The notes under the pieces: generated by a model | The model's database searches: none | What the model was told of the DNA's origin: nothing | What the model saw: the letters and a program-made list of their open reading frames with translations, nothing else | Program-made: the position numbers and the translations under genes | Virus record (IMG/VR): IMGVR_UViG_3300045988_010188 | DNA length: 43,735 nt | Source: a virus | Reading direction: 5' to 3' (one strand) | Shown here: piece by piece, positions 1 to 43,735 of the stretch | How the letters are laid out: each line of letters opens with the position of its first letter | How positions within the stretch are numbered: position 1 is the stretch's first letter

Positions 1-75
1 CTTTTTTTGCGCCCTGCGGCGGGATAGCAGGCGCGCCCATCAGCTCGCCGGGCGAAATGCCAAATAAATTTGCGA
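1..75. repeat. Terminal redundancy: nt 1-75 are identical to nt 43661-43735 (circular-contig overlap).
   Basis: Both termini read ctttttttgcgccctgcggcgggatagcag...caaataaatttgcga. A minus-strand ORF stays in frame across the junction. Confidence 0.95.
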
Positions 76-223
76 GTTTGATTTGCGTAATGGCGGACGG
101 CATTTTCCCATTTTTCCATCCGTTTGCGGCGGCATTAGAAAGACCAACCTTTTTTGCGGCACCAGATTCGCTCAAATTGTTCAATGCGCACAGCCTGACA
201 TAATTATCGTAAAAAACGCTCAT
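1..223 (-). CDS. cI-like XRE-family HTH repressor, N-terminal part (gene is split by the window ends).
   Basis: ATG at 223 on the minus strand. Translation MSVFYDNYVRLCALNNLSESGAAKKVGLSNAAANGWKNGKMPSAITQIKLANLFGISPGELMGAPAIPPQGAKK has an XRE-type HTH. It runs off position 1 and continues at 43660. It is absent from the ORF track because it is split. Confidence 0.8.
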   Translation of the reverse strand, partial: MSVFYDNYVRLCALNNLSESGAAKKVGLSNAAANGWKNGKMPSAITQIKLANLFGISPGELMGAPAIPPQGAKK

Positions 224-251
224 TTTCAGATCATCCTTTTGTGCAAAACGC

Positions 252-298
252 AGAAAGTTAGAAAAGTTAACGACAGTTATTGACTTCTAACTTTTCTA
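252..298. promoter_or_regulatory. Operator-like repeats in the switch region.
   Basis: TAGAAAAGTTA at 259-269 and TAACTTTTCTA at 288-298 form a perfect 11-nt inverted repeat. A direct half-copy GAAAGTTA lies at 253-260. Related copies are GAAAAAGCTAAC at 321-332 and GTTAACTTTTGC at 411-422. Confidence 0.55.
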
Positions 299-308
299 GC
301 TGTATACT
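280..308 (+). promoter_or_regulatory. Candidate rightward early promoter.
   Basis: TTGACT (280-285), a 17-nt spacer, then TATACT (303-308). The spacer contains an operator half-site. Confidence 0.5.
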
Positions 309-395
309 GTGTTTACGGTTGAAAAAGCTAACACAAAACCAGACCCCAGCAGAAATGCTCGTGTCCGAAATTGCTAATATGTATCTCGCAAATCC

Positions 396-424
396 ATAAT
401 AGCATACTTTGTTAACTTTTGCAA
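396..424 (-). promoter_or_regulatory. Candidate leftward promoter for the repressor gene.
   Basis: On the minus strand: TTGCAA (424-419), a 17-nt spacer, then TGcTATTAT (-10 at 401-396). The spacer contains an operator-like GTTAACTTTTGC. Confidence 0.4.
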
Positions 425-648
425 CCACTAATTTGACTGCGGCGGAAAAGAAAACCCGCCTGTGTTGCATCACAGCCGGGAATCTTCCGAAAAATGGCTT
501 GACTGCCCTCCGAAGTCTCCGCAACAACAAGCGTAGGGAATTGCGGCAGTGAGATGTTTCCACCAAAAACACCTATGCCACAAATCAAGCCAAGTGGCAT
601 TATAACAAACTTTTTCGCCTCAGTCAAACAAATTAACACTAAGGAGGT

Positions 649-852
649 GTGATTTTGCTGGAATCCTGGACTGGCAAGATTGTGGGCAAGATGCACGTTC
701 ACGAGATCACTTATGACGATGTAGCCGCCGAGCTTGGCGTTACGCGTCCGTATGTGAGTATGCTACTGAACGGCCACCGCAAGCCGCCGGATGCGCGTAA
801 GCGCCTTGAGGCCGCTGTAGATGCGGTCATTGCAAAACGGAAGGGAAAATAA
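649..852 (+). CDS. Cro-like small HTH protein.
   Basis: The sequence ITYDDVAAELGVTRPYVSMLLNG is an HTH. AAGGAGG lies at 641-647. The true start may be TTG 655 rather than GTG 649. It is divergent from the repressor. Confidence 0.7.
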   Translation: MILLESWTGKIVGKMHVHEITYDDVAAELGVTRPYVSMLLNGHRKPPDARKRLEAAVDAVIAKRKGK

Positions 853-960
853 AAAAGCGCCCTGCCCGGCATAGTAGACCGAACAGGGCAAATGAAATGA
901 AAGGCACAATGTCATGCGCGGCTTTATTGTAGCACAGACAACGGAGAAAGGCAAGAGACA

Positions 961-1209
961 ATGTCAAAATGCCCGTGGGCGCAAAGCCCGATAGAAACAC
1001 GCGCCACGATGATGCGGAAGATCATCCGCACCAAATGCGCACAGCGCGATATCCAGACGCAATCTGAGTTGGCGCGAAAGACCGGGTTCCGCATTTCCAC
1101 GCTGAACGCCAAGTTTGGCAGTGGCGCATGGACGTGCGAGGACATCAAGAATCTGGACAAGCTGCTGCGCTTCAGCGCAGAGGAGCTGGCTCAGCTGGTT
1201 AGAGCATAG
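961..1209 (+). CDS. HTH DNA-binding protein.
   Basis: HTH-like IQTQSELARKTGFRISTLNAKF, with RBS GGAGAAAGG upstream. An internal start at MMRK is possible. Confidence 0.6.
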   Translation: MSKCPWAQSPIETRATMMRKIIRTKCAQRDIQTQSELARKTGFRISTLNAKFGSGAWTCEDIKNLDKLLRFSAEELAQLVRA

Positions 1210-1218
1210 GAGGTACAT

Positions 1219-1308
1219 ATGATCACTTACATCATGATCATCATCGGAGCGCTGACTTTCTCGGTACAGTTCATGCACCTGATCGACCGGCTGGAGGGGC
1301 GGAGATGA
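1219..1308 (+). CDS. 29-aa hydrophobic peptide (below the ORF-track cutoff).
   Basis: TAGGAGGT RBS, then ATG 1219. Translation MITYIMIIIGALTFSVQFMHLIDRLEGRR. Its stop overlaps the next ATG (ATGA). Confidence 0.4.
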   Translation: MITYIMIIIGALTFSVQFMHLIDRLEGRR

Positions 1309-1613
1309 GCCGCCGATACAACGAAGAGCACCGCGAGGAAATCAACCTGTACATGCGTGTTTATCGGGTGGCAAACGCAGATCATATTGCCAGAAGGCAG
1401 CGGCTCCGCTACGAAGAGAACAAACGGCTGTATGCAGAAAATCAGCGTTGGATACGCGAAGAACGAACGAAACGCGAGTGGTCACAAGATGCGGTTGCGT
1501 TTAGCGTTGGCGTATCTCAGGCAACTATTGCGCGGTTGGAAAGCGGCGCACTGCCATTGAACACGTTCGGTAAGCGGGACAAGCTTTTCAAGGTGTTGGG
1601 GGTGTCTAAATGA
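1305..1613 (+). CDS. XRE-type HTH protein.
   Basis: C-terminal WSQDAVAFSVGVSQATIARLESG. Start and stop codons overlap those of both neighbouring genes. Confidence 0.65.
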   Translation: MSRRYNEEHREEINLYMRVYRVANADHIARRQRLRYEENKRLYAENQRWIREERTKREWSQDAVAFSVGVSQATIARLESGALPLNTFGKRDKLFKVLGVSK

Positions 1614-1843
1614 CGGACGAGCATATCACATGCGTCCCTTGCCCATGCTCTCCGGACTGCCCGGATAGGCGGGCGCTGTGTTTTTCGACCTGTGAGGCAT
1701 ATCGGGAGTACGAAGTATCAAGAAACGCCGCTTATGAGACCCGCGCAAAGGTCAGGCGGCAGACCGATGACGCGATGGCCGACCTAAAACGGACGGCAGT
1801 TAAAAGCTTACGGGAACGAGCAAAGCGTGGGAGGAGAAGGTAG
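1610..1843 (+). CDS. Small Cys-rich protein.
   Basis: CVPCPCSPDCPDRRALCFSTC followed by a basic tail. Overlaps the upstream stop by 4 nt. Confidence 0.55.
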   Translation: MTDEHITCVPCPCSPDCPDRRALCFSTCEAYREYEVSRNAAYETRAKVRRQTDDAMADLKRTAVKSLRERAKRGRRR

Positions 1844-2197
1844 ATGATGTACCGATGCAATGAGACAGGACGGGAGTTCGAGAATCCCGTCTACGACCGG
1901 GACTTTTGGAACAAAAACGACGGGGCGTATGTCTGCCCCTGCTGCGGCGATACCCATTATGACGAGGTGTTTGAGTGCGACATCTGCCGCGCCCATGTGT
2001 CGTGGGACGATGGTCACGTCGGCAGCAAGTACGAGAACCGGTTTCTCTGCCCGGACTGCCGCAAGATCGCCGTTGTCAACCTGTTTGAAAAGGGCGCTCA
2101 AGAGCTGGGTGACACAGAGGAAGCCTGGCTGGATGACGTGCTGGACGGCAACAGCTGGGCGAATTTGAAGAAAATTTATAAGGAGGCAAGGGCATGA
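1844..2197 (+). CDS. Zinc-ribbon protein.
   Basis: CPCC...CDIC...CPDC Cys pairs. Tightly packed in the operon. Confidence 0.6.
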   Translation: MMYRCNETGREFENPVYDRDFWNKNDGAYVCPCCGDTHYDEVFECDICRAHVSWDDGHVGSKYENRFLCPDCRKIAVVNLFEKGAQELGDTEEAWLDDVLDGNSWANLKKIYKEARA

Positions 2198-2685
2198 GTT
2201 TGAGCTTGTACGAAATCGACCGCGCACTGGAGACGCTGGTTGACGAAGAAACCGGAGAGATCAAGGATTTTGACGCTTTTGAAGCTTTGCAGATGGAGCG
2301 CGACAAGAAGATCGAGAGTGTGGCGTGCTGGACAAAGAATCTGGATGCGGAAGCAAAGGCCATTCTCGCCGAGGAACTGTCCCTTGCGGAGCGCCGGAAG
2401 TCGCTGGAGAAGAAGCGTGAGCGTCTGCTTGGGTATCTGGGCAAGGCGCTGGACGGGAGCACGTTTAAGAGCGCGCGGTGTGCGGTTACCTTCCGGAAAA
2501 GTACCCGCGTAGAGATCACCAACATGGAGGAACTGGTGCATTGGTGTGTGACAAACGGTCGTGATGGGCTGGTGCAGTACAGCGCACCCAGCGTTTCAAA
2601 GAGCGATATTTCCCCGCTGCTGAAAAACGGGGTCACCATTGACGGCGCGGAGCTTGTCACAAGCATGAACGTGGGGGTGAAGTGA
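2194..2685 (+). CDS. Siphovirus Gp157-like protein.
   Basis: MSLSLYEIDRALETLVDEETGEI... with a coiled-coil middle matches the family pattern as I remember it. Sits next to ERF, as is typical. Confidence 0.65.
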   Translation: MSLSLYEIDRALETLVDEETGEIKDFDAFEALQMERDKKIESVACWTKNLDAEAKAILAEELSLAERRKSLEKKRERLLGYLGKALDGSTFKSARCAVTFRKSTRVEITNMEELVHWCVTNGRDGLVQYSAPSVSKSDISPLLKNGVTIDGAELVTSMNVGVK

Positions 2686-3269
2686 TGAACATCTATGAAA
2701 AAATTGCCGCCGTCATGCAGGACGTGCAGTATCTTGCGAAGGACGACAACGTCTCTTTTGGGCAGACCAATTACAAGGCGCTGTCTGAGGAGAAGGTGAC
2801 GGTTATCATGCGGTCTGCCATGCTCAAGCACAAACTGGTGGTATTCCCCGTTGAGCAGAGCGCCACCAGAACCGGCAACATCACCCACGTTGACGTGAAA
2901 TATCGCATCGTGAACATCGACGATCCGGCTGATTACATCGAAGTGGTGTCTTGCGGCGACGGCGCGGACACTCAGGACAAGGGCAGCGGAAAAGCCATGA
3001 CATACGCTTTTAAGTACATGTGGCTGCGGACGTTTGCCATTCCCACCGGAGAAGACCCGGACAAGATCAGTTCTGCGCAGTTGGACGAAGAAGCCAAAAA
3101 GGCCATTACCTGCGAGGGATGCGGCAAGAAGATCACGGCAAAGCGATTCAAGGGCGCGGAATATTCCGCCGCTACCATCGCACAGAACGCCGTGGAGGCT
3201 TACGGCCGCCGTCTCTGCTGGGACTGCATGAAGGCCGCACGGGCGTCGATGGAGAACGCCGATGGCTGA
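2682..3269 (+). CDS. ERF-family single-strand annealing protein with a C-terminal zinc ribbon.
   Basis: MNIYEKIAAVMQDVQYLAKDD...GKAMTYAFKYMWLRTF is ERF-like. The C-terminus has CEGCGKK...CWDC. Confidence 0.75.
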   Translation: MMNIYEKIAAVMQDVQYLAKDDNVSFGQTNYKALSEEKVTVIMRSAMLKHKLVVFPVEQSATRTGNITHVDVKYRIVNIDDPADYIEVVSCGDGADTQDKGSGKAMTYAFKYMWLRTFAIPTGEDPDKISSAQLDEEAKKAITCEGCGKKITAKRFKGAEYSAATIAQNAVEAYGRRLCWDCMKAARASMENADG

Positions 3270-3594
3270 TCTGGTCAATGAGATCATGGACAAGAGCCGG
3301 ATGCTGGACGTTGCCATTTCCGAACTGAAACGGCGCGGCCAGAAATACGCGGAAGCAGAACGGGACTACCGCGTGGCCCTTGCCAAGCAGATGCTTTTGG
3401 AGCGCGACAACGGCATGCCAGTGACGATCATTTCTGATATCTGCAAAGGCAAGACGGAAATCGCTACGCTACGGTTTAATCGGGATTGTGCCGAGGTACT
3501 TTACAAGTCCGCGATGGAAGCCATCAATTCCATGAAACTGCAAATCCGGCTGATGGATTCTCAGCTTGATCGGGAATGGGGTGCGGCAAAGTGA
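3262..3594 (+). CDS. Hypothetical protein.
   Basis: ORF whose start and stop overlap those of both neighbours. No recognisable motif. Confidence 0.55.
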   Translation: MADLVNEIMDKSRMLDVAISELKRRGQKYAEAERDYRVALAKQMLLERDNGMPVTIISDICKGKTEIATLRFNRDCAEVLYKSAMEAINSMKLQIRLMDSQLDREWGAAK

Positions 3595-4163
3595 GCACGC
3601 GCCGAAAATACCGCTACAAGGGAGAAGAGAAGTATTTGCCCGAGTGGGCCACCATCTACGGCATGGGCATTACCACGCTGCGCAAACGGCTGTCTGCCGG
3701 ATGGTCGCTGCATGATGCGCTGACAACGCCAACACGGGAAAGGGCAAAGAATCTCCCATCGCGCAAAGCAAACCATGTGGGCGAAAAGCACGGCATGTTG
3801 AAGGTCGTTGCCTTTGCCGGGCGGAACGCCAGCGGGGAACTGACATGGAAGTGCAAATGCAAGTGTGGCGGAACACGCGTTGCCACAACGCGGATGCTGC
3901 GATACGTTACGCACTGCGGATGCCAGCGAAAAGGCAGAAGCAGGCGCAAGGGCGCCGCACCTACACACGATCAACCGTGCTGGACGTGCAAGAACTATGT
4001 CGACGGGTGCAGCTGGGCGCGGAAAGAACACCTTCCCGTCGAGGGGTGGGACGCTACGCCGACCACCAAATATCAAGGCTATACACGTCGCGGAGAGTTG
4101 CTGTCTTATGCCATCCACTATTGCCCGGAATACGTTTCGGACGGAACGGAGGGGAGAGGATGA
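3576..4163 (+). CDS. HTH plus Cys-rich DNA-binding protein.
   Basis: LPEWATIYGMGITTLRKRLSAGWSLHDAL is HTH-like, followed by CKCKCGG..CGC and CWTC..C clusters. An alternative start is GTG 3591 (GTGA overlap). Confidence 0.6.
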   Translation: MGCGKVSTRRKYRYKGEEKYLPEWATIYGMGITTLRKRLSAGWSLHDALTTPTRERAKNLPSRKANHVGEKHGMLKVVAFAGRNASGELTWKCKCKCGGTRVATTRMLRYVTHCGCQRKGRSRRKGAAPTHDQPCWTCKNYVDGCSWARKEHLPVEGWDATPTTKYQGYTRRGELLSYAIHYCPEYVSDGTEGRG

Positions 4164-4441
4164 TGGAAGAACGCAGATGCTTCCTGTGCGGCAGGAATGA
4201 CCCATCAGACCCACTTGAGCGGCACCATATCGTGGGCGGCCCGTACCGCAAGAAAAGCGAGAAATACGGCCTTGTGGTCTATCTCTGCGGCAACAGGTGC
4301 CACCGGAACGGCAGGGGCGCGGTACACCGCAACGGTGACCAGATGCGCCGCCTGCGCCGCTACGGGCAGCTCAAGGCCATGCAGGAACAGGGCTGGACGG
4401 AGGATGATTTCCGGCGCGAGTTCGGGAAATCGTACTTATAG
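4160..4441 (+). CDS. Small HNH/Ref-like zinc-finger protein.
   Basis: ATGA overlap start at 4160. Contains CFLCG...LERHHI...LCGNRCH...GAVH. The family name is from memory only. Confidence 0.55.
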   Translation: MMEERRCFLCGRNDPSDPLERHHIVGGPYRKKSEKYGLVVYLCGNRCHRNGRGAVHRNGDQMRRLRRYGQLKAMQEQGWTEDDFRREFGKSYL

Positions 4442-4449
4442 GAGGGGTT

Positions 4450-4668
4450 ATGACACAGTGCGAAAGAATCCTGGAATACATGGAGACGGTAGGCCCCATC
4501 ACACAGTTGGACGCCGCCCGCGAGTTTGGCTGCTACCGGCTGGGTGCGAGGATATGGGACTTGCGTCACGCAGGGCACGCCATCAGCAAGCGGACGGTGA
4601 CAAACAAGAACCGATACGGCGAGAGCGTGAGCTTTGCCGAGTACAGATTGGAGGATAAGAAATGCTGA
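4450..4668 (+). CDS. Winged-helix (HTH_39-like) protein.
   Basis: ILEYMETVGPITQLDAAREFGCYRLGARIWDLRHAGHAI matches the family pattern. Confidence 0.65.
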   Translation: MTQCERILEYMETVGPITQLDAAREFGCYRLGARIWDLRHAGHAISKRTVTNKNRYGESVSFAEYRLEDKKC

Positions 4669-5078
4669 ACAAAGTTTTCATCATGGGCCGGTTGACCCGC
4701 GATCCGGAGCTTCGGAGAACCAACAGCGGTACGGCGGTTACCAGCTTCACGCTGGCCGTTGACCGCGATTTTAAGAACGCGGATGGCACGAAGGAGACAG
4801 ACTTCATTGATTGCGTCGCGTGGCGATCCACGGCGGAGTTCGCGGCGAAGTACTTCACGAAGGGCCGTATGGCCGTTGTAGAGGGCAAGCTTCAGATCCG
4901 CGACTGGACGGACAAGGACGGCAACAAGCGCCGCAATGCGGAGGTCATTGCTGACAACCTGTACTTTTGCGACAGCCGCAGCGACAACGGCGGACATCAG
5001 GCGGCGAAAGCGCCGGTCAGCGTGGACGCGGAGGACTTCGACGAGGTCGAGGACGATGATAGCGACCTTCCGTTCTGA
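4662..5078 (+). CDS. ssb: Single-stranded DNA-binding protein.
   Basis: MLNKVFIMGRLTRDPELR..., an OB-fold pattern, and the acidic tail DDDSDLPF. Confidence 0.92.
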   Translation: MLNKVFIMGRLTRDPELRRTNSGTAVTSFTLAVDRDFKNADGTKETDFIDCVAWRSTAEFAAKYFTKGRMAVVEGKLQIRDWTDKDGNKRRNAEVIADNLYFCDSRSDNGGHQAAKAPVSVDAEDFDEVEDDDSDLPF

Positions 5079-5086
5079 GGTAAGTC

Positions 5087-5887
5087 ATGGCAAAGAGCGG
5101 GATCGACTACTTTCCGCTTGATGTCGCATTGGATGCAAAGCTTGAACTGATAGAGGCAGAATTTGGCTTGACAGGATTTGGTGTAGTCGTTCACTTGCTG
5201 CAAGAGATTTACGGTAAGGCGGGTTACTACATTGAATGGACAGAGGAGGTTGCGCTTTTGTTTGCCCGCAAGGTCGGGTTGGGTGGGAGCGTCGTTTCCG
5301 AAATAATAGAGGCTTCTATCAGACGAGGGATGTTCGACAAAGAGAAATATGACAAGTACCATGTGCTGACCTCAAAAGGGGTGCAGAAAAGGTACTTCGA
5401 GGCAGTCAGCCGCCGTAAAGTTCTCAGCGTCGATTACAACATCCTTCTGGTTAATGTCGCCCAAATTTGCCCCAATGTCAACATTCAGGCCGAAAATGTC
5501 AACATTTTTTCAAAAAATGCTGACATCGAAAAACAAAGTAAAGTAGAGAAGAGTAGAGTAGAGAAGAGTAAAGAAGATATATGCGCGGAGCCGCAAGCGG
5601 CATCCACGCCGCCCGTCGCCGAGCTTATTCTCAATGACGGAACGACATATGCCGTTCAGGAAACGGATGCGGCTCAATGGGAAAAGCTGTATCCAAACGT
5701 AAACGTGCGACAACAGCTCCGGAACATGGTAGGCTGGTGTGATTCCAATCCGGCGAAGCGCAAGACGCGCGGCGGCATTAAGAGGTTTATCACTTCGTGG
5801 CTTGCCAGAGAACAGGATCGCGGCGGAAAAGCACAGCAAAATAAGCCGTTTACCTATGACTACGGCAGCACGGAGGACAGCCTATGA
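5087..5887 (+). CDS. Replication initiator (DUF4373 / DnaD-like N-terminal domain).
   Basis: IDYFPLDVALDAKLELIEAEFGLTGFGVVVHLLQEIYGKAGYY. Located upstream of the DnaC-like loader. Contains iterons. Confidence 0.7.
   Translation: MAKSGIDYFPLDVALDAKLELIEAEFGLTGFGVVVHLLQEIYGKAGYYIEWTEEVALLFARKVGLGGSVVSEIIEASIRRGMFDKEKYDKYHVLTSKGVQKRYFEAVSRRKVLSVDYNILLVNVAQICPNVNIQAENVNIFSKNADIEKQSKVEKSRVEKSKEDICAEPQAASTPPVAELILNDGTTYAVQETDAAQWEKLYPNVNVRQQLRNMVGWCDSNPAKRKTRGGIKRFITSWLAREQDRGGKAQQNKPFTYDYGSTEDSL
5453..5570. repeat. Iteron-like repeats inside the initiator gene (candidate ori).
   Basis: AATG-type 12-mers start at 5453, 5474, 5495 and 5516, exactly 21 bp apart; the two central copies are both AATGTCAACATT. 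GTAGAGAAGAGTA then occurs at 5543 and 5558. Confidence 0.6.
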
Positions 5888-6711
5888 ACGCAGATTTCAT
5901 CATCGACAGCATCGCGCAGAACGTTGCCCAAGAATGCGACGTTCTGGATTACGAGAAAGATGGCCTGATATATTGCGGCCATTGCGACACGCCAAAACAG
6001 TGCCGTATCGGCATCGCAGGTAAGGTGCGGATCGTCAAGTGCCAGTGCGCTTGCGCCGCCAGAAAGTACGAGGCGGAGAAGAAAGCGCGGCAGGATCAGG
6101 AAATGCGCCTGCGCATCGAGACGCTTCGGGCGGACGGCATCCGCGACAGGAGCCTTGCGGGCTGCCGGTTTGACGGTGCTACTATGACGGACGAGCTTGC
6201 CAAGTGCAAGCGATACGCAGACCGATGGGACGAAATGGCGCAGAGCAACAGCGGCTTGCTGCTGTGGGGCAATACTGGCAACGGAAAGACTTTTGCGGCG
6301 GCCTGTATTGCAAACCAGTTGATCGACCGTGGTATTCCGGCCATGATCACAAGCTTTCCGCGTATTCTGAACGCCGGATATGACAAGCAGGACATCGTTG
6401 ACCAGATGCGCTATTACCCCCTGCTGGTTATTGATGATTTGGGCGCGGAGCGGAACAGCGATTACGCGCTGGAAACGGTGTACATGGTCATTGACGAGCG
6501 TTACAAGGCCAAGAAGCCGTTGGTCGTGACCACAAACCTGACGCTGGACGAAATCTGCAAGCCAAAAAACATGGCATATCAGCGCATCTATGACCGTGTG
6601 CTGGAAATGTGCGCACCGCTGGTGTTTCGTGGCGACAGTATCCGGCGCGGAAAGGCAAAGGAGCAGCTCAGTTTCGTCAAGTCGATTTTGGAGGGTAGCC
6701 ATGACATTTGA
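5884..6711 (+). CDS. DnaC/IstB-like AAA+ helicase loader.
   Basis: Walker A GNTGNGKT, Walker B LLVIDDLG, and an N-terminal Cys cluster. Confidence 0.85.
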   Translation: MNADFIIDSIAQNVAQECDVLDYEKDGLIYCGHCDTPKQCRIGIAGKVRIVKCQCACAARKYEAEKKARQDQEMRLRIETLRADGIRDRSLAGCRFDGATMTDELAKCKRYADRWDEMAQSNSGLLLWGNTGNGKTFAAACIANQLIDRGIPAMITSFPRILNAGYDKQDIVDQMRYYPLLVIDDLGAERNSDYALETVYMVIDERYKAKKPLVVTTNLTLDEICKPKNMAYQRIYDRVLEMCAPLVFRGDSIRRGKAKEQLSFVKSILEGSHDI

Positions 6712-7303
6712 CCAAGCCAACCAGATACATACCAAGCGCCTTTGCCCCGCGTGCATCGGGGAGCTGGAGAAGGACAACAACATCGTTCAGCCAACGCGGG
6801 AACAGCGCTTTGACCCGTCAAAAGACCGGTGGGAGCCAGGTGTCTGCCAGCGCTGCGGGAAACAGCGCAGACTGCGAAGGATCGGAGGTATATCTTCAAC
6901 TACGAAGGATTTCGGGAAAGGGGCCTGCATGAGTAAATACAATGCGAAAAAGGCCACGCGCGGCAACCTGGCGTTTGATTCTCAGGCAGAAGCGCGGCGG
7001 TATGACGAACTGGTTTTGCTTCTGCGTGCCGGTCAGATCCGGAACTTGCAGTTGCAGAAAACGTACTGCTTGCAGGAGCCGTTTACCGGGCCTGATGGGA
7101 AGCGGGTTCTTGGTGTGGACTACAAGGCTGATTTTGACTATGAGCGCAGAACCGCGCCAGATTGCAACGGGAATACTTACTGGCTTCACGTTACCGAGGA
7201 TGTCAAGGGGATGCGCACCGAAAGCTACTCTATCAAGGCGAAGATGTTCCACGCCAGATACGGCTATGCCATTACGGAGATTTCAGCAAGAAGATATCGA
7301 TAA
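6701..7303 (+). CDS. Zinc-ribbon segment fused in frame to a DUF1064-like endonuclease domain.
   Basis: CPAC...CQRCG, then MSKYNAKKATRGNLAFDSQAEARRYDELVLL. No stop codon lies between them. An internal start at ATG 6929 with a G-rich RBS is also possible. Confidence 0.65.
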   Translation: MTFDQANQIHTKRLCPACIGELEKDNNIVQPTREQRFDPSKDRWEPGVCQRCGKQRRLRRIGGISSTTKDFGKGACMSKYNAKKATRGNLAFDSQAEARRYDELVLLLRAGQIRNLQLQKTYCLQEPFTGPDGKRVLGVDYKADFDYERRTAPDCNGNTYWLHVTEDVKGMRTESYSIKAKMFHARYGYAITEISARRYR

Positions 7304-7315
7304 GGAGAATGAAAA

Positions 7316-8020
7316 ATGAAAGCTTACAAGGGTTTTGACAAGAATTTGCAGTGCAGAGGTTTGCAATATGAGATCGGCGGTACGCAGGAAGTTGACAAAG
7401 TGAAACTGTGCAATCATGGCTTGCACGCTTGTGAAGCGCCGTTGGATGTATTCAGTTATTACGCGCCCGGCGAAGGAAGCCGGTATTGTGAAGTGGAAAT
7501 GGTCGGCGTGAGCGACGAACGCGGAGATGATAGCAAGCGCGTTGCCAAGAAGCTTACGGTGGGCGCGGAGATCGGTATTCCCGGCCTGGTAAAGGCTCAC
7601 GTTGAGTACGTCAAGGCGCATACCACAATGGAACATACCGACCAGAAAGCAGCCACCGCAGGCGATAGCGGCGCAGCCACCGCAGGCGATAGCGGCGCAG
7701 CCACCGCAGGCGCTTACGGCGCAGCCACCGCAGGCGATAGCGGCGCAGCCACCGCAGGCTATCGCGGCGCAGCCACCGCAGGCGCTTACGGCGCAGCCAC
7801 CGCAAAAGGATCTGTTTCTGTTGGCAAAAACGGATGCGGCCTTGTTCGCGGTAACGATGTGAAGATTAAAGGCGGTCTTGGTGCTGTGCTGGTGATCTGT
7901 GAGGAAAACGCGGACAATTGGGACATCAAAGAGTGGAAAGCGTTTGTCGTAGACGGCACGGACATCAGAGCGGACACATGGTATAAGCTGGTGGACGGAA
8001 AGTTGGTGGAGGCTGAGTAA
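7316..8020 (+). CDS. Repeat-containing protein of unknown function (N-terminal Cys/His domain, AATAGxxG repeats, C-terminal domain).
   Basis: MKAYKGFDKNLQCRG...LCNHGLHAC, then 6.5 octapeptide repeats. Resembles a widespread phage/bacterial DUF family, from memory. Confidence 0.7.
   Translation: MKAYKGFDKNLQCRGLQYEIGGTQEVDKVKLCNHGLHACEAPLDVFSYYAPGEGSRYCEVEMVGVSDERGDDSKRVAKKLTVGAEIGIPGLVKAHVEYVKAHTTMEHTDQKAATAGDSGAATAGDSGAATAGAYGAATAGDSGAATAGYRGAATAGAYGAATAKGSVSVGKNGCGLVRGNDVKIKGGLGAVLVICEENADNWDIKEWKAFVVDGTDIRADTWYKLVDGKLVEAE
7649..7804. repeat. 24-bp tandem repeat, 6.5 copies, in frame.
   Basis: Units of gcagccaccgcaggcgatagcggc start at 7649, 7673, 7697, 7721, 7745 and 7769, with a half unit at 7793. 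Variants differ only in the last 9 nt. Confidence 0.95.
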
Positions 8021-9093
8021 TGCTGCCAATCAATCAGCCGCTGACGAATGAAGCAGCAAAGAAACTGATGGCGCTGGACGTGCAGGACAAGGAGATACTG
8101 ACCTACGAGAAACTGGACGAGTGGTACACCGCATGGGGCGGGCAGTGCTACGTCAGTTTTTCCGGTGGAAAGGACAGCACGGTGCTGGCGTATCTGGCGG
8201 CTCGGTATCTGGCGAGCTTCAGGACACCGCCGTGGGAGCTGAACTTGGTGTTTGTGAACACTGGGTTGGAGTACCCGGAGATACAGAAGTTCGTCAATGA
8301 GTACGCCGACTGGCTGCGGAGGGAGTTCCCCCGCGTGACCGTAAACCTTCACCGTTTGCGGCCGAAGATGAACATCCGGCAGGTTGTAACGAAGTACGGG
8401 TACAGCATCATCGGTAAAGACGTAGCGCACCGGATAGAAACCGCGCGGCATTCACCAGATAGCCGAAGTATGAAACTATTGCGTGGGGAAGTCTTACGCG
8501 CCGATGGGAAAAAGAGTATGTACAACTGTGAAAAGTGGGAGTATTTGCTTTCGGCTCCATTTCTCATATCAGACAAGTGCTGTGGAATTATGAAAAAGTC
8601 CCCGTCAAAGAGCTATGAGCACCGAGCGGATGTCAAGCCCACGACGGCAACAATGGCGGAGGAAAGCCTTCTGCGTATGCAGAAATGGCGCGAAACCGGC
8701 TGCAACGCCTTTGAAGGAGGGCGTCCCTTATCTAAGCCCATGAGTTTCTGGACGGAGCAGGATGTGCTGCGGTTTATCGTGGAGCGGGGGCTACCCTACG
8801 CCAGCGTGTACGGCGACATCGTGGCCAGCGACGGCGAGAATGACTACGGCGCGACGCTGATCGACTGCAAGTTGCACTGCACGGGATGCCAGAGAACCGG
8901 GTGCTGCTATTGCGGATTTGGAAGTCATTTGGAAAAATCTCCCAACAGGTACGAGATGATGAAACTGACGCACCCGAAGCACTACCAGTTCTGCATCGGC
9001 GGTGGGGCGTTCGACACGGACGGACTGTGGAAACCCACGAAAGACGGCCTTGGCTATGCGCGGGTGCTGGACTACATCGGAGTGAGGTGTTGA
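8020..9093 (+). CDS. PAPS-reductase-family PP-loop protein (IbrA/DndC-like).
   Basis: PP-loop SFSGGKDST and a C-terminal Cys cluster CTGCQRTGCCYCGFG. Confidence 0.8.
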   Translation: MLPINQPLTNEAAKKLMALDVQDKEILTYEKLDEWYTAWGGQCYVSFSGGKDSTVLAYLAARYLASFRTPPWELNLVFVNTGLEYPEIQKFVNEYADWLRREFPRVTVNLHRLRPKMNIRQVVTKYGYSIIGKDVAHRIETARHSPDSRSMKLLRGEVLRADGKKSMYNCEKWEYLLSAPFLISDKCCGIMKKSPSKSYEHRADVKPTTATMAEESLLRMQKWRETGCNAFEGGRPLSKPMSFWTEQDVLRFIVERGLPYASVYGDIVASDGENDYGATLIDCKLHCTGCQRTGCCYCGFGSHLEKSPNRYEMMKLTHPKHYQFCIGGGAFDTDGLWKPTKDGLGYARVLDYIGVRC

Positions 9094-9094
9094 G

Positions 9095-9775
9095 ATGGGT
9101 AAGCAGACTGCGATAAACGCCGACTGTATGGAGTATATGCGGACGCTGCCGGACAAGGCATTTGACCTCGCCATTGTAGATCCGCCGTACTTCTCCGGCC
9201 CGGAACGCAGAGGGTATTACGGCAACAAGGTCAGTCCCATCGGCGTACACCGGGACTATCTAATTTCACCGAAGTGGGACATTCCGGGAACAGACTACTT
9301 TTCGCAGCTTGTGCGCGTGGCGAAAAAGTATATTGTATGGGGGTGTAATTACTTTGGTGTTGTTTTTCCGCCGGGGCGCATCGTTTGGGACAAGTGCAAC
9401 GGTAACAGTTCTTTTTCGGACTGCGAGATCGCGGCGACAAACTGCCACGATAGCGTTCGTATCTTTCGTTATATGTGGAACGGAATGTTTCAGGGGAAAA
9501 GCATCACGGACGGCACAACTCAGCAAGGAAACAAGGCACTAAACGAGGTACGCATCCATCCAACGCAGAAGCCGGTGGCGCTGTATGAATGGCTGCTGCA
9601 GAAGTACGCGAAAGAAGGTTGGCGCATTTTGGACACGCACCTCGGCAGCGGCTCAAGCCGTATTGCGGCCTACAACCTCGGCTTTGAGTTTGTGGGGTGC
9701 GAGATCGAACCGACATATTTCCAACTGCAAGAACAGCGGTTTGCGGAACATACGGCGCAGGAAAGGTTGTGGTGA
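9095..9775 (+). CDS. DNA amino-methyltransferase (N6A or N4C, beta-class motif order).
   Basis: DPPY motif near the N-terminus, HPTQKP, and an AdoMet motif ILDTHLGSGSS near the C-terminus. Confidence 0.88.
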   Translation: MGKQTAINADCMEYMRTLPDKAFDLAIVDPPYFSGPERRGYYGNKVSPIGVHRDYLISPKWDIPGTDYFSQLVRVAKKYIVWGCNYFGVVFPPGRIVWDKCNGNSSFSDCEIAATNCHDSVRIFRYMWNGMFQGKSITDGTTQQGNKALNEVRIHPTQKPVALYEWLLQKYAKEGWRILDTHLGSGSSRIAAYNLGFEFVGCEIEPTYFQLQEQRFAEHTAQERLW

Positions 9776-9778
9776 CGC

Positions 9779-10054
9779 ATGGGCAAGCAGCGTTTGAGCA
9801 GGGACGACCGCATCTTTATGCGGGGCAAGCTACAGGGCACACGGGAGAACATGGACATGGTGGCAATGGTACTGATGGATAAATGCGGCTGGCACGTCCA
9901 AGAGGAGACAGCGGACAGCCGGGACACGCAGAGCATCGCGTATCTGTACGAGTGCCTGGAGAAGCTGGCGGAGGAAATAAACGAGGGCCGCATCAAGCGG
10001 AAGCACATCAAGGACGTGCTGAAGGACGAGTGCGGCGTTGTGTTTGGAGATTGA
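9779..10054 (+). CDS. Hypothetical protein.
   Basis: Packed ORF between the two methyltransferase genes. Confidence 0.5.
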   Translation: MGKQRLSRDDRIFMRGKLQGTRENMDMVAMVLMDKCGWHVQEETADSRDTQSIAYLYECLEKLAEEINEGRIKRKHIKDVLKDECGVVFGD

Positions 10055-10058
10055 TGGA

Positions 10059-11498
10059 ATGAAAATACTGATCGGCGGAAGCCCCTGCACACATTGGAGT
10101 ATCGCACAGACCAAGAACCGCGAAACCGAGGCCAGCGGCGTCGGCTGGGAGTTGTTTCTGAATTATCGCATCGCACGGGACAAGTACCAGCCGGACTATT
10201 TTCTCTACGAGAACAACAAGAGTATGTCGCCCGCCATCCGGGCGCAGATCACGGCGGAGCTGGGCGTGGAACCCGTGCTTATCAACTCCGCGCTGGTATC
10301 GGCGCAGAACAGACAGCGCTTGTATTGGGTGGGCAGACGGAACCCGGACGGCACATACAACCAAGTGCCGGTGGAGCAGCCGGTGAACCGTGGGACCCTC
10401 CTGCGCGACATTCTGGAAAGTGGTGTCTGCTGGAAAGAAAAAGGGTATGCCCTGCTGTCCACAACTGGCGGAACCACGGCGGACGACATGGTTTCCAGAC
10501 ACCAGCGGAATGGTGCGGCGGAACCTGTTGCCATTAAGCCGCTGACCGAAAAAGAAATGGATTATATGGTGCGCGAAACCAAGGACGGGCGGAATCATTT
10601 TGATTTCGATTATTTCCACGACGCAATGAAGGGAAAAAGCGCCTGCGTGACGGCGAACACCCACAAGGGCGTCCCGTATAACGTTCTGGTGGAGCCGGTG
10701 AGGATCGGACCATTGAGAACGACGCAAAGAACCAGACTTTTGACAGCCAGCAATACAGGGGTTACAGCCCGGACGCCAAAAAGCGTAACCCTCTGCGGGA
10801 ATGGCGGCGGCCTGGGTGCAAAAACCGGGCTTTATGCCGTGCCTGTGGCTGGGCGCGTCGTGGGACGCAGGATCAACGAGCAAGGCCACCGCGACGATTA
10901 CAACGAAGCGATCCCACATTTCCAGTATTTCGAGGTAAACGAAGAACCGCAGAAAACCAACTGCCTGACAACCGTTCAGAAAGACAATATGATTGCCGTC
11001 CCCGTTATCCCGGACGGGAAAGGGCAGTTTGTAATTAAGGCGGCAGGCGGAAAAGAAATCCCAGTTTACGAGGTTCGCGGCGGGCGGATCACCATCAAAG
11101 AAAAGACATACCCCATTAAACTGGCAGACGGATTTTACATCATTCGCAAACTGACCGTAACGGAATGTAAACGCCTCCAGACCGTGCCGGACACATACGC
11201 CTTTCCCGTCAGCGACACCCAGGCGTATAAAATGCTGGGCAACGGCTGGACCGTGGATGTGATTGCCCACATTATGAGCCATTTTACCGGGCTGACGGAG
11301 GAGCCGGTGGAAGTGCTTTCTATGTACGACGGTATGAGCTGCGGGCATATTGCATTGGAAAAGATGGGTGTGAATGTTACAACATACTATGCAACCGAGA
11401 TCGACAAATACGCCGTACAGACCACACAGCACAATTACCCGGACACCATGCAACTGGGCGACGCTTTCCAAGTACGAAAGGAGGATTGGGTGCTATGA
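10059..11498 (+). CDS. DNA (cytosine-5) methyltransferase with circularly permuted motif order (IV-X, then I-III).
   Basis: GGSPCTHWS (IV), YENN (VI), QNRQRLYW (VIII), LTVTECKRLQTVPDTY (IX), GNGWTVDVI (X), then C-terminal VLSMYDGMSCGHIALEKMG (I), YATEIDKYA (II), QLGDA (III). GGAGA RBS before ATG 10059. Confidence 0.85.
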   Translation: MKILIGGSPCTHWSIAQTKNRETEASGVGWELFLNYRIARDKYQPDYFLYENNKSMSPAIRAQITAELGVEPVLINSALVSAQNRQRLYWVGRRNPDGTYNQVPVEQPVNRGTLLRDILESGVCWKEKGYALLSTTGGTTADDMVSRHQRNGAAEPVAIKPLTEKEMDYMVRETKDGRNHFDFDYFHDAMKGKSACVTANTHKGVPYNVLVEPVRIGPLRTTQRTRLLTASNTGVTARTPKSVTLCGNGGGLGAKTGLYAVPVAGRVVGRRINEQGHRDDYNEAIPHFQYFEVNEEPQKTNCLTTVQKDNMIAVPVIPDGKGQFVIKAAGGKEIPVYEVRGGRITIKEKTYPIKLADGFYIIRKLTVTECKRLQTVPDTYAFPVSDTQAYKMLGNGWTVDVIAHIMSHFTGLTEEPVEVLSMYDGMSCGHIALEKMGVNVTTYYATEIDKYAVQTTQHNYPDTMQLGDAFQVRKEDWVL

Positions 11499-11821
11499 CA
11501 AGAGACGAAATCATAACCGCGCTGCGGTGCTGTGAGCAGCATAAGAAATGCGAAGGAGCGTGTCCTCTGATTGCCGAGTTTGGATGTATCGAAAAAGCGA
11601 TGGGATACGCCGCTGACTTGATCGAGAACCAGCAGCGGCACATCGAGGCACTGTTGCAGGCTAACGCCGCCCTGCGGGATACCGTACTGCGGCGGGATGC
11701 GCAGATCGAGAAGATGAGCGCAGACCGGAAAGCCCTTATCAACGAGCTATGCCAATACTGCGGGAAGTACAAACGAGCACACGAGGGCGCCTGTGACGGG
11801 TGCAAATGGAGGGAAATGTGA
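11495..11821 (+). CDS. Cys-rich protein with a coiled coil.
   Basis: ATGA overlap with the MTase stop. Contains CCEQHKKCEGACP and CQYCG...CDGC. Confidence 0.6.
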   Translation: MTRDEIITALRCCEQHKKCEGACPLIAEFGCIEKAMGYAADLIENQQRHIEALLQANAALRDTVLRRDAQIEKMSADRKALINELCQYCGKYKRAHEGACDGCKWREM

Positions 11822-12186
11822 TGGATGCTGCGAAGTTTATAGAAGAGCGCAACAGAATGTGCAAATCGTTTAATTGGTGTTCTGACGGTTGCCCTGCCTG
11901 GGATGGTTCGTGCAAACTCGGGGTTGGAACTGGAACATACCTCAAATGTGAAGTAGATAAAGGGGTTAAGGTCGTAGAGGAGTGGTCTGCCGCACACCCG
12001 CGCAAGACGCGGCAGAGCGTTTTTCTGGAGCAGTGGCCACAGGCGAGTATTGGAGATGATGGTGTGCTGCAAGTATGCCCCTGCCCAATTTCTGAATCGC
12101 ACAGGAATGCACAGGGCGGCTGCGTCAATATCCATCGCCGATGCCATGACTGTCGTAAAGAATTTTGGGGTCAGGAGGTGGAGTGA
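11821..12186 (+). CDS. Cys-rich protein.
   Basis: CKSFNWCSDGCPAWDGSC ... CPCP ... CHDC. Overlaps the upstream stop by 1 nt. Confidence 0.6.
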   Translation: MDAAKFIEERNRMCKSFNWCSDGCPAWDGSCKLGVGTGTYLKCEVDKGVKVVEEWSAAHPRKTRQSVFLEQWPQASIGDDGVLQVCPCPISESHRNAQGGCVNIHRRCHDCRKEFWGQEVE

Positions 12187-12187
12187 T

Positions 12188-12319
12188 ATGGAAAATCTGT
12201 TGCAAAACATCGCCAGCGGGCTGTGGATCGTGCTGGGCGTGTACTGTTTCTTCGGGCTAAGAAAGTGGAACAAGCGGTTCAGCGAGTTGTATGACGAACT
12301 GAAAGAGGAGATGAAGTGA
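12188..12319 (+). CDS. 43-aa membrane peptide.
   Basis: MENLLQNIASGLWIVLGVYCFFGL has one TM segment. The gene is tightly packed. Confidence 0.45.
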   Translation: MENLLQNIASGLWIVLGVYCFFGLRKWNKRFSELYDELKEEMK

Positions 12320-12492
12320 TGGGAGAGCATAAGCACAACCCCACTGCCGTCGCTGCGAAGAACGGCGAACTGCCGCCGAAAAAGAAGCCGATGGGCACGG
12401 CGGAGAGTAGGGCGTGGATGTACACATGGATACGAGAGCACACGCCGCTGGGCATCATGGAACGTGAGATAAGGAGGAACTACAATGGCTAA
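12319..12492 (+). CDS. 57-aa hypothetical protein (below the track cutoff).
   Basis: ATG overlaps the upstream TGA. Translation MGEHKHNPTAVAAKNGELPPKKKPMGTAESRAWMYTWIREHTPLGIMEREIRRNYNG. Its stop overlaps the next gene. Confidence 0.45.
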   Translation: MGEHKHNPTAVAAKNGELPPKKKPMGTAESRAWMYTWIREHTPLGIMEREIRRNYNG

Positions 12493-12769
12493 ATGGAGAG
12501 TATATGAGGCAGATGTTCCGCAGTGTACTGGCTGTGGAATGTGGATGCCGTTCGCCAGATACCGGCGTGGTCAAGGGACGAATGCGAGAGAAATCACAAA
12601 CTATTGCCCATATTGTGGTAGGAAGATAACGGCGATGCCGATGTGTAGCGACTGCAAATATGGTCATGGAGAGTGGAAGGAGGACGGAATATGTTACGCC
12701 TGCCGTGAGCAGGTATGGGTTCCGGGAGCGCCACACAGAAAAGCTGGAGAGGAGAACGACAATGGCTGA
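12485..12769 (+). CDS. Zinc-ribbon protein.
   Basis: CTGCG...CPYCG...CSDC...CYAC. Confidence 0.6.
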   Translation: MAKWRVYEADVPQCTGCGMWMPFARYRRGQGTNAREITNYCPYCGRKITAMPMCSDCKYGHGEWKEDGICYACREQVWVPGAPHRKAGEENDNG

Positions 12770-13025
12770 ATACATTGAGCGGGAAGCGCTGATAGCCAAA
12801 TTTGAGCGGATGGAGTTGGGTGAAAACAGCTTTATCGAAAGAGTATTTGCAGACGGGGTATATGCCATTATTGAACAATTCCCCGCCGCTGATGTTGCCC
12901 CGGTGGTGCGCTGCAAGGACTGCAAGTATAACATGGGGAGCAAAAAGTGTTTGAACCCTGACAGCTTTTTTGCGGTGCCGAAGGACGACGACTTCTGCTC
13001 CTACGGTAAGAGAAAGGAGGAATAG
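12762..13025 (+). CDS. Hypothetical Cys-containing protein.
   Basis: MAEYIEREALIAKF...CKDCKY. GGAGAGGAG RBS upstream. Confidence 0.55.
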   Translation: MAEYIEREALIAKFERMELGENSFIERVFADGVYAIIEQFPAADVAPVVRCKDCKYNMGSKKCLNPDSFFAVPKDDDFCSYGKRKEE

Positions 13026-13038
13026 CGTCATAAAACAA

Positions 13039-13623
13039 ATGAAACCAACCACAAATGACCGCATTATCGCCGCAGCGTGGGTGCTGCTGATACTGGCGGC
13101 GGCGCTGGTGGTGCTGACCGGCTTTTCTGAGAAGGTGCCGGAACGCGAGGAGCGCACGATTCTGGTGATCGAGGGCGGCCCACACGAAGAAGCATACGAA
13201 GACCCGGACGAAGCGGAGAAAAGCGCGGAGGCGGTGATTGCAGCCATCGGAACAGACCGAGAGTTTGAGACCTTCGGCTACGACGTGACGAAGGTGCTTC
13301 AGATCGTTACGGCAGAAGCGGGAAACGACGCCGACCAATGCCGTGGCATTGTACAAGCCCTGTTTAATGCATGCAATCGCCACAGGAACCGCTGCACGCC
13401 GGAGGAAGTATGCAGGGAGTATCAGTATACCACCCCGGCAAGCTGGGTGTCTGACGCGGCGCGAAACGCCTTTTGCGAGGTGTTTGTGTACGGTGAGACA
13501 TTTACCGACATCGGCAATGCGACGGTGTTTTATAATCCCCAGATCGCCGGACACAGCGAATACCATGAGGGGCAGATTTACGTTTGCAGCATCGGAGATG
13601 TGAAGTATTTCGAGGAAGTGTGA
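13039..13623 (+). CDS. Membrane-anchored SleB-like cell-wall hydrolase domain protein.
   Basis: N-terminal TM segment AAAWVLLILAAALVVL. The C-terminus TAEAGNDADQCRGIVQALFNACNRH... resembles the Hydrolase_2 pattern, from memory. Confidence 0.55.
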   Translation: MKPTTNDRIIAAAWVLLILAAALVVLTGFSEKVPEREERTILVIEGGPHEEAYEDPDEAEKSAEAVIAAIGTDREFETFGYDVTKVLQIVTAEAGNDADQCRGIVQALFNACNRHRNRCTPEEVCREYQYTTPASWVSDAARNAFCEVFVYGETFTDIGNATVFYNPQIAGHSEYHEGQIYVCSIGDVKYFEEV

Positions 13624-13683
13624 AAAGTGTTTAATTAGAATAACTACTTTAGAGGATCAGCGTTTTTGCACTATAAACATTGC

Positions 13684-13702
13684 AAAAAGTATGGTACAAT
13701 AG
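13684..13702 (+). promoter_or_regulatory. Extended -10 promoter, copy 1 of a shared 19-nt block.
   Basis: AAAAAGTATGGTACAATAG with TGgTACAAT at 13692-13700. It differs at one position from 22114-22132. Confidence 0.6.
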
Positions 13703-13809
13703 TCGTGGGGACGTGCAGACCCTATGACACCTCCTATTCATCATCTTGCTTGCATTCATTTTTCATTCTCCTTTCTGTGGCCCGTCGTTGCACGGCGGCG
13801 GGCACACAC

Positions 13810-13893
13810 GGCATTGTAGCTCAGTTGGAAGAGCGCACGGCGGAAACCGCCGCCGATGGACGATGCAGGGTTCGATTCCCGCCAATGCCTCCA
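13810..13893 (+). tRNA. tRNA-like element with a non-canonical anticodon arm (possibly degenerate).
   Basis: 7-bp acceptor stem GGCATTG/CAATGCC, D-arm GCTC-AGTTGGAA-GAGC, T-loop GGTTCGATTCC and an encoded CCA. However, the anticodon region is CGGCGG-AAA-CCGCCG, there are 13 extra nt, and the T-stem has a bulged A. Confidence 0.45.
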
Positions 13894-14600
13894 TTCAACC
13901 GCTTTCCCGCCAGCGGTATATGACGGGTATACGCCGGACTGCGTGAGCTATCCCACGATCAGGGGCGGGAGGTCGCACCTCCCATCCGGTCACAGTGTGC
14001 CGACACATAGAAAACGGCTGGGCAATACGGAGCCTGTAGAGACGGAATCCGCGACGAAAAAAGCGGTGCGGCACTACCGTGGGCAAGTGGCATAGCGTCC
14101 CGCCCGAAAGTGTGCCAGAACATTGAAGCGGTAGGCGCTCCGCCATACGTTTACCGAGGAGTTCCGAAGGGTTGTGCGTATTCCTCAAAGCGGATAGGCA
14201 AAAGCCGAAAGAAAACGCACTATATGCGGCATAGGTGCCTCGCAAGGGGAGACCACAGCGAGTGACGGGGACTTTCCCCGAAGCGCTAAAGTAGGGTAGG
14301 ACTGCAATGCCGTACCAGATGCCGGGTAGCGCCCGGACAATGTGAGACCGTTGTCGTCATGGCTCACATGGAAATGACAAAGCTCGCTGAAAACTGCGCT
14401 TGTCTTGATGCGTCAAGACCGGTTTGACCTGACGGAATAGGGGCTACGACTTTTCGGAGCGTAGTTGCCGGTAGCGTGTGACAATCTAAGTGAGAAAGAC
14501 GGCCAATGGAAAGAAAAATGCCCAATGTGGGCGGCGTTGTAGCCCTTCGGGGCGGGTAAAGTCTGCTATATTTCCGGAGATTGGTGCGTGTAGATAGCGA
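13894..14600 (+). ncRNA. Candidate large structured ncRNA or late leader.
   Basis: No credible CDS in the region. It holds at least 10 GC-rich hairpins, several with GNRA or UUCG loops (coordinates in the findings), plus long-range complementarity. A promoter lies upstream. Confidence 0.45.
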
Positions 14601-14621
14601 GATGCAAGAGGGAGATGGAGA

Positions 14622-15203
14622 ATGAACGATAAAGTCACAGACATGGAGGTAACGCCCAAGCGCGGACGTGGAAGACCCAAAGGCTCAGGAGGAAACAAGC
14701 GCCCCGACTGCGCCGTGCAGACAAATCCCGGTGATAACACAAAGTACCTGAACCACGCGCTTATCATGTTCAAGTGGGACGATCCCGATATGGAGAGCGT
14801 AGAACAAGTATCTACCAGAATTGCAGACTACTTTGATTTGTGTGCAGAGAACGACATGAAGCCCAGTGTAGCAGGCTTAGCGCTTGCTTTTGGTGTTTCA
14901 CGGGAGACTTTGACGCGGTGGGCAAACGGGACAGGAGAGAACAGAAGCCGAATCTTGCCCGCCGGAGTGCGCCACACGCTTAAAAAAGCGTACCAAATTT
15001 TGAACGCGCAGATGGAGGATTATATGCAAAACGGCAAGATTAACCCAGTTGCGGGTATTTTTTTGATGAAAAACAACATGGGCTATCAGGACAAGCAGGA
15101 AGTGGTCTTGACCCCCAACCAGCCTTTGGGCGAGCAACTATCGCCGGAGGACTTGCAACAGAAATATCTTACCGACATCGCTGCGGAGATCGACGAAAAC
15201 TGA
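14622..15203 (+). CDS. terS: Terminase small subunit.
   Basis: N-terminal basic GRGRPKGSGG and an HTH-like LALAFGVSRETLTRWANG. FLMKNNMGYQDKQEV is typical of the terS family. Confidence 0.75.
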   Translation: MNDKVTDMEVTPKRGRGRPKGSGGNKRPDCAVQTNPGDNTKYLNHALIMFKWDDPDMESVEQVSTRIADYFDLCAENDMKPSVAGLALAFGVSRETLTRWANGTGENRSRILPAGVRHTLKKAYQILNAQMEDYMQNGKINPVAGIFLMKNNMGYQDKQEVVLTPNQPLGEQLSPEDLQQKYLTDIAAEIDEN

Positions 15204-15304
15204 ACGGAATCCCGCACACTTCGAAAAATGGGTGAGAAAAACACGGGGTTGATACACGGAATCTCGTACAGACGACCATTTTGGAGTATTTTGGAGGTGC
15301 GAAC

Positions 15305-15897
15305 ATGGAGGAATGGGTGGACATTCCGGGTTATGAGGGGCTGTATCAGATCACCAGAGACGGGAAAATCAGGAACGTAACGAATGGGAATAAACTGCTC
15401 GGCAATGTGAACTCGCACGGGTATGTGGTCGTATCCCTTACGAAGAACGGAAGGAAGAAGGACTGCAAAGTGCATCGACTTTTAGCCTTAACGTTTTGCC
15501 AAATCCGAACGACTATGACTGCATCAACCACAAGAACGGCAACAAACTTGACAACCGCTTGCAAAACTTGGAGTGGTGCACGAAGGGATACAATAACCGG
15601 CACGCGAGGGAAGTTCTTGGCGTGAACGCTGAGGAAAGGCCCGTTTGCCAGTTTACTTTGTCCGGCGACTTTGTGGCACTTTGGGTGAATGAGGCGCAGG
15701 CCGCAAGATGTCTTGGCATCTCCCCCGTCTGCATTGCAAGCTGTTGCGAGGGTCGGGCGAACACCGCCGCCGGATTCCGCTGGGACTATGCGGGAACCGA
15801 CTATAAGCAATTTTGCGAAGACATGAAGCGGCGCGCGACTTTGAAAAAGATTGAGCGCTTGGAGCGGCAAATTTCCGAATTGCGCCAACAACTATGA
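15305..15897 (+). pseudogene. NUMOD4/HNH_3 homing endonuclease, interrupted by a frameshift.
   Basis: MEEWVDIPGYEGLYQITRDGKIRNV...KVHRLLALTF in one frame continues as LPNPNDYDCINHKNGNKLDNRLQNLEW in the -1 frame. The switch occurs at the T4 run at 15494-15497. Confidence 0.65.
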
Positions 15898-15919
15898 AAC
15901 AACTATGTCGCGACTATAA

Positions 15920-15966
15920 CAGGCTCTCCCCGGCGCAGAATCCGGCGGGAGCCTGATGCGTTTTTC
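15920..15966 (+). terminator. Intrinsic terminator after the endonuclease gene.
   Basis: CAGGCTCTCCCCGG...CCGGCGGGAGCCTG hairpin at 15920-15955, followed by TTTTT at 15961-15965. Confidence 0.65.
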
Positions 15967-16180
15967 GTGAAAAATCTGGTGAAAATCTTCTCAAAACCGG
16001 CGAGAAAGAACGAACGTTCGATTTCTGACGGTGCAACGAGGGTAAAACGGGGCACAAAATAACACCCCACAGAACGGTAAATAAAGGCCGCTGCAAGACG
16101 TTTGCAGGCGTGGCAATATAGGGGATAGCGGGCGGGAACAAATGCCGCCAGAGCGGCTTAAAATGGCCTGTATCGGGGCA

Positions 16181-16203
16181 AAAGAAAAGCGCCCTTTTGG
16201 GCG
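16181..16203 (-). terminator. Terminator-like hairpin on the minus strand.
   Basis: The minus strand reads CGCCC-AAAA-GGGCG followed by CTTTTCTTT. It contains the left 14-mer of the island inverted repeat. Confidence 0.4.
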
Positions 16204-16254
16204 TGGTCTGGCAGGCGCTGCGCCGATGATCCGGCGGAGCTGCACCAGGGCAAG

Positions 16255-16279
16255 AGGAAAGCCGCCCGGCGTGGGCGGC
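16255..16279 (-). terminator. Terminator of the minus-strand island operon.
   Basis: GCCGCCC-ACGCC-GGGCGGC hairpin on the minus strand followed by TTTCCTCTT, 11 nt after the stop at 16290. Confidence 0.5.
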
Positions 16280-16289
16280 TCCTGCGGTG

Positions 16290-16493
16290 TTAATATGTCG
16301 GGTTTGGCTTGCTTAGCTCCCACTCTCCAAATTTTGCAGCGTGGGCGGCCTCGTAAGCCGTGAAAAATTCCTGTTCCGTGCATGGGGCAAACTCCATATG
16401 CACGGCCTCGCGGGTCTCGTCGTCCATTAACTCGACGGTGGCGGAAAAGTCGATCTCTGCGCCGCTGCGGTTGGTTACCATAATGCGCTCCAT
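16290..16493 (-). CDS. Small hypothetical protein of a type seen on Firmicutes mobile elements.
   Basis: MERIMVTNRSGAEIDFSATVELMDDETREAVH...CTEQEFFTAYEAAHAAKFGE. The pattern is remembered from ICE/plasmid accessory regions. Confidence 0.6.
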   Translation of the reverse strand: MERIMVTNRSGAEIDFSATVELMDDETREAVHMEFAPCTEQEFFTAYEAAHAAKFGEWELSKPNPTY

Positions 16494-16559
16494 GTTGCGC
16501 TCCTTTCTGGGCCTGCGCCCTGTCCGCTAGATTGATTGTAACATGTTGACGGTTGCCTG

Positions 16560-16628
16560 TCAATTAGACCGCTTGACGATCTCAACAAGAACCATCAGCG
16601 GGAAAGCGAGGATCAAAAGCAGGGTCAT
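16560..16628 (-). CDS. 22-aa hydrophobic peptide.
   Basis: ATGA overlap with the upstream stop. Translation MTLLLILAFPLMVLVEIVKRSN. Confidence 0.3.
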   Translation of the reverse strand: MTLLLILAFPLMVLVEIVKRSN

Positions 16629-16855
16629 GCGCTCACCTCCTCGGCGGGGCGGTGACGCTCCGGAAAATCGCCGATCAAGAAAACGATCCGGCGGGCTTTG
16701 AGGTCGTAGACGATAACGCCACGGTCGGTGCCGTATCCGCTGGCGGAGAAGTAACACCGGGCTTTTGCGTCGCGTATCGCGTCAGCCTTGCGGGAGTACT
16801 CGCGGCGCTCGTCCGCGCCGGTGTCCTCGTTGTATGTGATGATCTGGTAACGCAT
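16625..16855 (-). CDS. Hypothetical protein.
   Basis: TAAGGAGG RBS at 16862-16869 on the minus strand. 76 aa. Confidence 0.55.
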   Translation of the reverse strand: MRYQIITYNEDTGADERREYSRKADAIRDAKARCYFSASGYGTDRGVIVYDLKARRIVFLIGDFPERHRPAEEVSA

Positions 16856-16867
16856 TGTAGCGCCTCC

Positions 16868-17041
16868 TTATAATCCGGCGGCGGATTTCTCCGTCATGTA
16901 TTGCGTGTGCAGCTCTGCCAGTTCTGCCAGCTCTGCGGGTGTGTAGTCCCAGAAATACGGGTTACTGCTGCGGGCCTCTGCGGCCTCGTGGATGTGCTGC
17001 ATCTGGTCGGCAAGGCGGCGCATGTGCGGCGTTAGAAACAT
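16868..17041 (-). CDS. 57-aa hypothetical protein (below the track cutoff).
   Basis: AAGGAGGGG RBS, then ATG 17041. Translation MFLTPHMRRLADQMQHIHEAAEARSSNPYFWDYTPAELAELAELHTQYMTEKSAAGL. Confidence 0.5.
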   Translation of the reverse strand: MFLTPHMRRLADQMQHIHEAAEARSSNPYFWDYTPAELAELAELHTQYMTEKSAAGL

Positions 17042-17053
17042 GTGATCCCCTCC

Positions 17054-17321
17054 TTATGCAAACGTAAACCGGCGAGCGGTTGTTGTCTTGGTGTACTGGG
17101 CGGCGATCTCGGGCAGGTCTCGCTTTAATGCGGTGGTATCCACGCGGGAGCTTGTGACGGCCTTATAAGTGGCCTTGTGTTCGTCGCCTGCCAGGGTATC
17201 AACCCCGGCGGCCTGCATCTGGGTTTTGAGCTGGTTTTTTGAGAGATTCCACCATTGCGGCGGCTTCTTCCTGCATCCGGATATATTGGGCCAGTTCGGA
17301 CATGATCTGGTTAATGTTCAT
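17054..17321 (-). pseudogene. Conserved-looking small gene with a homopolymer frameshift.
   Basis: MNINQIMSELAQYIRMQEEAAAMVESLK stops soon after an A6 run (plus-strand T6 at 17235-17240). With one A fewer the frame stays open for 60 more codons (NQLKTQMQAAGVDTL...TARRFTFA) and ends just before the next RBS. Confidence 0.6.
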
Positions 17322-17953
17322 GCTTCCACCTCCTCAAGAATCACGGTTACATTATCGCGGCTGCCAAAGCTGCGGATATCGTAGGCCAGATATTTATATG
17401 TCCCGGCGTAAAGCCTGAGAAAGAGTGTTCCGAACCGGGATTCTATTTCCATGCGGTTTCTTTTCGCATAGGTTAAAATCAGGGCGGCGGGCGTAAAGTT
17501 CGCGCCATGCTCGACGGTCTCGCGGAAAGAACAAACCCATTTAATACCGTCGTAGTGTTCCGCGCTGATCTCGTTTGCAATGGCGAGAATTTCGGCAGTG
17601 GTGTAACTGGGGTTCTGTTTGTGTATGCGCTGTTCCAAGTTGAGATTGCGCCAAGATTGACCGCTTTTGTCGGTGTATTGCGTGTCGATGTGTAGTCCAA
17701 TGGGGTTGACGATCTCTTGCACGGGGTGTTTCAGCGGTGCCCCGGTGCGCTTGTTGGTATAGCGCGGCTGGCTGCGGTTCTGCCAAAGAGAAAATTCAAG
17801 AAAATAATTCCGGCCGTCCTTGCCGGGGATCGCCTCGCCCATCGTGCATACGCGATAATTACCGACGTCGCTTTCAGCGGTGACCGGAACGCCGCCAGTG
17901 AAATTACAGGCGCGCTTTTCAAGTAACAAATAGTTCTTTCCGTTAATGATCAT
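17318..17953 (-). CDS. 211-aa hypothetical protein, first gene of the minus-strand island operon.
   Basis: AGGAGG RBS, with an ATGA overlap to the next gene. No motif recognised. Confidence 0.65.
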   Translation of the reverse strand: MIINGKNYLLLEKRACNFTGGVPVTAESDVGNYRVCTMGEAIPGKDGRNYFLEFSLWQNRSQPRYTNKRTGAPLKHPVQEIVNPIGLHIDTQYTDKSGQSWRNLNLEQRIHKQNPSYTTAEILAIANEISAEHYDGIKWVCSFRETVEHGANFTPAALILTYAKRNRMEIESRFGTLFLRLYAGTYKYLAYDIRSFGSRDNVTVILEEVEA

Positions 17954-18075
17954 TGTAATTTCCTCCTTGATTTTTTACGGTGGAGGCGGTACAATAATTG
18001 CGCCGCTCTCCTTGGCGGTGCGCTCCGATGCTGTCCAGGCTGGCGGGGCGCTTTTCTTTTTGGTTTACATCTGCT

Positions 18076-18104
18076 ATTATACGCGCATTACATTTACTTG
18101 TCAA
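18076..18104 (-). promoter_or_regulatory. Consensus sigma-70-type promoter for the minus-strand island operon.
   Basis: On the minus strand: TTGACA (18104-18099), a 17-nt spacer, then TATAAT (18081-18076). Confidence 0.7.
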
Positions 18105-18306
18105 GCGTAAACGCATAATTTACCCATGATTTTTTGTAAATGTGGCCATATGGGGCGGCCTAGGCTGTACCGGCAGATGGTGACGGGGGCGGGGGATATG
18201 CGGCAGCGGCAGGCCCGGGGGTTAGTCCCGTAAATCCCCCAAAAAATAAAAAGGCTACCTCCGAAAACCGCGCCAAAAATCAAAAAGACAAATTTGCAAA
18301 AACCTG

Positions 18307-18344
18307 TTGACATTTGCATTTACATGATGTACAATAAATGCAAA
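18307..18344 (+). promoter_or_regulatory. Promoter of the recombinase gene with an overlapping palindromic operator.
   Basis: TTGACA (18307-18312), a 17-nt spacer, then TACAAT (18330-18335). TTTGCATTTA at 18313-18322 and TAAATGCAAA at 18335-18344 form a perfect 10-nt inverted repeat. Confidence 0.7.
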
Positions 18345-18361
18345 CAGGAGAGTGATGTAAC

Positions 18362-19126
18362 ATGTTTGAATACAAAAATGCCATCGGCTATATCAGGGTG
18401 TCCACAGAGCAGCAGGCGGCAGATGACCGGTACGGAGTACAGTCTCAGAAGCAGGCCATTTTGCTGTATGCGAATCAGAACGGATACAACATCGTAGACT
18501 GGAAGATCGACGAAATGAGCGGGGCAAAGGATGATCGTCCCGCACTGAATGAGATCCTTTACGGCGAGAACGTGACGAATCCCCCGTATGAGGCGGTGAT
18601 CGTGTTCAAGAATGACCGACTGGCCAGAGACACGAAACTGTACTTCTACTACCTGTATGTGCTGGATAAGAAGAACATCAAGCTTCTGAGCGTAGAGGAG
18701 CAGTTCAACGAGGGCAGCGAGTTTGCCAACATCTACCGGTCTTTGCTGCAATTTGTGGCGGAGCAGGAGCGGAAGAACATCGCCCTGCGTACTGGACGCG
18801 GCAGAAGCATGAAAGCGTCCTGCGGCGGCTACAGCGGCGGACGGCGGCCTTACGGCTACAAGGTGGTGGATGGTGTGCTGACCATTGACCCGGACGAGGC
18901 GGAGATTGTGAAGTTTATTTTCCAGAAGCACAAGGAGGGCGTGTCCATGCTGGGCACGACGGAGCTTCTGGAACAGGCCGGGTACAAGACGAGGAAAGGA
19001 TCAAGGTTTCAGACATCCACCGTCAAAAGTATTTTGAGCAACAAGCCCTTGTATGAGGGCATGTACAAATACGGCGATATGAACTGGGTGCGCGGCGTTC
19101 ATGAGCCGATTTTGAAGGGGGAATGA
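18362..19126 (+). CDS. Short serine recombinase (resolvase domain plus part of the recombinase domain; no zinc-ribbon or coiled-coil domain).
   Basis: AIGYIRVSTEQQ holds the catalytic Ser region. Also VIVFKNDRLARD and RRPYGYKVVDGVLTIDPDEAEIVKFIF. Only 254 aa. Confidence 0.85.
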   Translation: MFEYKNAIGYIRVSTEQQAADDRYGVQSQKQAILLYANQNGYNIVDWKIDEMSGAKDDRPALNEILYGENVTNPPYEAVIVFKNDRLARDTKLYFYYLYVLDKKNIKLLSVEEQFNEGSEFANIYRSLLQFVAEQERKNIALRTGRGRSMKASCGGYSGGRRPYGYKVVDGVLTIDPDEAEIVKFIFQKHKEGVSMLGTTELLEQAGYKTRKGSRFQTSTVKSILSNKPLYEGMYKYGDMNWVRGVHEPILKGE

Positions 19127-20320
19127 TTGATGATCTCATCCATCTGCGCCAAACTTGTGATGCTGTGCATGGCAGGGCTGATGGGCGGCTTTGTGTGGCT
19201 GCTGGTGTGCATTTTTACAAAGCGAAAGAAAAAGCCGTGCTTCGTGGTGTGCGCTGCGTGCGTCGGCGGGTTCGTGGTGTTTACACTGATTGGTTCGCTG
19301 TCAAGCCCGACCACTACACACAAGCCAAGTTCCGAGGTTGGTAAAACGCAGAGTGAAACGCACCAAGATAGCGAGAAGGAAATGAACACGGGAGACGCCA
19401 ACACAGAAAACATTTCTGATAATTCTGACCTTGTTGTGGAGGGAGAGATGATCAAGTCTTTTTATCGCATTCTGGAAGAGATCGGCATTGACGCCAAAGA
19501 CGCGAAGAAAATCGAAAAGGTGGAGGATTGGGCATCCGGCCCACGGTACAGTTTTCCCACAAACGGGACTACGGCGCGGGTTTATTGCAGCGCAGACGGA
19601 ACGGTGCAGTCGATAAAGGTCGGAATGGATATCGACCTATACAAGAACGGATACGAGCCGTGGAAGATCGAAAACTTCATTGTAGATGATGGAATCAAGG
19701 ATACGCTGATCTTCAAAACAAAGGACGCTGTTTCGATATACCTGAATTATCCAAGCTCTGCCGATTTTCCGCTTATGGACTGGTCTTTTGGGCGGCAGTT
19801 TGACCGATACACGGTAAGAAGCCATGTAGACGCGCCAAATGCGTTTGGTGTATACAGCGAGGTTTCCTTTACCGCCGGTTACCACGTTGAAGACAACACG
19901 GCGGAGTTAATTTATCTGGAGGTGGGCGGAAACGTCGTGCAGAACAACGCAGATAAATACCCGCTTCCTGAAAGAAAAGAAGTTGAGACGGAAGCCGGTG
20001 ACACTACATCTGTCGGCACAGAAATCCGGATCGTTGACGGCGTTGTTGGCGAGTACGGGAAAAAGATGCAGCTGGATAGCTACGAATATATCTGGTACAT
20101 GGTTCCAGCTGGGAAATACAAGGCAACAGGAAACGCGAAGAACAGCATTATTTACATCGACAAAAACAGCGTCAACAAAAACGCGGAAGGGTACGCAGAG
20201 GTACGGAATGTTTCCACCTACATACTGTCCTACGGGGAAAGCGCTGTGATAGAAGTTGGAACGGACGAACACATCTTCAACACATACGGCGCAGATTTTA
20301 CGCTGGTGCCGATGGAATAA
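19127..20320 (+). CDS. Membrane-anchored protein with two N-terminal TM segments and a large extracytoplasmic domain.
   Basis: Hydrophobic N-terminus followed by a Ser/Thr/Glu-rich linker. The DNA is visibly more A/T-rich than the flanking sequence. Start is TTG 19127 or ATG 19130. Confidence 0.7.
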   Translation: MMISSICAKLVMLCMAGLMGGFVWLLVCIFTKRKKKPCFVVCAACVGGFVVFTLIGSLSSPTTTHKPSSEVGKTQSETHQDSEKEMNTGDANTENISDNSDLVVEGEMIKSFYRILEEIGIDAKDAKKIEKVEDWASGPRYSFPTNGTTARVYCSADGTVQSIKVGMDIDLYKNGYEPWKIENFIVDDGIKDTLIFKTKDAVSIYLNYPSSADFPLMDWSFGRQFDRYTVRSHVDAPNAFGVYSEVSFTAGYHVEDNTAELIYLEVGGNVVQNNADKYPLPERKEVETEAGDTTSVGTEIRIVDGVVGEYGKKMQLDSYEYIWYMVPAGKYKATGNAKNSIIYIDKNSVNKNAEGYAEVRNVSTYILSYGESAVIEVGTDEHIFNTYGADFTLVPME

Positions 20321-20355
20321 CATAACAAAATAAGGCTCCCGCGAGGGCAGGAGCA

Positions 20356-20405
20356 ACAGCCAAAGGGGCTATCTGCATGGAAAACATGCGGGTAGCTCCT
20401 TTTTT
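20356..20405 (+). terminator. Intrinsic terminator, copy 1 of a repeated element.
   Basis: ACAGCCAAA, then GGGGCTATCTGCATG-gaaaa-CATGCGGGTAGCTCC, then T6. It overlaps the track start of the terL ORF. Confidence 0.7.
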
Positions 20406-20421
20406 GCATTTGGGGGTAAAA

Positions 20422-22062
20422 ATGGACTACGAAAGACTGGCGAAGTCGATCCGGACGAAAATTGAGAGAGTTCCGGGTGATATCGGGGCGTATAACGACC
20501 TCTTTTCCCTCTGTAGGAGCTGGGAGGACGAGGATCACGCCGCCGCACACGGCGAAAACAAGAAAATCTTGCAGGAGTGCCGGGAGAAGATCAGAACTTG
20601 TCCACAGGCGGCGGACAAGTTTTATGAGCAGTGGCGAAAGTGCCTTTTGTTCGAGGCTCCCTACGATTTTGACAGCTATCTGACGTATGTGGAGCTGAAC
20701 CGTGAAGCGAAAAAGCGGTTTTATCCTCCCCGGAAAAAGATGCTTGGGCGCGTGGTAAAGGATTTGCAGGCGCTGGCGGATGATAAGCTTGACCTTCTGG
20801 CTATCAGCTTGCCCCCCGGCGTGGGAAAGACCACATTAGCCATCTTCTATCTCACATGGCTGGGCGGAAAATATCCCAACGACCCTATGCTGACGGGCAG
20901 CCACTCCAATTCTTTCGTGCGGGGTGTATACGATGAATGTTTACGCATTTTCGACGCAAACGGGGAATATCTGTGGCGCGATGTGTTTCCGGGCATCAAC
21001 GTGAGCAACACCAATGCAAAGGACTGCCGCATTGATCTGGACAAGTGCCAGCGATTTGAAACGCTGGAATTTACGTCTATCGGAACGGGCAACGCCGGTC
21101 TGTACCGTGCGGCGACGCTGCTCTACTGCGACGACCTGGTCTCCGGTATCGAAGTGGCTTTGTCAAAAGAACGATTGGACAAGCTGTGGGAAACGTACAC
21201 CACCGACCTGCGGCAGAGAAAGATCGGCGACCGCTGCAAGGAGCTGCACATCGCCACCAGATGGTCGGTACATGACGTGATCGGACGGTTGGAGCGGGAA
21301 TACGAGAAGAACGACCGGGCGAAATTCATCGCCATCCCTGCAATGGACGAAAACGACGAATCCAACTTCGATTACGCCTACGGGGTGGGGTTTTCCACAA
21401 AGTTCTACAAGGAACAGCGGGATATTATGGATTCCGTCAGTTGGAGGGCGCTCTATATGAATCAGCCCATCGAAAGAGAGGGCCTACTTTACCATCCGGA
21501 TGAGCTGAGACGGTATTTTACGCTGCCGGACAAGGAGCCGGACGCAATTATCGGCATTTGCGACACGAAAGACAAAGGCACGGACTACGCCTTTCTCCCT
21601 GTGGCCCATGTATACGGGCAGGATTACTACATCGACGATTGCGTGTGCGACAACGGACTGCCCGATGTGGTGGATGTGCGGCTTGCCGACATTCTGGTGC
21701 GGGACAAGGTGAACGCCTGCCGGTTTGAATCCAACTCCGCAGGCGGCAGAGTGGCGGAAAAGGTACAAGGAATGGTGAAAGACCGGAACGGGATCACCCA
21801 CATTACCACGAAATTTACCACGGCGAATAAGGAGACGAAGATCATCGTCAATTCGGCGTATGTGAAGGAGCATTTTCTATTCAAGGACGAGACACTGTAT
21901 AAGCGAAATTCCGATTACGGCAGAATGATGGACATGCTCTGCTCTTACACGGTGGCGGGAAAGAACAAGCACGACGACGTTCCCGACGGCATGGCGATGC
22001 TGGCGGAGTTCTCGCAGGCGCTGAACGGCGCAAAAGTGGAGATTTTCAAGCGTCCCTACTGA
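20422..22062 (+). CDS. terL: Terminase large subunit.
   Basis: Walker A PPGVGKTT and a nuclease-region pattern. The start is moved to ATG 20422 (MDYERL) because the terminator occupies 20365-20405. Confidence 0.85.
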   Translation: MDYERLAKSIRTKIERVPGDIGAYNDLFSLCRSWEDEDHAAAHGENKKILQECREKIRTCPQAADKFYEQWRKCLLFEAPYDFDSYLTYVELNREAKKRFYPPRKKMLGRVVKDLQALADDKLDLLAISLPPGVGKTTLAIFYLTWLGGKYPNDPMLTGSHSNSFVRGVYDECLRIFDANGEYLWRDVFPGINVSNTNAKDCRIDLDKCQRFETLEFTSIGTGNAGLYRAATLLYCDDLVSGIEVALSKERLDKLWETYTTDLRQRKIGDRCKELHIATRWSVHDVIGRLEREYEKNDRAKFIAIPAMDENDESNFDYAYGVGFSTKFYKEQRDIMDSVSWRALYMNQPIEREGLLYHPDELRRYFTLPDKEPDAIIGICDTKDKGTDYAFLPVAHVYGQDYYIDDCVCDNGLPDVVDVRLADILVRDKVNACRFESNSAGGRVAEKVQGMVKDRNGITHITTKFTTANKETKIIVNSAYVKEHFLFKDETLYKRNSDYGRMMDMLCSYTVAGKNKHDDVPDGMAMLAEFSQALNGAKVEIFKRPY

Positions 22063-22113
22063 AAAAGTTGCAAATATTCTAATTAAACGCGCATATACAT
22101 CTTTTATCCGCTT

Positions 22114-22132
22114 AAAAAGTGTGGTACAATAG
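22114..22132 (+). promoter_or_regulatory. Extended -10 promoter, copy 2 of the shared 19-nt block.
   Basis: AAAAAGTGTGGTACAATAG with TGgTACAAT at 22122-22130. Confidence 0.6.
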
Positions 22133-22163
22133 AGGGGAAGTAATAGGTGGAAAGGAGCAAGGC

Positions 22164-23594
22164 ATGAGAGCATTATTTGGGCGCAGAGTGATCTATACGG
22201 ATGTGACAGAGGTCACGACGGGCAATGTGATCGACGTGCTGCAAAAGGCCCTGTTCGTCCACCTACAGAATCAGGCGGACATTGACTATCTCTATCGCTA
22301 CTATCGGGGCGATCAGCCGATTTTGAATCGGGAGAAGGACGTTCGGCCGGAGATCAACAACAAGATTGTGGAGAACCGGGCCAATGAGATCGTGTCCTTC
22401 AAGGTGGGCTACCTGATGGGCGAACCGGTACAGTATGTGAGCCGGGGCGACAACGAGGGCATTGCAAAGAACGTAATGCGGCTGAACGATTACGTTATGA
22501 GCGAGGATAAGCCCGCCAAAGACAAGGAATTGGCGGACTGGTTCCACATCTGCGGCACATCGTACCGGATGATTCTGCCGGACGATATGGCGGACGTGGA
22601 TGAGGATGAAGCGCCGTTTGAGGTTTTCACCCTTGACCCCAGGTACTGCTTTGTGGTGTACTCCACCGCTTTGGGCAATCCGCCGCTGATGGGCGTGAAA
22701 TACATCCTGAAAGAGGACGGGACGCTGGTTTTCAGCTGCTATACGCAGGATCACTACTACGAGGTCAACAACACATGGGCCATCCTGCACAGTGAGCCGC
22801 AGTATCTGGGTATCCCCATTATCGAATATCCCGCCAACAAGGCAAGATTGGGCGCGTTTGAGATCGTGATCCCGCTGCTGGACGCCATCAACACGGTGGA
22901 GAGCAACCGTCTGGACGGCGTGGAGCAGTTTGTTCAGGCGCTGATGCTGTTCCACAACGTGGACATCTCCTCGGAGGACTTCGGGAACCTGAAAGAAATG
23001 GGCGCGATCAAGTTCAAGGACATTGACGCGCAGACAAAAGCAGAGATTCAATATCTGACCTCGGAGATGAATCAGGCGCAGACACAGACGCTGGTGGACA
23101 GCATGTACAACACAGTGCTGACCATCTGCGGTATGCCAAACCGGAACGGCGGTTCTTCCACCTCGGATACCGGCTCTGCCGTGATCATGCGGGACGGCTG
23201 GTCGGCGGCGGAGGCGAGAGCCAAGGATTCGGAGCTGATGTTCAAGCGGTCGGAAAAAGAGTTTTTGAAGCTGCTTCTGCGCATTTGCCGCGATCTTGGC
23301 GATCTGTCGCTGAAGCTTTCGGGTCTGGAAATCCGGTTTACCCGGCGGAATTACGAAAACATCACGGAAAAAGCCAACGTGCTGACCATGATGCTTTCCA
23401 ACCCCAAGATCGCGCCGGTGCTGGCCTTTACCCACAGCGGCCTGTTTTCCGATCCGCAGCTTGCTTACAAGATGAGTATGGAATATATGGAAGAACAGGA
23501 ACGGAAACAGGAGGCGGTCAATGCAGGAGATCAAACTGTCGGAGGCGGCGGTGCAGGCAATCGAGCAGATACTCAACCGCAGACACAGGGTTGA
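22164..23594 (+). CDS. Portal protein (SPP1 gp6-like).
   Basis: Size, position after terL, and YLYRYYRGDQPIL...NNKIVENRANEIV. AAAGGAG RBS before ATG 22164. Confidence 0.85.
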   Translation: MRALFGRRVIYTDVTEVTTGNVIDVLQKALFVHLQNQADIDYLYRYYRGDQPILNREKDVRPEINNKIVENRANEIVSFKVGYLMGEPVQYVSRGDNEGIAKNVMRLNDYVMSEDKPAKDKELADWFHICGTSYRMILPDDMADVDEDEAPFEVFTLDPRYCFVVYSTALGNPPLMGVKYILKEDGTLVFSCYTQDHYYEVNNTWAILHSEPQYLGIPIIEYPANKARLGAFEIVIPLLDAINTVESNRLDGVEQFVQALMLFHNVDISSEDFGNLKEMGAIKFKDIDAQTKAEIQYLTSEMNQAQTQTLVDSMYNTVLTICGMPNRNGGSSTSDTGSAVIMRDGWSAAEARAKDSELMFKRSEKEFLKLLLRICRDLGDLSLKLSGLEIRFTRRNYENITEKANVLTMMLSNPKIAPVLAFTHSGLFSDPQLAYKMSMEYMEEQERKQEAVNAGDQTVGGGGAGNRADTQPQTQG

Positions 23595-23670
23595 GATCGG
23601 CGTGAGGAATGGAAAGCTCTGCATCTGGGAAGTGAAGTCAAAAACAGAATACGAACAGCCAAACGCATAG
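23521..23670 (+). CDS. 49-aa ORF overlapping the portal 3' end.
   Basis: CAGGAGG RBS. Translation MQEIKLSEAAVQAIEQILNRRHRVEIGVRNGKLCIWEVKSKTEYEQPNA. Confidence 0.35.
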   Translation: MQEIKLSEAAVQAIEQILNRRHRVEIGVRNGKLCIWEVKSKTEYEQPNA

Positions 23671-23680
23671 GGCGTTTGGG

Positions 23681-23734
23681 ACAGCCAAAAGGGGCTATCG
23701 GTACGGAAAACGTATCGGTAGCCCTTTTTCTTTT
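23681..23734 (+). terminator. Terminator-like hairpin, copy 2 of the repeated element.
   Basis: ACAGCCAAAA, then GGGGCTATCGGTACG-gaaaa-CGTATCGGTAGCCC, then TTTTTCTTTT. Confidence 0.65.
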
Positions 23735-23864
23735 GTTTCTTTCACCCAAACGGGTGTTTGGCGGCAGAGAAGCCGCCTTACCAAAAACGCAAAACGGGAG
23801 AGAACCGACATAACGCAGCATGGTGCGGAGATGCACCCTAAAAAGCGCAGAAAGGACAGACATT

Positions 23865-24434
23865 ATGCCTAAGATCGACACCAGCAAAATTGAGGGCTTT
23901 GCCGACATGACGGCGGAGCAGAAGCTTGCCGCACTGGAAAACTACGACATCCCGGAACCGGACTACAGCGGCTATGTGAAAAAGGACATCTACGACAAGG
24001 CAGCCTCGGAGGCGGCTTCGTGGAAGAAGAAGCACAACGACCTTCTCTCTGACGAGGACAAGAAAAAGCAGGAGCAGGACGAGCGTGTTTCCAGCATGGA
24101 GAAAGAGCTTGCAGAGCTGCGGGAGGCCAAGACGGTTTCGGAATACACGGCGAAGTTCGTTGCCCAGGGCTATGATGAGGCGCTGGCAAAGGACACGGCA
24201 AAGGCGCTGGCGGACGGCGACATGGCGAAGATGTTTGCCAACCAGCAGCAGTTTCTGGAAAACCACGCCAAGCAGGTCAAGGCGGAGGCGCTGAAAAAGA
24301 CGCCCCGTCCCGGCGCTGGCGTTGGCAGCGAGGGCGTGGATTACGCCAAAAAGGCCGCAGAGGCCCAGAGTCTGGGCAATTACGCAGAGGCGGCCTATTA
24401 CACCCGCCTGCAAGCGCAGGCCGAATCTAAATAA
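23865..24434 (+). CDS. Scaffolding protein.
   Basis: Alpha-helical, charged, Ala/Lys/Glu-rich protein between the portal and capsid genes. Confidence 0.7.
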   Translation: MPKIDTSKIEGFADMTAEQKLAALENYDIPEPDYSGYVKKDIYDKAASEAASWKKKHNDLLSDEDKKKQEQDERVSSMEKELAELREAKTVSEYTAKFVAQGYDEALAKDTAKALADGDMAKMFANQQQFLENHAKQVKAEALKKTPRPGAGVGSEGVDYAKKAAEAQSLGNYAEAAYYTRLQAQAESK

Positions 24435-24449
24435 AAGGAGGCCAAGTAA

Positions 24450-25481
24450 ATGGCTGATACTTTCGCAACTAGTTTTGGAGTGCTGAACTACTCCGGCATG
24501 CTCTTTAACAAGGGCAATACCCGCACCCCCCTGAGTTCCATCATCGGCGGCAGAGCCAAGACCACCAATCATGTGGAGTTCGTGACCGGTCAGGAGTACA
24601 CCACCGGCGGCGGCACTCAGCCCGCCATCAGCGAAACTGCGTCCCTGACCGCGCCAGATGCTTCCGTTATCACCCGCGAGCAGAAGACCAATGTGACCCA
24701 AATCTTTATGGAATCTGTTGGCATCTCCTACGCCAAGCAGAGCAACATGGGCACCCTGAGCGGCATCAACATCGCCAACCAGCAGGCAAATCCCATGAAT
24801 GAGCTGGATTTCCAGGTGGCTGCCAAGATGCAGAAGGTGGCACGCGACATCGAGTACACCTTCGTCAACGGCGTGTACAGCAAGGCTACTACCGATGACA
24901 CCATCAACAAGACCCGCGGTCTTGTGACCGCCATCACCACCAACACCAAGGCAATGGGTTCTAAGCCGCTGGGGCTGTGGGACATTGCCGACATGGTAAA
25001 GAAGATTTACGGCAATAACGCGCCCCACGAGGGTCTGACATTGTGGTGCGACGCCACCACCATGTTCCAGATCAACGCCGACGCCGTGCAGAACGGCCTG
25101 ACTGTGGTTCCCGCCGCGCGGGAGATCAACGGCATCCGGCTGTCCAGCGTGGTGACACCTATCGGCGTGGTGTATTTGTTCCTTGGCGAGTTCCTCCCCG
25201 CCGGTACGGCGCTGCTGCTGAATCTGGACGTGATCGCCCCCGTTTATCAGCCCGTTCCCGGCAAGGGCAACTTCTTCCTGGAGCAGCTGTCAAAGAACGG
25301 CGCAGGCGAGAAGTACATGCTGTTCGGTCAGATCGGCCTTGACCACGGCCCCGAGTGGTATCACGGCAAGTTTACGGGCATTGCCCAGAGCTTTACCGCA
25401 CCTACCTACAGCCGCAGCGTGTTCATCGCCAACGACGCGAACAACCCCGTGAACACCAAGGCGGTCGGCGTAGGCGGTTGA
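24450..25481 (+). CDS. Major capsid protein.
   Basis: 343 aa, immediately after the scaffold gene, with a strong RBS AAGGAGG. Confidence 0.8.
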   Translation: MADTFATSFGVLNYSGMLFNKGNTRTPLSSIIGGRAKTTNHVEFVTGQEYTTGGGTQPAISETASLTAPDASVITREQKTNVTQIFMESVGISYAKQSNMGTLSGINIANQQANPMNELDFQVAAKMQKVARDIEYTFVNGVYSKATTDDTINKTRGLVTAITTNTKAMGSKPLGLWDIADMVKKIYGNNAPHEGLTLWCDATTMFQINADAVQNGLTVVPAAREINGIRLSSVVTPIGVVYLFLGEFLPAGTALLLNLDVIAPVYQPVPGKGNFFLEQLSKNGAGEKYMLFGQIGLDHGPEWYHGKFTGIAQSFTAPTYSRSVFIANDANNPVNTKAVGVGG

Positions 25482-25507
25482 TTGTGAAGAAAGGATAGGC
25501 GGAAAGC

Positions 25508-25825
25508 ATGAGTATCGACGAAATGGCCGCAATGGTCAGCACCATGACAGGCGAGAACGATCAGGACGTGCTTTCCGCCTATCTGGCTATCGCGGGAAAC
25601 AAGGTGTGCCGCAAGGCGTACCCCTATGACCCGTCTGTGGCGAAAGTACCGGAACAGTACCAGCACATTCAGGTGGAGATCGCCGTGTATCTGCTGAACA
25701 AGCGGGGAGCCGAAGGACAGACCGCCCACAGCGAAAACGGCGTGAACGCCACCTATGAAGACGGCGATGTGCCCCCGTCTCTTTTGCGGGACATCGTACC
25801 GTTCGCCGGTGTGATCGGAGGGTGA
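25508..25825 (+). CDS. Head-tail connector (gp6/gp15-like).
   Basis: Size, position and pattern. Confidence 0.55.
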   Translation: MSIDEMAAMVSTMTGENDQDVLSAYLAIAGNKVCRKAYPYDPSVAKVPEQYQHIQVEIAVYLLNKRGAEGQTAHSENGVNATYEDGDVPPSLLRDIVPFAGVIGG

Positions 25826-25826
25826 A

Positions 25827-26201
25827 ATGAAGATCATGGAGCGCAACAAGGTGCCGCTTTACTACCTACTTTACGACCGCAAGGAGACTGTGAGGGACGA
25901 ATACGGCAACCTGTCCGGCGATTACAAGATCTTTTATAAGCCAGCCGCAAAGCTTCGCGCCAGTGTGTCAACCGGCGCAGGGAGCGCACAGGTGGAGCAG
26001 TTCGGGAATTTCGTGTCCTACGACAAGGTGATCATCACCGACAATCTGAAATGCCCCATCGACGAAAACACTGTCCTCTTTCTGGACAAGAAGCCGGAAT
26101 ATCGGAAGGACGGAACGCCGCTGTATGACTACATCGTAAAGCGGGTGGCGAAGTCGCGGAATTTCATTTCCTACGCGGTGCAGAAGGTGAGTGTGTCGTG
26201 A
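25827..26201 (+). CDS. Head closure or adaptor protein.
   Basis: Position in the head-tail joining block. Confidence 0.45.
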   Translation: MKIMERNKVPLYYLLYDRKETVRDEYGNLSGDYKIFYKPAAKLRASVSTGAGSAQVEQFGNFVSYDKVIITDNLKCPIDENTVLFLDKKPEYRKDGTPLYDYIVKRVAKSRNFISYAVQKVSVS

Positions 26202-26719
26202 AAACGATTCAAGTGCCCTTGAGCGTGCCCGGCATCAGGAAACTTCTGAAAGAGGTGTCCTCTTACGAAGTCTGGTTGAAGGAGCGGACAGGAATCTTCA
26301 TTGACCGGCTGGCGGAGGAGGGGCTTTCCATTGCGTCAGCCAAGTTCTCGCAGGCGGTTTATGACGGCACAAACGATGTTTCCGTTTCCGTGGAGCAGCG
26401 GGAGGGCAACGCAAAGGCCATTGTAGCCATCGGGGCTTCTGTTTTGTTTATCGAGTTCGGCACCGGCGTGACCTATCCGGACAACCATCCGGAAGCTCAT
26501 GAGCTGGGCATGACGCGGGGCACCTACGGCAAGGGACACGGAAAGCAAAGCTCGTGGGGCTATTACGGGGAGCCGGGAACAAACGGCCTTGTGAAGGAAA
26601 AAACCAACGGCACAACGGTGGTCATTACCCACGGCAACCCGGCCAACATGCCCATGTATGAGACGGTGAAGGAACTGGAGTCCAGAGTGTACACGCTGGC
26701 GAAGGAGGTGTTTGTGTGA
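26198..26719 (+). CDS. HK97 gp10-like tail-component protein.
   Basis: IEFGTGV motif and position. Confidence 0.5.
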   Translation: MKTIQVPLSVPGIRKLLKEVSSYEVWLKERTGIFIDRLAEEGLSIASAKFSQAVYDGTNDVSVSVEQREGNAKAIVAIGASVLFIEFGTGVTYPDNHPEAHELGMTRGTYGKGHGKQSSWGYYGEPGTNGLVKEKTNGTTVVITHGNPANMPMYETVKELESRVYTLAKEVFV

Positions 26720-27117
26720 TCGACATCGAAAATGAGGTTTACGGGCCAATCGCGCAGGCGCTGACGAAAGCCTATCCAAAAGTGACTTCCACAAGCGAGT
26801 ATGTGGCGGCTCCCTCCAGTTTTCCCCACGTCAGCATTGTGGAGCAGGACAATTACATGCCTACGGAGCGGATGGATTCCTCTGACACGGAACGGTTTGC
26901 CGCGCTGATGTACGAGGTGAACGTCTATTCCAACAAATCCCCCGGAAAGAAAGCGGAGTGCAGGGAGATCATGAGCTTTATCGACAAAATGATGTATGCC
27001 CGGAATTTCCGGCGCATTTCCCTGTCCCCCATCCCCAATCTTGAAAACGCAAAAATCTACCGTCTTGTGGCCCGGTACCGGGCGGAAACAGACGGAACGA
27101 AATTATACAGGAGGTAA
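26716..27117 (+). CDS. Tail completion or terminator protein.
   Basis: Position just before the major tail gene. Confidence 0.45.
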   Translation: MIDIENEVYGPIAQALTKAYPKVTSTSEYVAAPSSFPHVSIVEQDNYMPTERMDSSDTERFAALMYEVNVYSNKSPGKKAECREIMSFIDKMMYARNFRRISLSPIPNLENAKIYRLVARYRAETDGTKLYRR

Positions 27118-27122
27118 GAAAC

Positions 27123-27554
27123 GTGGCGATCTCTACTTACAAAGTATTTCTGATGCACAAGGGTTCTTCGGAAGCCTCTTATACCAAGCTGATCGACATC
27201 AAGGAGTTCCCTGATCTGGGCGGCGACCCCGAGATGCTGGAAACCACCACCCTTTCCGACAAGATGCAGACCTACATTGCCGGTATCCAGTCTCTGGATG
27301 GCCTGAGCTTCACGGCCAACTACGATCTGACCAATTTCAAGGCGCTGAAAGCGCTGGAAGGTAAGAACGAGAAGTACGCCGTGTGGTTTGGCGGCACGGA
27401 AACCGCCGGTACGCTGACACCCACCGGAAGCGACGGAAAGTTCTCTTTTGACGGCCAGCTGACCGCGTATCCCACCGGAGGCGGCGTCAACGAGGTGGTG
27501 GACATTGGCATCACCATTGCACCGTCCACGCCCATTCAGCTTGAGGAGGAATAA
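27123..27554 (+). CDS. Major tail protein.
   Basis: 143 aa, GTG start after a GGAGG RBS. Precedes the chaperone pair and the tape measure gene. Confidence 0.65.
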   Translation: MAISTYKVFLMHKGSSEASYTKLIDIKEFPDLGGDPEMLETTTLSDKMQTYIAGIQSLDGLSFTANYDLTNFKALKALEGKNEKYAVWFGGTETAGTLTPTGSDGKFSFDGQLTAYPTGGGVNEVVDIGITIAPSTPIQLEEE

Positions 27555-27557
27555 GAC

Positions 27558-27896
27558 ATGGCAAAGACAATGACCATTTCCGGCGCGAAGAACGGCAAGA
27601 CGTACCTGCTGGAGTATACCAGAAAGACGGCGGCTCAGATGGAATCCAGCGGCTTTGACATCAACAAGTTGCCCGATCAGCCCAACATCATGATCCCGCT
27701 GCTGTTTTCCGGCGCGTTTCTGGCAAACCACAGGGACACCAAGCAGGCCACGAAGGATGAGATTTTTGCCAAGCTGTCCCACAAAGACGAGCTGGTGATG
27801 GCGCTGGCGGAGATGTACAACGACACCGCCATGACGCTGCTCTCTGATCCTGAGGAGGGTGAAGAGGGAAACCCGACGTGGAAAGTGGGTATGTAA
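27558..27896 (+). CDS. Tail assembly chaperone (G-like).
   Basis: Position, and a slippery site near its 3' end. Confidence 0.75.
   Translation: MAKTMTISGAKNGKTYLLEYTRKTAAQMESSGFDINKLPDQPNIMIPLLFSGAFLANHRDTKQATKDEIFAKLSHKDELVMALAEMYNDTAMTLLSDPEEGEEGNPTWKVGM
27866..27872 (+). promoter_or_regulatory. -1 programmed ribosomal frameshift heptamer G GGA AAC.
   Basis: The X XXY YYZ pattern lies in the 0 frame of 27558-27896. The -1 frame is open through to 28339. Confidence 0.75.
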
Positions 27897-28339
27897 GCGA
27901 CCTGTTTTCCGAGAATGGAGGGGGTGGGGACGACCCCGCCCCCTCGTTTGCTTACACGAATGTTTTTAAGAAGGTGTTCCCGTTCTATCTGTCAATCGGC
28001 ATGAGCTATGAACAGTTCTGGGAAATGGACGTGGAGCTTGTCACCTACTACCGTAAGGCTTGGAAACTGAAGCGGGACATGCGAAACCAAGACCTGTGGC
28101 TGCAAGGCGCATACATCTACGAAGCGCTGCTGGACGTGGTGCCGGTGATGCACGCCTTTGCCAAGAAGGGCGCGAAGCCTGTTCCGTATCGTGATAAGCC
28201 CTATGAGCTATACGACAGGCCGGAGGACAAGAAGAACGCGGAGCAAAACGCAGGGGACAAAAAGGCCAAAGCGTATATGCAGATGTTTGCTTTGGCAATA
28301 AACAAGAAATTTGAGAAGGGCGGTGGCGCAAATGGCTGA
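27878..28339 (+). CDS. Frameshift extension of the tail assembly chaperone (GT-like product, 27558-28339).
   Basis: ORF in the -1 frame with no RBS of its own. Ends just after the tape measure start. Confidence 0.7.
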   Translation: MESGYVSDLFSENGGGGDDPAPSFAYTNVFKKVFPFYLSIGMSYEQFWEMDVELVTYYRKAWKLKRDMRNQDLWLQGAYIYEALLDVVPVMHAFAKKGAKPVPYRDKPYELYDRPEDKKNAEQNAGDKKAKAYMQMFALAINKKFEKGGGANG

Positions 28340-31300
28340 AAATGTGGAGCTGCAAGGCCTTGAATTTAAAATTTCCAACGACAGCGCCAGCGCCGAAAGC
28401 GGTATTAGCCGGCTGAAAACCGCGCTGGAAAACCTGAAATCCGCCACGCAGGGCGGCACAACAGGCTTAAAAAACACGGCGAAGGGCATCGCGGCTATTT
28501 CCAATGCGGTGAAGGGGCTGGATGTATCCCAGAAGCTGTCGAATCTGGCGGATTCCCTGTCTAAGCTGAACGGCATCCGGGATCTGAAGATTTCCGCCTC
28601 TATCGGCAACCAGCTGTCGGCCATCAGCACGGCGGTAAACAGCGTACAGGACACAAGCGGAAGCAAACTGGAAGCGCTTGCCAACGGCTTACGCCCCCTG
28701 TCTGAACTGGGCAAGTCTCAGATGGGCAGCTTTATCAATCAGTTGAAAAAGCTGCCGGAAGTGATCTCGGAGCTGGACAAGGCGGACATCGGGAAGTTTG
28801 CCGATCAAATGGCCCGCCTTTCCGCTGCCATGAAGCCGTTTGCGGATGAAATGCAGAAGGTTTCCGCCGGTTTTTCGTCTTTCCCGTCGCGTATCCAGAA
28901 GGTCATTTCTTCTTCGGACCAGTACAACAACGCCATGAAAAAGGCCACGACGCAGACCAACGGGTTCGGCCTTGCCATCAAGGGCTTAAAATTCGCCACG
29001 CTGCTGTATGCATTCCGAAAGGTGGCAAGTTTTTTGGGTTATGCCATCACAAAGGCGGGCGAATATCAGGAGGATTTGAACCTGTTCACCGTGTCGATGG
29101 GAGAATACGCGGAAGAAGCCTATCGGTATGCGCAACAGGTCTCCGAGGTGATGGGTATTGATCCGGCGGAGTGGATGCGGAATCAGGGCGTGTTCAACAC
29201 CATTATTTCCGGCTTTGGTGTGGCGGCGGATAAGGCAGCGTTCATGTCCAAAAACCTGACGCAGTTAGGCTATGACATCGCATCGTTCTACAACATCAGT
29301 TTCTCGGATGCCATGCAGAAGGTGCAGTCCGGCATCGCGGGTGAGCTGGAACCTCTGCGGCGATTAGGCTACGACCTGTCTGTGGCGAGATTGCAGCAGG
29401 AAGCGCTGAATCTGGGCATCACAAAAAGCGTTTCTGCCATGACACAGGCAGAGAAAGCGCAGCTGCGCTACTACGCCATGATGACGCAGGTGACGCAGGT
29501 GCAGGGCGATATGGCCCGAACACTGGAAAACCCCACCAACATGCTGCGCGTACTCAAGGCGCAATTGGAACAGGTGGCGAGAGCCATCGGCAACCTGTTT
29601 ATTCCAATTTTGACAAAGGTACTCCCCGTGCTGATTGCATTTGTCAAAGCACTGCGAGAGATCATCGCGGCTATCGCGGCACTGTTCGGTGTGACGCTGG
29701 AGGAGCCGGAATGGAAAAACGGTTTTTCCAATGCTGCAATGGGTTCCGGGGACATTGCAGACAACCTGAGCGATGCCACGGATTCTGCCAAAGAATTAAA
29801 GCGATATCTGGCTGGCTTTGACGAGCTGAATGTCTTACCGGATCAAACGAAAAGCGCATCGGGCGGCGGCATTGGTGGCATTGGCGGCGGAGACTTAGGC
29901 ATTGACCTACCGGGATATGACTTTCTCGCAAACGCCGTCAGCAAAAATATCGACATGTGGCAAAAAAAGTTTGAGCCGTTTGTGAACTTCGTAAAAGAAA
30001 ACCTCAAGGATATTCTGGCAACCGTGACCTCTATCGGAGCCGGGATTCTGGCGTGGAAGGTGTCGAAAGATTTCCTAACAGCACTGAAAATGCTGAAAGA
30101 CCTTCGCCCGAAGAACTTGAAGTTCTCTATTGACTTCCCCGTATTGGGGCTGTCCATGTTCCTTGCCGACATGAGGGAATTTGAACGGTATCTTCGTGAC
30201 TTCATGGACAACGGTGCGACCTTCCAGAATGTCGCAAGTATGATAAGCGAGTTCTCCGGTATGGTTGGTGACGCTTTCATTGTTCTCGGCAATGTGAAGC
30301 TGGGCGGCGCATTGAAGGTTGTTCAGGGCATCGGTGAGATTGTGGCGTCCGTTGAGGACATTTCTGAAAACGGCGTGAATTGGGATAACGCTCTGACTGC
30401 TATAAGAGGTTTGACCGACATCGCAATTGGTATCGAAGTGCTGACCGGTAACATCAAAGCTGCAGGTTGGGCAGTTGCCATTCAGGGTTTAACTACCGTT
30501 GTTCGTGAGTTAGCTGATAATTGGGACGCTATTAAGCGATTGGATTTCAGTGGTGTGGATAAGGTAACACTGATCGTGGGCGCTCTGGAAGTTCTTGGCG
30601 GTTTGGCTGTTGCCCTTGATTGGTTTTCCAAACTGAAAGGCATCACTAATGCGGGAGAGTCTGTCACGGCTGTTCAGCAAGTCACAGAAGCAACAAGTGG
30701 GTTGGAAACAGCGACCGGAAACCTCTCTCCGAAACTCAGCGGCCTTGCCAAGAACCTTGGACTTGGAGTGGTCGTTATGGCGGAAGTCGCAGCGGGGGCG
30801 ATTATTTTTGTAGGTGCTATCGCCATCCTCGGCTGGGAATTGGGGAAGGTGAAAGACGCATGGCAACCCGTGATCGACAACGCCGGGACTGTTGCAATCG
30901 CTGTTGGCGTTGGAGCCGGATTGTTGACGGTCATTGGTGTGGCCTGTTACGCGCTCGGTTCTCTGGGAGGTGCTGTAGCGCTCAACATTGGAATCGGTAC
31001 TTTGATTTTACTGGAATTGGGTGTTGCGGCAGCACTGTTTCTCGCAGAAATCTGGGGTATCGGTAAAGCTCTCGACGAAATTGGGCAGGCATGGCAGCCT
31101 GTTTTGGACAATGGTGAGACGATTGCGACCGGAATTGGACTGGGAACAGCTCTGCTGGTGGGAATCGGCGTTGTAACTGCCGCTCTCGGTGTGGCTACGG
31201 TGGCAACCGCTGGCTTGCTCCCTGTGGCAATCGGGCTTGGTACTGCAATCCTTGTAGAGCTGGCGGTGGCGTTTGTTGCGTTCACCGAAAGCCTTATTGC

Positions 31301-32228
31301 CGTGGCGGACGAAATCAACAACAATCTGTCTCCCGCTCTAAGACGGCTCAACCCGAAACTCCCAGTATTGAAATCCGATATGTATGACTTCACGGTGTAC
31401 ATGACGGATTTTGCCGAAGCCGTTTCTTTGTACACAAAGAGTATGGGAAAGGTTACGTGGGATAGTATTGTCACCGGATTCCAGCGGCTTTTTGCTAGAA
31501 ACCCCATCGGTAGCCTTGCAAATGACGTCAACGGGATTTACACCGATGTCTCGACTCTGAATGCTAAGCTTACGCTGGCAAATCCGGAACTGGTATTGGC
31601 AGTACAACTCATGACCAGTTACGTTGACCTCATGAATCAACTGCAAGTGTTGGTGCAGAAGGGGCATGATGCTAGTGGGTTGCCGAGTGATATGTTTACC
31701 AACATGAGAAATGTTGGAACTAATCTGGTAACAGGCTTTGTAGCGGGTATTGACTCTATGCGAATCAGTCTCTCCGACAGAATTTCCAGCATCACTCTCT
31801 CCATTTCCAACAGTTTTGCAAATGCCGCTAATAGCGCCTGTTATTCCATTCAGCGGATTATTCGACAGCTGATGGAGATTCCGGGAAGCTTTGGCATTTC
31901 GATGGAAGTTTCCGCTTACGGTTCTGGTATTCAAGCCTATGCGGACGGCGGGTTTGTGGACGAAGGGCAGCTGTTTATCGCACGGGAAGCCGGTACAGAA
32001 ATGGTCGGCTCTATTGGCAGACGGACGGCTGTTGCCAACAACGACCAAATTGTAGAGGGCATTACCTACGGTGTACGGGAAGCTAATGACGATGTTGTTA
32101 CTGCGATTTACGCTGTTGCCCAGCAGATTATCGGCGCAATGCGAGAACAGAACGGCGGGAACGGAAGCTTTGACCTCGGGGCGTATATCGCACGGCAGCA
32201 GCGTGAAACCGCCAGAATGAACGGATAA
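28332..32228 (+). CDS. Tape measure protein.
   Basis: About 1,298 aa, helical, with Gly/Ala-rich TM-like stretches. Located after the chaperones. Confidence 0.9.
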   Translation: MAENVELQGLEFKISNDSASAESGISRLKTALENLKSATQGGTTGLKNTAKGIAAISNAVKGLDVSQKLSNLADSLSKLNGIRDLKISASIGNQLSAISTAVNSVQDTSGSKLEALANGLRPLSELGKSQMGSFINQLKKLPEVISELDKADIGKFADQMARLSAAMKPFADEMQKVSAGFSSFPSRIQKVISSSDQYNNAMKKATTQTNGFGLAIKGLKFATLLYAFRKVASFLGYAITKAGEYQEDLNLFTVSMGEYAEEAYRYAQQVSEVMGIDPAEWMRNQGVFNTIISGFGVAADKAAFMSKNLTQLGYDIASFYNISFSDAMQKVQSGIAGELEPLRRLGYDLSVARLQQEALNLGITKSVSAMTQAEKAQLRYYAMMTQVTQVQGDMARTLENPTNMLRVLKAQLEQVARAIGNLFIPILTKVLPVLIAFVKALREIIAAIAALFGVTLEEPEWKNGFSNAAMGSGDIADNLSDATDSAKELKRYLAGFDELNVLPDQTKSASGGGIGGIGGGDLGIDLPGYDFLANAVSKNIDMWQKKFEPFVNFVKENLKDILATVTSIGAGILAWKVSKDFLTALKMLKDLRPKNLKFSIDFPVLGLSMFLADMREFERYLRDFMDNGATFQNVASMISEFSGMVGDAFIVLGNVKLGGALKVVQGIGEIVASVEDISENGVNWDNALTAIRGLTDIAIGIEVLTGNIKAAGWAVAIQGLTTVVRELADNWDAIKRLDFSGVDKVTLIVGALEVLGGLAVALDWFSKLKGITNAGESVTAVQQVTEATSGLETATGNLSPKLSGLAKNLGLGVVVMAEVAAGAIIFVGAIAILGWELGKVKDAWQPVIDNAGTVAIAVGVGAGLLTVIGVACYALGSLGGAVALNIGIGTLILLELGVAAALFLAEIWGIGKALDEIGQAWQPVLDNGETIATGIGLGTALLVGIGVVTAALGVATVATAGLLPVAIGLGTAILVELAVAFVAFTESLIAVADEINNNLSPALRRLNPKLPVLKSDMYDFTVYMTDFAEAVSLYTKSMGKVTWDSIVTGFQRLFARNPIGSLANDVNGIYTDVSTLNAKLTLANPELVLAVQLMTSYVDLMNQLQVLVQKGHDASGLPSDMFTNMRNVGTNLVTGFVAGIDSMRISLSDRISSITLSISNSFANAANSACYSIQRIIRQLMEIPGSFGISMEVSAYGSGIQAYADGGFVDEGQLFIAREAGTEMVGSIGRRTAVANNDQIVEGITYGVREANDDVVTAIYAVAQQIIGAMREQNGGNGSFDLGAYIARQQRETARMNG

Positions 32229-32241
32229 AGGAGGGACGCGC

Positions 32242-32610
32242 ATGAAAATGACGTTACGCATTAACGGCGTGGACTTTAACCCGTTTATTGCAAAGCAGGG
32301 CGTGAAGTGGCAGAGAGGGGACATAGATGCCCCCAATTCTGGGCGAACAATGGATGGTCAGATGCAGCGCGGAAGGGTGGCGACCAAAATCAGATTGGAC
32401 GTTACGTGCCGACCGCTGACAGCGGCAGAAGCCAAGCTGGTGCTGAATACGATTTTCCCGGAATACGTCACCGTGGATTACTATGACCCGATGTTTGGAT
32501 ACCGCAGCGGTGTAACCATGTATAGCAACAACAATCCTGCCAGTTTCTTGCTGACGAAACCGGACGATGACTGGTGGGGTGGGATCACATTTCCGCTGAT
32601 CGAGAGGTAA
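32242..32610 (+). CDS. Tail protein (distal-tail-like, small).
   Basis: Position after the tape measure gene. Confidence 0.4.
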   Translation: MKMTLRINGVDFNPFIAKQGVKWQRGDIDAPNSGRTMDGQMQRGRVATKIRLDVTCRPLTAAEAKLVLNTIFPEYVTVDYYDPMFGYRSGVTMYSNNNPASFLLTKPDDDWWGGITFPLIER

Positions 32611-32614
32611 CGAC

Positions 32615-33397
32615 ATGCAGAATGTATCAAATATCTATCGTCAGTTGATGGAAAAGCCGCATTGGGCGGAAGTTTCTGTTGCTGTTGGTGAGCGCTCAAG
32701 ACTTATCACAAGGCAGGGTGAGTGCATTACATTCGGCGGTGTGTCAATCTTAACGGGGTCTACTGGCGGAGACGGTGGATATCGGGAAGGAATGCTGAAA
32801 AACGTTAAGACTTCACATTCTGTTTTTCCCGGCGATACGCCCGGCGTTGGGAATTGCGTTGCCGGTAAAATTTCAGTTGAAATGCGGGTTCCGCTCGGTG
32901 AAATTCCAAAACGGGCGCGAATTGTGCCTTTTGTCAGGCTGACAGATGGAACGCTTACCTCAGAGTGGCTGCAAAAGGGCGTGTACTATTTAGATAAACG
33001 CGAGACGTTGAACCCGGACAGCGTTTTCCCAACGCTGCTGCTGACAGGCTATGACGCCATGCTGATGGCAGAAAAGGACTATCCGCCGGATACATCGCTT
33101 GCGTGGCCGTCAACAGACGAACAGGTGGTTCGAGAGATTGCCGATTATCTGGGGTTTGGCATTGATGCGCGTACATGGGACGTGCTGAATAAAAAATATA
33201 CGATACAGTATCCTTCCGGCTATTCCTGCCGGGAGGTGCTGGGGTATATTGCGGCAATGTATGGAGCCAATTGGCTTATGACGGATTCGGGAGAACTGAG
33301 GCTGCTGGCGTTAAACGGTATTCCGCCTGAAACGCGGTATCTGGTAACAAAAACCGGATACGCAATTACCTTCGGAGGGGTGAGGATTCTTGTCTGA
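32615..33397 (+). CDS. Tail or baseplate protein.
   Basis: Position. Confidence 0.4.
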   Translation: MQNVSNIYRQLMEKPHWAEVSVAVGERSRLITRQGECITFGGVSILTGSTGGDGGYREGMLKNVKTSHSVFPGDTPGVGNCVAGKISVEMRVPLGEIPKRARIVPFVRLTDGTLTSEWLQKGVYYLDKRETLNPDSVFPTLLLTGYDAMLMAEKDYPPDTSLAWPSTDEQVVREIADYLGFGIDARTWDVLNKKYTIQYPSGYSCREVLGYIAAMYGANWLMTDSGELRLLALNGIPPETRYLVTKTGYAITFGGVRILV

Positions 33398-34577
33398 AAG
33401 TGCAAACTTTAAAGTCGGTCGTGCGGCCAACAGCATTGAGTCCTCGCCTGTGCTGACCGGAATTTCTGCGGTGACGGTATATACGGATGAGGATGGCGAG
33501 GGTGTAAAAATCGGGTCAGATTCCGGTAGAAATGTTGATGTGACCAGCCCGTGGATCACAAGAGAAATTGGAGAAGACATCTTAGAACGGCTGAAAGGGT
33601 TTCAATACCAACCTTATACCGCGCAAGATGCGCTGCTAGACCCATCTGCGGAAATCGGCGATGCGATTACGCTGGATAAAATATACAGTGGAATCTATTC
33701 GACAGAAATCAATTTTAATTCGCTTATGCGTTGTACTGCTTCCGCCCCAGCAGATGAAGACCTGAATGAAGAAGCTCCGTACAAATCGCCTGCAACGCGG
33801 CGCGTGGCAAGAAAGTTTAAGGATGTATCAGCGCAGCTGCTGATTATGGCCGATCAGATTCTGGCAGAGGTCAAAGCGCGGGAGAGCGATACTGAATCTC
33901 TTACGGCGGCGCTGAACATTCAGGCCGGGAAAATCAGCGCCAAGGTAGACCGCAAGGGCGGGGATAATGCAAGTTTTGGATGGAGCCTGACGGCGGACGG
34001 ATGGACGCTGACCAGCAACGGCGGTACGGTGCTGAAAGCCGATAAAAGCGGGCTGAGCGTTACGGGCAAAATCACCGCCACCAGCGGCGTTATTGGTGGT
34101 TTGACGATCAAAGACGGATATCTGAGTACCAACGGCCAGACATGGGGCGGCACAAATACCACCGGCATTTATTTTGGCCCAAACGGTATCCAGCTTGGCA
34201 AGTATTTCACGGTTGACAGCGGCGGCAATCTGACCGCCTACAGCGGCAAATTTTTGGGAACAGTGCAGGCTGGGAGCATCGACTACGGCGGCAGCGCCGG
34301 GTATTTTGACGGAGCGGGACTTGCAAGCTTTTCTGTGGGCGGCGGTCAGATTGGAACAGATGCCATTGTGAACAGGCATATCACGTCCGGGTCAGTCTAC
34401 CCGAGTACATGCAATAGCACAATCAACGGTTACTTTGCGGATGTGATCTATGCAAATAAAGTTTTCGCCGGAAGTGCTGTTATAGATAAACTAGCCTCAA
34501 ACATTGTGAATGCCCTAAAGGGACTAAATTTTCAAGGAAAGTCCTTGTTCCTAAGTGACGGATATGTACGTTATTGA
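33390..34577 (+). CDS. Tail-associated or fiber protein.
   Basis: Position, and Gly/Ser/Thr-rich beta-like repeats (GGTVLKADKSGLSVTGKITATSGVIGG). Confidence 0.45.
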   Translation: MSESANFKVGRAANSIESSPVLTGISAVTVYTDEDGEGVKIGSDSGRNVDVTSPWITREIGEDILERLKGFQYQPYTAQDALLDPSAEIGDAITLDKIYSGIYSTEINFNSLMRCTASAPADEDLNEEAPYKSPATRRVARKFKDVSAQLLIMADQILAEVKARESDTESLTAALNIQAGKISAKVDRKGGDNASFGWSLTADGWTLTSNGGTVLKADKSGLSVTGKITATSGVIGGLTIKDGYLSTNGQTWGGTNTTGIYFGPNGIQLGKYFTVDSGGNLTAYSGKFLGTVQAGSIDYGGSAGYFDGAGLASFSVGGGQIGTDAIVNRHITSGSVYPSTCNSTINGYFADVIYANKVFAGSAVIDKLASNIVNALKGLNFQGKSLFLSDGYVRY

Positions 34578-34599
34578 TACAGCGGAGGAGGGTAATAAA

Positions 34600-34878
34600 A
34601 TGGACAAATTCAAAATAAATAACGGAACTATTTATGAATGCCCCTTTTGTGGCCTGGCATCTGTAGGTATTTTGTACGTGGATATTTTGGGTGTGACCCT
34701 GTTAGACGCTTTGACTGCGTTCAGCGTGTCCGCTAACACGCGGCACATGGAATACGTTGCGGGGGAAGAAACGACAGTCTATGACGGATACACGAAGATT
34801 ATCGGCGTTGAATACGCCTACAACGATTCCAGTGCCGTGCGTGTAGCGCTGCGGCGACCGTATGAGGGGGAGAAATAA
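34600..34878 (+). CDS. Hypothetical tail-module protein.
   Basis: GGAGGAGG RBS before ATG 34600. Confidence 0.5.
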   Translation: MDKFKINNGTIYECPFCGLASVGILYVDILGVTLLDALTAFSVSANTRHMEYVAGEETTVYDGYTKIIGVEYAYNDSSAVRVALRRPYEGEK

Positions 34879-35039
34879 TGCACATGAAGGAAACCTTATC
34901 TGCCATCATCACCACACTGAACGGTGTGGAGGTGCGGGGTAAAAACAACCTTGACCGGCTGTTGGCGTGTATCAATGCGCTGGAAGCGCTGACGGCGGCG
35001 ATAAATACTGAGGACAAGGAGGACGCTGACAATGGCTGA
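34878..35039 (+). CDS. 53-aa hypothetical protein (below the track cutoff).
   Basis: TAATG overlap start. Translation MHMKETLSAIITTLNGVEVRGKNNLDRLLACINALEALTAAINTEDKEDADNG. Its stop overlaps the next gene. Confidence 0.45.
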   Translation: MHMKETLSAIITTLNGVEVRGKNNLDRLLACINALEALTAAINTEDKEDADNG

Positions 35040-36825
35040 TAAAGCAATATCCGAGCTGGTAGCAGCGGAGCAGATCAAGTCAACGGACATGTTTGTGCTG
35101 GAACAGGACGGTACGGCAAAGCGCCTGCAAGGGCAGACGCTGTTGAACTGGCTGACGGCAGCGGCTGACGGTCACGGCGGTATTTCCAATATTGCCAAAA
35201 CCGGTACGGATGGGCTTGTGGACACCTACACCATTACGCTGGCCGACACTACCACGAAAACCTTTACCGTGACCAACGGCAACGGCCTGACAGCGTTTGA
35301 AAAGCTGTCTACGGTGGGGCTGGTGGATACGTACCGCTTCACCCGGTCGGACGGCACATACTTTACGTTTGCGGTGGCCAACGGCGCAAAGGGTGATACC
35401 GGCGAGGCAAGTCACGTCTGGATTAAATACGCCAGCCAGCAGCCAACGGCGTCCAGCCACAGCATGGGCGACCTGCCAGATGCGTGGATGGGCGTGTATT
35501 CCGGCGCGGCGGCAGAAGCCCCTGATGACTGGCAGCAATACACGTGGTATCAAATCAAGGGAGAAAAGGGAGACACCGGAGCCGCCGCCACTGTGACGGG
35601 TACAACGGCGGAGTACATGGTATCTGATTCCGGGACGATTGTCCCCAGCGGCAGTTGGAGCACCACAATCCCCACCGTACCGCAGGGCAAATATTTGTGG
35701 ACGCGGGTTACGACCACCTTTAACACCGGCAGTCCGGCTGTCAGCTATTCCGTGACGCGGATGGGCATTGACGGCACGGGGTCTGTCAGCTCTGTCAACG
35801 AAAAATCCCCCGACGAGAGCGGCAACGTGTCACTGACCGCTGCGGACATTGCCACAAGCGGGGGCGAAAGCGTGGAAGCAAAGCTGAATACGTTGGACGA
35901 AGAAAAGCAGCCACTTTTAACTCCCGGCGATAACATCTCCATTAGCGGCAGCGTGATCGCTACCAAGGCGTTCCCGTGTAATCCAAACATGCTGGACAAC
36001 TGGTACTTCGGCAAGCCAGTGAATCAGCGGGGGCAGACGAGCTATACGGGCGGGGGATATGGAGTTGATAGGTGGAAAACGGGCGAGGGTGTTGCCGCCG
36101 CACTTGCAAATGGGGCATTGAACATCTCTTATAGCACGCCCGGATGGAATTTAGTTGAACCTCTAGACAATATGCTGGTTCCGGGGGTAACGTATACACT
36201 CTCGTGCATTTACAAAGCATCTGTAAATCCGATACGTCTTGTTGTAGCATGGGGCGATTCCTCGTTTTTTTACAATGAGGCTTCCCCAATATCTGATGAT
36301 TGGGCACTTGCTCAGATCACTGGCACCATTCCAGCAAATGCAACGATTAGTTTCAACCAGGTAGTTATTCAGTCTCTCGGTTCGAGTGCTGGTGATTTCT
36401 CGCTGAAAGCCGTCAAACTGGAGCTTGGCTCCCAGCAGACCCTTGCCCATCAGGAGAATGGCGTGTGGGTATTGAACGAGGTCCCCGATTACGGGGAGCA
36501 GCTGCTGCGGTGTCAGAGGTACTATCAGATCATCGAACAATACAGCGCCTATGCCGGGGCGGCAGATAGTAACGGCAATCTGCTTGTGCCGATTTACCCC
36601 AGCCCTAGTATGCGTGTCAGACCTTCCATTGCGTTCGAGGGTGCTTCAGGGGCTTCCTTGGGAACTGCTTATTTCACGGATGGAACAAAAGCGGACGTAA
36701 AACGATCTCCAGCGACTGGTGGAAATGGGGCTTTCTTAAACCTCAACTTTACCAACATTGGGAAAACTAATTTAGGGGCAATCTTCCGCACTACAGTCAA
36801 GGCTACGTTGTCTGCTGACCTATAA
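35032..36825 (+). CDS. Tail fiber or receptor-binding protein.
   Basis: 597 aa. The N-terminus MADKAISELVAAEQIKSTDMFVLEQDG is typical of fiber proteins. Also contains KGDTG repeats. Confidence 0.55.
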   Translation: MADKAISELVAAEQIKSTDMFVLEQDGTAKRLQGQTLLNWLTAAADGHGGISNIAKTGTDGLVDTYTITLADTTTKTFTVTNGNGLTAFEKLSTVGLVDTYRFTRSDGTYFTFAVANGAKGDTGEASHVWIKYASQQPTASSHSMGDLPDAWMGVYSGAAAEAPDDWQQYTWYQIKGEKGDTGAAATVTGTTAEYMVSDSGTIVPSGSWSTTIPTVPQGKYLWTRVTTTFNTGSPAVSYSVTRMGIDGTGSVSSVNEKSPDESGNVSLTAADIATSGGESVEAKLNTLDEEKQPLLTPGDNISISGSVIATKAFPCNPNMLDNWYFGKPVNQRGQTSYTGGGYGVDRWKTGEGVAAALANGALNISYSTPGWNLVEPLDNMLVPGVTYTLSCIYKASVNPIRLVVAWGDSSFFYNEASPISDDWALAQITGTIPANATISFNQVVIQSLGSSAGDFSLKAVKLELGSQQTLAHQENGVWVLNEVPDYGEQLLRCQRYYQIIEQYSAYAGAADSNGNLLVPIYPSPSMRVRPSIAFEGASGASLGTAYFTDGTKADVKRSPATGGNGAFLNLNFTNIGKTNLGAIFRTTVKATLSADL

Positions 36826-36836
36826 GGAGGGGCACC

Positions 36837-37199
36837 ATGAATACCGAAATTTCAAAATCAAAGGTCTACGCCCTACTGGACGAGAGAAGCCGCGTCATCC
36901 GTTGCGAGGGCGGGTATACCATGAACAACATCGATGACGTGAGCAAGTGGACGTACATCGACGAGGGCACGGGGGATAGGTACAACCTGTGCCAGAGCCA
37001 CTATTTTGATGCACTGTACACTGAGCAGGGCATCCCCCGGTATAAGTACGAGGATGGCGCTTGCGTGCTGCGGAGTGAGGCGGAAATCGCGGAGGACGTG
37101 GCAAACCTGCCGCCTCCTGCACCTGTGGAGCCGACATCTGCGGAGGCGGTGCAGTACAAGGCCGCGCTGAAAATCCTTGGTATCGAAACGGAGGAATGA
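36837..37199 (+). CDS. Hypothetical protein (fiber-associated).
   Basis: Position only. Confidence 0.45.
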   Translation: MNTEISKSKVYALLDERSRVIRCEGGYTMNNIDDVSKWTYIDEGTGDRYNLCQSHYFDALYTEQGIPRYKYEDGACVLRSEAEIAEDVANLPPPAPVEPTSAEAVQYKAALKILGIETEE

Positions 37200-37200
37200 T

Positions 37201-37605
37201 ATGAGAACTGACATTCTGGAACAGGCGAAAGCACTTCGCGCCAGCATGGACGCGGCTGCGGCTGTCCTGACTGATGAACAGGCGGCAAAAGCACCGATGA
37301 TCTATCGCCCGTGGAGCAGTGACAGCGTGGCCTACGCTACCGGTGACAGATGCCTGTACGGCGGCGTGCTGTACAAGTGCCTGCAAGGGCACACCTCGCA
37401 GGGAGATTGGGCACCGGAGGCCGCTGTCAGCCTGTGGGCAAAGGTACTGATCCCAGATCCTACCGTGATCCCCGAGTGGCAGCAGCCGGAGAGCACCAAT
37501 CCCTATATGAAAGGGGATAAGGTGACATATCAGGGCAAAACGTGGCAGTCTACTGTTGACAACAACGTGTGGGCACCGGGCGTGTACGGATGGGAGGTGG
37601 TTTGA
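37201..37605 (+). CDS. Carbohydrate-binding (CBM5/12-like) protein.
   Basis: Two repeats of the type YKCLQGHTSQGDWAPEAAVSLW and YQGKTWQSTVDNNVWAPGVYGW. Confidence 0.55.
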   Translation: MRTDILEQAKALRASMDAAAAVLTDEQAAKAPMIYRPWSSDSVAYATGDRCLYGGVLYKCLQGHTSQGDWAPEAAVSLWAKVLIPDPTVIPEWQQPESTNPYMKGDKVTYQGKTWQSTVDNNVWAPGVYGWEVV

Positions 37606-37606
37606 T

Positions 37607-37909
37607 ATGTGGCAGTATATTATCCCAGCCATCAGCGCCATTGTCGTGGCGGCTCTGACCAGCGGCGGCCTATGGGCACTGGTGGGCAGGCGCGCAGATA
37701 AAAACGATGCAGAGCGAAAGATGCTGGTGGGGCTGGCTCATGATCGCATCATCCATCTGGGCATGACCTATGTCCAGCGCGGCGAGATCACACAGGACGA
37801 ATACGAAAACCTCAACGATTATCTCTATGCTCCATATGAGAAAATGGGTGGCAACGGCAGCGCCAAGCGCGTGATGGAAGAGGTGCGCCGCCTGCCGATT
37901 CGGAAATAG
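37607..37909 (+). CDS. Membrane protein of the lysis module.
   Basis: N-terminal TM segment IIPAISAIVVAALTSGGLWALV. Sits upstream of the holin gene. Confidence 0.5.
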   Translation: MWQYIIPAISAIVVAALTSGGLWALVGRRADKNDAERKMLVGLAHDRIIHLGMTYVQRGEITQDEYENLNDYLYAPYEKMGGNGSAKRVMEEVRRLPIRK

Positions 37910-37942
37910 CTGACAGGGCGAAAGCCCGGAAAGGACAAGAAG

Positions 37943-38170
37943 ATGAAACTGAATGACAGAATTTACGATGTGCTGAAATGGGTGGTCATGATCGTGCTGC
38001 CTGCCGTGGCCACGCTGTACGCGGCGCTGGCCCCCGTCTGGGGCTGGCCCCGGCCCGATGACGTGGTGCTGACCCTGAACGCCGTGACGGCCTTTGCAGG
38101 CGCTTTGCTGGGCGTCTCTACGGTACAGTACAACAAGACCAAGGCAAACGGGGGCAGTGACAATGCCTAA
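37943..38170 (+). CDS. Holin (Dp-1/LL-H-like pattern).
   Basis: 75 aa with two TM segments (VLKWVVMIVLPAVATLYAAL and VTAFAGALLGV). Overlaps the endolysin start. Confidence 0.7.
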   Translation: MKLNDRIYDVLKWVVMIVLPAVATLYAALAPVWGWPRPDDVVLTLNAVTAFAGALLGVSTVQYNKTKANGGSDNA

Positions 38171-38861
38171 TATCTTTCTCAGCCCGGAAGACCGGGCCAG
38201 CAACGTCTACGCCAGCGAAGCGCTGTGGAACGGGCACACCACCAACGAGAAAGAGCAGATGGGCCGCTGCGCCGATTATCTGGAAATCGCGCTCAAGCGC
38301 TGCGGCTTCGAGGTGATCAACGCGCAGTATGGCAACATGTACGACCGTGTCAGCGCGTCCAACAAATGGCCTGCCGACCTCCACATCGCCCTCCACACCA
38401 ACGGCTTTAACGGCAAGGTAGCGGGGACGCGGGTGCACTGTTACCCCAGCGAAAAAAGCCGCGCCATCGGACGGCTGATTCAGGATCGCATTGCCCCCAT
38501 GTCCCCCGGCACATCCGAGCGGCTTATTGAGGATACGCGCCTTTATGAGCTGCGGGTGCCCACCATGCCTGCGGTGCTGCCGGAGTTCGGCTTCCACGAT
38601 AACCCGGAGGAGGCCCGGTGGCTCATCGACAACATGGAGGCCATTGCAGAGGAAACCTGCAAGGCGGTGTGCGCGTTCTTCGCTGTGTCCTACATCGCGC
38701 CGGACAAGCAGCTTGACGTAGAGCCGGAGCCGGTGCCCGATTCGGGCACGATCTACCGGGTGCAAGTGGGCGCGTTCCGCAAAAAGGAGAACGCGGAGGC
38801 ATACTTGCAGAAAGTACGCGAAGTGTTGCCAGAGGCGTTTATCGTTGAAGCGAAAGCGTAA
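38163..38861 (+). CDS. Endolysin: N-acetylmuramoyl-L-alanine amidase with a C-terminal SPOR domain.
   Basis: DLHIALHTNGF...PEFGFHDNPEEARWL matches the amidase pattern. IYRVQVGAFRKKENAEAYLQKV matches the SPOR pattern. Confidence 0.8.
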   Translation: MPNIFLSPEDRASNVYASEALWNGHTTNEKEQMGRCADYLEIALKRCGFEVINAQYGNMYDRVSASNKWPADLHIALHTNGFNGKVAGTRVHCYPSEKSRAIGRLIQDRIAPMSPGTSERLIEDTRLYELRVPTMPAVLPEFGFHDNPEEARWLIDNMEAIAEETCKAVCAFFAVSYIAPDKQLDVEPEPVPDSGTIYRVQVGAFRKKENAEAYLQKVREVLPEAFIVEAKA

Positions 38862-38937
38862 AGCAAAAAATCTGAGCGAGGCGTGAGGCTACGATCCGCC
38901 GCCCTCCGTCTCCGCGCAAGCTCCGCAAGCTCACGGC

Positions 38938-39189
38938 GTGGGAATCAGCATGAATCCGACACATCGTGATATCCGGGCAAAGCTACAGTCTATGGCACCC
39001 CACCGGGCGGTGAGTTTCATCGCCGGTCTGGGATTGCCGGGGGACGAAGCATTTTTCCTGATCGAGTGCGACGTAAAAGGCAAAAGCTACGCACAGCTAT
39101 GCACACAGCATTATGTTACGCCGGAATACATCAACCGGCGCAGACGACGCGCTTACGGGAAAATAGCAGACCATATAAAGAATTTATAG
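38938..39189 (+). CDS. Small sigma-70 region-4-like or HTH regulator.
   Basis: KSYAQLCTQHYVTPEYINRRRRRAYGKIADHI. Alternative start at ATG 38950. Confidence 0.45.
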   Translation: MGISMNPTHRDIRAKLQSMAPHRAVSFIAGLGLPGDEAFFLIECDVKGKSYAQLCTQHYVTPEYINRRRRRAYGKIADHIKNL

Positions 39190-39193
39190 TCAA

Positions 39194-39240
39194 AAGACCA
39201 AACAATGACCATTTATCGGCCATTTGTTTGGTCTTTTTTG
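39194..39240 (+). terminator. Intrinsic terminator ending the late/lysis operon.
   Basis: GACCAAACAA...TTGTTTGGTC hairpin followed by T6. Confidence 0.75.
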
Positions 39241-39272
39241 CTTTACAATTTAGTTAACAAGGAGGTGCGGAC

Positions 39273-39653
39273 ATGACATATTTCAATTCCTATCAGCCGA
39301 TGGGTTACGGAGGCCCCTACGGATACCCTTCTGGCGGCCCTCAGAGCGCAGCAGGAGGCCCGCAGGCGTTTATGGGGCAAGTTACCCGCGTGAACGGCAA
39401 GGGCGGCGCTGAGGCGTTCAGAATGGCTCCCAACAGCTCCATCCTGCTGATGGACGAGCATGACCCTATTGTTTGGCTCAAGACAACGGACGGCGCAGGA
39501 TATGCCACGGTGACGCCGTACTCGGTGGCCCCCTACCAGCCCGCGCCGGTGGTGGATGTCAACAGCCTGGAAGATCGTGTGAAAAGATTGGAGGAGATGC
39601 TGAGTGGCAAACCCGATGATGCAGATGTTAAACGGAGGAGCAAAGACGAATAA
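39273..39653 (+). CDS. Gly/Tyr/Pro-rich protein (cassette gene 1).
   Basis: AAGGAGG RBS. N-terminus MTYFNSYQPMGYGGPYGYPSGGPQ, followed by a globular part. Confidence 0.65.
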   Translation: MTYFNSYQPMGYGGPYGYPSGGPQSAAGGPQAFMGQVTRVNGKGGAEAFRMAPNSSILLMDEHDPIVWLKTTDGAGYATVTPYSVAPYQPAPVVDVNSLEDRVKRLEEMLSGKPDDADVKRRSKDE

Positions 39654-39816
39654 TCCGCTGGCGATGGTGGCGGAGTTCCGCAAGTTCGCGGCGGGCATGA
39701 CGCCGCAGAAAGCGGAGGCGGAGATCAACCGTTTGCTTTCTTCCGGACAAATGAGCAAAGAGCAGTTTGCAAACTTGCAGGAGCAAGCAAAGATGTTTGC
39801 GCAATTCTTGAGATAA
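39604..39816 (+). CDS. Small helical protein (cassette gene 2).
   Basis: GGAGGAG at 39590-39596 lies 7 nt before GTG 39604. Overlaps the end of gene 1. Confidence 0.5.
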   Translation: MANPMMQMLNGGAKTNNPLAMVAEFRKFAAGMTPQKAEAEINRLLSSGQMSKEQFANLQEQAKMFAQFLR

Positions 39817-39868
39817 ACCGGGTCGACACGGATTATCATATAATTTTTGATGGAAGGAGCAACACACT

Positions 39869-40474
39869 ATGGGCGAAAATATGAGCCTGTCCGATATCGC
39901 CGCCGTCACTCGCGGCGCGGACAATGACGGCTGGGGTTCCGGTTGGTTTCTGATCGTCGTACTGTTTCTCTTTATGTTCGGCTTCGGCAACAACGGCTGG
40001 AACCGGCAGGGAGAGTTTGGCCAGTACGCCACGGCAGCCAGCCAGCAGGAGATCCTTTTCGGCCAGCAGTTCGGCCAGATCAACGACCGCTTGACCAATA
40101 TTGGCAACGGCATCTGTAACCTCGGCTACGAGATGCAGGGCAATATTGGCCAGCTGGGCAAGGAGATGGCGCTGGCGCAGAACGGCACCAACATGACCAT
40201 CATGCAGACCGGAAACAGCATTCAGGCGCAGCTGGCGGAATGCTGCTGCAACACGCAGCGGGCCATCGACGGCGTGAACGCCAACATCGAGGCCAAATTC
40301 GCCGCGCTGGAGAAGTCCCAGCTGGAGCAGCGGATCGCGGAGCAGTCCGCCCGCATCGCCAGTCTGGAGATGGACAACCGCATGTATGGAGTGGTGCGTT
40401 ATCCCAACGGCTACACCTACAACGCGGGCATGTCCCCCTTCTGCGCAGGCGGATGCGGCTGCGGCAACGTGTGA
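39869..40474 (+). CDS. TM plus coiled-coil protein with a Cys-rich tail (cassette gene 3).
   Basis: GWGSGWFLIVVLFLFMFGFGNNGW (YjcZ-like tiny-TM motif, from memory), Gln/Asn-rich coils, CCCNTQ, and a C-terminal CAGGCGCGNV. Confidence 0.65.
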   Translation: MGENMSLSDIAAVTRGADNDGWGSGWFLIVVLFLFMFGFGNNGWNRQGEFGQYATAASQQEILFGQQFGQINDRLTNIGNGICNLGYEMQGNIGQLGKEMALAQNGTNMTIMQTGNSIQAQLAECCCNTQRAIDGVNANIEAKFAALEKSQLEQRIAEQSARIASLEMDNRMYGVVRYPNGYTYNAGMSPFCAGGCGCGNV

Positions 40475-40524
40475 GTTGTTGCATAATTTGCAACAACCAG
40501 TACGCCCTTTCAGGCGAGGCAAGC

Positions 40525-40554
40525 GGGGCGGCAATAGCTGCCCCGTATTATTTT
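40525..40554 (+). terminator. Terminator-like hairpin inside the cassette.
   Basis: GGGGCGGC-aata-GCTGCCCC followed by GTATTATTTT. A second perfect 9-bp hairpin lies at 40475-40497. Confidence 0.5.
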
Positions 40555-40569
40555 GAGGAGGGAAATATT

Positions 40570-40971
40570 ATGAGCAAATCTGCTATCTATACCACCAACA
40601 CCAGCAAGCCCACCATCGCCGTGGGCGGTGTCGTGCCAGTCGGCGTGACCACGCGCCGGTTTGGCTGCAACATCAAGCAGGACGGCAACACCATCACTCT
40701 GTGCGGACAGGGCTACTATCTGGTCAACGTCAGCGCCACCGTAGCGCCCACCGCCGCAGGAGCCGTCTCTTTGACTGTCCAGAAGGACGGCGTGGAGATC
40801 ATCGGCGCGACCGCGACAGAGACTGCTGCCGCTGCCAATGATGCGCTGAATCTTGCCATCACGGCGCTCATCCGCAACGCCTGCGGCTGCGAAAGCAGCA
40901 TCCTGTCCCTGATTCTGGGCGGCACCGAGGCCGTGGTGGAGAATCTTGCCGTCACGGTCGAGAAACTGTGA
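40570..40971 (+). CDS. Beta-rich protein resembling a BclA C-terminal / C1q-like domain (cassette gene 4).
   Basis: GAGGAGGG RBS. The pattern ITLCGQGYYLVNVSATVAPTAAGAVSLTVQKDGVEIIGA is recognised from memory only. Confidence 0.6.
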   Translation: MSKSAIYTTNTSKPTIAVGGVVPVGVTTRRFGCNIKQDGNTITLCGQGYYLVNVSATVAPTAAGAVSLTVQKDGVEIIGATATETAAAANDALNLAITALIRNACGCESSILSLILGGTEAVVENLAVTVEKL

Positions 40972-40979
40972 GGTGCGGC

Positions 40980-41291
40980 ATGAAACTGATCCAGAAGCTG
41001 TCCGAGATGGTCGATGAAGAAATCGGTGACGCTCACAAGTACGTCAAGTGTGCGCTGGAGTACAAAGACACCAACCCCAACCTGTCGAAGGTGTTCTTCG
41101 ACCTCTCCGGCGCGGAGATGCAGCACATGACCATGCTGCATACCGAGGTGGCGAAGCTGATCGAGAAGTACCGGCAGGAGAAGGGCGAGCCGCCCGAGGG
41201 CATGAAAGCCGTCTATGACTATCTGCACCAGAAGCAGATCGACAAGGCGGCGGAGGTCAAGACCTTGCAGGGGATGTATCGCGGGACGTGA
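40980..41291 (+). CDS. Four-helix (ferritin-like?) small protein (cassette gene 5).
   Basis: MKLIQKLSEMVDEEIGDAHKYVKCALEY...EMQHMTMLH. Confidence 0.6.
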   Translation: MKLIQKLSEMVDEEIGDAHKYVKCALEYKDTNPNLSKVFFDLSGAEMQHMTMLHTEVAKLIEKYRQEKGEPPEGMKAVYDYLHQKQIDKAAEVKTLQGMYRGT

Positions 41292-41304
41292 CGGGCAAAA
41301 TTTC

Positions 41305-41376
41305 ATCTGTAATTTTATCTGTAATTTTTTGCTGATAATTACAGATAACTACCAAAATAGCGTTATGAATTACAGA
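41305..41376. promoter_or_regulatory. Arm-type integrase binding-site candidates (P arm).
   Basis: ATCTGTAATTTT in tandem at 41305 and 41317. Inverted AATTACAGAT at 41337-41346 and AATTACAGA at 41368-41376. Confidence 0.6.
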
Positions 41377-41415
41377 ACGCTGATAGCCATCAAACCCGCA
41401 TAAGCACAAGAAAAA

Positions 41416-41446
41416 CCGGGGAATCGTTGTGATTCCTCGGTTTCTT
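41416..41446. terminator. Bidirectional terminator hairpin next to the tRNA fragment.
   Basis: CCGGGGAATC-gttgt-GATTCCTCGG, flanked by A5 on one side and TTTCTT on the other. Confidence 0.6.
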
Positions 41447-41450
41447 GATT

Positions 41451-41480
41451 TGGCGCGGAAGGAGGGATTTGAACCCTCCA
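41451..41480 (-). other. attP core candidate: the 3' end of a tRNA gene (T-arm, acceptor 3' strand and CCA).
   Basis: The minus strand reads GAGGGTTCAAATCCCTCCTTCCGCGCCA. It lies directly downstream of int. Confidence 0.7.
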
Positions 41481-41516
41481 AAAAAGCGGATTAAACCACT
41501 TTAATCATGCGGTTTT

Positions 41517-42560
41517 TTATTTTTCATTTGTAATTTCATCTGTAATTTTTGCAGAAAAGTAGTTGTTGATGGCTGCGTTAGCTTCTGACTTGTCGCTGTC
41601 GAAAACATAGGAATACGTCTTGCGGTAGGTGCTTTCACAACTCCATCCGCCGCGTTCCATTGCGTAGCGATCATCTATGCCCACCGCTTTCATCACGGCG
41701 GCGTTGGTGTGGCGCAGACCGTGCACGGTGGTATCTGTTATCCCGGCAGCGGCGCACGCTCTGTGCACATGCTTGCGGACAGTGTCCGGATGCATCGGGA
41801 ATAGTCTGCCGTCAGACCGGTGCGGGAGTTGCCGTATCTTTTCCATGATGTATTCCGGGCAATCTACTGTTCGCTGGCTGCTGATGTTTTTTGCCGTGTC
41901 TTTCTGTACCCACTTATTGTTTTCGTCCGGCACAATGGCGCGGCGAATGTGTAAGAGATTGTTCTCTGTGTCTACACAGTCCCAGCACAGGCCGACGATC
42001 TCTGAGCGGCGCATACCCAGCCAGACGGCCAGCAAAATGGGAATCTCGCAGGAATCGCCCTGAATAGCTTCTGCCAGTTTACCGATGTCCTTAGGCTGCA
42101 AATATTTTTTCACCGGCTTTTGAATCTGCGGCAAGCGCACACCAAACACATCAACGCCGCACTCTTTCAAAACCGGGCGAACAAGGCCGTATGCGTTAGC
42201 TACAGTTTTAGCGGACACTTTTTTCGATTCCGCGTTTACCGCCATCTGCACATCCATCTTTGTAATGCTGTTTACATTGCGTTTCATCAACTTGTCAAAT
42301 CTATGTTTTTGCGCTGTTCGATATCCTCGCACTGTAGCGGGGGAAAGAACGGCGCTTTTGCTTTCTATATACTGGTCAATGGCGGCTGTCAGAGTAAGAC
42401 TTTCTGTTTTCGGCTCCACCTTTGCGCCGCCCTTAATGGCGGCAGCTTTCTTTTCCACATCTTTTTTGGTAGGGGCTGTGACAGATATCCGCTGACCTTC
42501 AATCATCATATTGATGTTCCAGTTGCCGGATTTCAGTTTGACAGCCTTTGGGATCTTCAT
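41517..42560 (-). CDS. int: Tyrosine integrase.
   Basis: MRRSEI...HGLRHT...Y catalytic pattern and an N-terminal arm-binding-like domain. The start is moved to MKIPKAV (GGAGAGGAGA RBS). Confidence 0.9.
   Translation of the reverse strand: MKIPKAVKLKSGNWNINMMIEGQRISVTAPTKKDVEKKAAAIKGGAKVEPKTESLTLTAAIDQYIESKSAVLSPATVRGYRTAQKHRFDKLMKRNVNSITKMDVQMAVNAESKKVSAKTVANAYGLVRPVLKECGVDVFGVRLPQIQKPVKKYLQPKDIGKLAEAIQGDSCEIPILLAVWLGMRRSEIVGLCWDCVDTENNLLHIRRAIVPDENNKWVQKDTAKNISSQRTVDCPEYIMEKIRQLPHRSDGRLFPMHPDTVRKHVHRACAAAGITDTTVHGLRHTNAAVMKAVGIDDRYAMERGGWSCESTYRKTYSYVFDSDKSEANAAINNYFSAKITDEITNEK
41525..41549. promoter_or_regulatory. Arm-type repeat copies (P' arm) inside the last codons of int.
   Basis: CATTTGTAATTT at 41525-41536 and ATCTGTAATTTT at 41538-41549. 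They encode ...ITDEITNEK. Confidence 0.55.
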
Positions 42561-43117
42561 TCTCCTCTCCCCTTTTCTTCTGTAATCTTCTTCGCATATC
42601 GCAGGGCGTTCAAAAACGCCGACGCGATCACGCCAACGCCGACGGCCAGCAGGACAATGACGATCCATGCCAAAGTGATAGCCTGTTTACCCTGAATAAT
42701 ACCGACGTTTGGCAACTGATAGTCAAACACCACATAGCCGATTAACGTCATTAGCAAAACCACAGCAAGGACGGAGATACTGTAAAGCGATATTCGCATA
42801 CGCTTCTCGGTCTTGGAAAGCTGTTCTATCCGTCCTTCCAGATTTGCCGTTACCAGCTCCGCTTTGTGATCGCGTTCCATTTGTTCTATTTGCTCTTCCG
42901 GCAGAACATCCGGCGTGATGCCAAAATACTTGTCCAGTGAAACACCACAAGCACGGCATATGTTGCCGGAGTTATTTACAGTTGGCGTTTTAGATGTAGA
43001 TGCAAAAAAGTTTTGCACACTGGAAAGCGGCACGTTGGAATTGTCTGCAACGACCTGATTGGTCATACCCTGTCGGTCTCTGGCCTCTCTGCATATATCC
43101 TGTAAAGACTTGCTCAT
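42557..43117 (-). CDS. Membrane-anchored XRE-type HTH protein, translationally coupled to int.
   Basis: The N-terminus MTNQVVADNSNVPLSSVQNFF is HTH-like. It is followed by a coiled segment and two TM helices. ATGA overlap with the int start. Confidence 0.75.
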   Translation of the reverse strand: MSKSLQDICREARDRQGMTNQVVADNSNVPLSSVQNFFASTSKTPTVNNSGNICRACGVSLDKYFGITPDVLPEEQIEQMERDHKAELVTANLEGRIEQLSKTEKRMRISLYSISVLAVVLLMTLIGYVVFDYQLPNVGIIQGKQAITLAWIVIVLLAVGVGVIASAFLNALRYAKKITEEKGRGE

Positions 43118-43261
43118 TTTCTGCTCCTCTTCCCATTGTAGGGTAGGAGATACCCGAATGTCGGTATGTCTAGTTTTGTCGAATACCCATCTTCGGAATT
43201 GACCTACCCAAGTTGTTTTTGCTACCCTGTTTTTGCACGGCGGGCATGGTGGGTGCCCGTC

Positions 43262-43303
43262 GGGAAAAGCCCTCCGCCGTTGTTGCGGAGACGGCGGAGG
43301 GCT
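43262..43303 (-). terminator. Strong intrinsic terminator on the minus strand.
   Basis: Perfect 13-bp stem AGCCCTCCGCCGT/ACGGCGGAGGGCT (43268-43280 and 43291-43303), followed on the minus strand by TTTTCCC. Confidence 0.8.
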
Positions 43304-43332
43304 TACACAGGCCAGTTATAATGATGGGACAT
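43303..43332 (-). CDS. 9-codon upstream ORF (MSHHYNWPV) ending inside the terminator stem.
   Basis: AAGGGAGG at 43343-43350 on the minus strand lies 10 nt before ATG 43332. The stop TAA at 43305-43303 overlaps the first nt of the stem. Confidence 0.3.
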   Translation of the reverse strand: MSHHYNWPV

Positions 43333-43373
43333 GGGCGGAACGCCTCCCTTTATGGTAGTGGTCTCTCGCAAAA

Positions 43374-43382
43374 ATTATACCA
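43374..43382 (-). promoter_or_regulatory. Extended -10 promoter on the minus strand.
   Basis: The minus strand reads TGgTATAAT. It lies about 40 nt upstream of the uORF, between the repressor stop and the terminator. Confidence 0.5.
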
Positions 43383-43532
43383 CATCTAGCGGCTGCAAAA
43401 CAGATAAGGTTGTGTTAAATAAGTACACAAATGAAACACTTGTTCTAACGCAGAAATTTGGATGGAGGATCAGAAGCATGACGGAACAGCAAGCAGCAAT
43501 ATACATATCGCAGCTCACTCACGAAGAAAAGC

Positions 43533-43735
43533 TTATCCTTGACGAGATGCTAATAGGCCTTGAACAAATGCGTCGACCTTCTCCATCTCGTCCGGCGTCA
43601 ACTGAACAAGACGCTTGATTAAGGACATATCCAATTCGCGCTCACTGGTTTCAGTGGGCGCTTTTTTTGCGCCCTGCGGCGGGATAGCAGGCGCGCCCAT
43701 CAGCTCGCCGGGCGAAATGCCAAATAAATTTGCGA
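43533..43735 (-). CDS. cI-like XRE repressor, C-terminal part (continuation of the 1-223 ORF; 116 aa in total).
   Basis: Frame checked across the overlap. It reads ...APTETSERELDMSLIKRLVQLTPDEMEKVDAFVQGLLASRQG with stop TAA at 43533-43535. Confidence 0.8.
   Translation of the reverse strand, partial: ANLFGISPGELMGAPAIPPQGAKKAPTETSERELDMSLIKRLVQLTPDEMEKVDAFVQGLLASRQG
43661..43735. repeat. Second copy of the 75-nt terminal redundancy.
   Basis: Identical to nt 1-75. The repeat is bounded by the window ends, so the unit length is 43,660 bp. Confidence 0.95.

Follow-up and report, generated by a model that had tools for sequence, protein, structure and literature searches.

A putative phage C5 cytosine methyltransferase with a natural circular permutation between motifs III and IV

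C5 cytosine DNA methyltransferases carry their conserved motifs in a fixed textbook order, and in the few exceptions found in nature the break is always in the variable region. The DRM enzymes, which are eukaryotic and RNA-directed and carry UBA domains, place VI-X ahead of I-V, with the break between V and VI. Multispecific Bacillus phage enzymes of the M.SPRI and M.Phi3TI type keep the canonical order and hold tandem recognition modules between VIII and IX. In the REBASE survey of Slaska-Kiss et al. (2018, PMC5944983), natural permuted C5 enzymes broke only in the variable region, and a III/IV break ('Type C': new termini between III and IV, old termini joined) had been seen solely in engineered variants, which were active. 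The same paper describes designed M.MpeI and M.SssI permutants, 17 of 21 with detectable activity, and cites as active a set of engineered M.HaeIII forms that begin in the II-IV region, some of them between III and IV (Peisajovich et al., 2006, cited in PMC5944983). Having engineered ten active permutation types, that study asked why nature seems to use only one; for the non-natural Type B arrangement it put forward weaker AdoMet binding as the reason that it does not occur naturally (PMC5944983).

The window, i.e. the whole stretch of 43,735 nucleotides analysed here, is the genome of a phage, with genes for terminase, portal, capsid, tape measure, endolysin and integrases. The phage is temperate and siphovirus-like and infects gut Clostridia, probably Oscillospiraceae. 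The window appears to be a metagenomic assembly, judging from identical and near-identical proteins on metagenome contigs. One of its genes very probably encodes an AdoMet-dependent DNA cytosine-5 methyltransferase, putatively active, that is a natural circular permutant (Table 1). The ORF starts with ATG at 10059 on the + strand and ends with a TGA stop at 11496-11498 (479 aa; ORF list). The stop of the preceding ORF (10052-10054) lies just 5' of this ATG; from this spacing and the ATGA overlap with the next gene, both ends look like the usual close-set junctions between phage genes. Permuted relatives have an equivalent start (M-K-I/L-L-I-GGSPC), and gene order is the same in L084, the locus of a 94%-identical relative. 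A protein identical to the window enzyme (P0001) is present on two contigs. The neighbouring N4/N6 amino-methyltransferase gene, whose L084 counterpart matched PF01555, forms a small DNA-modification module with the permuted enzyme.

Table 1. Features of the permuted methyltransferase gene and its surroundings. Positions are those of the window; residues are those of the 479-aa protein. Conservation was scored in 48 permuted sequences (41-94% identity).
Feature	Residues	Position	Strand	Basis	Invariant residues (others in at least 90%)
N4/N6 amino-methyltransferase (DPPY motif)		9095..9775	+	phrog_23224 and phrog_67, DNA methyltransferase, E = 5e-56	
GGAG ribosome-binding site		10046..10049	+	9 nt 5' of ATG at 10059; read from sequence	
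Putative permuted C5 DNA methyltransferase, complete gene (479 aa + stop)		10059..11498	+	ORF list; PF00145 108 bits in 3 stretches	
Motif IV (ILIGGSPCTHWS), catalytic Cys10	3-14	10065..10100	+	aligns to DNMT3A 86 onward	G7, P9, C10, T11
Motif VI (YFLYENN), Glu51	47-53	10197..10217	+	PDB alignment	E51, N52
Motif VIII (SAQNRQRLYW)	81-90	10299..10328	+	conservation	S81, A82, Q83, R85, R87, Y89
Variable target-recognition region	126-351	10434..11111	+	modules vary in number among relatives	
Out-of-frame stretch, about 24 codons, first target-recognition module		10709..10783	+	DNA alignment to 94%-identical L084	
Motif IX (RKLTVTECKRLQTVPDTY)	363-380	11145..11198	+	best Pfam stretch 360-407 to profile 273-320	Q374, P377 (R363, L365, E369, C370, R372, L373, T375)
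Motif X (YKMLGNGWTVDVIAHI)	390-405	11226..11273	+	aligns to C-terminal helix of M.HhaI, DNMT3A	N395, W397
11-aa linker MSHFTGLTEEP, X-to-I join (canonical C-terminus to canonical N-terminus)	406-416	11274..11306	+	DRM2 alignment	
Motif I (VEVLSMYDGMSCGHIALEK), AdoMet-binding loop after beta1	417-435	11307..11363	+	aligns to DNMT3A 7 onward	S421, D424, G425 (G429)
Motif II (YYATEIDKYA), Glu447	443-452	11385..11414	+	PDB alignment	E447
Motif III and new C-terminus (MQLGDAFQVRKEDWVL)	464-479	11448..11495	+	conservation	G467 (D468, A469, F470, R473)
ATGA overlap of methyltransferase stop and next gene's start codon		11495..11498	+	read from sequence	

The motif order in the window enzyme is IV-VI-VIII, target-recognition region, IX-X, an 11-aa linker, I-II-III and stop. 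An earlier note, made from the letters alone, had proposed this order, to be checked by a split, reordered profile match, and both were confirmed by Pfam and PDB alignments; all the motifs that it quoted and the linker were found in place. Pfam PF00145 was matched at 108.4 bits (cut-off 22) in three separate stretches. Searched as fragments, residues 1-122 matched profile positions 63-194 and the C-terminal 66 residues matched 2-56 (E = 1e-4), so the C-terminal 60 aa do read as motifs I-III. In phmmer searches against the PDB, query residues 407-472 aligned to DNMT3A 7-73 (I-III), 3-126 to 86-209 (IV-VIII) and 368-407 to 245-286 (IX-X). When the last 73 residues (407-479) were put first, the de-permuted sequence gave a single unbroken match of 121 bits over PF00145 profile 2-240. 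NCBIfam TIGR00675 (dcm) was matched at 94 bits in three stretches, below its cut-off of 100.65, a shortfall consistent with the split alignment. By its profile score and the residues of motifs IV, VI, VIII and I-III that it retains, the predicted protein is a member of the C5 cytosine DNA methyltransferase superfamily (PF00145) that departs from the canonical I-X order. Two motif variants are atypical (PCT for the usual PCQ in IV, ENN for ENV in VI).

An AF2 model reached pLDDT of at least 90 for the greater part of residues 1-120 and 370-479, and its strands and helices came in the expected order. A strand was modelled at residues 2-7 (beta4, starting at residue 2; pLDDT about 88) and another at 417-422 (pLDDT >90). 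Confidence was low across the target-recognition region, where the model of the whole region is unreliable. Foldseek matched the model to DNMT3, M.HhaI and M.HaeIII at probability 1.0, in keeping with the core predicted; the TM-scores of 0.2-0.5 understate the similarity because Foldseek does not align across the permutation. A search of a viral structure library with the model added nothing.

The window protein begins with MKILIGGSPCTHWS and ends with ...QLGDAFQVRKEDWVL-stop, and close canonical relatives are unbroken at III/IV (phi92 gp043, ...QLGDVTKWREWDIPWGEIDLLLGGSPCQ; P0238, ...LGDAYGVDGWNIGPVDLLLGGSPCTHWS). Judged from these contiguous relatives, the break point is in the III/IV loop, where the earlier note had placed it, and the permutation is almost unit-length. 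As read from the motif map, the topology matches Type C as defined for engineered enzymes (PMC5944983). The note knew of no described IV-X/I-III topology; this stands for natural enzymes, as no report of a natural C5 enzyme with a III/IV break was found in the literature after the 2018 survey, and falls for engineered ones.

The engineered Type C variants of M.MpeI and M.SssI and the group-1 variants of M.HaeIII have the same III/IV N-terminus, with the old termini fused outright or through a short linker, and those of M.HaeIII were active in E. coli. They are laboratory constructs from unrelated parents, whereas the window enzyme is natural and belongs to a large conserved clade with variable multi-module target-recognition regions; some of its members also carry inteins or fused domains. 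Type H enzymes (M.BssHII, M.Alw26I, M2.Eco31I, M.Esp3I, M2.BsaI) belong to the same superfamily and are permuted with X linked to I, but break in the variable region and place IX-X before I-VIII; the window enzyme has motif IV at its N-terminus and the target-recognition region and IX-X in mid-chain. Type H enzymes occur in restriction-modification systems, the window enzyme in phages and prophages. Plant DRM2 (PDB 7L4C, 4ONJ) has a contiguous X-to-I junction, to which query 383-470 aligned in one piece (DRM2 195-282). Only this junction is common to both, since DRM places VI-X before I-V and motif IV of the window enzyme is N-terminal rather than after III. Among solved structures, the catalytic domains of DNMT3A/3B/3C matched each half of the window enzyme best, in sequence and in fold; they are eukaryotic and canonical in order, with very short recognition regions (24-31% identity over about 125-131 Foldseek columns). 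The canonical sisters, i.e. phi92 gp043 (Escherichia phage), an enzyme of Vibrio phage 1.147.O and the PCTxWS subfamily, are 33-38% identical to the window enzyme (tblastn). P0179 and P0238 have the PCT(H/Y)WS motif IV of the window enzyme; in phi92 gp043 and the enzyme of the Vibrio phage the motif reads PCQ. These sisters have target-recognition module types in common with the window family, and some the same intein site, in normal I to X order.

In the proposed fold the chain would start two residues before beta4 and run through IV (Cys10), VI, VIII, the target-recognition region, IX, X and the linker to beta1-beta3. The C-terminal beta1-beta3 half-sheet would pack on the N-terminal beta4 and rebuild the usual seven-stranded class-I sheet and the active site, and with these rebuilt the chemistry should be canonical. 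Cys10 would attack C6 of the flipped cytosine, Glu51 would protonate N3, Arg85 and Arg87 would hold the base, and AdoMet would give the methyl group. Monomeric assembly and specificity are likewise predicted. A domain-swapped dimer or oligomer as the sole active form, with I-III of one chain completing IV-X of another, is unlikely. Split and fragment-complementing C5 methyltransferases do function in trans, but the engineered M.HaeIII, M.MpeI and M.SssI permutants are active single polypeptide chains (both PMC5944983). The nearest solved relatives, DNMT3A/B, are oligomeric; the 11-aa linker, however, is about as long as the corresponding junction in DRM2. The AF2 monomer packs both halves with pLDDT >90, although such a prediction is equally compatible with intra- and inter-chain packing. 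The single-chain enzyme would methylate phage DNA against host restriction, a role that is probable by analogy, given the nearby N4/N6 methyltransferase and the variable modules as in multispecific phage enzymes.

The target-recognition region, which the earlier note had put at about 290 aa, spans about 226 aa and is a modular array with one module scrambled by a frameshift. Relatives (479-686 aa) differ by inserted or duplicated modules of roughly 50 aa, repeated and variable. Module number varies among them, and each module may confer one specificity, as in multispecific phage enzymes. Relative to L084, a 1-nt deletion near 10709 is compensated by a 1-nt insertion in an A-run near 10779-10783, and the alternative frame of the scrambled stretch reads TIENDAKNQTFDSQQYRGYSPDAK, as in relatives. 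In the relative P0006 the frame is intact. Because the shift is compensated, IX-X-I-III downstream are still in frame, which was counted as selection on the reading frame.

The permuted topology is not specific to the window; it defines a large clade and extends to hundreds of related phages. When the 150 best representatives of clusters at 50% identity were compared, 70 showed it, and 57 of these are complete. At least 57 complete representatives have conserved ends (N-terminus M-x-K-L-L-I-GGSPCTxWS, C-terminus GDAFQVRxxxWxL). The same order and ends were found in 79 of 81 methyltransferase ORFs in 80 prophage-like Clostridia loci, isolates included (the other two ORFs are partial); the 80 were examined from 354 confirmed loci in Clostridia. 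The database survey called for in the earlier note thus returned the topology repeatedly. Carriers include the isolate genomes of Anaerotruncus colihominis (WP_243157858.1) and Robinsoniella peoriensis (WP_377146717.1), and phage nd4. RefSeq members of the clade bear only the name 'DNA cytosine methyltransferase', and the linker is similar in all permuted relatives. The family is common in human-gut phages.

The relocated I-III module is under purifying selection comparable to that on the catalytic module, with dN/dS of 0.11-0.16 for the linker and I-III versus 0.09-0.12 for IV-VIII. Values were higher in the target-recognition region than in the core; comparison with the 94% relative was uninformative, as the cores are near-identical and the target-recognition difference is dominated by the frameshifted stretch. 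A degenerating relic of two methyltransferase genes that once lay side by side, now an inactive fusion kept by chance or by hitch-hiking in prophages, is improbable on these values (about 0.1 in each core half). The frameshifted module would fit decay, but the 3' part has stayed in frame. In the L036 prophage copy of Oscillibacter sp. 1-3 the catalytic Cys is replaced by Tyr, so some copies do decay, and many database members of the family are fragments; yet catalytic and cofactor residues are invariant in the 48 sequences and both ends are conserved across 57 diverged representatives. Permuted members also retain intact inteins at the catalytic Cys, a persistence to be expected only if the host protein is important after splicing.

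More doubtful still is a methyltransferase fold put to other chemistry or another substrate, such as a different C5 modification, single-stranded DNA or RNA, or the first step of a hypermodification. The unusual PCT(H/Y)WS and ENN variants might suggest this, but PCT is common to the canonical PCTxWS sister group, and the residues for canonical methyl transfer are all present. Some relatives carry a Dam-like domain fused after motif III, or a Mom-like domain at borderline score, and a PAPS-reductase-like gene lies two genes 5' of the permuted methyltransferase; against these, no TET-like or hypermodification gene was found among the neighbours tested, and the target-recognition modules resemble those of ordinary C5 methyltransferases, among them the one module that phi92 gp043 carries. 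Local misassembly or contig chimerism, conceivable for a window that appears metagenomic, has a negligible chance of explaining the topology and was rejected, as the order recurs on dozens of independent contigs, in cultured-isolate genomes and in phage nd4, and the gene is mid-contig with coupled neighbours.

The canonical PCTxWS sisters (P0179, P0238), phi92 gp043 and the Vibrio phage 1.147.O enzyme have an intact III/IV loop, and two tandem-fused double enzymes were found, P0127 in the same PCTxWS subfamily and P0226 as a second example. By its sequence, P0127 looks like the predicted duplication intermediate. Two copies would have been fused head to tail, with I-III then lost from the first and IV-X from the second. 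The earlier note had proposed such a tandem duplication with truncation at both ends; the natural doubles make this origin plausible, the evolutionary route itself being reconstructed. Neighbour-joining on BLOSUM62 distances placed the permuted members in one pure clade. The canonical/permuted split was not recovered by Kimura-distance neighbour-joining on the full alignment (bootstrap 44/100), and for this reason a single origin of the permutation is put forward only as probable.

A separate I-III module 5' of the gene was rejected. The upstream 91-aa ORF had no Pfam or PHROG match, and of the 81 methyltransferase ORFs in genome loci, 79 had no I-III match before motif IV when read from stop to stop. 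In nearly all 79, motif IV follows the upstream stop by no more than about 40 residues. An intein as the cause of the permutation, suspected at first from large 'III-IV' inserts in relatives, was also rejected. The intein site is inside motif IV (GGSP|C...HN|C), about 7-10 residues 3' of the break, and inteins occur in both canonical and permuted members, so they are a feature separate from the permutation.

On balance, we lean towards seeing in this family the first natural C5 clade to be recognised with a III/IV-loop permutation (Type C), one that abounds among gut Clostridia in phages and prophages alike, is active, derives from a head-to-tail double enzyme with living examples, and has then diversified by module shuffling, inteins at the catalytic Cys and C-terminal domain fusions. 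If so, the 2018 conclusion of a single natural permutation topology would be overturned, and part of the question why nature uses one permutation type would be answered. The clade would let the permutation-by-duplication model be tested on an example from nature, with the tandem-fused relatives in the same subfamily as a natural stage series. Order-dependent profiles score permuted enzymes lower, as with TIGR00675 here, and classification by motif order misses such methyltransferases. A naturally optimised Type C scaffold may be of use in split or targeted methyltransferase design. Being common in human-gut phages, the family probably shapes the 5mC patterns of gut viromes.

The Pfam profile PF00145 matched the window protein at 108 bits, split over three stretches. 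Scanned as separate fragments, residues 1-122 fell on profile positions 63-194 and the 66 C-terminal residues on positions 2-56. With residues 407-479 put in front, the match was contiguous over positions 2-240 and the score rose to 121 bits. Using phmmer against PDB sequences, query residues 3-126 were aligned to DNMT3A 86-209 (motifs IV-VIII), 368-407 to 245-286 (IX-X) and 407-472 to 7-73 (I-III). The split alignments and the contiguous match after de-permutation bear out the order claimed in the earlier note, IV-X before I-III. DRM2 structures were also among the PDB-sequence matches. DRM enzymes have their break between motifs V and VI; in plant DRM2 motif X is likewise joined to motif I, and a one-piece alignment spans the junction (query 383-470). 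Two canonical relatives, phi92 gp043 (...IQLGDVTKWREWDIPWGEIDLLLGGSPCQ) and the PCTxWS-subfamily homologue P0238 (...LGDAYGVDGWNIGPVDLLLGGSPCTHWS), run unbroken over the break site, which confirms the claimed position of the break. The window protein ends in ...LGDAFQVRKEDWVL and starts with MKILIGGSPCTHWS. This places the cut in the III/IV loop, and next to nothing has been lost or duplicated.

The ORF consists of an ATG, 479 codons in all, and a TGA stop. GGAG lies 9 nt 5' of the ATG at 10059, the preceding ORF stops at 10052-10054, and the start codon of the next ORF lies within an ATGA that overlaps the methyltransferase stop; both ends are therefore ordinary, tightly coupled phage gene boundaries. 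An alternative TTG start at 10038 would add 7 codons, but relatives begin at the equivalent of the ATG instead.

The identical protein was found on two contigs, and many other contigs encode proteins of 475-481 aa, close to it in length, with 86-94% identity. In longer relatives (up to 686 aa) both ends are the same, and all differences lie in the middle. Searching 1.84 billion cluster representatives turned up 9087 homologues, and three query fragments were mapped onto the best 150. Of these 150, 70 were permuted, 40 canonical and 2 tandem double enzymes, the remainder being fragments. The 57 complete permuted representatives begin M-x-K-L-L-I-GGSPCTxWS and carry GDAFQVRxxxWx(L/I) no more than a few residues before the stop. 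A GTDB scan with one genome per species confirmed 354 loci, of which the best 80 were examined for topology. Here 79 of 81 methyltransferase ORFs were permuted (the other two were partial), no permuted ORF had a I-III match upstream of motif IV, and motif IV lay at most about 40 residues from the upstream stop in nearly all ORFs. Hosts were Oscillospiraceae, Lachnospiraceae and other Clostridia, cultured isolates included. Near relatives came from human faecal viromes, and one 90%-identity cluster has 3997 member sequences. The isolate RefSeq proteins WP_243157858.1 and WP_377146717.1 are named merely 'DNA cytosine methyltransferase', and the copy of phage nd4 (OR777945) is annotated as hypothetical. 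An artefact or one-off, including the misassembly considered in the earlier note, is ruled out by the same topology on many contigs, in GTDB genomes and in cultured isolates. The database survey thus found the topology widely, and not only in the window; public databases already contain sequences of this kind, generically named. Separately, two permuted methyltransferase genes with different recognition regions directly adjoin in L023, a Clostridia contig.

Permutation by duplication would need a head-to-tail fusion as intermediate. Two of the closest homologues are tandem-fused proteins of this kind. In P0226 (618 aa), a linker of ~13 aa connects two canonical enzymes, both complete. P0127 (962 aa) contains two complete PCTxWS-subfamily enzymes in one polypeptide, and its residues 75-390 already form a IV-X-linker-I-III unit. 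These double enzymes make the duplication and truncation proposed earlier plausible. A further protein, P0251 (556 aa), has a partial first copy followed by a complete second one; all three are possible intermediates. BLOSUM62 neighbour-joining of the de-permuted core alignment grouped the 57 permuted sequences together in a single pure clade, whereas with Kimura distances this split was absent from the full-data tree and had a bootstrap of 44/100. On these trees a single origin is likely, not established.

Conservation was assessed in 48 permuted sequences whose identity to the query ranged from 41 to 94%. G7, P9 and C10 (motif IV), E51 and N52 (VI), Q83, R85 and R87 (VIII), N395 and W397 (X), S421, D424 and G425 (I), E447 (II) and G467 (III) were invariant, and D468 was kept in at least 90%. 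Pairwise dN/dS of the window gene against relatives at 70-89% identity was 0.11-0.16 for the linker and I-III, 0.09-0.12 for IV-VIII, and higher for the recognition region. Structure prediction, suggested earlier as a check, was run with AlphaFold2 on the alignment of the 48 sequences and gave the core fold, with pLDDT of at least 90 at most positions in 1-120 and 370-479 and with strands beta4 (2-7) and beta1 (417-422); prediction of the recognition region was poor. Foldseek matched DNMT3A/B/C, M.HhaI and M.HaeIII, each at probability 1.0, with TM-scores limited because the alignment is bound to sequence order. PMC5944983 reports activity for engineered M.HaeIII permutants that begin within the II-IV region, III/IV included, and detectable activity for 17 of 21 designed M.MpeI/M.SssI permutants. 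By conservation, selection, model and analogy, the window protein is predicted to be enzymatically active. In L036, an Oscillibacter sp. 1-3 prophage, the motif reads GGSPYTHWS; with Tyr for the catalytic Cys, this copy is presumably inactive.

Relatives differ by gain, loss and duplication of ~50-aa recognition modules, a pattern reminiscent of multispecific phage enzymes. Against L084, a relative with 94% identity, one nucleotide is deleted in the window (GGAACC to GGACC), and 70 nt further on a 1-nt insertion in an A-run restores the frame, so that ~24 codons of one module are out of frame (10709-10783). P0011, another homologue, shares the first shift but is back in frame sooner. The pattern looks like a selective loss of a single module, the rest of the enzyme being kept.

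Hint and LAGLIDADG inteins or mini-inteins occur within motif IV of canonical (P0135, P0152, P0153, P0156, P0191) and permuted homologues (P0269, P0233, P0159, P0160), at GGSP|C...VHN|C, so that the +1 extein residue is the catalytic cysteine. The N-extein of the permuted hosts is only ~10 residues; the window allele is without intein. Some permuted enzymes have additional DNA-modification domains fused behind motif III, among them an N4/N6 methylase domain (PF01555) in P0038.

Features of the window and of loci with relatives (L-numbers)
Sequence	Feature	Coordinates	Strand	Remark
Window	PAPS-reductase-like gene (phrog_424)	8020-9093		immediately upstream of next gene
Window	N4/N6 DNA methyltransferase	9095-9775		DPPY motif; one 91-aa ORF between it and permuted enzyme
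Window	91-aa ORF	9779-10054		upstream flank
Window	Permuted C5 methyltransferase	10059-11498	+	
Window	108-aa ORF	11495-11821		cysteine-rich; downstream flank
Window	Serine recombinase or invertase-like gene	18362-19126		mid-genome
Window	Tyrosine integrase	41517-42668	-	near window end
L059	Permuted enzyme with fused domain	2953-5343		D12 (Dam-like) N6-adenine methyltransferase after motif III
L078	Permuted enzyme with tail	2437-5448		tail closely like L059, by eye
L013	Permuted enzyme with fused domain	2932-5037		Mom-like, borderline (27.0 bits, cut-off 27.1)
L038	Permuted enzyme with tail	2932-5118		tail equal in length to L013
L023	Two permuted methyltransferases	2998-4173; 4231-5769		
L036	Permuted enzyme	2995-4461		Cys to Tyr

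The window, a temperate siphovirus-like phage genome, encodes a replication initiator, DnaC-like loader, Holliday-junction resolvase, terminase, portal, major head protein, tape measure protein and endolysin. A short distance upstream of the permuted enzyme are the PAPS-reductase-like and N4/N6 methyltransferase genes. The two small flanking ORFs had no Pfam or PHROG match and are conserved at the same positions in L084. The most economical role for the enzyme would be self-protective methylation of phage DNA.

In PMC5944983 (2018), 20,677 REBASE entries were searched for motif X ahead of motif I, giving 27 natural permuted C5 enzymes, every one with its break in the variable region (Type H/J). 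Its authors commented on how uniform natural permutation patterns are, and III/IV-split enzymes (Type C) were constructs only. A natural III/IV-split enzyme was nowhere described in the full-text literature searched, which was of partial coverage and lay outside REBASE itself. The window enzyme represents a natural, new permutation topology inside a well-known enzyme family, of interest to methyltransferase and protein-evolution specialists.

Follow-up and report, generated by a model that had tools for sequence, protein, structure and literature searches.

Phage tRNA islands are home to the largest unexplained bacterial RNAs, ROOL and GOLLD, whose structures have already been solved. Punctuation of a transcript by tRNAs is familiar from eukaryotes, organelles and herpesviruses, with mitochondrial transcripts, MALAT1-mascRNA and the tRNA-miRNA transcripts of MHV68 as examples. 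ROOL and GOLLD are 'often near tRNA islands', and the GOLLD linker can itself hold tRNAs (PMC12286853). Theta ribozymes are likewise found beside tRNA genes in mammalian-gut Caudoviricetes, including Bacillota phages (PMC10879173), whilst Weinberg et al. (2017, PMC5737381) describe predicted Rho-independent terminators at the 3' end of the drum motif, a presumed sRNA whose role is considered 'sophisticated'. Beyond these named families, 8,495 unnamed candidate RNAs from IMG/VR have been listed (Fremin 2023).

Here we describe a different organisation of the tRNA-island niche, in which small RNAs are strung together, delimited by tRNAs or their look-alikes, at the head of a packaging operon. 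The locus lies in a 43,735-nt stretch of viral DNA (IMG/VR record IMGVR_UViG_3300045988_010188; the window), from a temperate-type gut Clostridia phage whose genome carries terS, terL and a serine recombinase. The initial annotation had proposed that the gene-free interval upstream of terS encodes a single large ornate RNA, a member of the ROOL/GOLLD class or something new. We favour, with moderate confidence, another reading: that the interval (13624-14621) is built of small, independent structured RNAs in a modular array, which lies in the leader of the terS operon and would be made as one precursor, cut at its tRNA-like elements. On the + strand the order is TL1, C1, C2, drum, TL2, E2, two hairpins, a gene relic and terS. 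The modules have conserved structures and occur independently of one another, and E2 abuts tRNA or tRNA-like ends exactly.

Results

The interval 13624-14621 is without a credible coding sequence, as had been annotated initially for 13684-14621: its open reading frames (ORFs) span 43-116 aa, occur on both strands and overlap each other, none of the six matches a PHROG family, and indels of 1, 2 and 18-27 nt run across them in relatives. The length of the ORF-free stretch is, however, partly a deletion scar, as positions 14572..14621 (+ strand) hold the final 11 codons of a gene that was small, the relic 3' end of a deleted ORF (...VDSEMQEGDGE-stop) together with the terS ribosome-binding site. 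Relatives L001-L004 have ORFs of 77-110 aa here, ending in ...DREMQEGDGE-stop and overlapping the terS ATG, and blastn alignment blocks with relatives restart at 14572. The reported hairpin density holds too: we counted 14 perfect stems (at least 5 bp, at least 3 GC, loop of 3-8) against 4.0 +/- 2.4 in dinucleotide shuffles, a count reached in 1 of 300, and the interval ranks within the top 2.8% when compared with windows of equal size across this genome. Every sequence string listed initially, all nine hairpins included, is where it had been placed, and several of those hairpins are helices of three different modules. In the GenBank phage collection only two records matched, partially, both of them unannotated human-faecal 'Bacteriophage sp.' entries.

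That the region encodes structured, conserved non-coding RNA was borne out, and the suggestion of something new was right in spirit, in that part of this RNA belongs to no catalogued family; what fell was the idea of one large RNA. Both the size and the phage context beside a tRNA-like element (TL1 here, real tRNAs in relatives) fit a single ornate RNA of ~0.9 kb, whether of the ROOL/GOLLD class or of a new giant class, and the entire region folds far better than shuffles (MFE z = -5.3). Yet cmscan with all 4227 Rfam families at E<=10 returned no ROOL, GOLLD, HEARO, OLE or raiA over 13600-14700, where drum and tRNA were the only families found, and no large-RNA family reached its gathering score anywhere in the window. 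Nor do the modules form one contiguous, collinear conserved unit. In near-identical relatives (terS identity 93-97%), a 231-aa gene stands directly 3' of drum (L002/L003) or a tRNA-Thr lies between TL2 and E2 (L004); in other phages the module order is permuted; and E2 occurs without drum in 118 of the 132 copies listed, drum lying within 2.5 kb in only 14. Module independence and permuted order are incompatible with one conserved tertiary fold. The sole long-range pair that had been proposed, 14256-62 with 14383-89, does exist as CAGCGAG/CTCGCTG complementarity, but 14383-88 covaries with 14489-94 instead, and we rejected the pairing, since its partner strand in TL2 is invariant and TL2 is mostly on the other side of E2. 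The locus thus shares with ROOL and GOLLD a phage or prophage genome, a tRNA neighbourhood and a structure-rich, non-coding character (PMC12286853), but where each of those is one fold of 580-800 nt, here there are separable, reorderable modules of ~60-190 nt. We regard the single large RNA as largely refuted and give it almost no credence.

The array opens with an extended -10 promoter-like site, TGGTACAAT, read from the sequence at 13692..13700 (+). The initial claim of a dedicated promoter is upheld by relatives, five of which keep TGnTACAAT and ~50 nt upstream of it essentially invariant; a sigma-70 scan did not call the site, with no -35 at usable spacing. In an unrelated phage (L129), an analogous array opens with TGCTACAAT and a CU-rich leader. 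The leader of the present array (13702..13808, +) begins with a 5' hairpin (13702-13728), continues as a CU-rich tract and closes with a GC-rich hairpin (13776-13808) that abuts TL1; its fold has z = -3.38, equalled in 0 of 200 shuffles, and both hairpins are kept in relatives. The 3' end is marked by two short hairpins, GCCCA-atg-TGGGC and GCCC-TTCG-GGGC (14520..14553, +), a recurrent end-of-array element with a 92% match to MT835513 and a thermodynamic z-score of only -0.49; its GTTGTAGCCCYTCGGGGCGGGTAAAGTCTGCTAT is also found upstream of different terS genes in L118, L133 and L156. All modules are co-oriented with terS (14622..15203, +), the first gene 3' of the array (Pfam GP3_package, 8.2e-15; PHROG 606, 1.7e-13), and prediction of terminator-like sites on the + strand yields none from 13700 to 14621.

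Two elements of the array are shaped like tRNAs. TL1 (13810..13893, +), 84 nt long and ending in CCA, had been noticed as tRNA-like from the outset, and RF00005 agrees with 35.9 bits against a gathering score of 29. Its acceptor stem, D arm, T arm and CCA are all present, and ARAGORN calls it 'tRNA-Phe(aaa)'. Its anticodon arm is non-canonical, with a 6-7 bp stem and a 3-6 nt loop (in the MFE structure, a bulged 8-bp stem and a 6-nt loop), 24 nt standing where the RF00005 model expects 17, and TL1 also has a 13-nt extra segment; the called anticodon AAA lies between G-G and C-C, and TL1 lacks the canonical 5-bp anticodon stem and 7-nt loop (U33, purine 37) with a usable anticodon. Its counterparts in relatives have a 4-nt 'ggaa' anticodon or no ARAGORN call, and L001/L005 hold a canonical tRNA-Asn(GUU) of 67.2 bits in the same slot, with acceptor and T ends identical to those of TL1. 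TL2 (14226..14317, +) is a 92-nt cloverleaf-shaped RNA with a 3' ACCA, three arms and a 7-bp acceptor-like stem (GCGGCAT/ATGCCGT), and is not recognised as a tRNA. Its MFE structure is a four-way junction (z = -2.66) that takes in the initially listed hairpins CCTC-GCAA-GGGG and GGGGA-ctt-TCCCC. We found TL2 in 42 distinct contexts, 5' or 3' of E2 (after E2 in 42 and before it in 17 of the E2 copies listed); across 33 distinct copies from different phages it is almost invariant, and the RNAalifold consensus of these contains 28 pairs, of which 4 show compensatory changes.

Between TL1 and TL2 lie C1, C2 and drum. C1 (13934..13994, +) has an outer stem, GCCGGA/TCCGGT, around the invariant hairpin GGGAGG-TCGCA-CCTCCC (13967-13983), and recurs at the head of other arrays with the outer stem altered on both sides to GCCGTG/CACGGC. 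C2 (13995..14117, +) is a spacer module 5' of drum, which it also accompanies in L079 at 91% identity; its 3' hairpin C2b (14070-14116, +; GGCAC...GTGCC) occurs without drum, after TL2, in other phages, the stem there compensated to GCCGC/GCGGC. Folded singly, C1, C2 (z = +0.39), drum and the 3' hairpins have unremarkable thermodynamic z-scores, and C1, C2b and TL2 vary so little that their covariation support is thin (2, 2 and 4 compensated pairs, respectively).

The drum RNA (RF02958; 14118..14223, +) is full length: cmscan aligns it to model positions 1-112 of 112 with 75.6 bits (gathering score 43) and E = 3.7e-14, and relatives score 75-82 bits. It keeps the 5' hairpin and the conserved GGGUUGUGCG...CGAAAGAAAACGC core of the family, and the GTGCGT/ACGCAC and GGC-aaaa-GCC stems listed initially lie within it. 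Members of the family can stand alone with their own promoter and terminator, as do those in L077 and L092, whereas the present drum lies inside a longer transcription unit and has neither. It has C2 on its 5' side and the cloverleaf of TL2 beginning at 14226, 2 nt beyond its 3' end, where the family paper describes terminators instead; no Rho-independent terminator is predicted on the + strand after 14223, a feature that we treated as typical of the family but not strictly defining. We found no consistent protein-coding neighbour beside three stand-alone drums. One of these lies beside a TnpB-type element, probably by coincidence. In the drum pattern scan, L070 and L084 proved to be chance matches inside coding sequence.

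E2 (14318..14507, +) is a 190-nt pseudoknotted RNA defined by its own covariance model and by covariation. It comprises two hairpins, H1 (14322-26/14332-36, +) and H2 (14341-46/14363-68, +), a pseudoknot between the H2 loop (14353-58) and the 3' tail (14498-14503, +), and a long helix, Plong (14383-88/14489-94, +), which encloses conserved internal-loop strands and a variable domain closed by Pvar (14397-99/14474-76, +). The conserved unpaired strands are GGAAATGACAA, GAAAACTG and TGTGACAATCTA. Without the variable domain, which ranges from 10 to 82 nt and has a closure averaging 4.1 bp against 2.0 in shuffles, the core measures ~115 nt. The covariance model built here, R1, finds one copy in this genome (14310-14513, 209.8 bits). 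MAFFT was used to align 44 copies (<97% identical) by sequence alone; in this alignment 93.6% of cells pair, against at most 42% in slid controls, and 10 of the 22 pairs show double changes, a result that 0 of 500 shuffles reach. Aligning 51 copies to the covariance model gives 94.7% paired cells, with compensatory changes in 11 of 22 pairs. The pseudoknot was tested without any alignment: within a copy, loop and tail pair in a helix of 5.43 bp on average, against 4.52 +/- 0.13 with permuted tails and a maximum of 4.92 in 500 permutations. The sample was gathered by sequence patterns, which inflates conservation at the pattern positions. A likeness to JUMPstart/ops, GCCGGTAGCGTG (14466-77, 16.2 bits, E = 2.1), lies in the variable domain of this copy and is absent from other variable-domain types; we treated it as chance.

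These patterns of change bear on another explanation for the locus, a decaying tRNA island in which TL1, TL2 and C1 are pseudogenes and the rest is functionless recombination debris. Such decay could account for TL1 in the slot of a real tRNA-Asn of relatives, for genes lost here by deletion and for modules shuffled among phages. It sits badly with helices of E2, TL2, C1 and C2b that are kept by compensatory changes over many lineages, with the near-invariance of TL2 in its 33 distinct copies, and with drum being an established conserved family; structure-preserving selection is not expected of debris. We consider this explanation very improbable.

E2 is widespread and apparently undescribed: it is not in Rfam 15, no Rfam family matches it at E<=10, and searchable literature, queried by topic and by E2 sequence strings, contained nothing relevant. 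We find it in more than 160 distinct sequence contexts, comprising gut-phage contigs and a Pseudoflavonifractor genome. The core pattern occurs on at least 120 IMG/VR contigs (at least 82 distinct contexts), an independent 5'-domain pattern adds at least 40 further variants without the exact core, and genome contigs contribute seven more copies, including one in Pseudoflavonifractor sp. Marseille-P3106, where E2 is embedded in a tRNA array. In the genome scan, 6 of 13 matches to the E2 pattern lacked the remainder of E2 and were set aside as chance.

Among the matches listed, 79 of 125 E2 copies have an ARAGORN-called tRNA whose 3' end lies no more than 5 nt from the start of E2 (no more than 1 nt in all examples listed), and 12 copies are followed by a tRNA that begins no more than 10 nt from their 3' end. 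The abutting tRNAs have at least 12 identities, including Trp, Thr, Cys, Pro and Gln, and most encode CCA. The A of this upstream CCA is invariant in 44 E2 copies, even where the CC is replaced (CAA, TTA, CGA), and the G that follows it is at least 90% conserved. Module order around E2 varies: most phages have E2, TL2 and a C2b-like module, this one C2b, drum, TL2 and E2, with the ACCA of TL2 running directly into E2. Among 80 distinct loci, the first ORF of at least 100 aa 3' of E2 is a ParB-like nuclease/methyltransferase in 18 and terS in 10, both packaging-module genes.

It is worth considering whether the array, or E2 by itself, is a cis-acting leader of the late or packaging operon, through put- or EAR-like antitermination, through terS translation or stability, or as part of pac. 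Arrays always lie just upstream of, and co-oriented with, the packaging module; the present one starts from its own promoter and reaches terS with no terminator in between; some arrays of other phages carry a strong terminator, directly 3' of TL2, which late transcription would need to read through; and the 14520-53 hairpin element recurs upstream of unrelated terS genes. Yet E2 also occurs inside arrays of 8-12 tRNAs, with tRNAs on both sides and no adjoining ORF, the module order is variable, the distance to terS varies by more than 1 kb, and in relatives inserted genes separate the modules from terS. Loci of more distant terS relatives (41-66% identical) lack the array altogether, with neither drum, tRNA nor E2 nearby, so the array does not belong to this terS family as such. 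In P22-type gp3 systems, moreover, the pac site is inside the terS gene, which counts against pac. On balance, a cis-acting leader seems improbable.

Discussion

From the layout alone, the most likely account of the locus is one transcript that is cut by tRNA-processing enzymes into discrete small RNAs. Transcription would start at the 13692-13700 promoter, the single conserved one, and proceed along a + strand that is free of terminators as far as terS, both of which support one transcription unit. Within this precursor, the tRNA-shaped elements may act as punctuation: RNase P would cut on the 5' side of each, and the tRNA 3'-end machinery, RNase Z or exonucleases, on the 3' side, releasing drum (with C2) and E2 as discrete, stable and probably trans-acting RNAs. 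Here TL2 would stand in for the intrinsic terminator of stand-alone drum genes, and the orphan drum would gain a concrete context, as part of a precursor in which a cloverleaf, not a terminator, marks its end. As in known tRNA punctuation, tRNA-shaped elements lie 0-3 nt from non-tRNA RNAs, a spacing at which RNase P and RNase Z cuts would set the ends of the neighbouring RNAs. Unlike those systems, this one belongs to a bacteriophage, and TL1 and TL2 are only putative RNase P substrates.

The ends of E2 fit this scheme less simply. In this phage no tRNA-like element lies 3' of it, so its 3' end must be made otherwise, or E2 stays on the terS mRNA. Upstream, the encoded CCA disfavours RNase Z in Firmicutes, and the E2 5' end may therefore not be a simple cut. 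Because E2 is fused exactly to tRNA 3' ends, its biogenesis can be put to a direct test. Perhaps E2 represents a new class of RNA that is born attached to tRNA 3' ends in gut Clostridia phages, as a self-cleaving or processing ribozyme that makes these ends or as a self-assembling, protein-free architectural RNA, with TL1 and TL2 serving as handles, or as decoys for tRNA-targeting defence nucleases; we offer this as a tentative conjecture. If E2 were catalytic or self-assembling, it would be a new class of RNA in human-gut phages.

Its catalytic form can be stated more sharply: E2 would be a self-cleaving ribozyme of a new class, cutting at its own 5' boundary and thereby freeing the preceding tRNA or tRNA-like element at its 3' end with no need of host nucleases, a role functionally akin to that of the HDV-like theta ribozymes of gut phages. 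E2 lying flush against the 3' ends of at least 12 tRNA species, the conserved A|G junction, and the combination of many conserved unpaired nucleotides with a pseudoknot, typical of RNAs with demanding chemistry, could all be read this way. RAGATH-21 is a tRNA-shaped orphan motif named for its association with ribozyme-linked genes. In L218 it lies directly 5' of E2 (RF03097, 76.8 bits), at the TL2/tRNA position, which also favours a ribozyme; it is absent from the present phage, and TL2 does not match its model. Against self-cleavage, E2 matches no Rfam ribozyme family and its topology is not HDV-like, its ~115-nt core exceeds most small self-cleavers, it is kept equally well behind the non-decoding TL2 (here and in 17 other copies), and its 3' end is precisely bounded by tRNAs or TL2; these last two points suggest that E2 is a product rather than a disposable trailer. 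We judge a self-cleaving E2 unlikely, and return to an E2 released from the precursor as the better reading.

A precedent for a ribozyme in this position is theta, found beside gut-phage tRNAs and proposed to process their 3' trailers (PMC10879173). Like theta ribozymes, E2 is a structured RNA beside tRNA genes in mammalian-gut Caudoviricetes, Bacillota phages included (PMC10879173), and its location is comparable, directly behind a tRNA in the 79 of 125 listed copies and behind the ACCA of TL2 here; by analogy, such adjacency suggests a link to tRNA 3'-end formation. Their architectures differ, theta and HDV being nested double pseudoknots and E2 a pair of hairpins with a loop-tail pseudoknot and a long helix, and no HDV-type Rfam model matches E2 at E<=10, or at E<=1 in L218. 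E2 is also about three times larger. CCA is encoded by most tRNAs upstream of E2 as against 4.5% of theta-associated tRNAs (PMC10879173), and the tRNAs beside E2 are ordinary isoacceptors, not suppressors.

A gene-free interval upstream of terS

Our results support an array of independent small structured RNAs in the gene-free stretch upstream of the terminase small subunit gene (terS), and exclude the single large ornate RNA that the initial annotation had proposed there. The absence of a credible coding sequence between the upstream ORF (12970..13623; PHROG 18750, function unknown) and terS (14622..15203; Pfam GP3_package, 8.2e-15; PHROG 606) was borne out: the ORFs inside are short (43-116 aa), lie on both strands, overlap one another, match no PHROG family, and are disrupted in close relatives by indels of 1, 2 and 18-27 nt. 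Positions 14572-14621 are the final 11 codons of a small ORF still kept by relatives, and the seemingly empty kilobase is thus partly the scar of a deletion. The strings quoted in the annotation were all found where it had placed them, and its hairpin richness does exceed chance: the interval holds 14 perfect GC-rich stems, a number equalled by 1 of 300 dinucleotide shuffles (4.0 ± 2.4 stems in the shuffles); hairpin density is in the top 2.8% among same-size windows of the same genome, and the whole interval folds 5.3 sd better than shuffles. The proposed promoter, TGGTACAAT (13692-13700), is near-invariant in five relatives together with the preceding 50 nt, but is not called by a consensus scan because no -35 lies at usable spacing. 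In L129, an unrelated array, TGCTACAAT and a comparable CU-rich leader come first.

Known families: drum and a tRNA-like element

Only two Rfam families reach gathering score in the whole 43.7-kb window, tRNA (13810-13890, 35.9 bits) and the drum RNA (RF02958; 14118-14223, full model matched at 75.6 bits, threshold 43). Covariance models for ROOL and GOLLD, the classes first suggested, found no match in 13600-14700 under permissive filters (E<=10), and neither did HEARO, OLE or raiA; this re-scan gained noise alone (JUMPstart and an archaeal snoRNA). The niche of ROOL and GOLLD is phage tRNA islands (PMC12286853), and it is this niche that the region has in common with them, but not sequence, size or architecture. 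The GTGCGT/ACGCAC stem around GGC-aaaa-GCC, originally counted towards the large RNA, corresponds to drum's 3' domain.

Weinberg et al. 2017 (PMC5737381) introduced drum as an orphan motif that bears hallmarks of sophisticated function, ends in a terminator on its 3' side and is associated with a protein gene nearby. Stand-alone drum genes have their own promoter and their own terminator. At L083 1762-3470, a stand-alone drum lies ~120 nt downstream of a 359-aa TnpB-like (IS605/IS1341-type) gene, and is followed by a tRNA-like element (GGCGAAATAGGTAGACGC...GGTGCAAATCC) with a ~160-nt internal insertion, and then by tRNA-Ile(UAU).

The tRNA match, which we call TL1 (13810-13893), is labelled "tRNA-Phe(aaa)" by ARAGORN, but is not a plausible decoder: its anticodon arm has 24 nt against 17 nt in the model, folds with a stem of 6-8 bp and a loop of 3-6 nt, and has neither U33 nor purine 37. 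In the close relative L001, a canonical tRNA-Asn(GUU) (67.2 bits) occupies the exact TL1 slot, with acceptor and T-arm sequences common to both. In some relatives, the TL1 equivalents (L004 2565-2648, L076, L091) have a perfect 5-6-bp anticodon stem and an 8-nt loop; to these ARAGORN gives a 4-base anticodon (ggaa), which could be chance or a quadruplet-type loop.

E2, a recurrent pseudoknotted RNA

A drum-core pattern scan of IMG/VR found a tRNA array, L079, that shares 91% identity with 13995-14219 and, in a separate block, 79% identity with 14310-14399, where the hairpins show obvious compensatory changes. This second block overlaps E2 (14318-14507), an RNA of ~190 nt. A 19-base pattern from the conserved centre of the block has matches in >120 viral contigs, those listed representing at least 82 distinct contexts of 270 nt, whose identity to the window is 29-85%, whilst an independent 5'-hairpin pattern recovered at least 40 additional variants in which the core is not exact. 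Conservation of the core is therefore strong without being absolute, and the family extends beyond our sample, which was gathered by sequence patterns. Hosts of the Oscillospirales type are indicated by seven more copies in bacterial genome contigs, among them Pseudoflavonifractor sp. Marseille-P3106 and several Clostridia/Eubacteriales MAGs. R1, the covariance model that we built for E2, identifies a single E2 in the window, at 14310-14513 with 209.8 bits.

E2 comprises the helices H1 (14322-26/14332-36), H2 (14341-46/14363-68) and Plong (14383-88/14489-94), a pseudoknot between the H2 loop (14353-58) and the 3' tail (14498-14503), and Pvar (14397-99/14474-76), which closes a variable domain. 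In 44 copies (<97% identical) aligned by MAFFT on sequence alone, standard pairs fill 93.6% of 968 cells, 10 of the 22 pairs show changes on both sides, and no shuffle in 500 reaches any of five measures; sliding the partners by 1-3 columns reduces pairing to 32-42%. An alignment of 51 copies made with R1, genome copies included, gives 94.7% paired cells and compensatory changes at 11 of 22 pairs; since it was fitted to three of the helices, the MAFFT alignment provides the cleaner test. The pseudoknot also emerges from an alignment-free comparison, in which each copy's own loop and tail form a mean helix of 5.43 bp, against 4.52 ± 0.13 with tails permuted among copies (maximum 4.92 bp in 500 permutations). 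At least four complementary classes occur (GTCGTC/GACGGC, TCGGCTT/AAGCCGA, GAGCAG/CTGCTC and GCGC/GCGC), and genome copies contribute a further one, TGCGGTT/AACCGCA. Copies differ in the length of the variable domain (10-82 nt), whose closure averages 4.1 bp against 2.0 in shuffles, with closing sequences that differ widely between copies. Conservation is high in the unpaired strands GGAAAUGACAAUG, GAAAACUG and UGUGACAAUCUA, and at 14374-14396 it is inflated by the retrieval pattern. Within the variable domain, 11 of the 12 positions of GCCGGTAGCGTG (14466-14477) agree with the ops/JUMPstart core GGCGGTAGCGTG, with a sub-threshold Rfam score of 16.2 bits (E = 2.1), a resemblance that is missing from other variable-domain types and is probably due to chance.

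E2 has no match in Rfam 15 at E<=10, and no paper describing it was found in the literature searched, which did not cover the unnamed candidates of Fremin 2023. We attach a modest probability to E2 being a genuinely new functional RNA class.

Genomic context of E2

An ARAGORN tRNA ends <=5 nt from the first E2 base in 79 of 125 copies, and at <=1 nt among all examples listed; these tRNAs include Trp (18), Thr (18), Cys (13), Pro (12) and Gln (6), as well as Asp, Val, Ala, Ile, Asn, Glu and Arg. On the 3' side of E2, 12 copies have a tRNA starting <=10 nt away, and in large phages and the Pseudoflavonifractor genome E2 is embedded in arrays of 8-12 tRNAs. A cis-regulatory leader (antitermination, pac) is a possible reading for the 3' hairpins of the array, but fits poorly with E2 copies so deep inside tRNA arrays. 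The main rival for E2 itself comes from analogy with the theta ribozymes of gut phages, proposed to free an upstream tRNA 3' end (PMC10879173): E2 might likewise be a self-cleaving ribozyme, as its flush junction with the tRNA and a conserved A|G would suggest, although conservation is equally good behind TL2, a non-decoding tRNA-like element, and the 3' end of E2 is precisely delimited.

Drum lies within 2.5 kb of only 14 of 132 E2 copies. In L218 (2849-2925, minus strand), RAGATH-21 (RF03097, 76.8 bits), a tRNA-shaped orphan motif, is directly 5' of E2; it takes the slot held elsewhere by a tRNA or TL2, a tRNA follows 3' of E2, and this is the first context clue that we have met for RAGATH-21. 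Of 80 distinct loci, 18 have a ParB-like nuclease/DNA methyltransferase as the first sizeable ORF 3' of E2 and 10 have terS there, placing these arrays at the entrance of the packaging module in several phage lineages with different terS genes. Two DNA methyltransferase genes (9095-11498; PHROG 23224/67 and PHROG 116) also lie upstream of the array in the window.

Modularity of the array

The element between drum and E2, TL2 (92 nt, 14226-14317), has a four-way junction as its fold (MFE z = -2.66), in which three arms join a 7-bp acceptor-like stem (GCGGCAU/AUGCCGU), and it carries ACCA at the 3' end; no tool applied recognised it as a tRNA. Covariation is thin for TL2 (28 consensus pairs, 4 compensatory, in 33 distinct copies, as with GCAG/CUGC to GAGG/CCUC in the T-like arm), as it is for C1 (13934-13994), whose outer stem changes on both sides by lineage (GCCGGA/UCCGGU versus GCCGUG/CACGGC) around an invariant hairpin, and for the hairpin C2b (14070-14116), whose stem is kept through double changes (GGCAC/GUGCC versus GCCGC/GCGGC). 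C2b is found both with and without drum, and TL2 is 3' of E2 in 42 copies and 5' in 17, the window among the latter. The window order C2b, drum, TL2, E2 contrasts with tRNA, E2, TL2, C2b in most other phages. Depending on the phage, TL2 is followed by E2, by a strong terminator, by a C2b-like hairpin or by a further recurrent module. In many phages a recurrent non-coding module, ACCACACAAGCGGGCGAGGAAGCGCGAGAAGTTAAGTRCACACAAGCTGTGGCCACAG..., absent from the window, comes after TL2 (L004 3101-3460; L069, L073, L078, L119, L143 and others).

Relatives were gathered via terS (67 IMG/VR loci). Five of these, with 93-97% terS identity, keep the region heavily rearranged: L001 and L005 have an additional 87-aa gene ahead of the promoter and three small genes ahead of terS; L002 and L003 have a 231-aa gene directly 3' of drum and two further genes ahead of terS; and in L004 an insert of ~360 nt, with a canonical tRNA-Thr(CGU) in it, separates the equivalents of 14317 and 14304. 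The terS relatives at 41-66% identity have no drum, tRNA or E2 nearby. Just upstream of the array lie one to three copies of a small Cys-rich protein family ending in ...FCSYGERKE (window 12485-13025; L001 901-1137 and 1736-1999; L004 1507-1791), with nothing in family assignment past a weak zinc-ribbon match; L001 and L005 have one of these copies as an insertion that separates the upstream gene from the promoter.

Spacing between the modules and the adjoining tRNAs or tRNA-shaped elements is 0-3 nt, and all modules share one orientation; the window has a single conserved promoter and no predicted terminator before terS, and its drum, unlike the terminator-bearing stand-alone drums, is followed by TL2. 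From this layout we infer that the array may be transcribed as one polycistronic precursor, which tRNA-maturation enzymes would cut into discrete RNAs, with the tRNA-like elements as punctuation and TL2 perhaps substituting for the terminator of drum. Drum is already known, and embedding in such a putative precursor is a new context for it, whilst E2 and TL2 are without a catalogued family; we rate the finding as belonging with the structured orphan RNAs of phage tRNA islands.

The packaging-module neighbourhood

Downstream, terS is separated by ~5 kb from terL (20377-22062), and the intervening 15204-20376 looks like a mobile insertion within the packaging module. It contains an HNH/NUMOD4 homing endonuclease, small minus-strand genes (16290-17953; 67, 76, 57, 54 and 211 aa) where AT skew changes sign, and a large serine recombinase (18362-19126) running on into 19127-20320. 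The endonuclease (15281-15897) occupies two overlapping frames, NUMOD4 (15281-15625) and HNH_3 (15496-15897), which match successive portions of PHROG 59, suggesting a frameshift that may reflect either a pseudogene or a programmed event.
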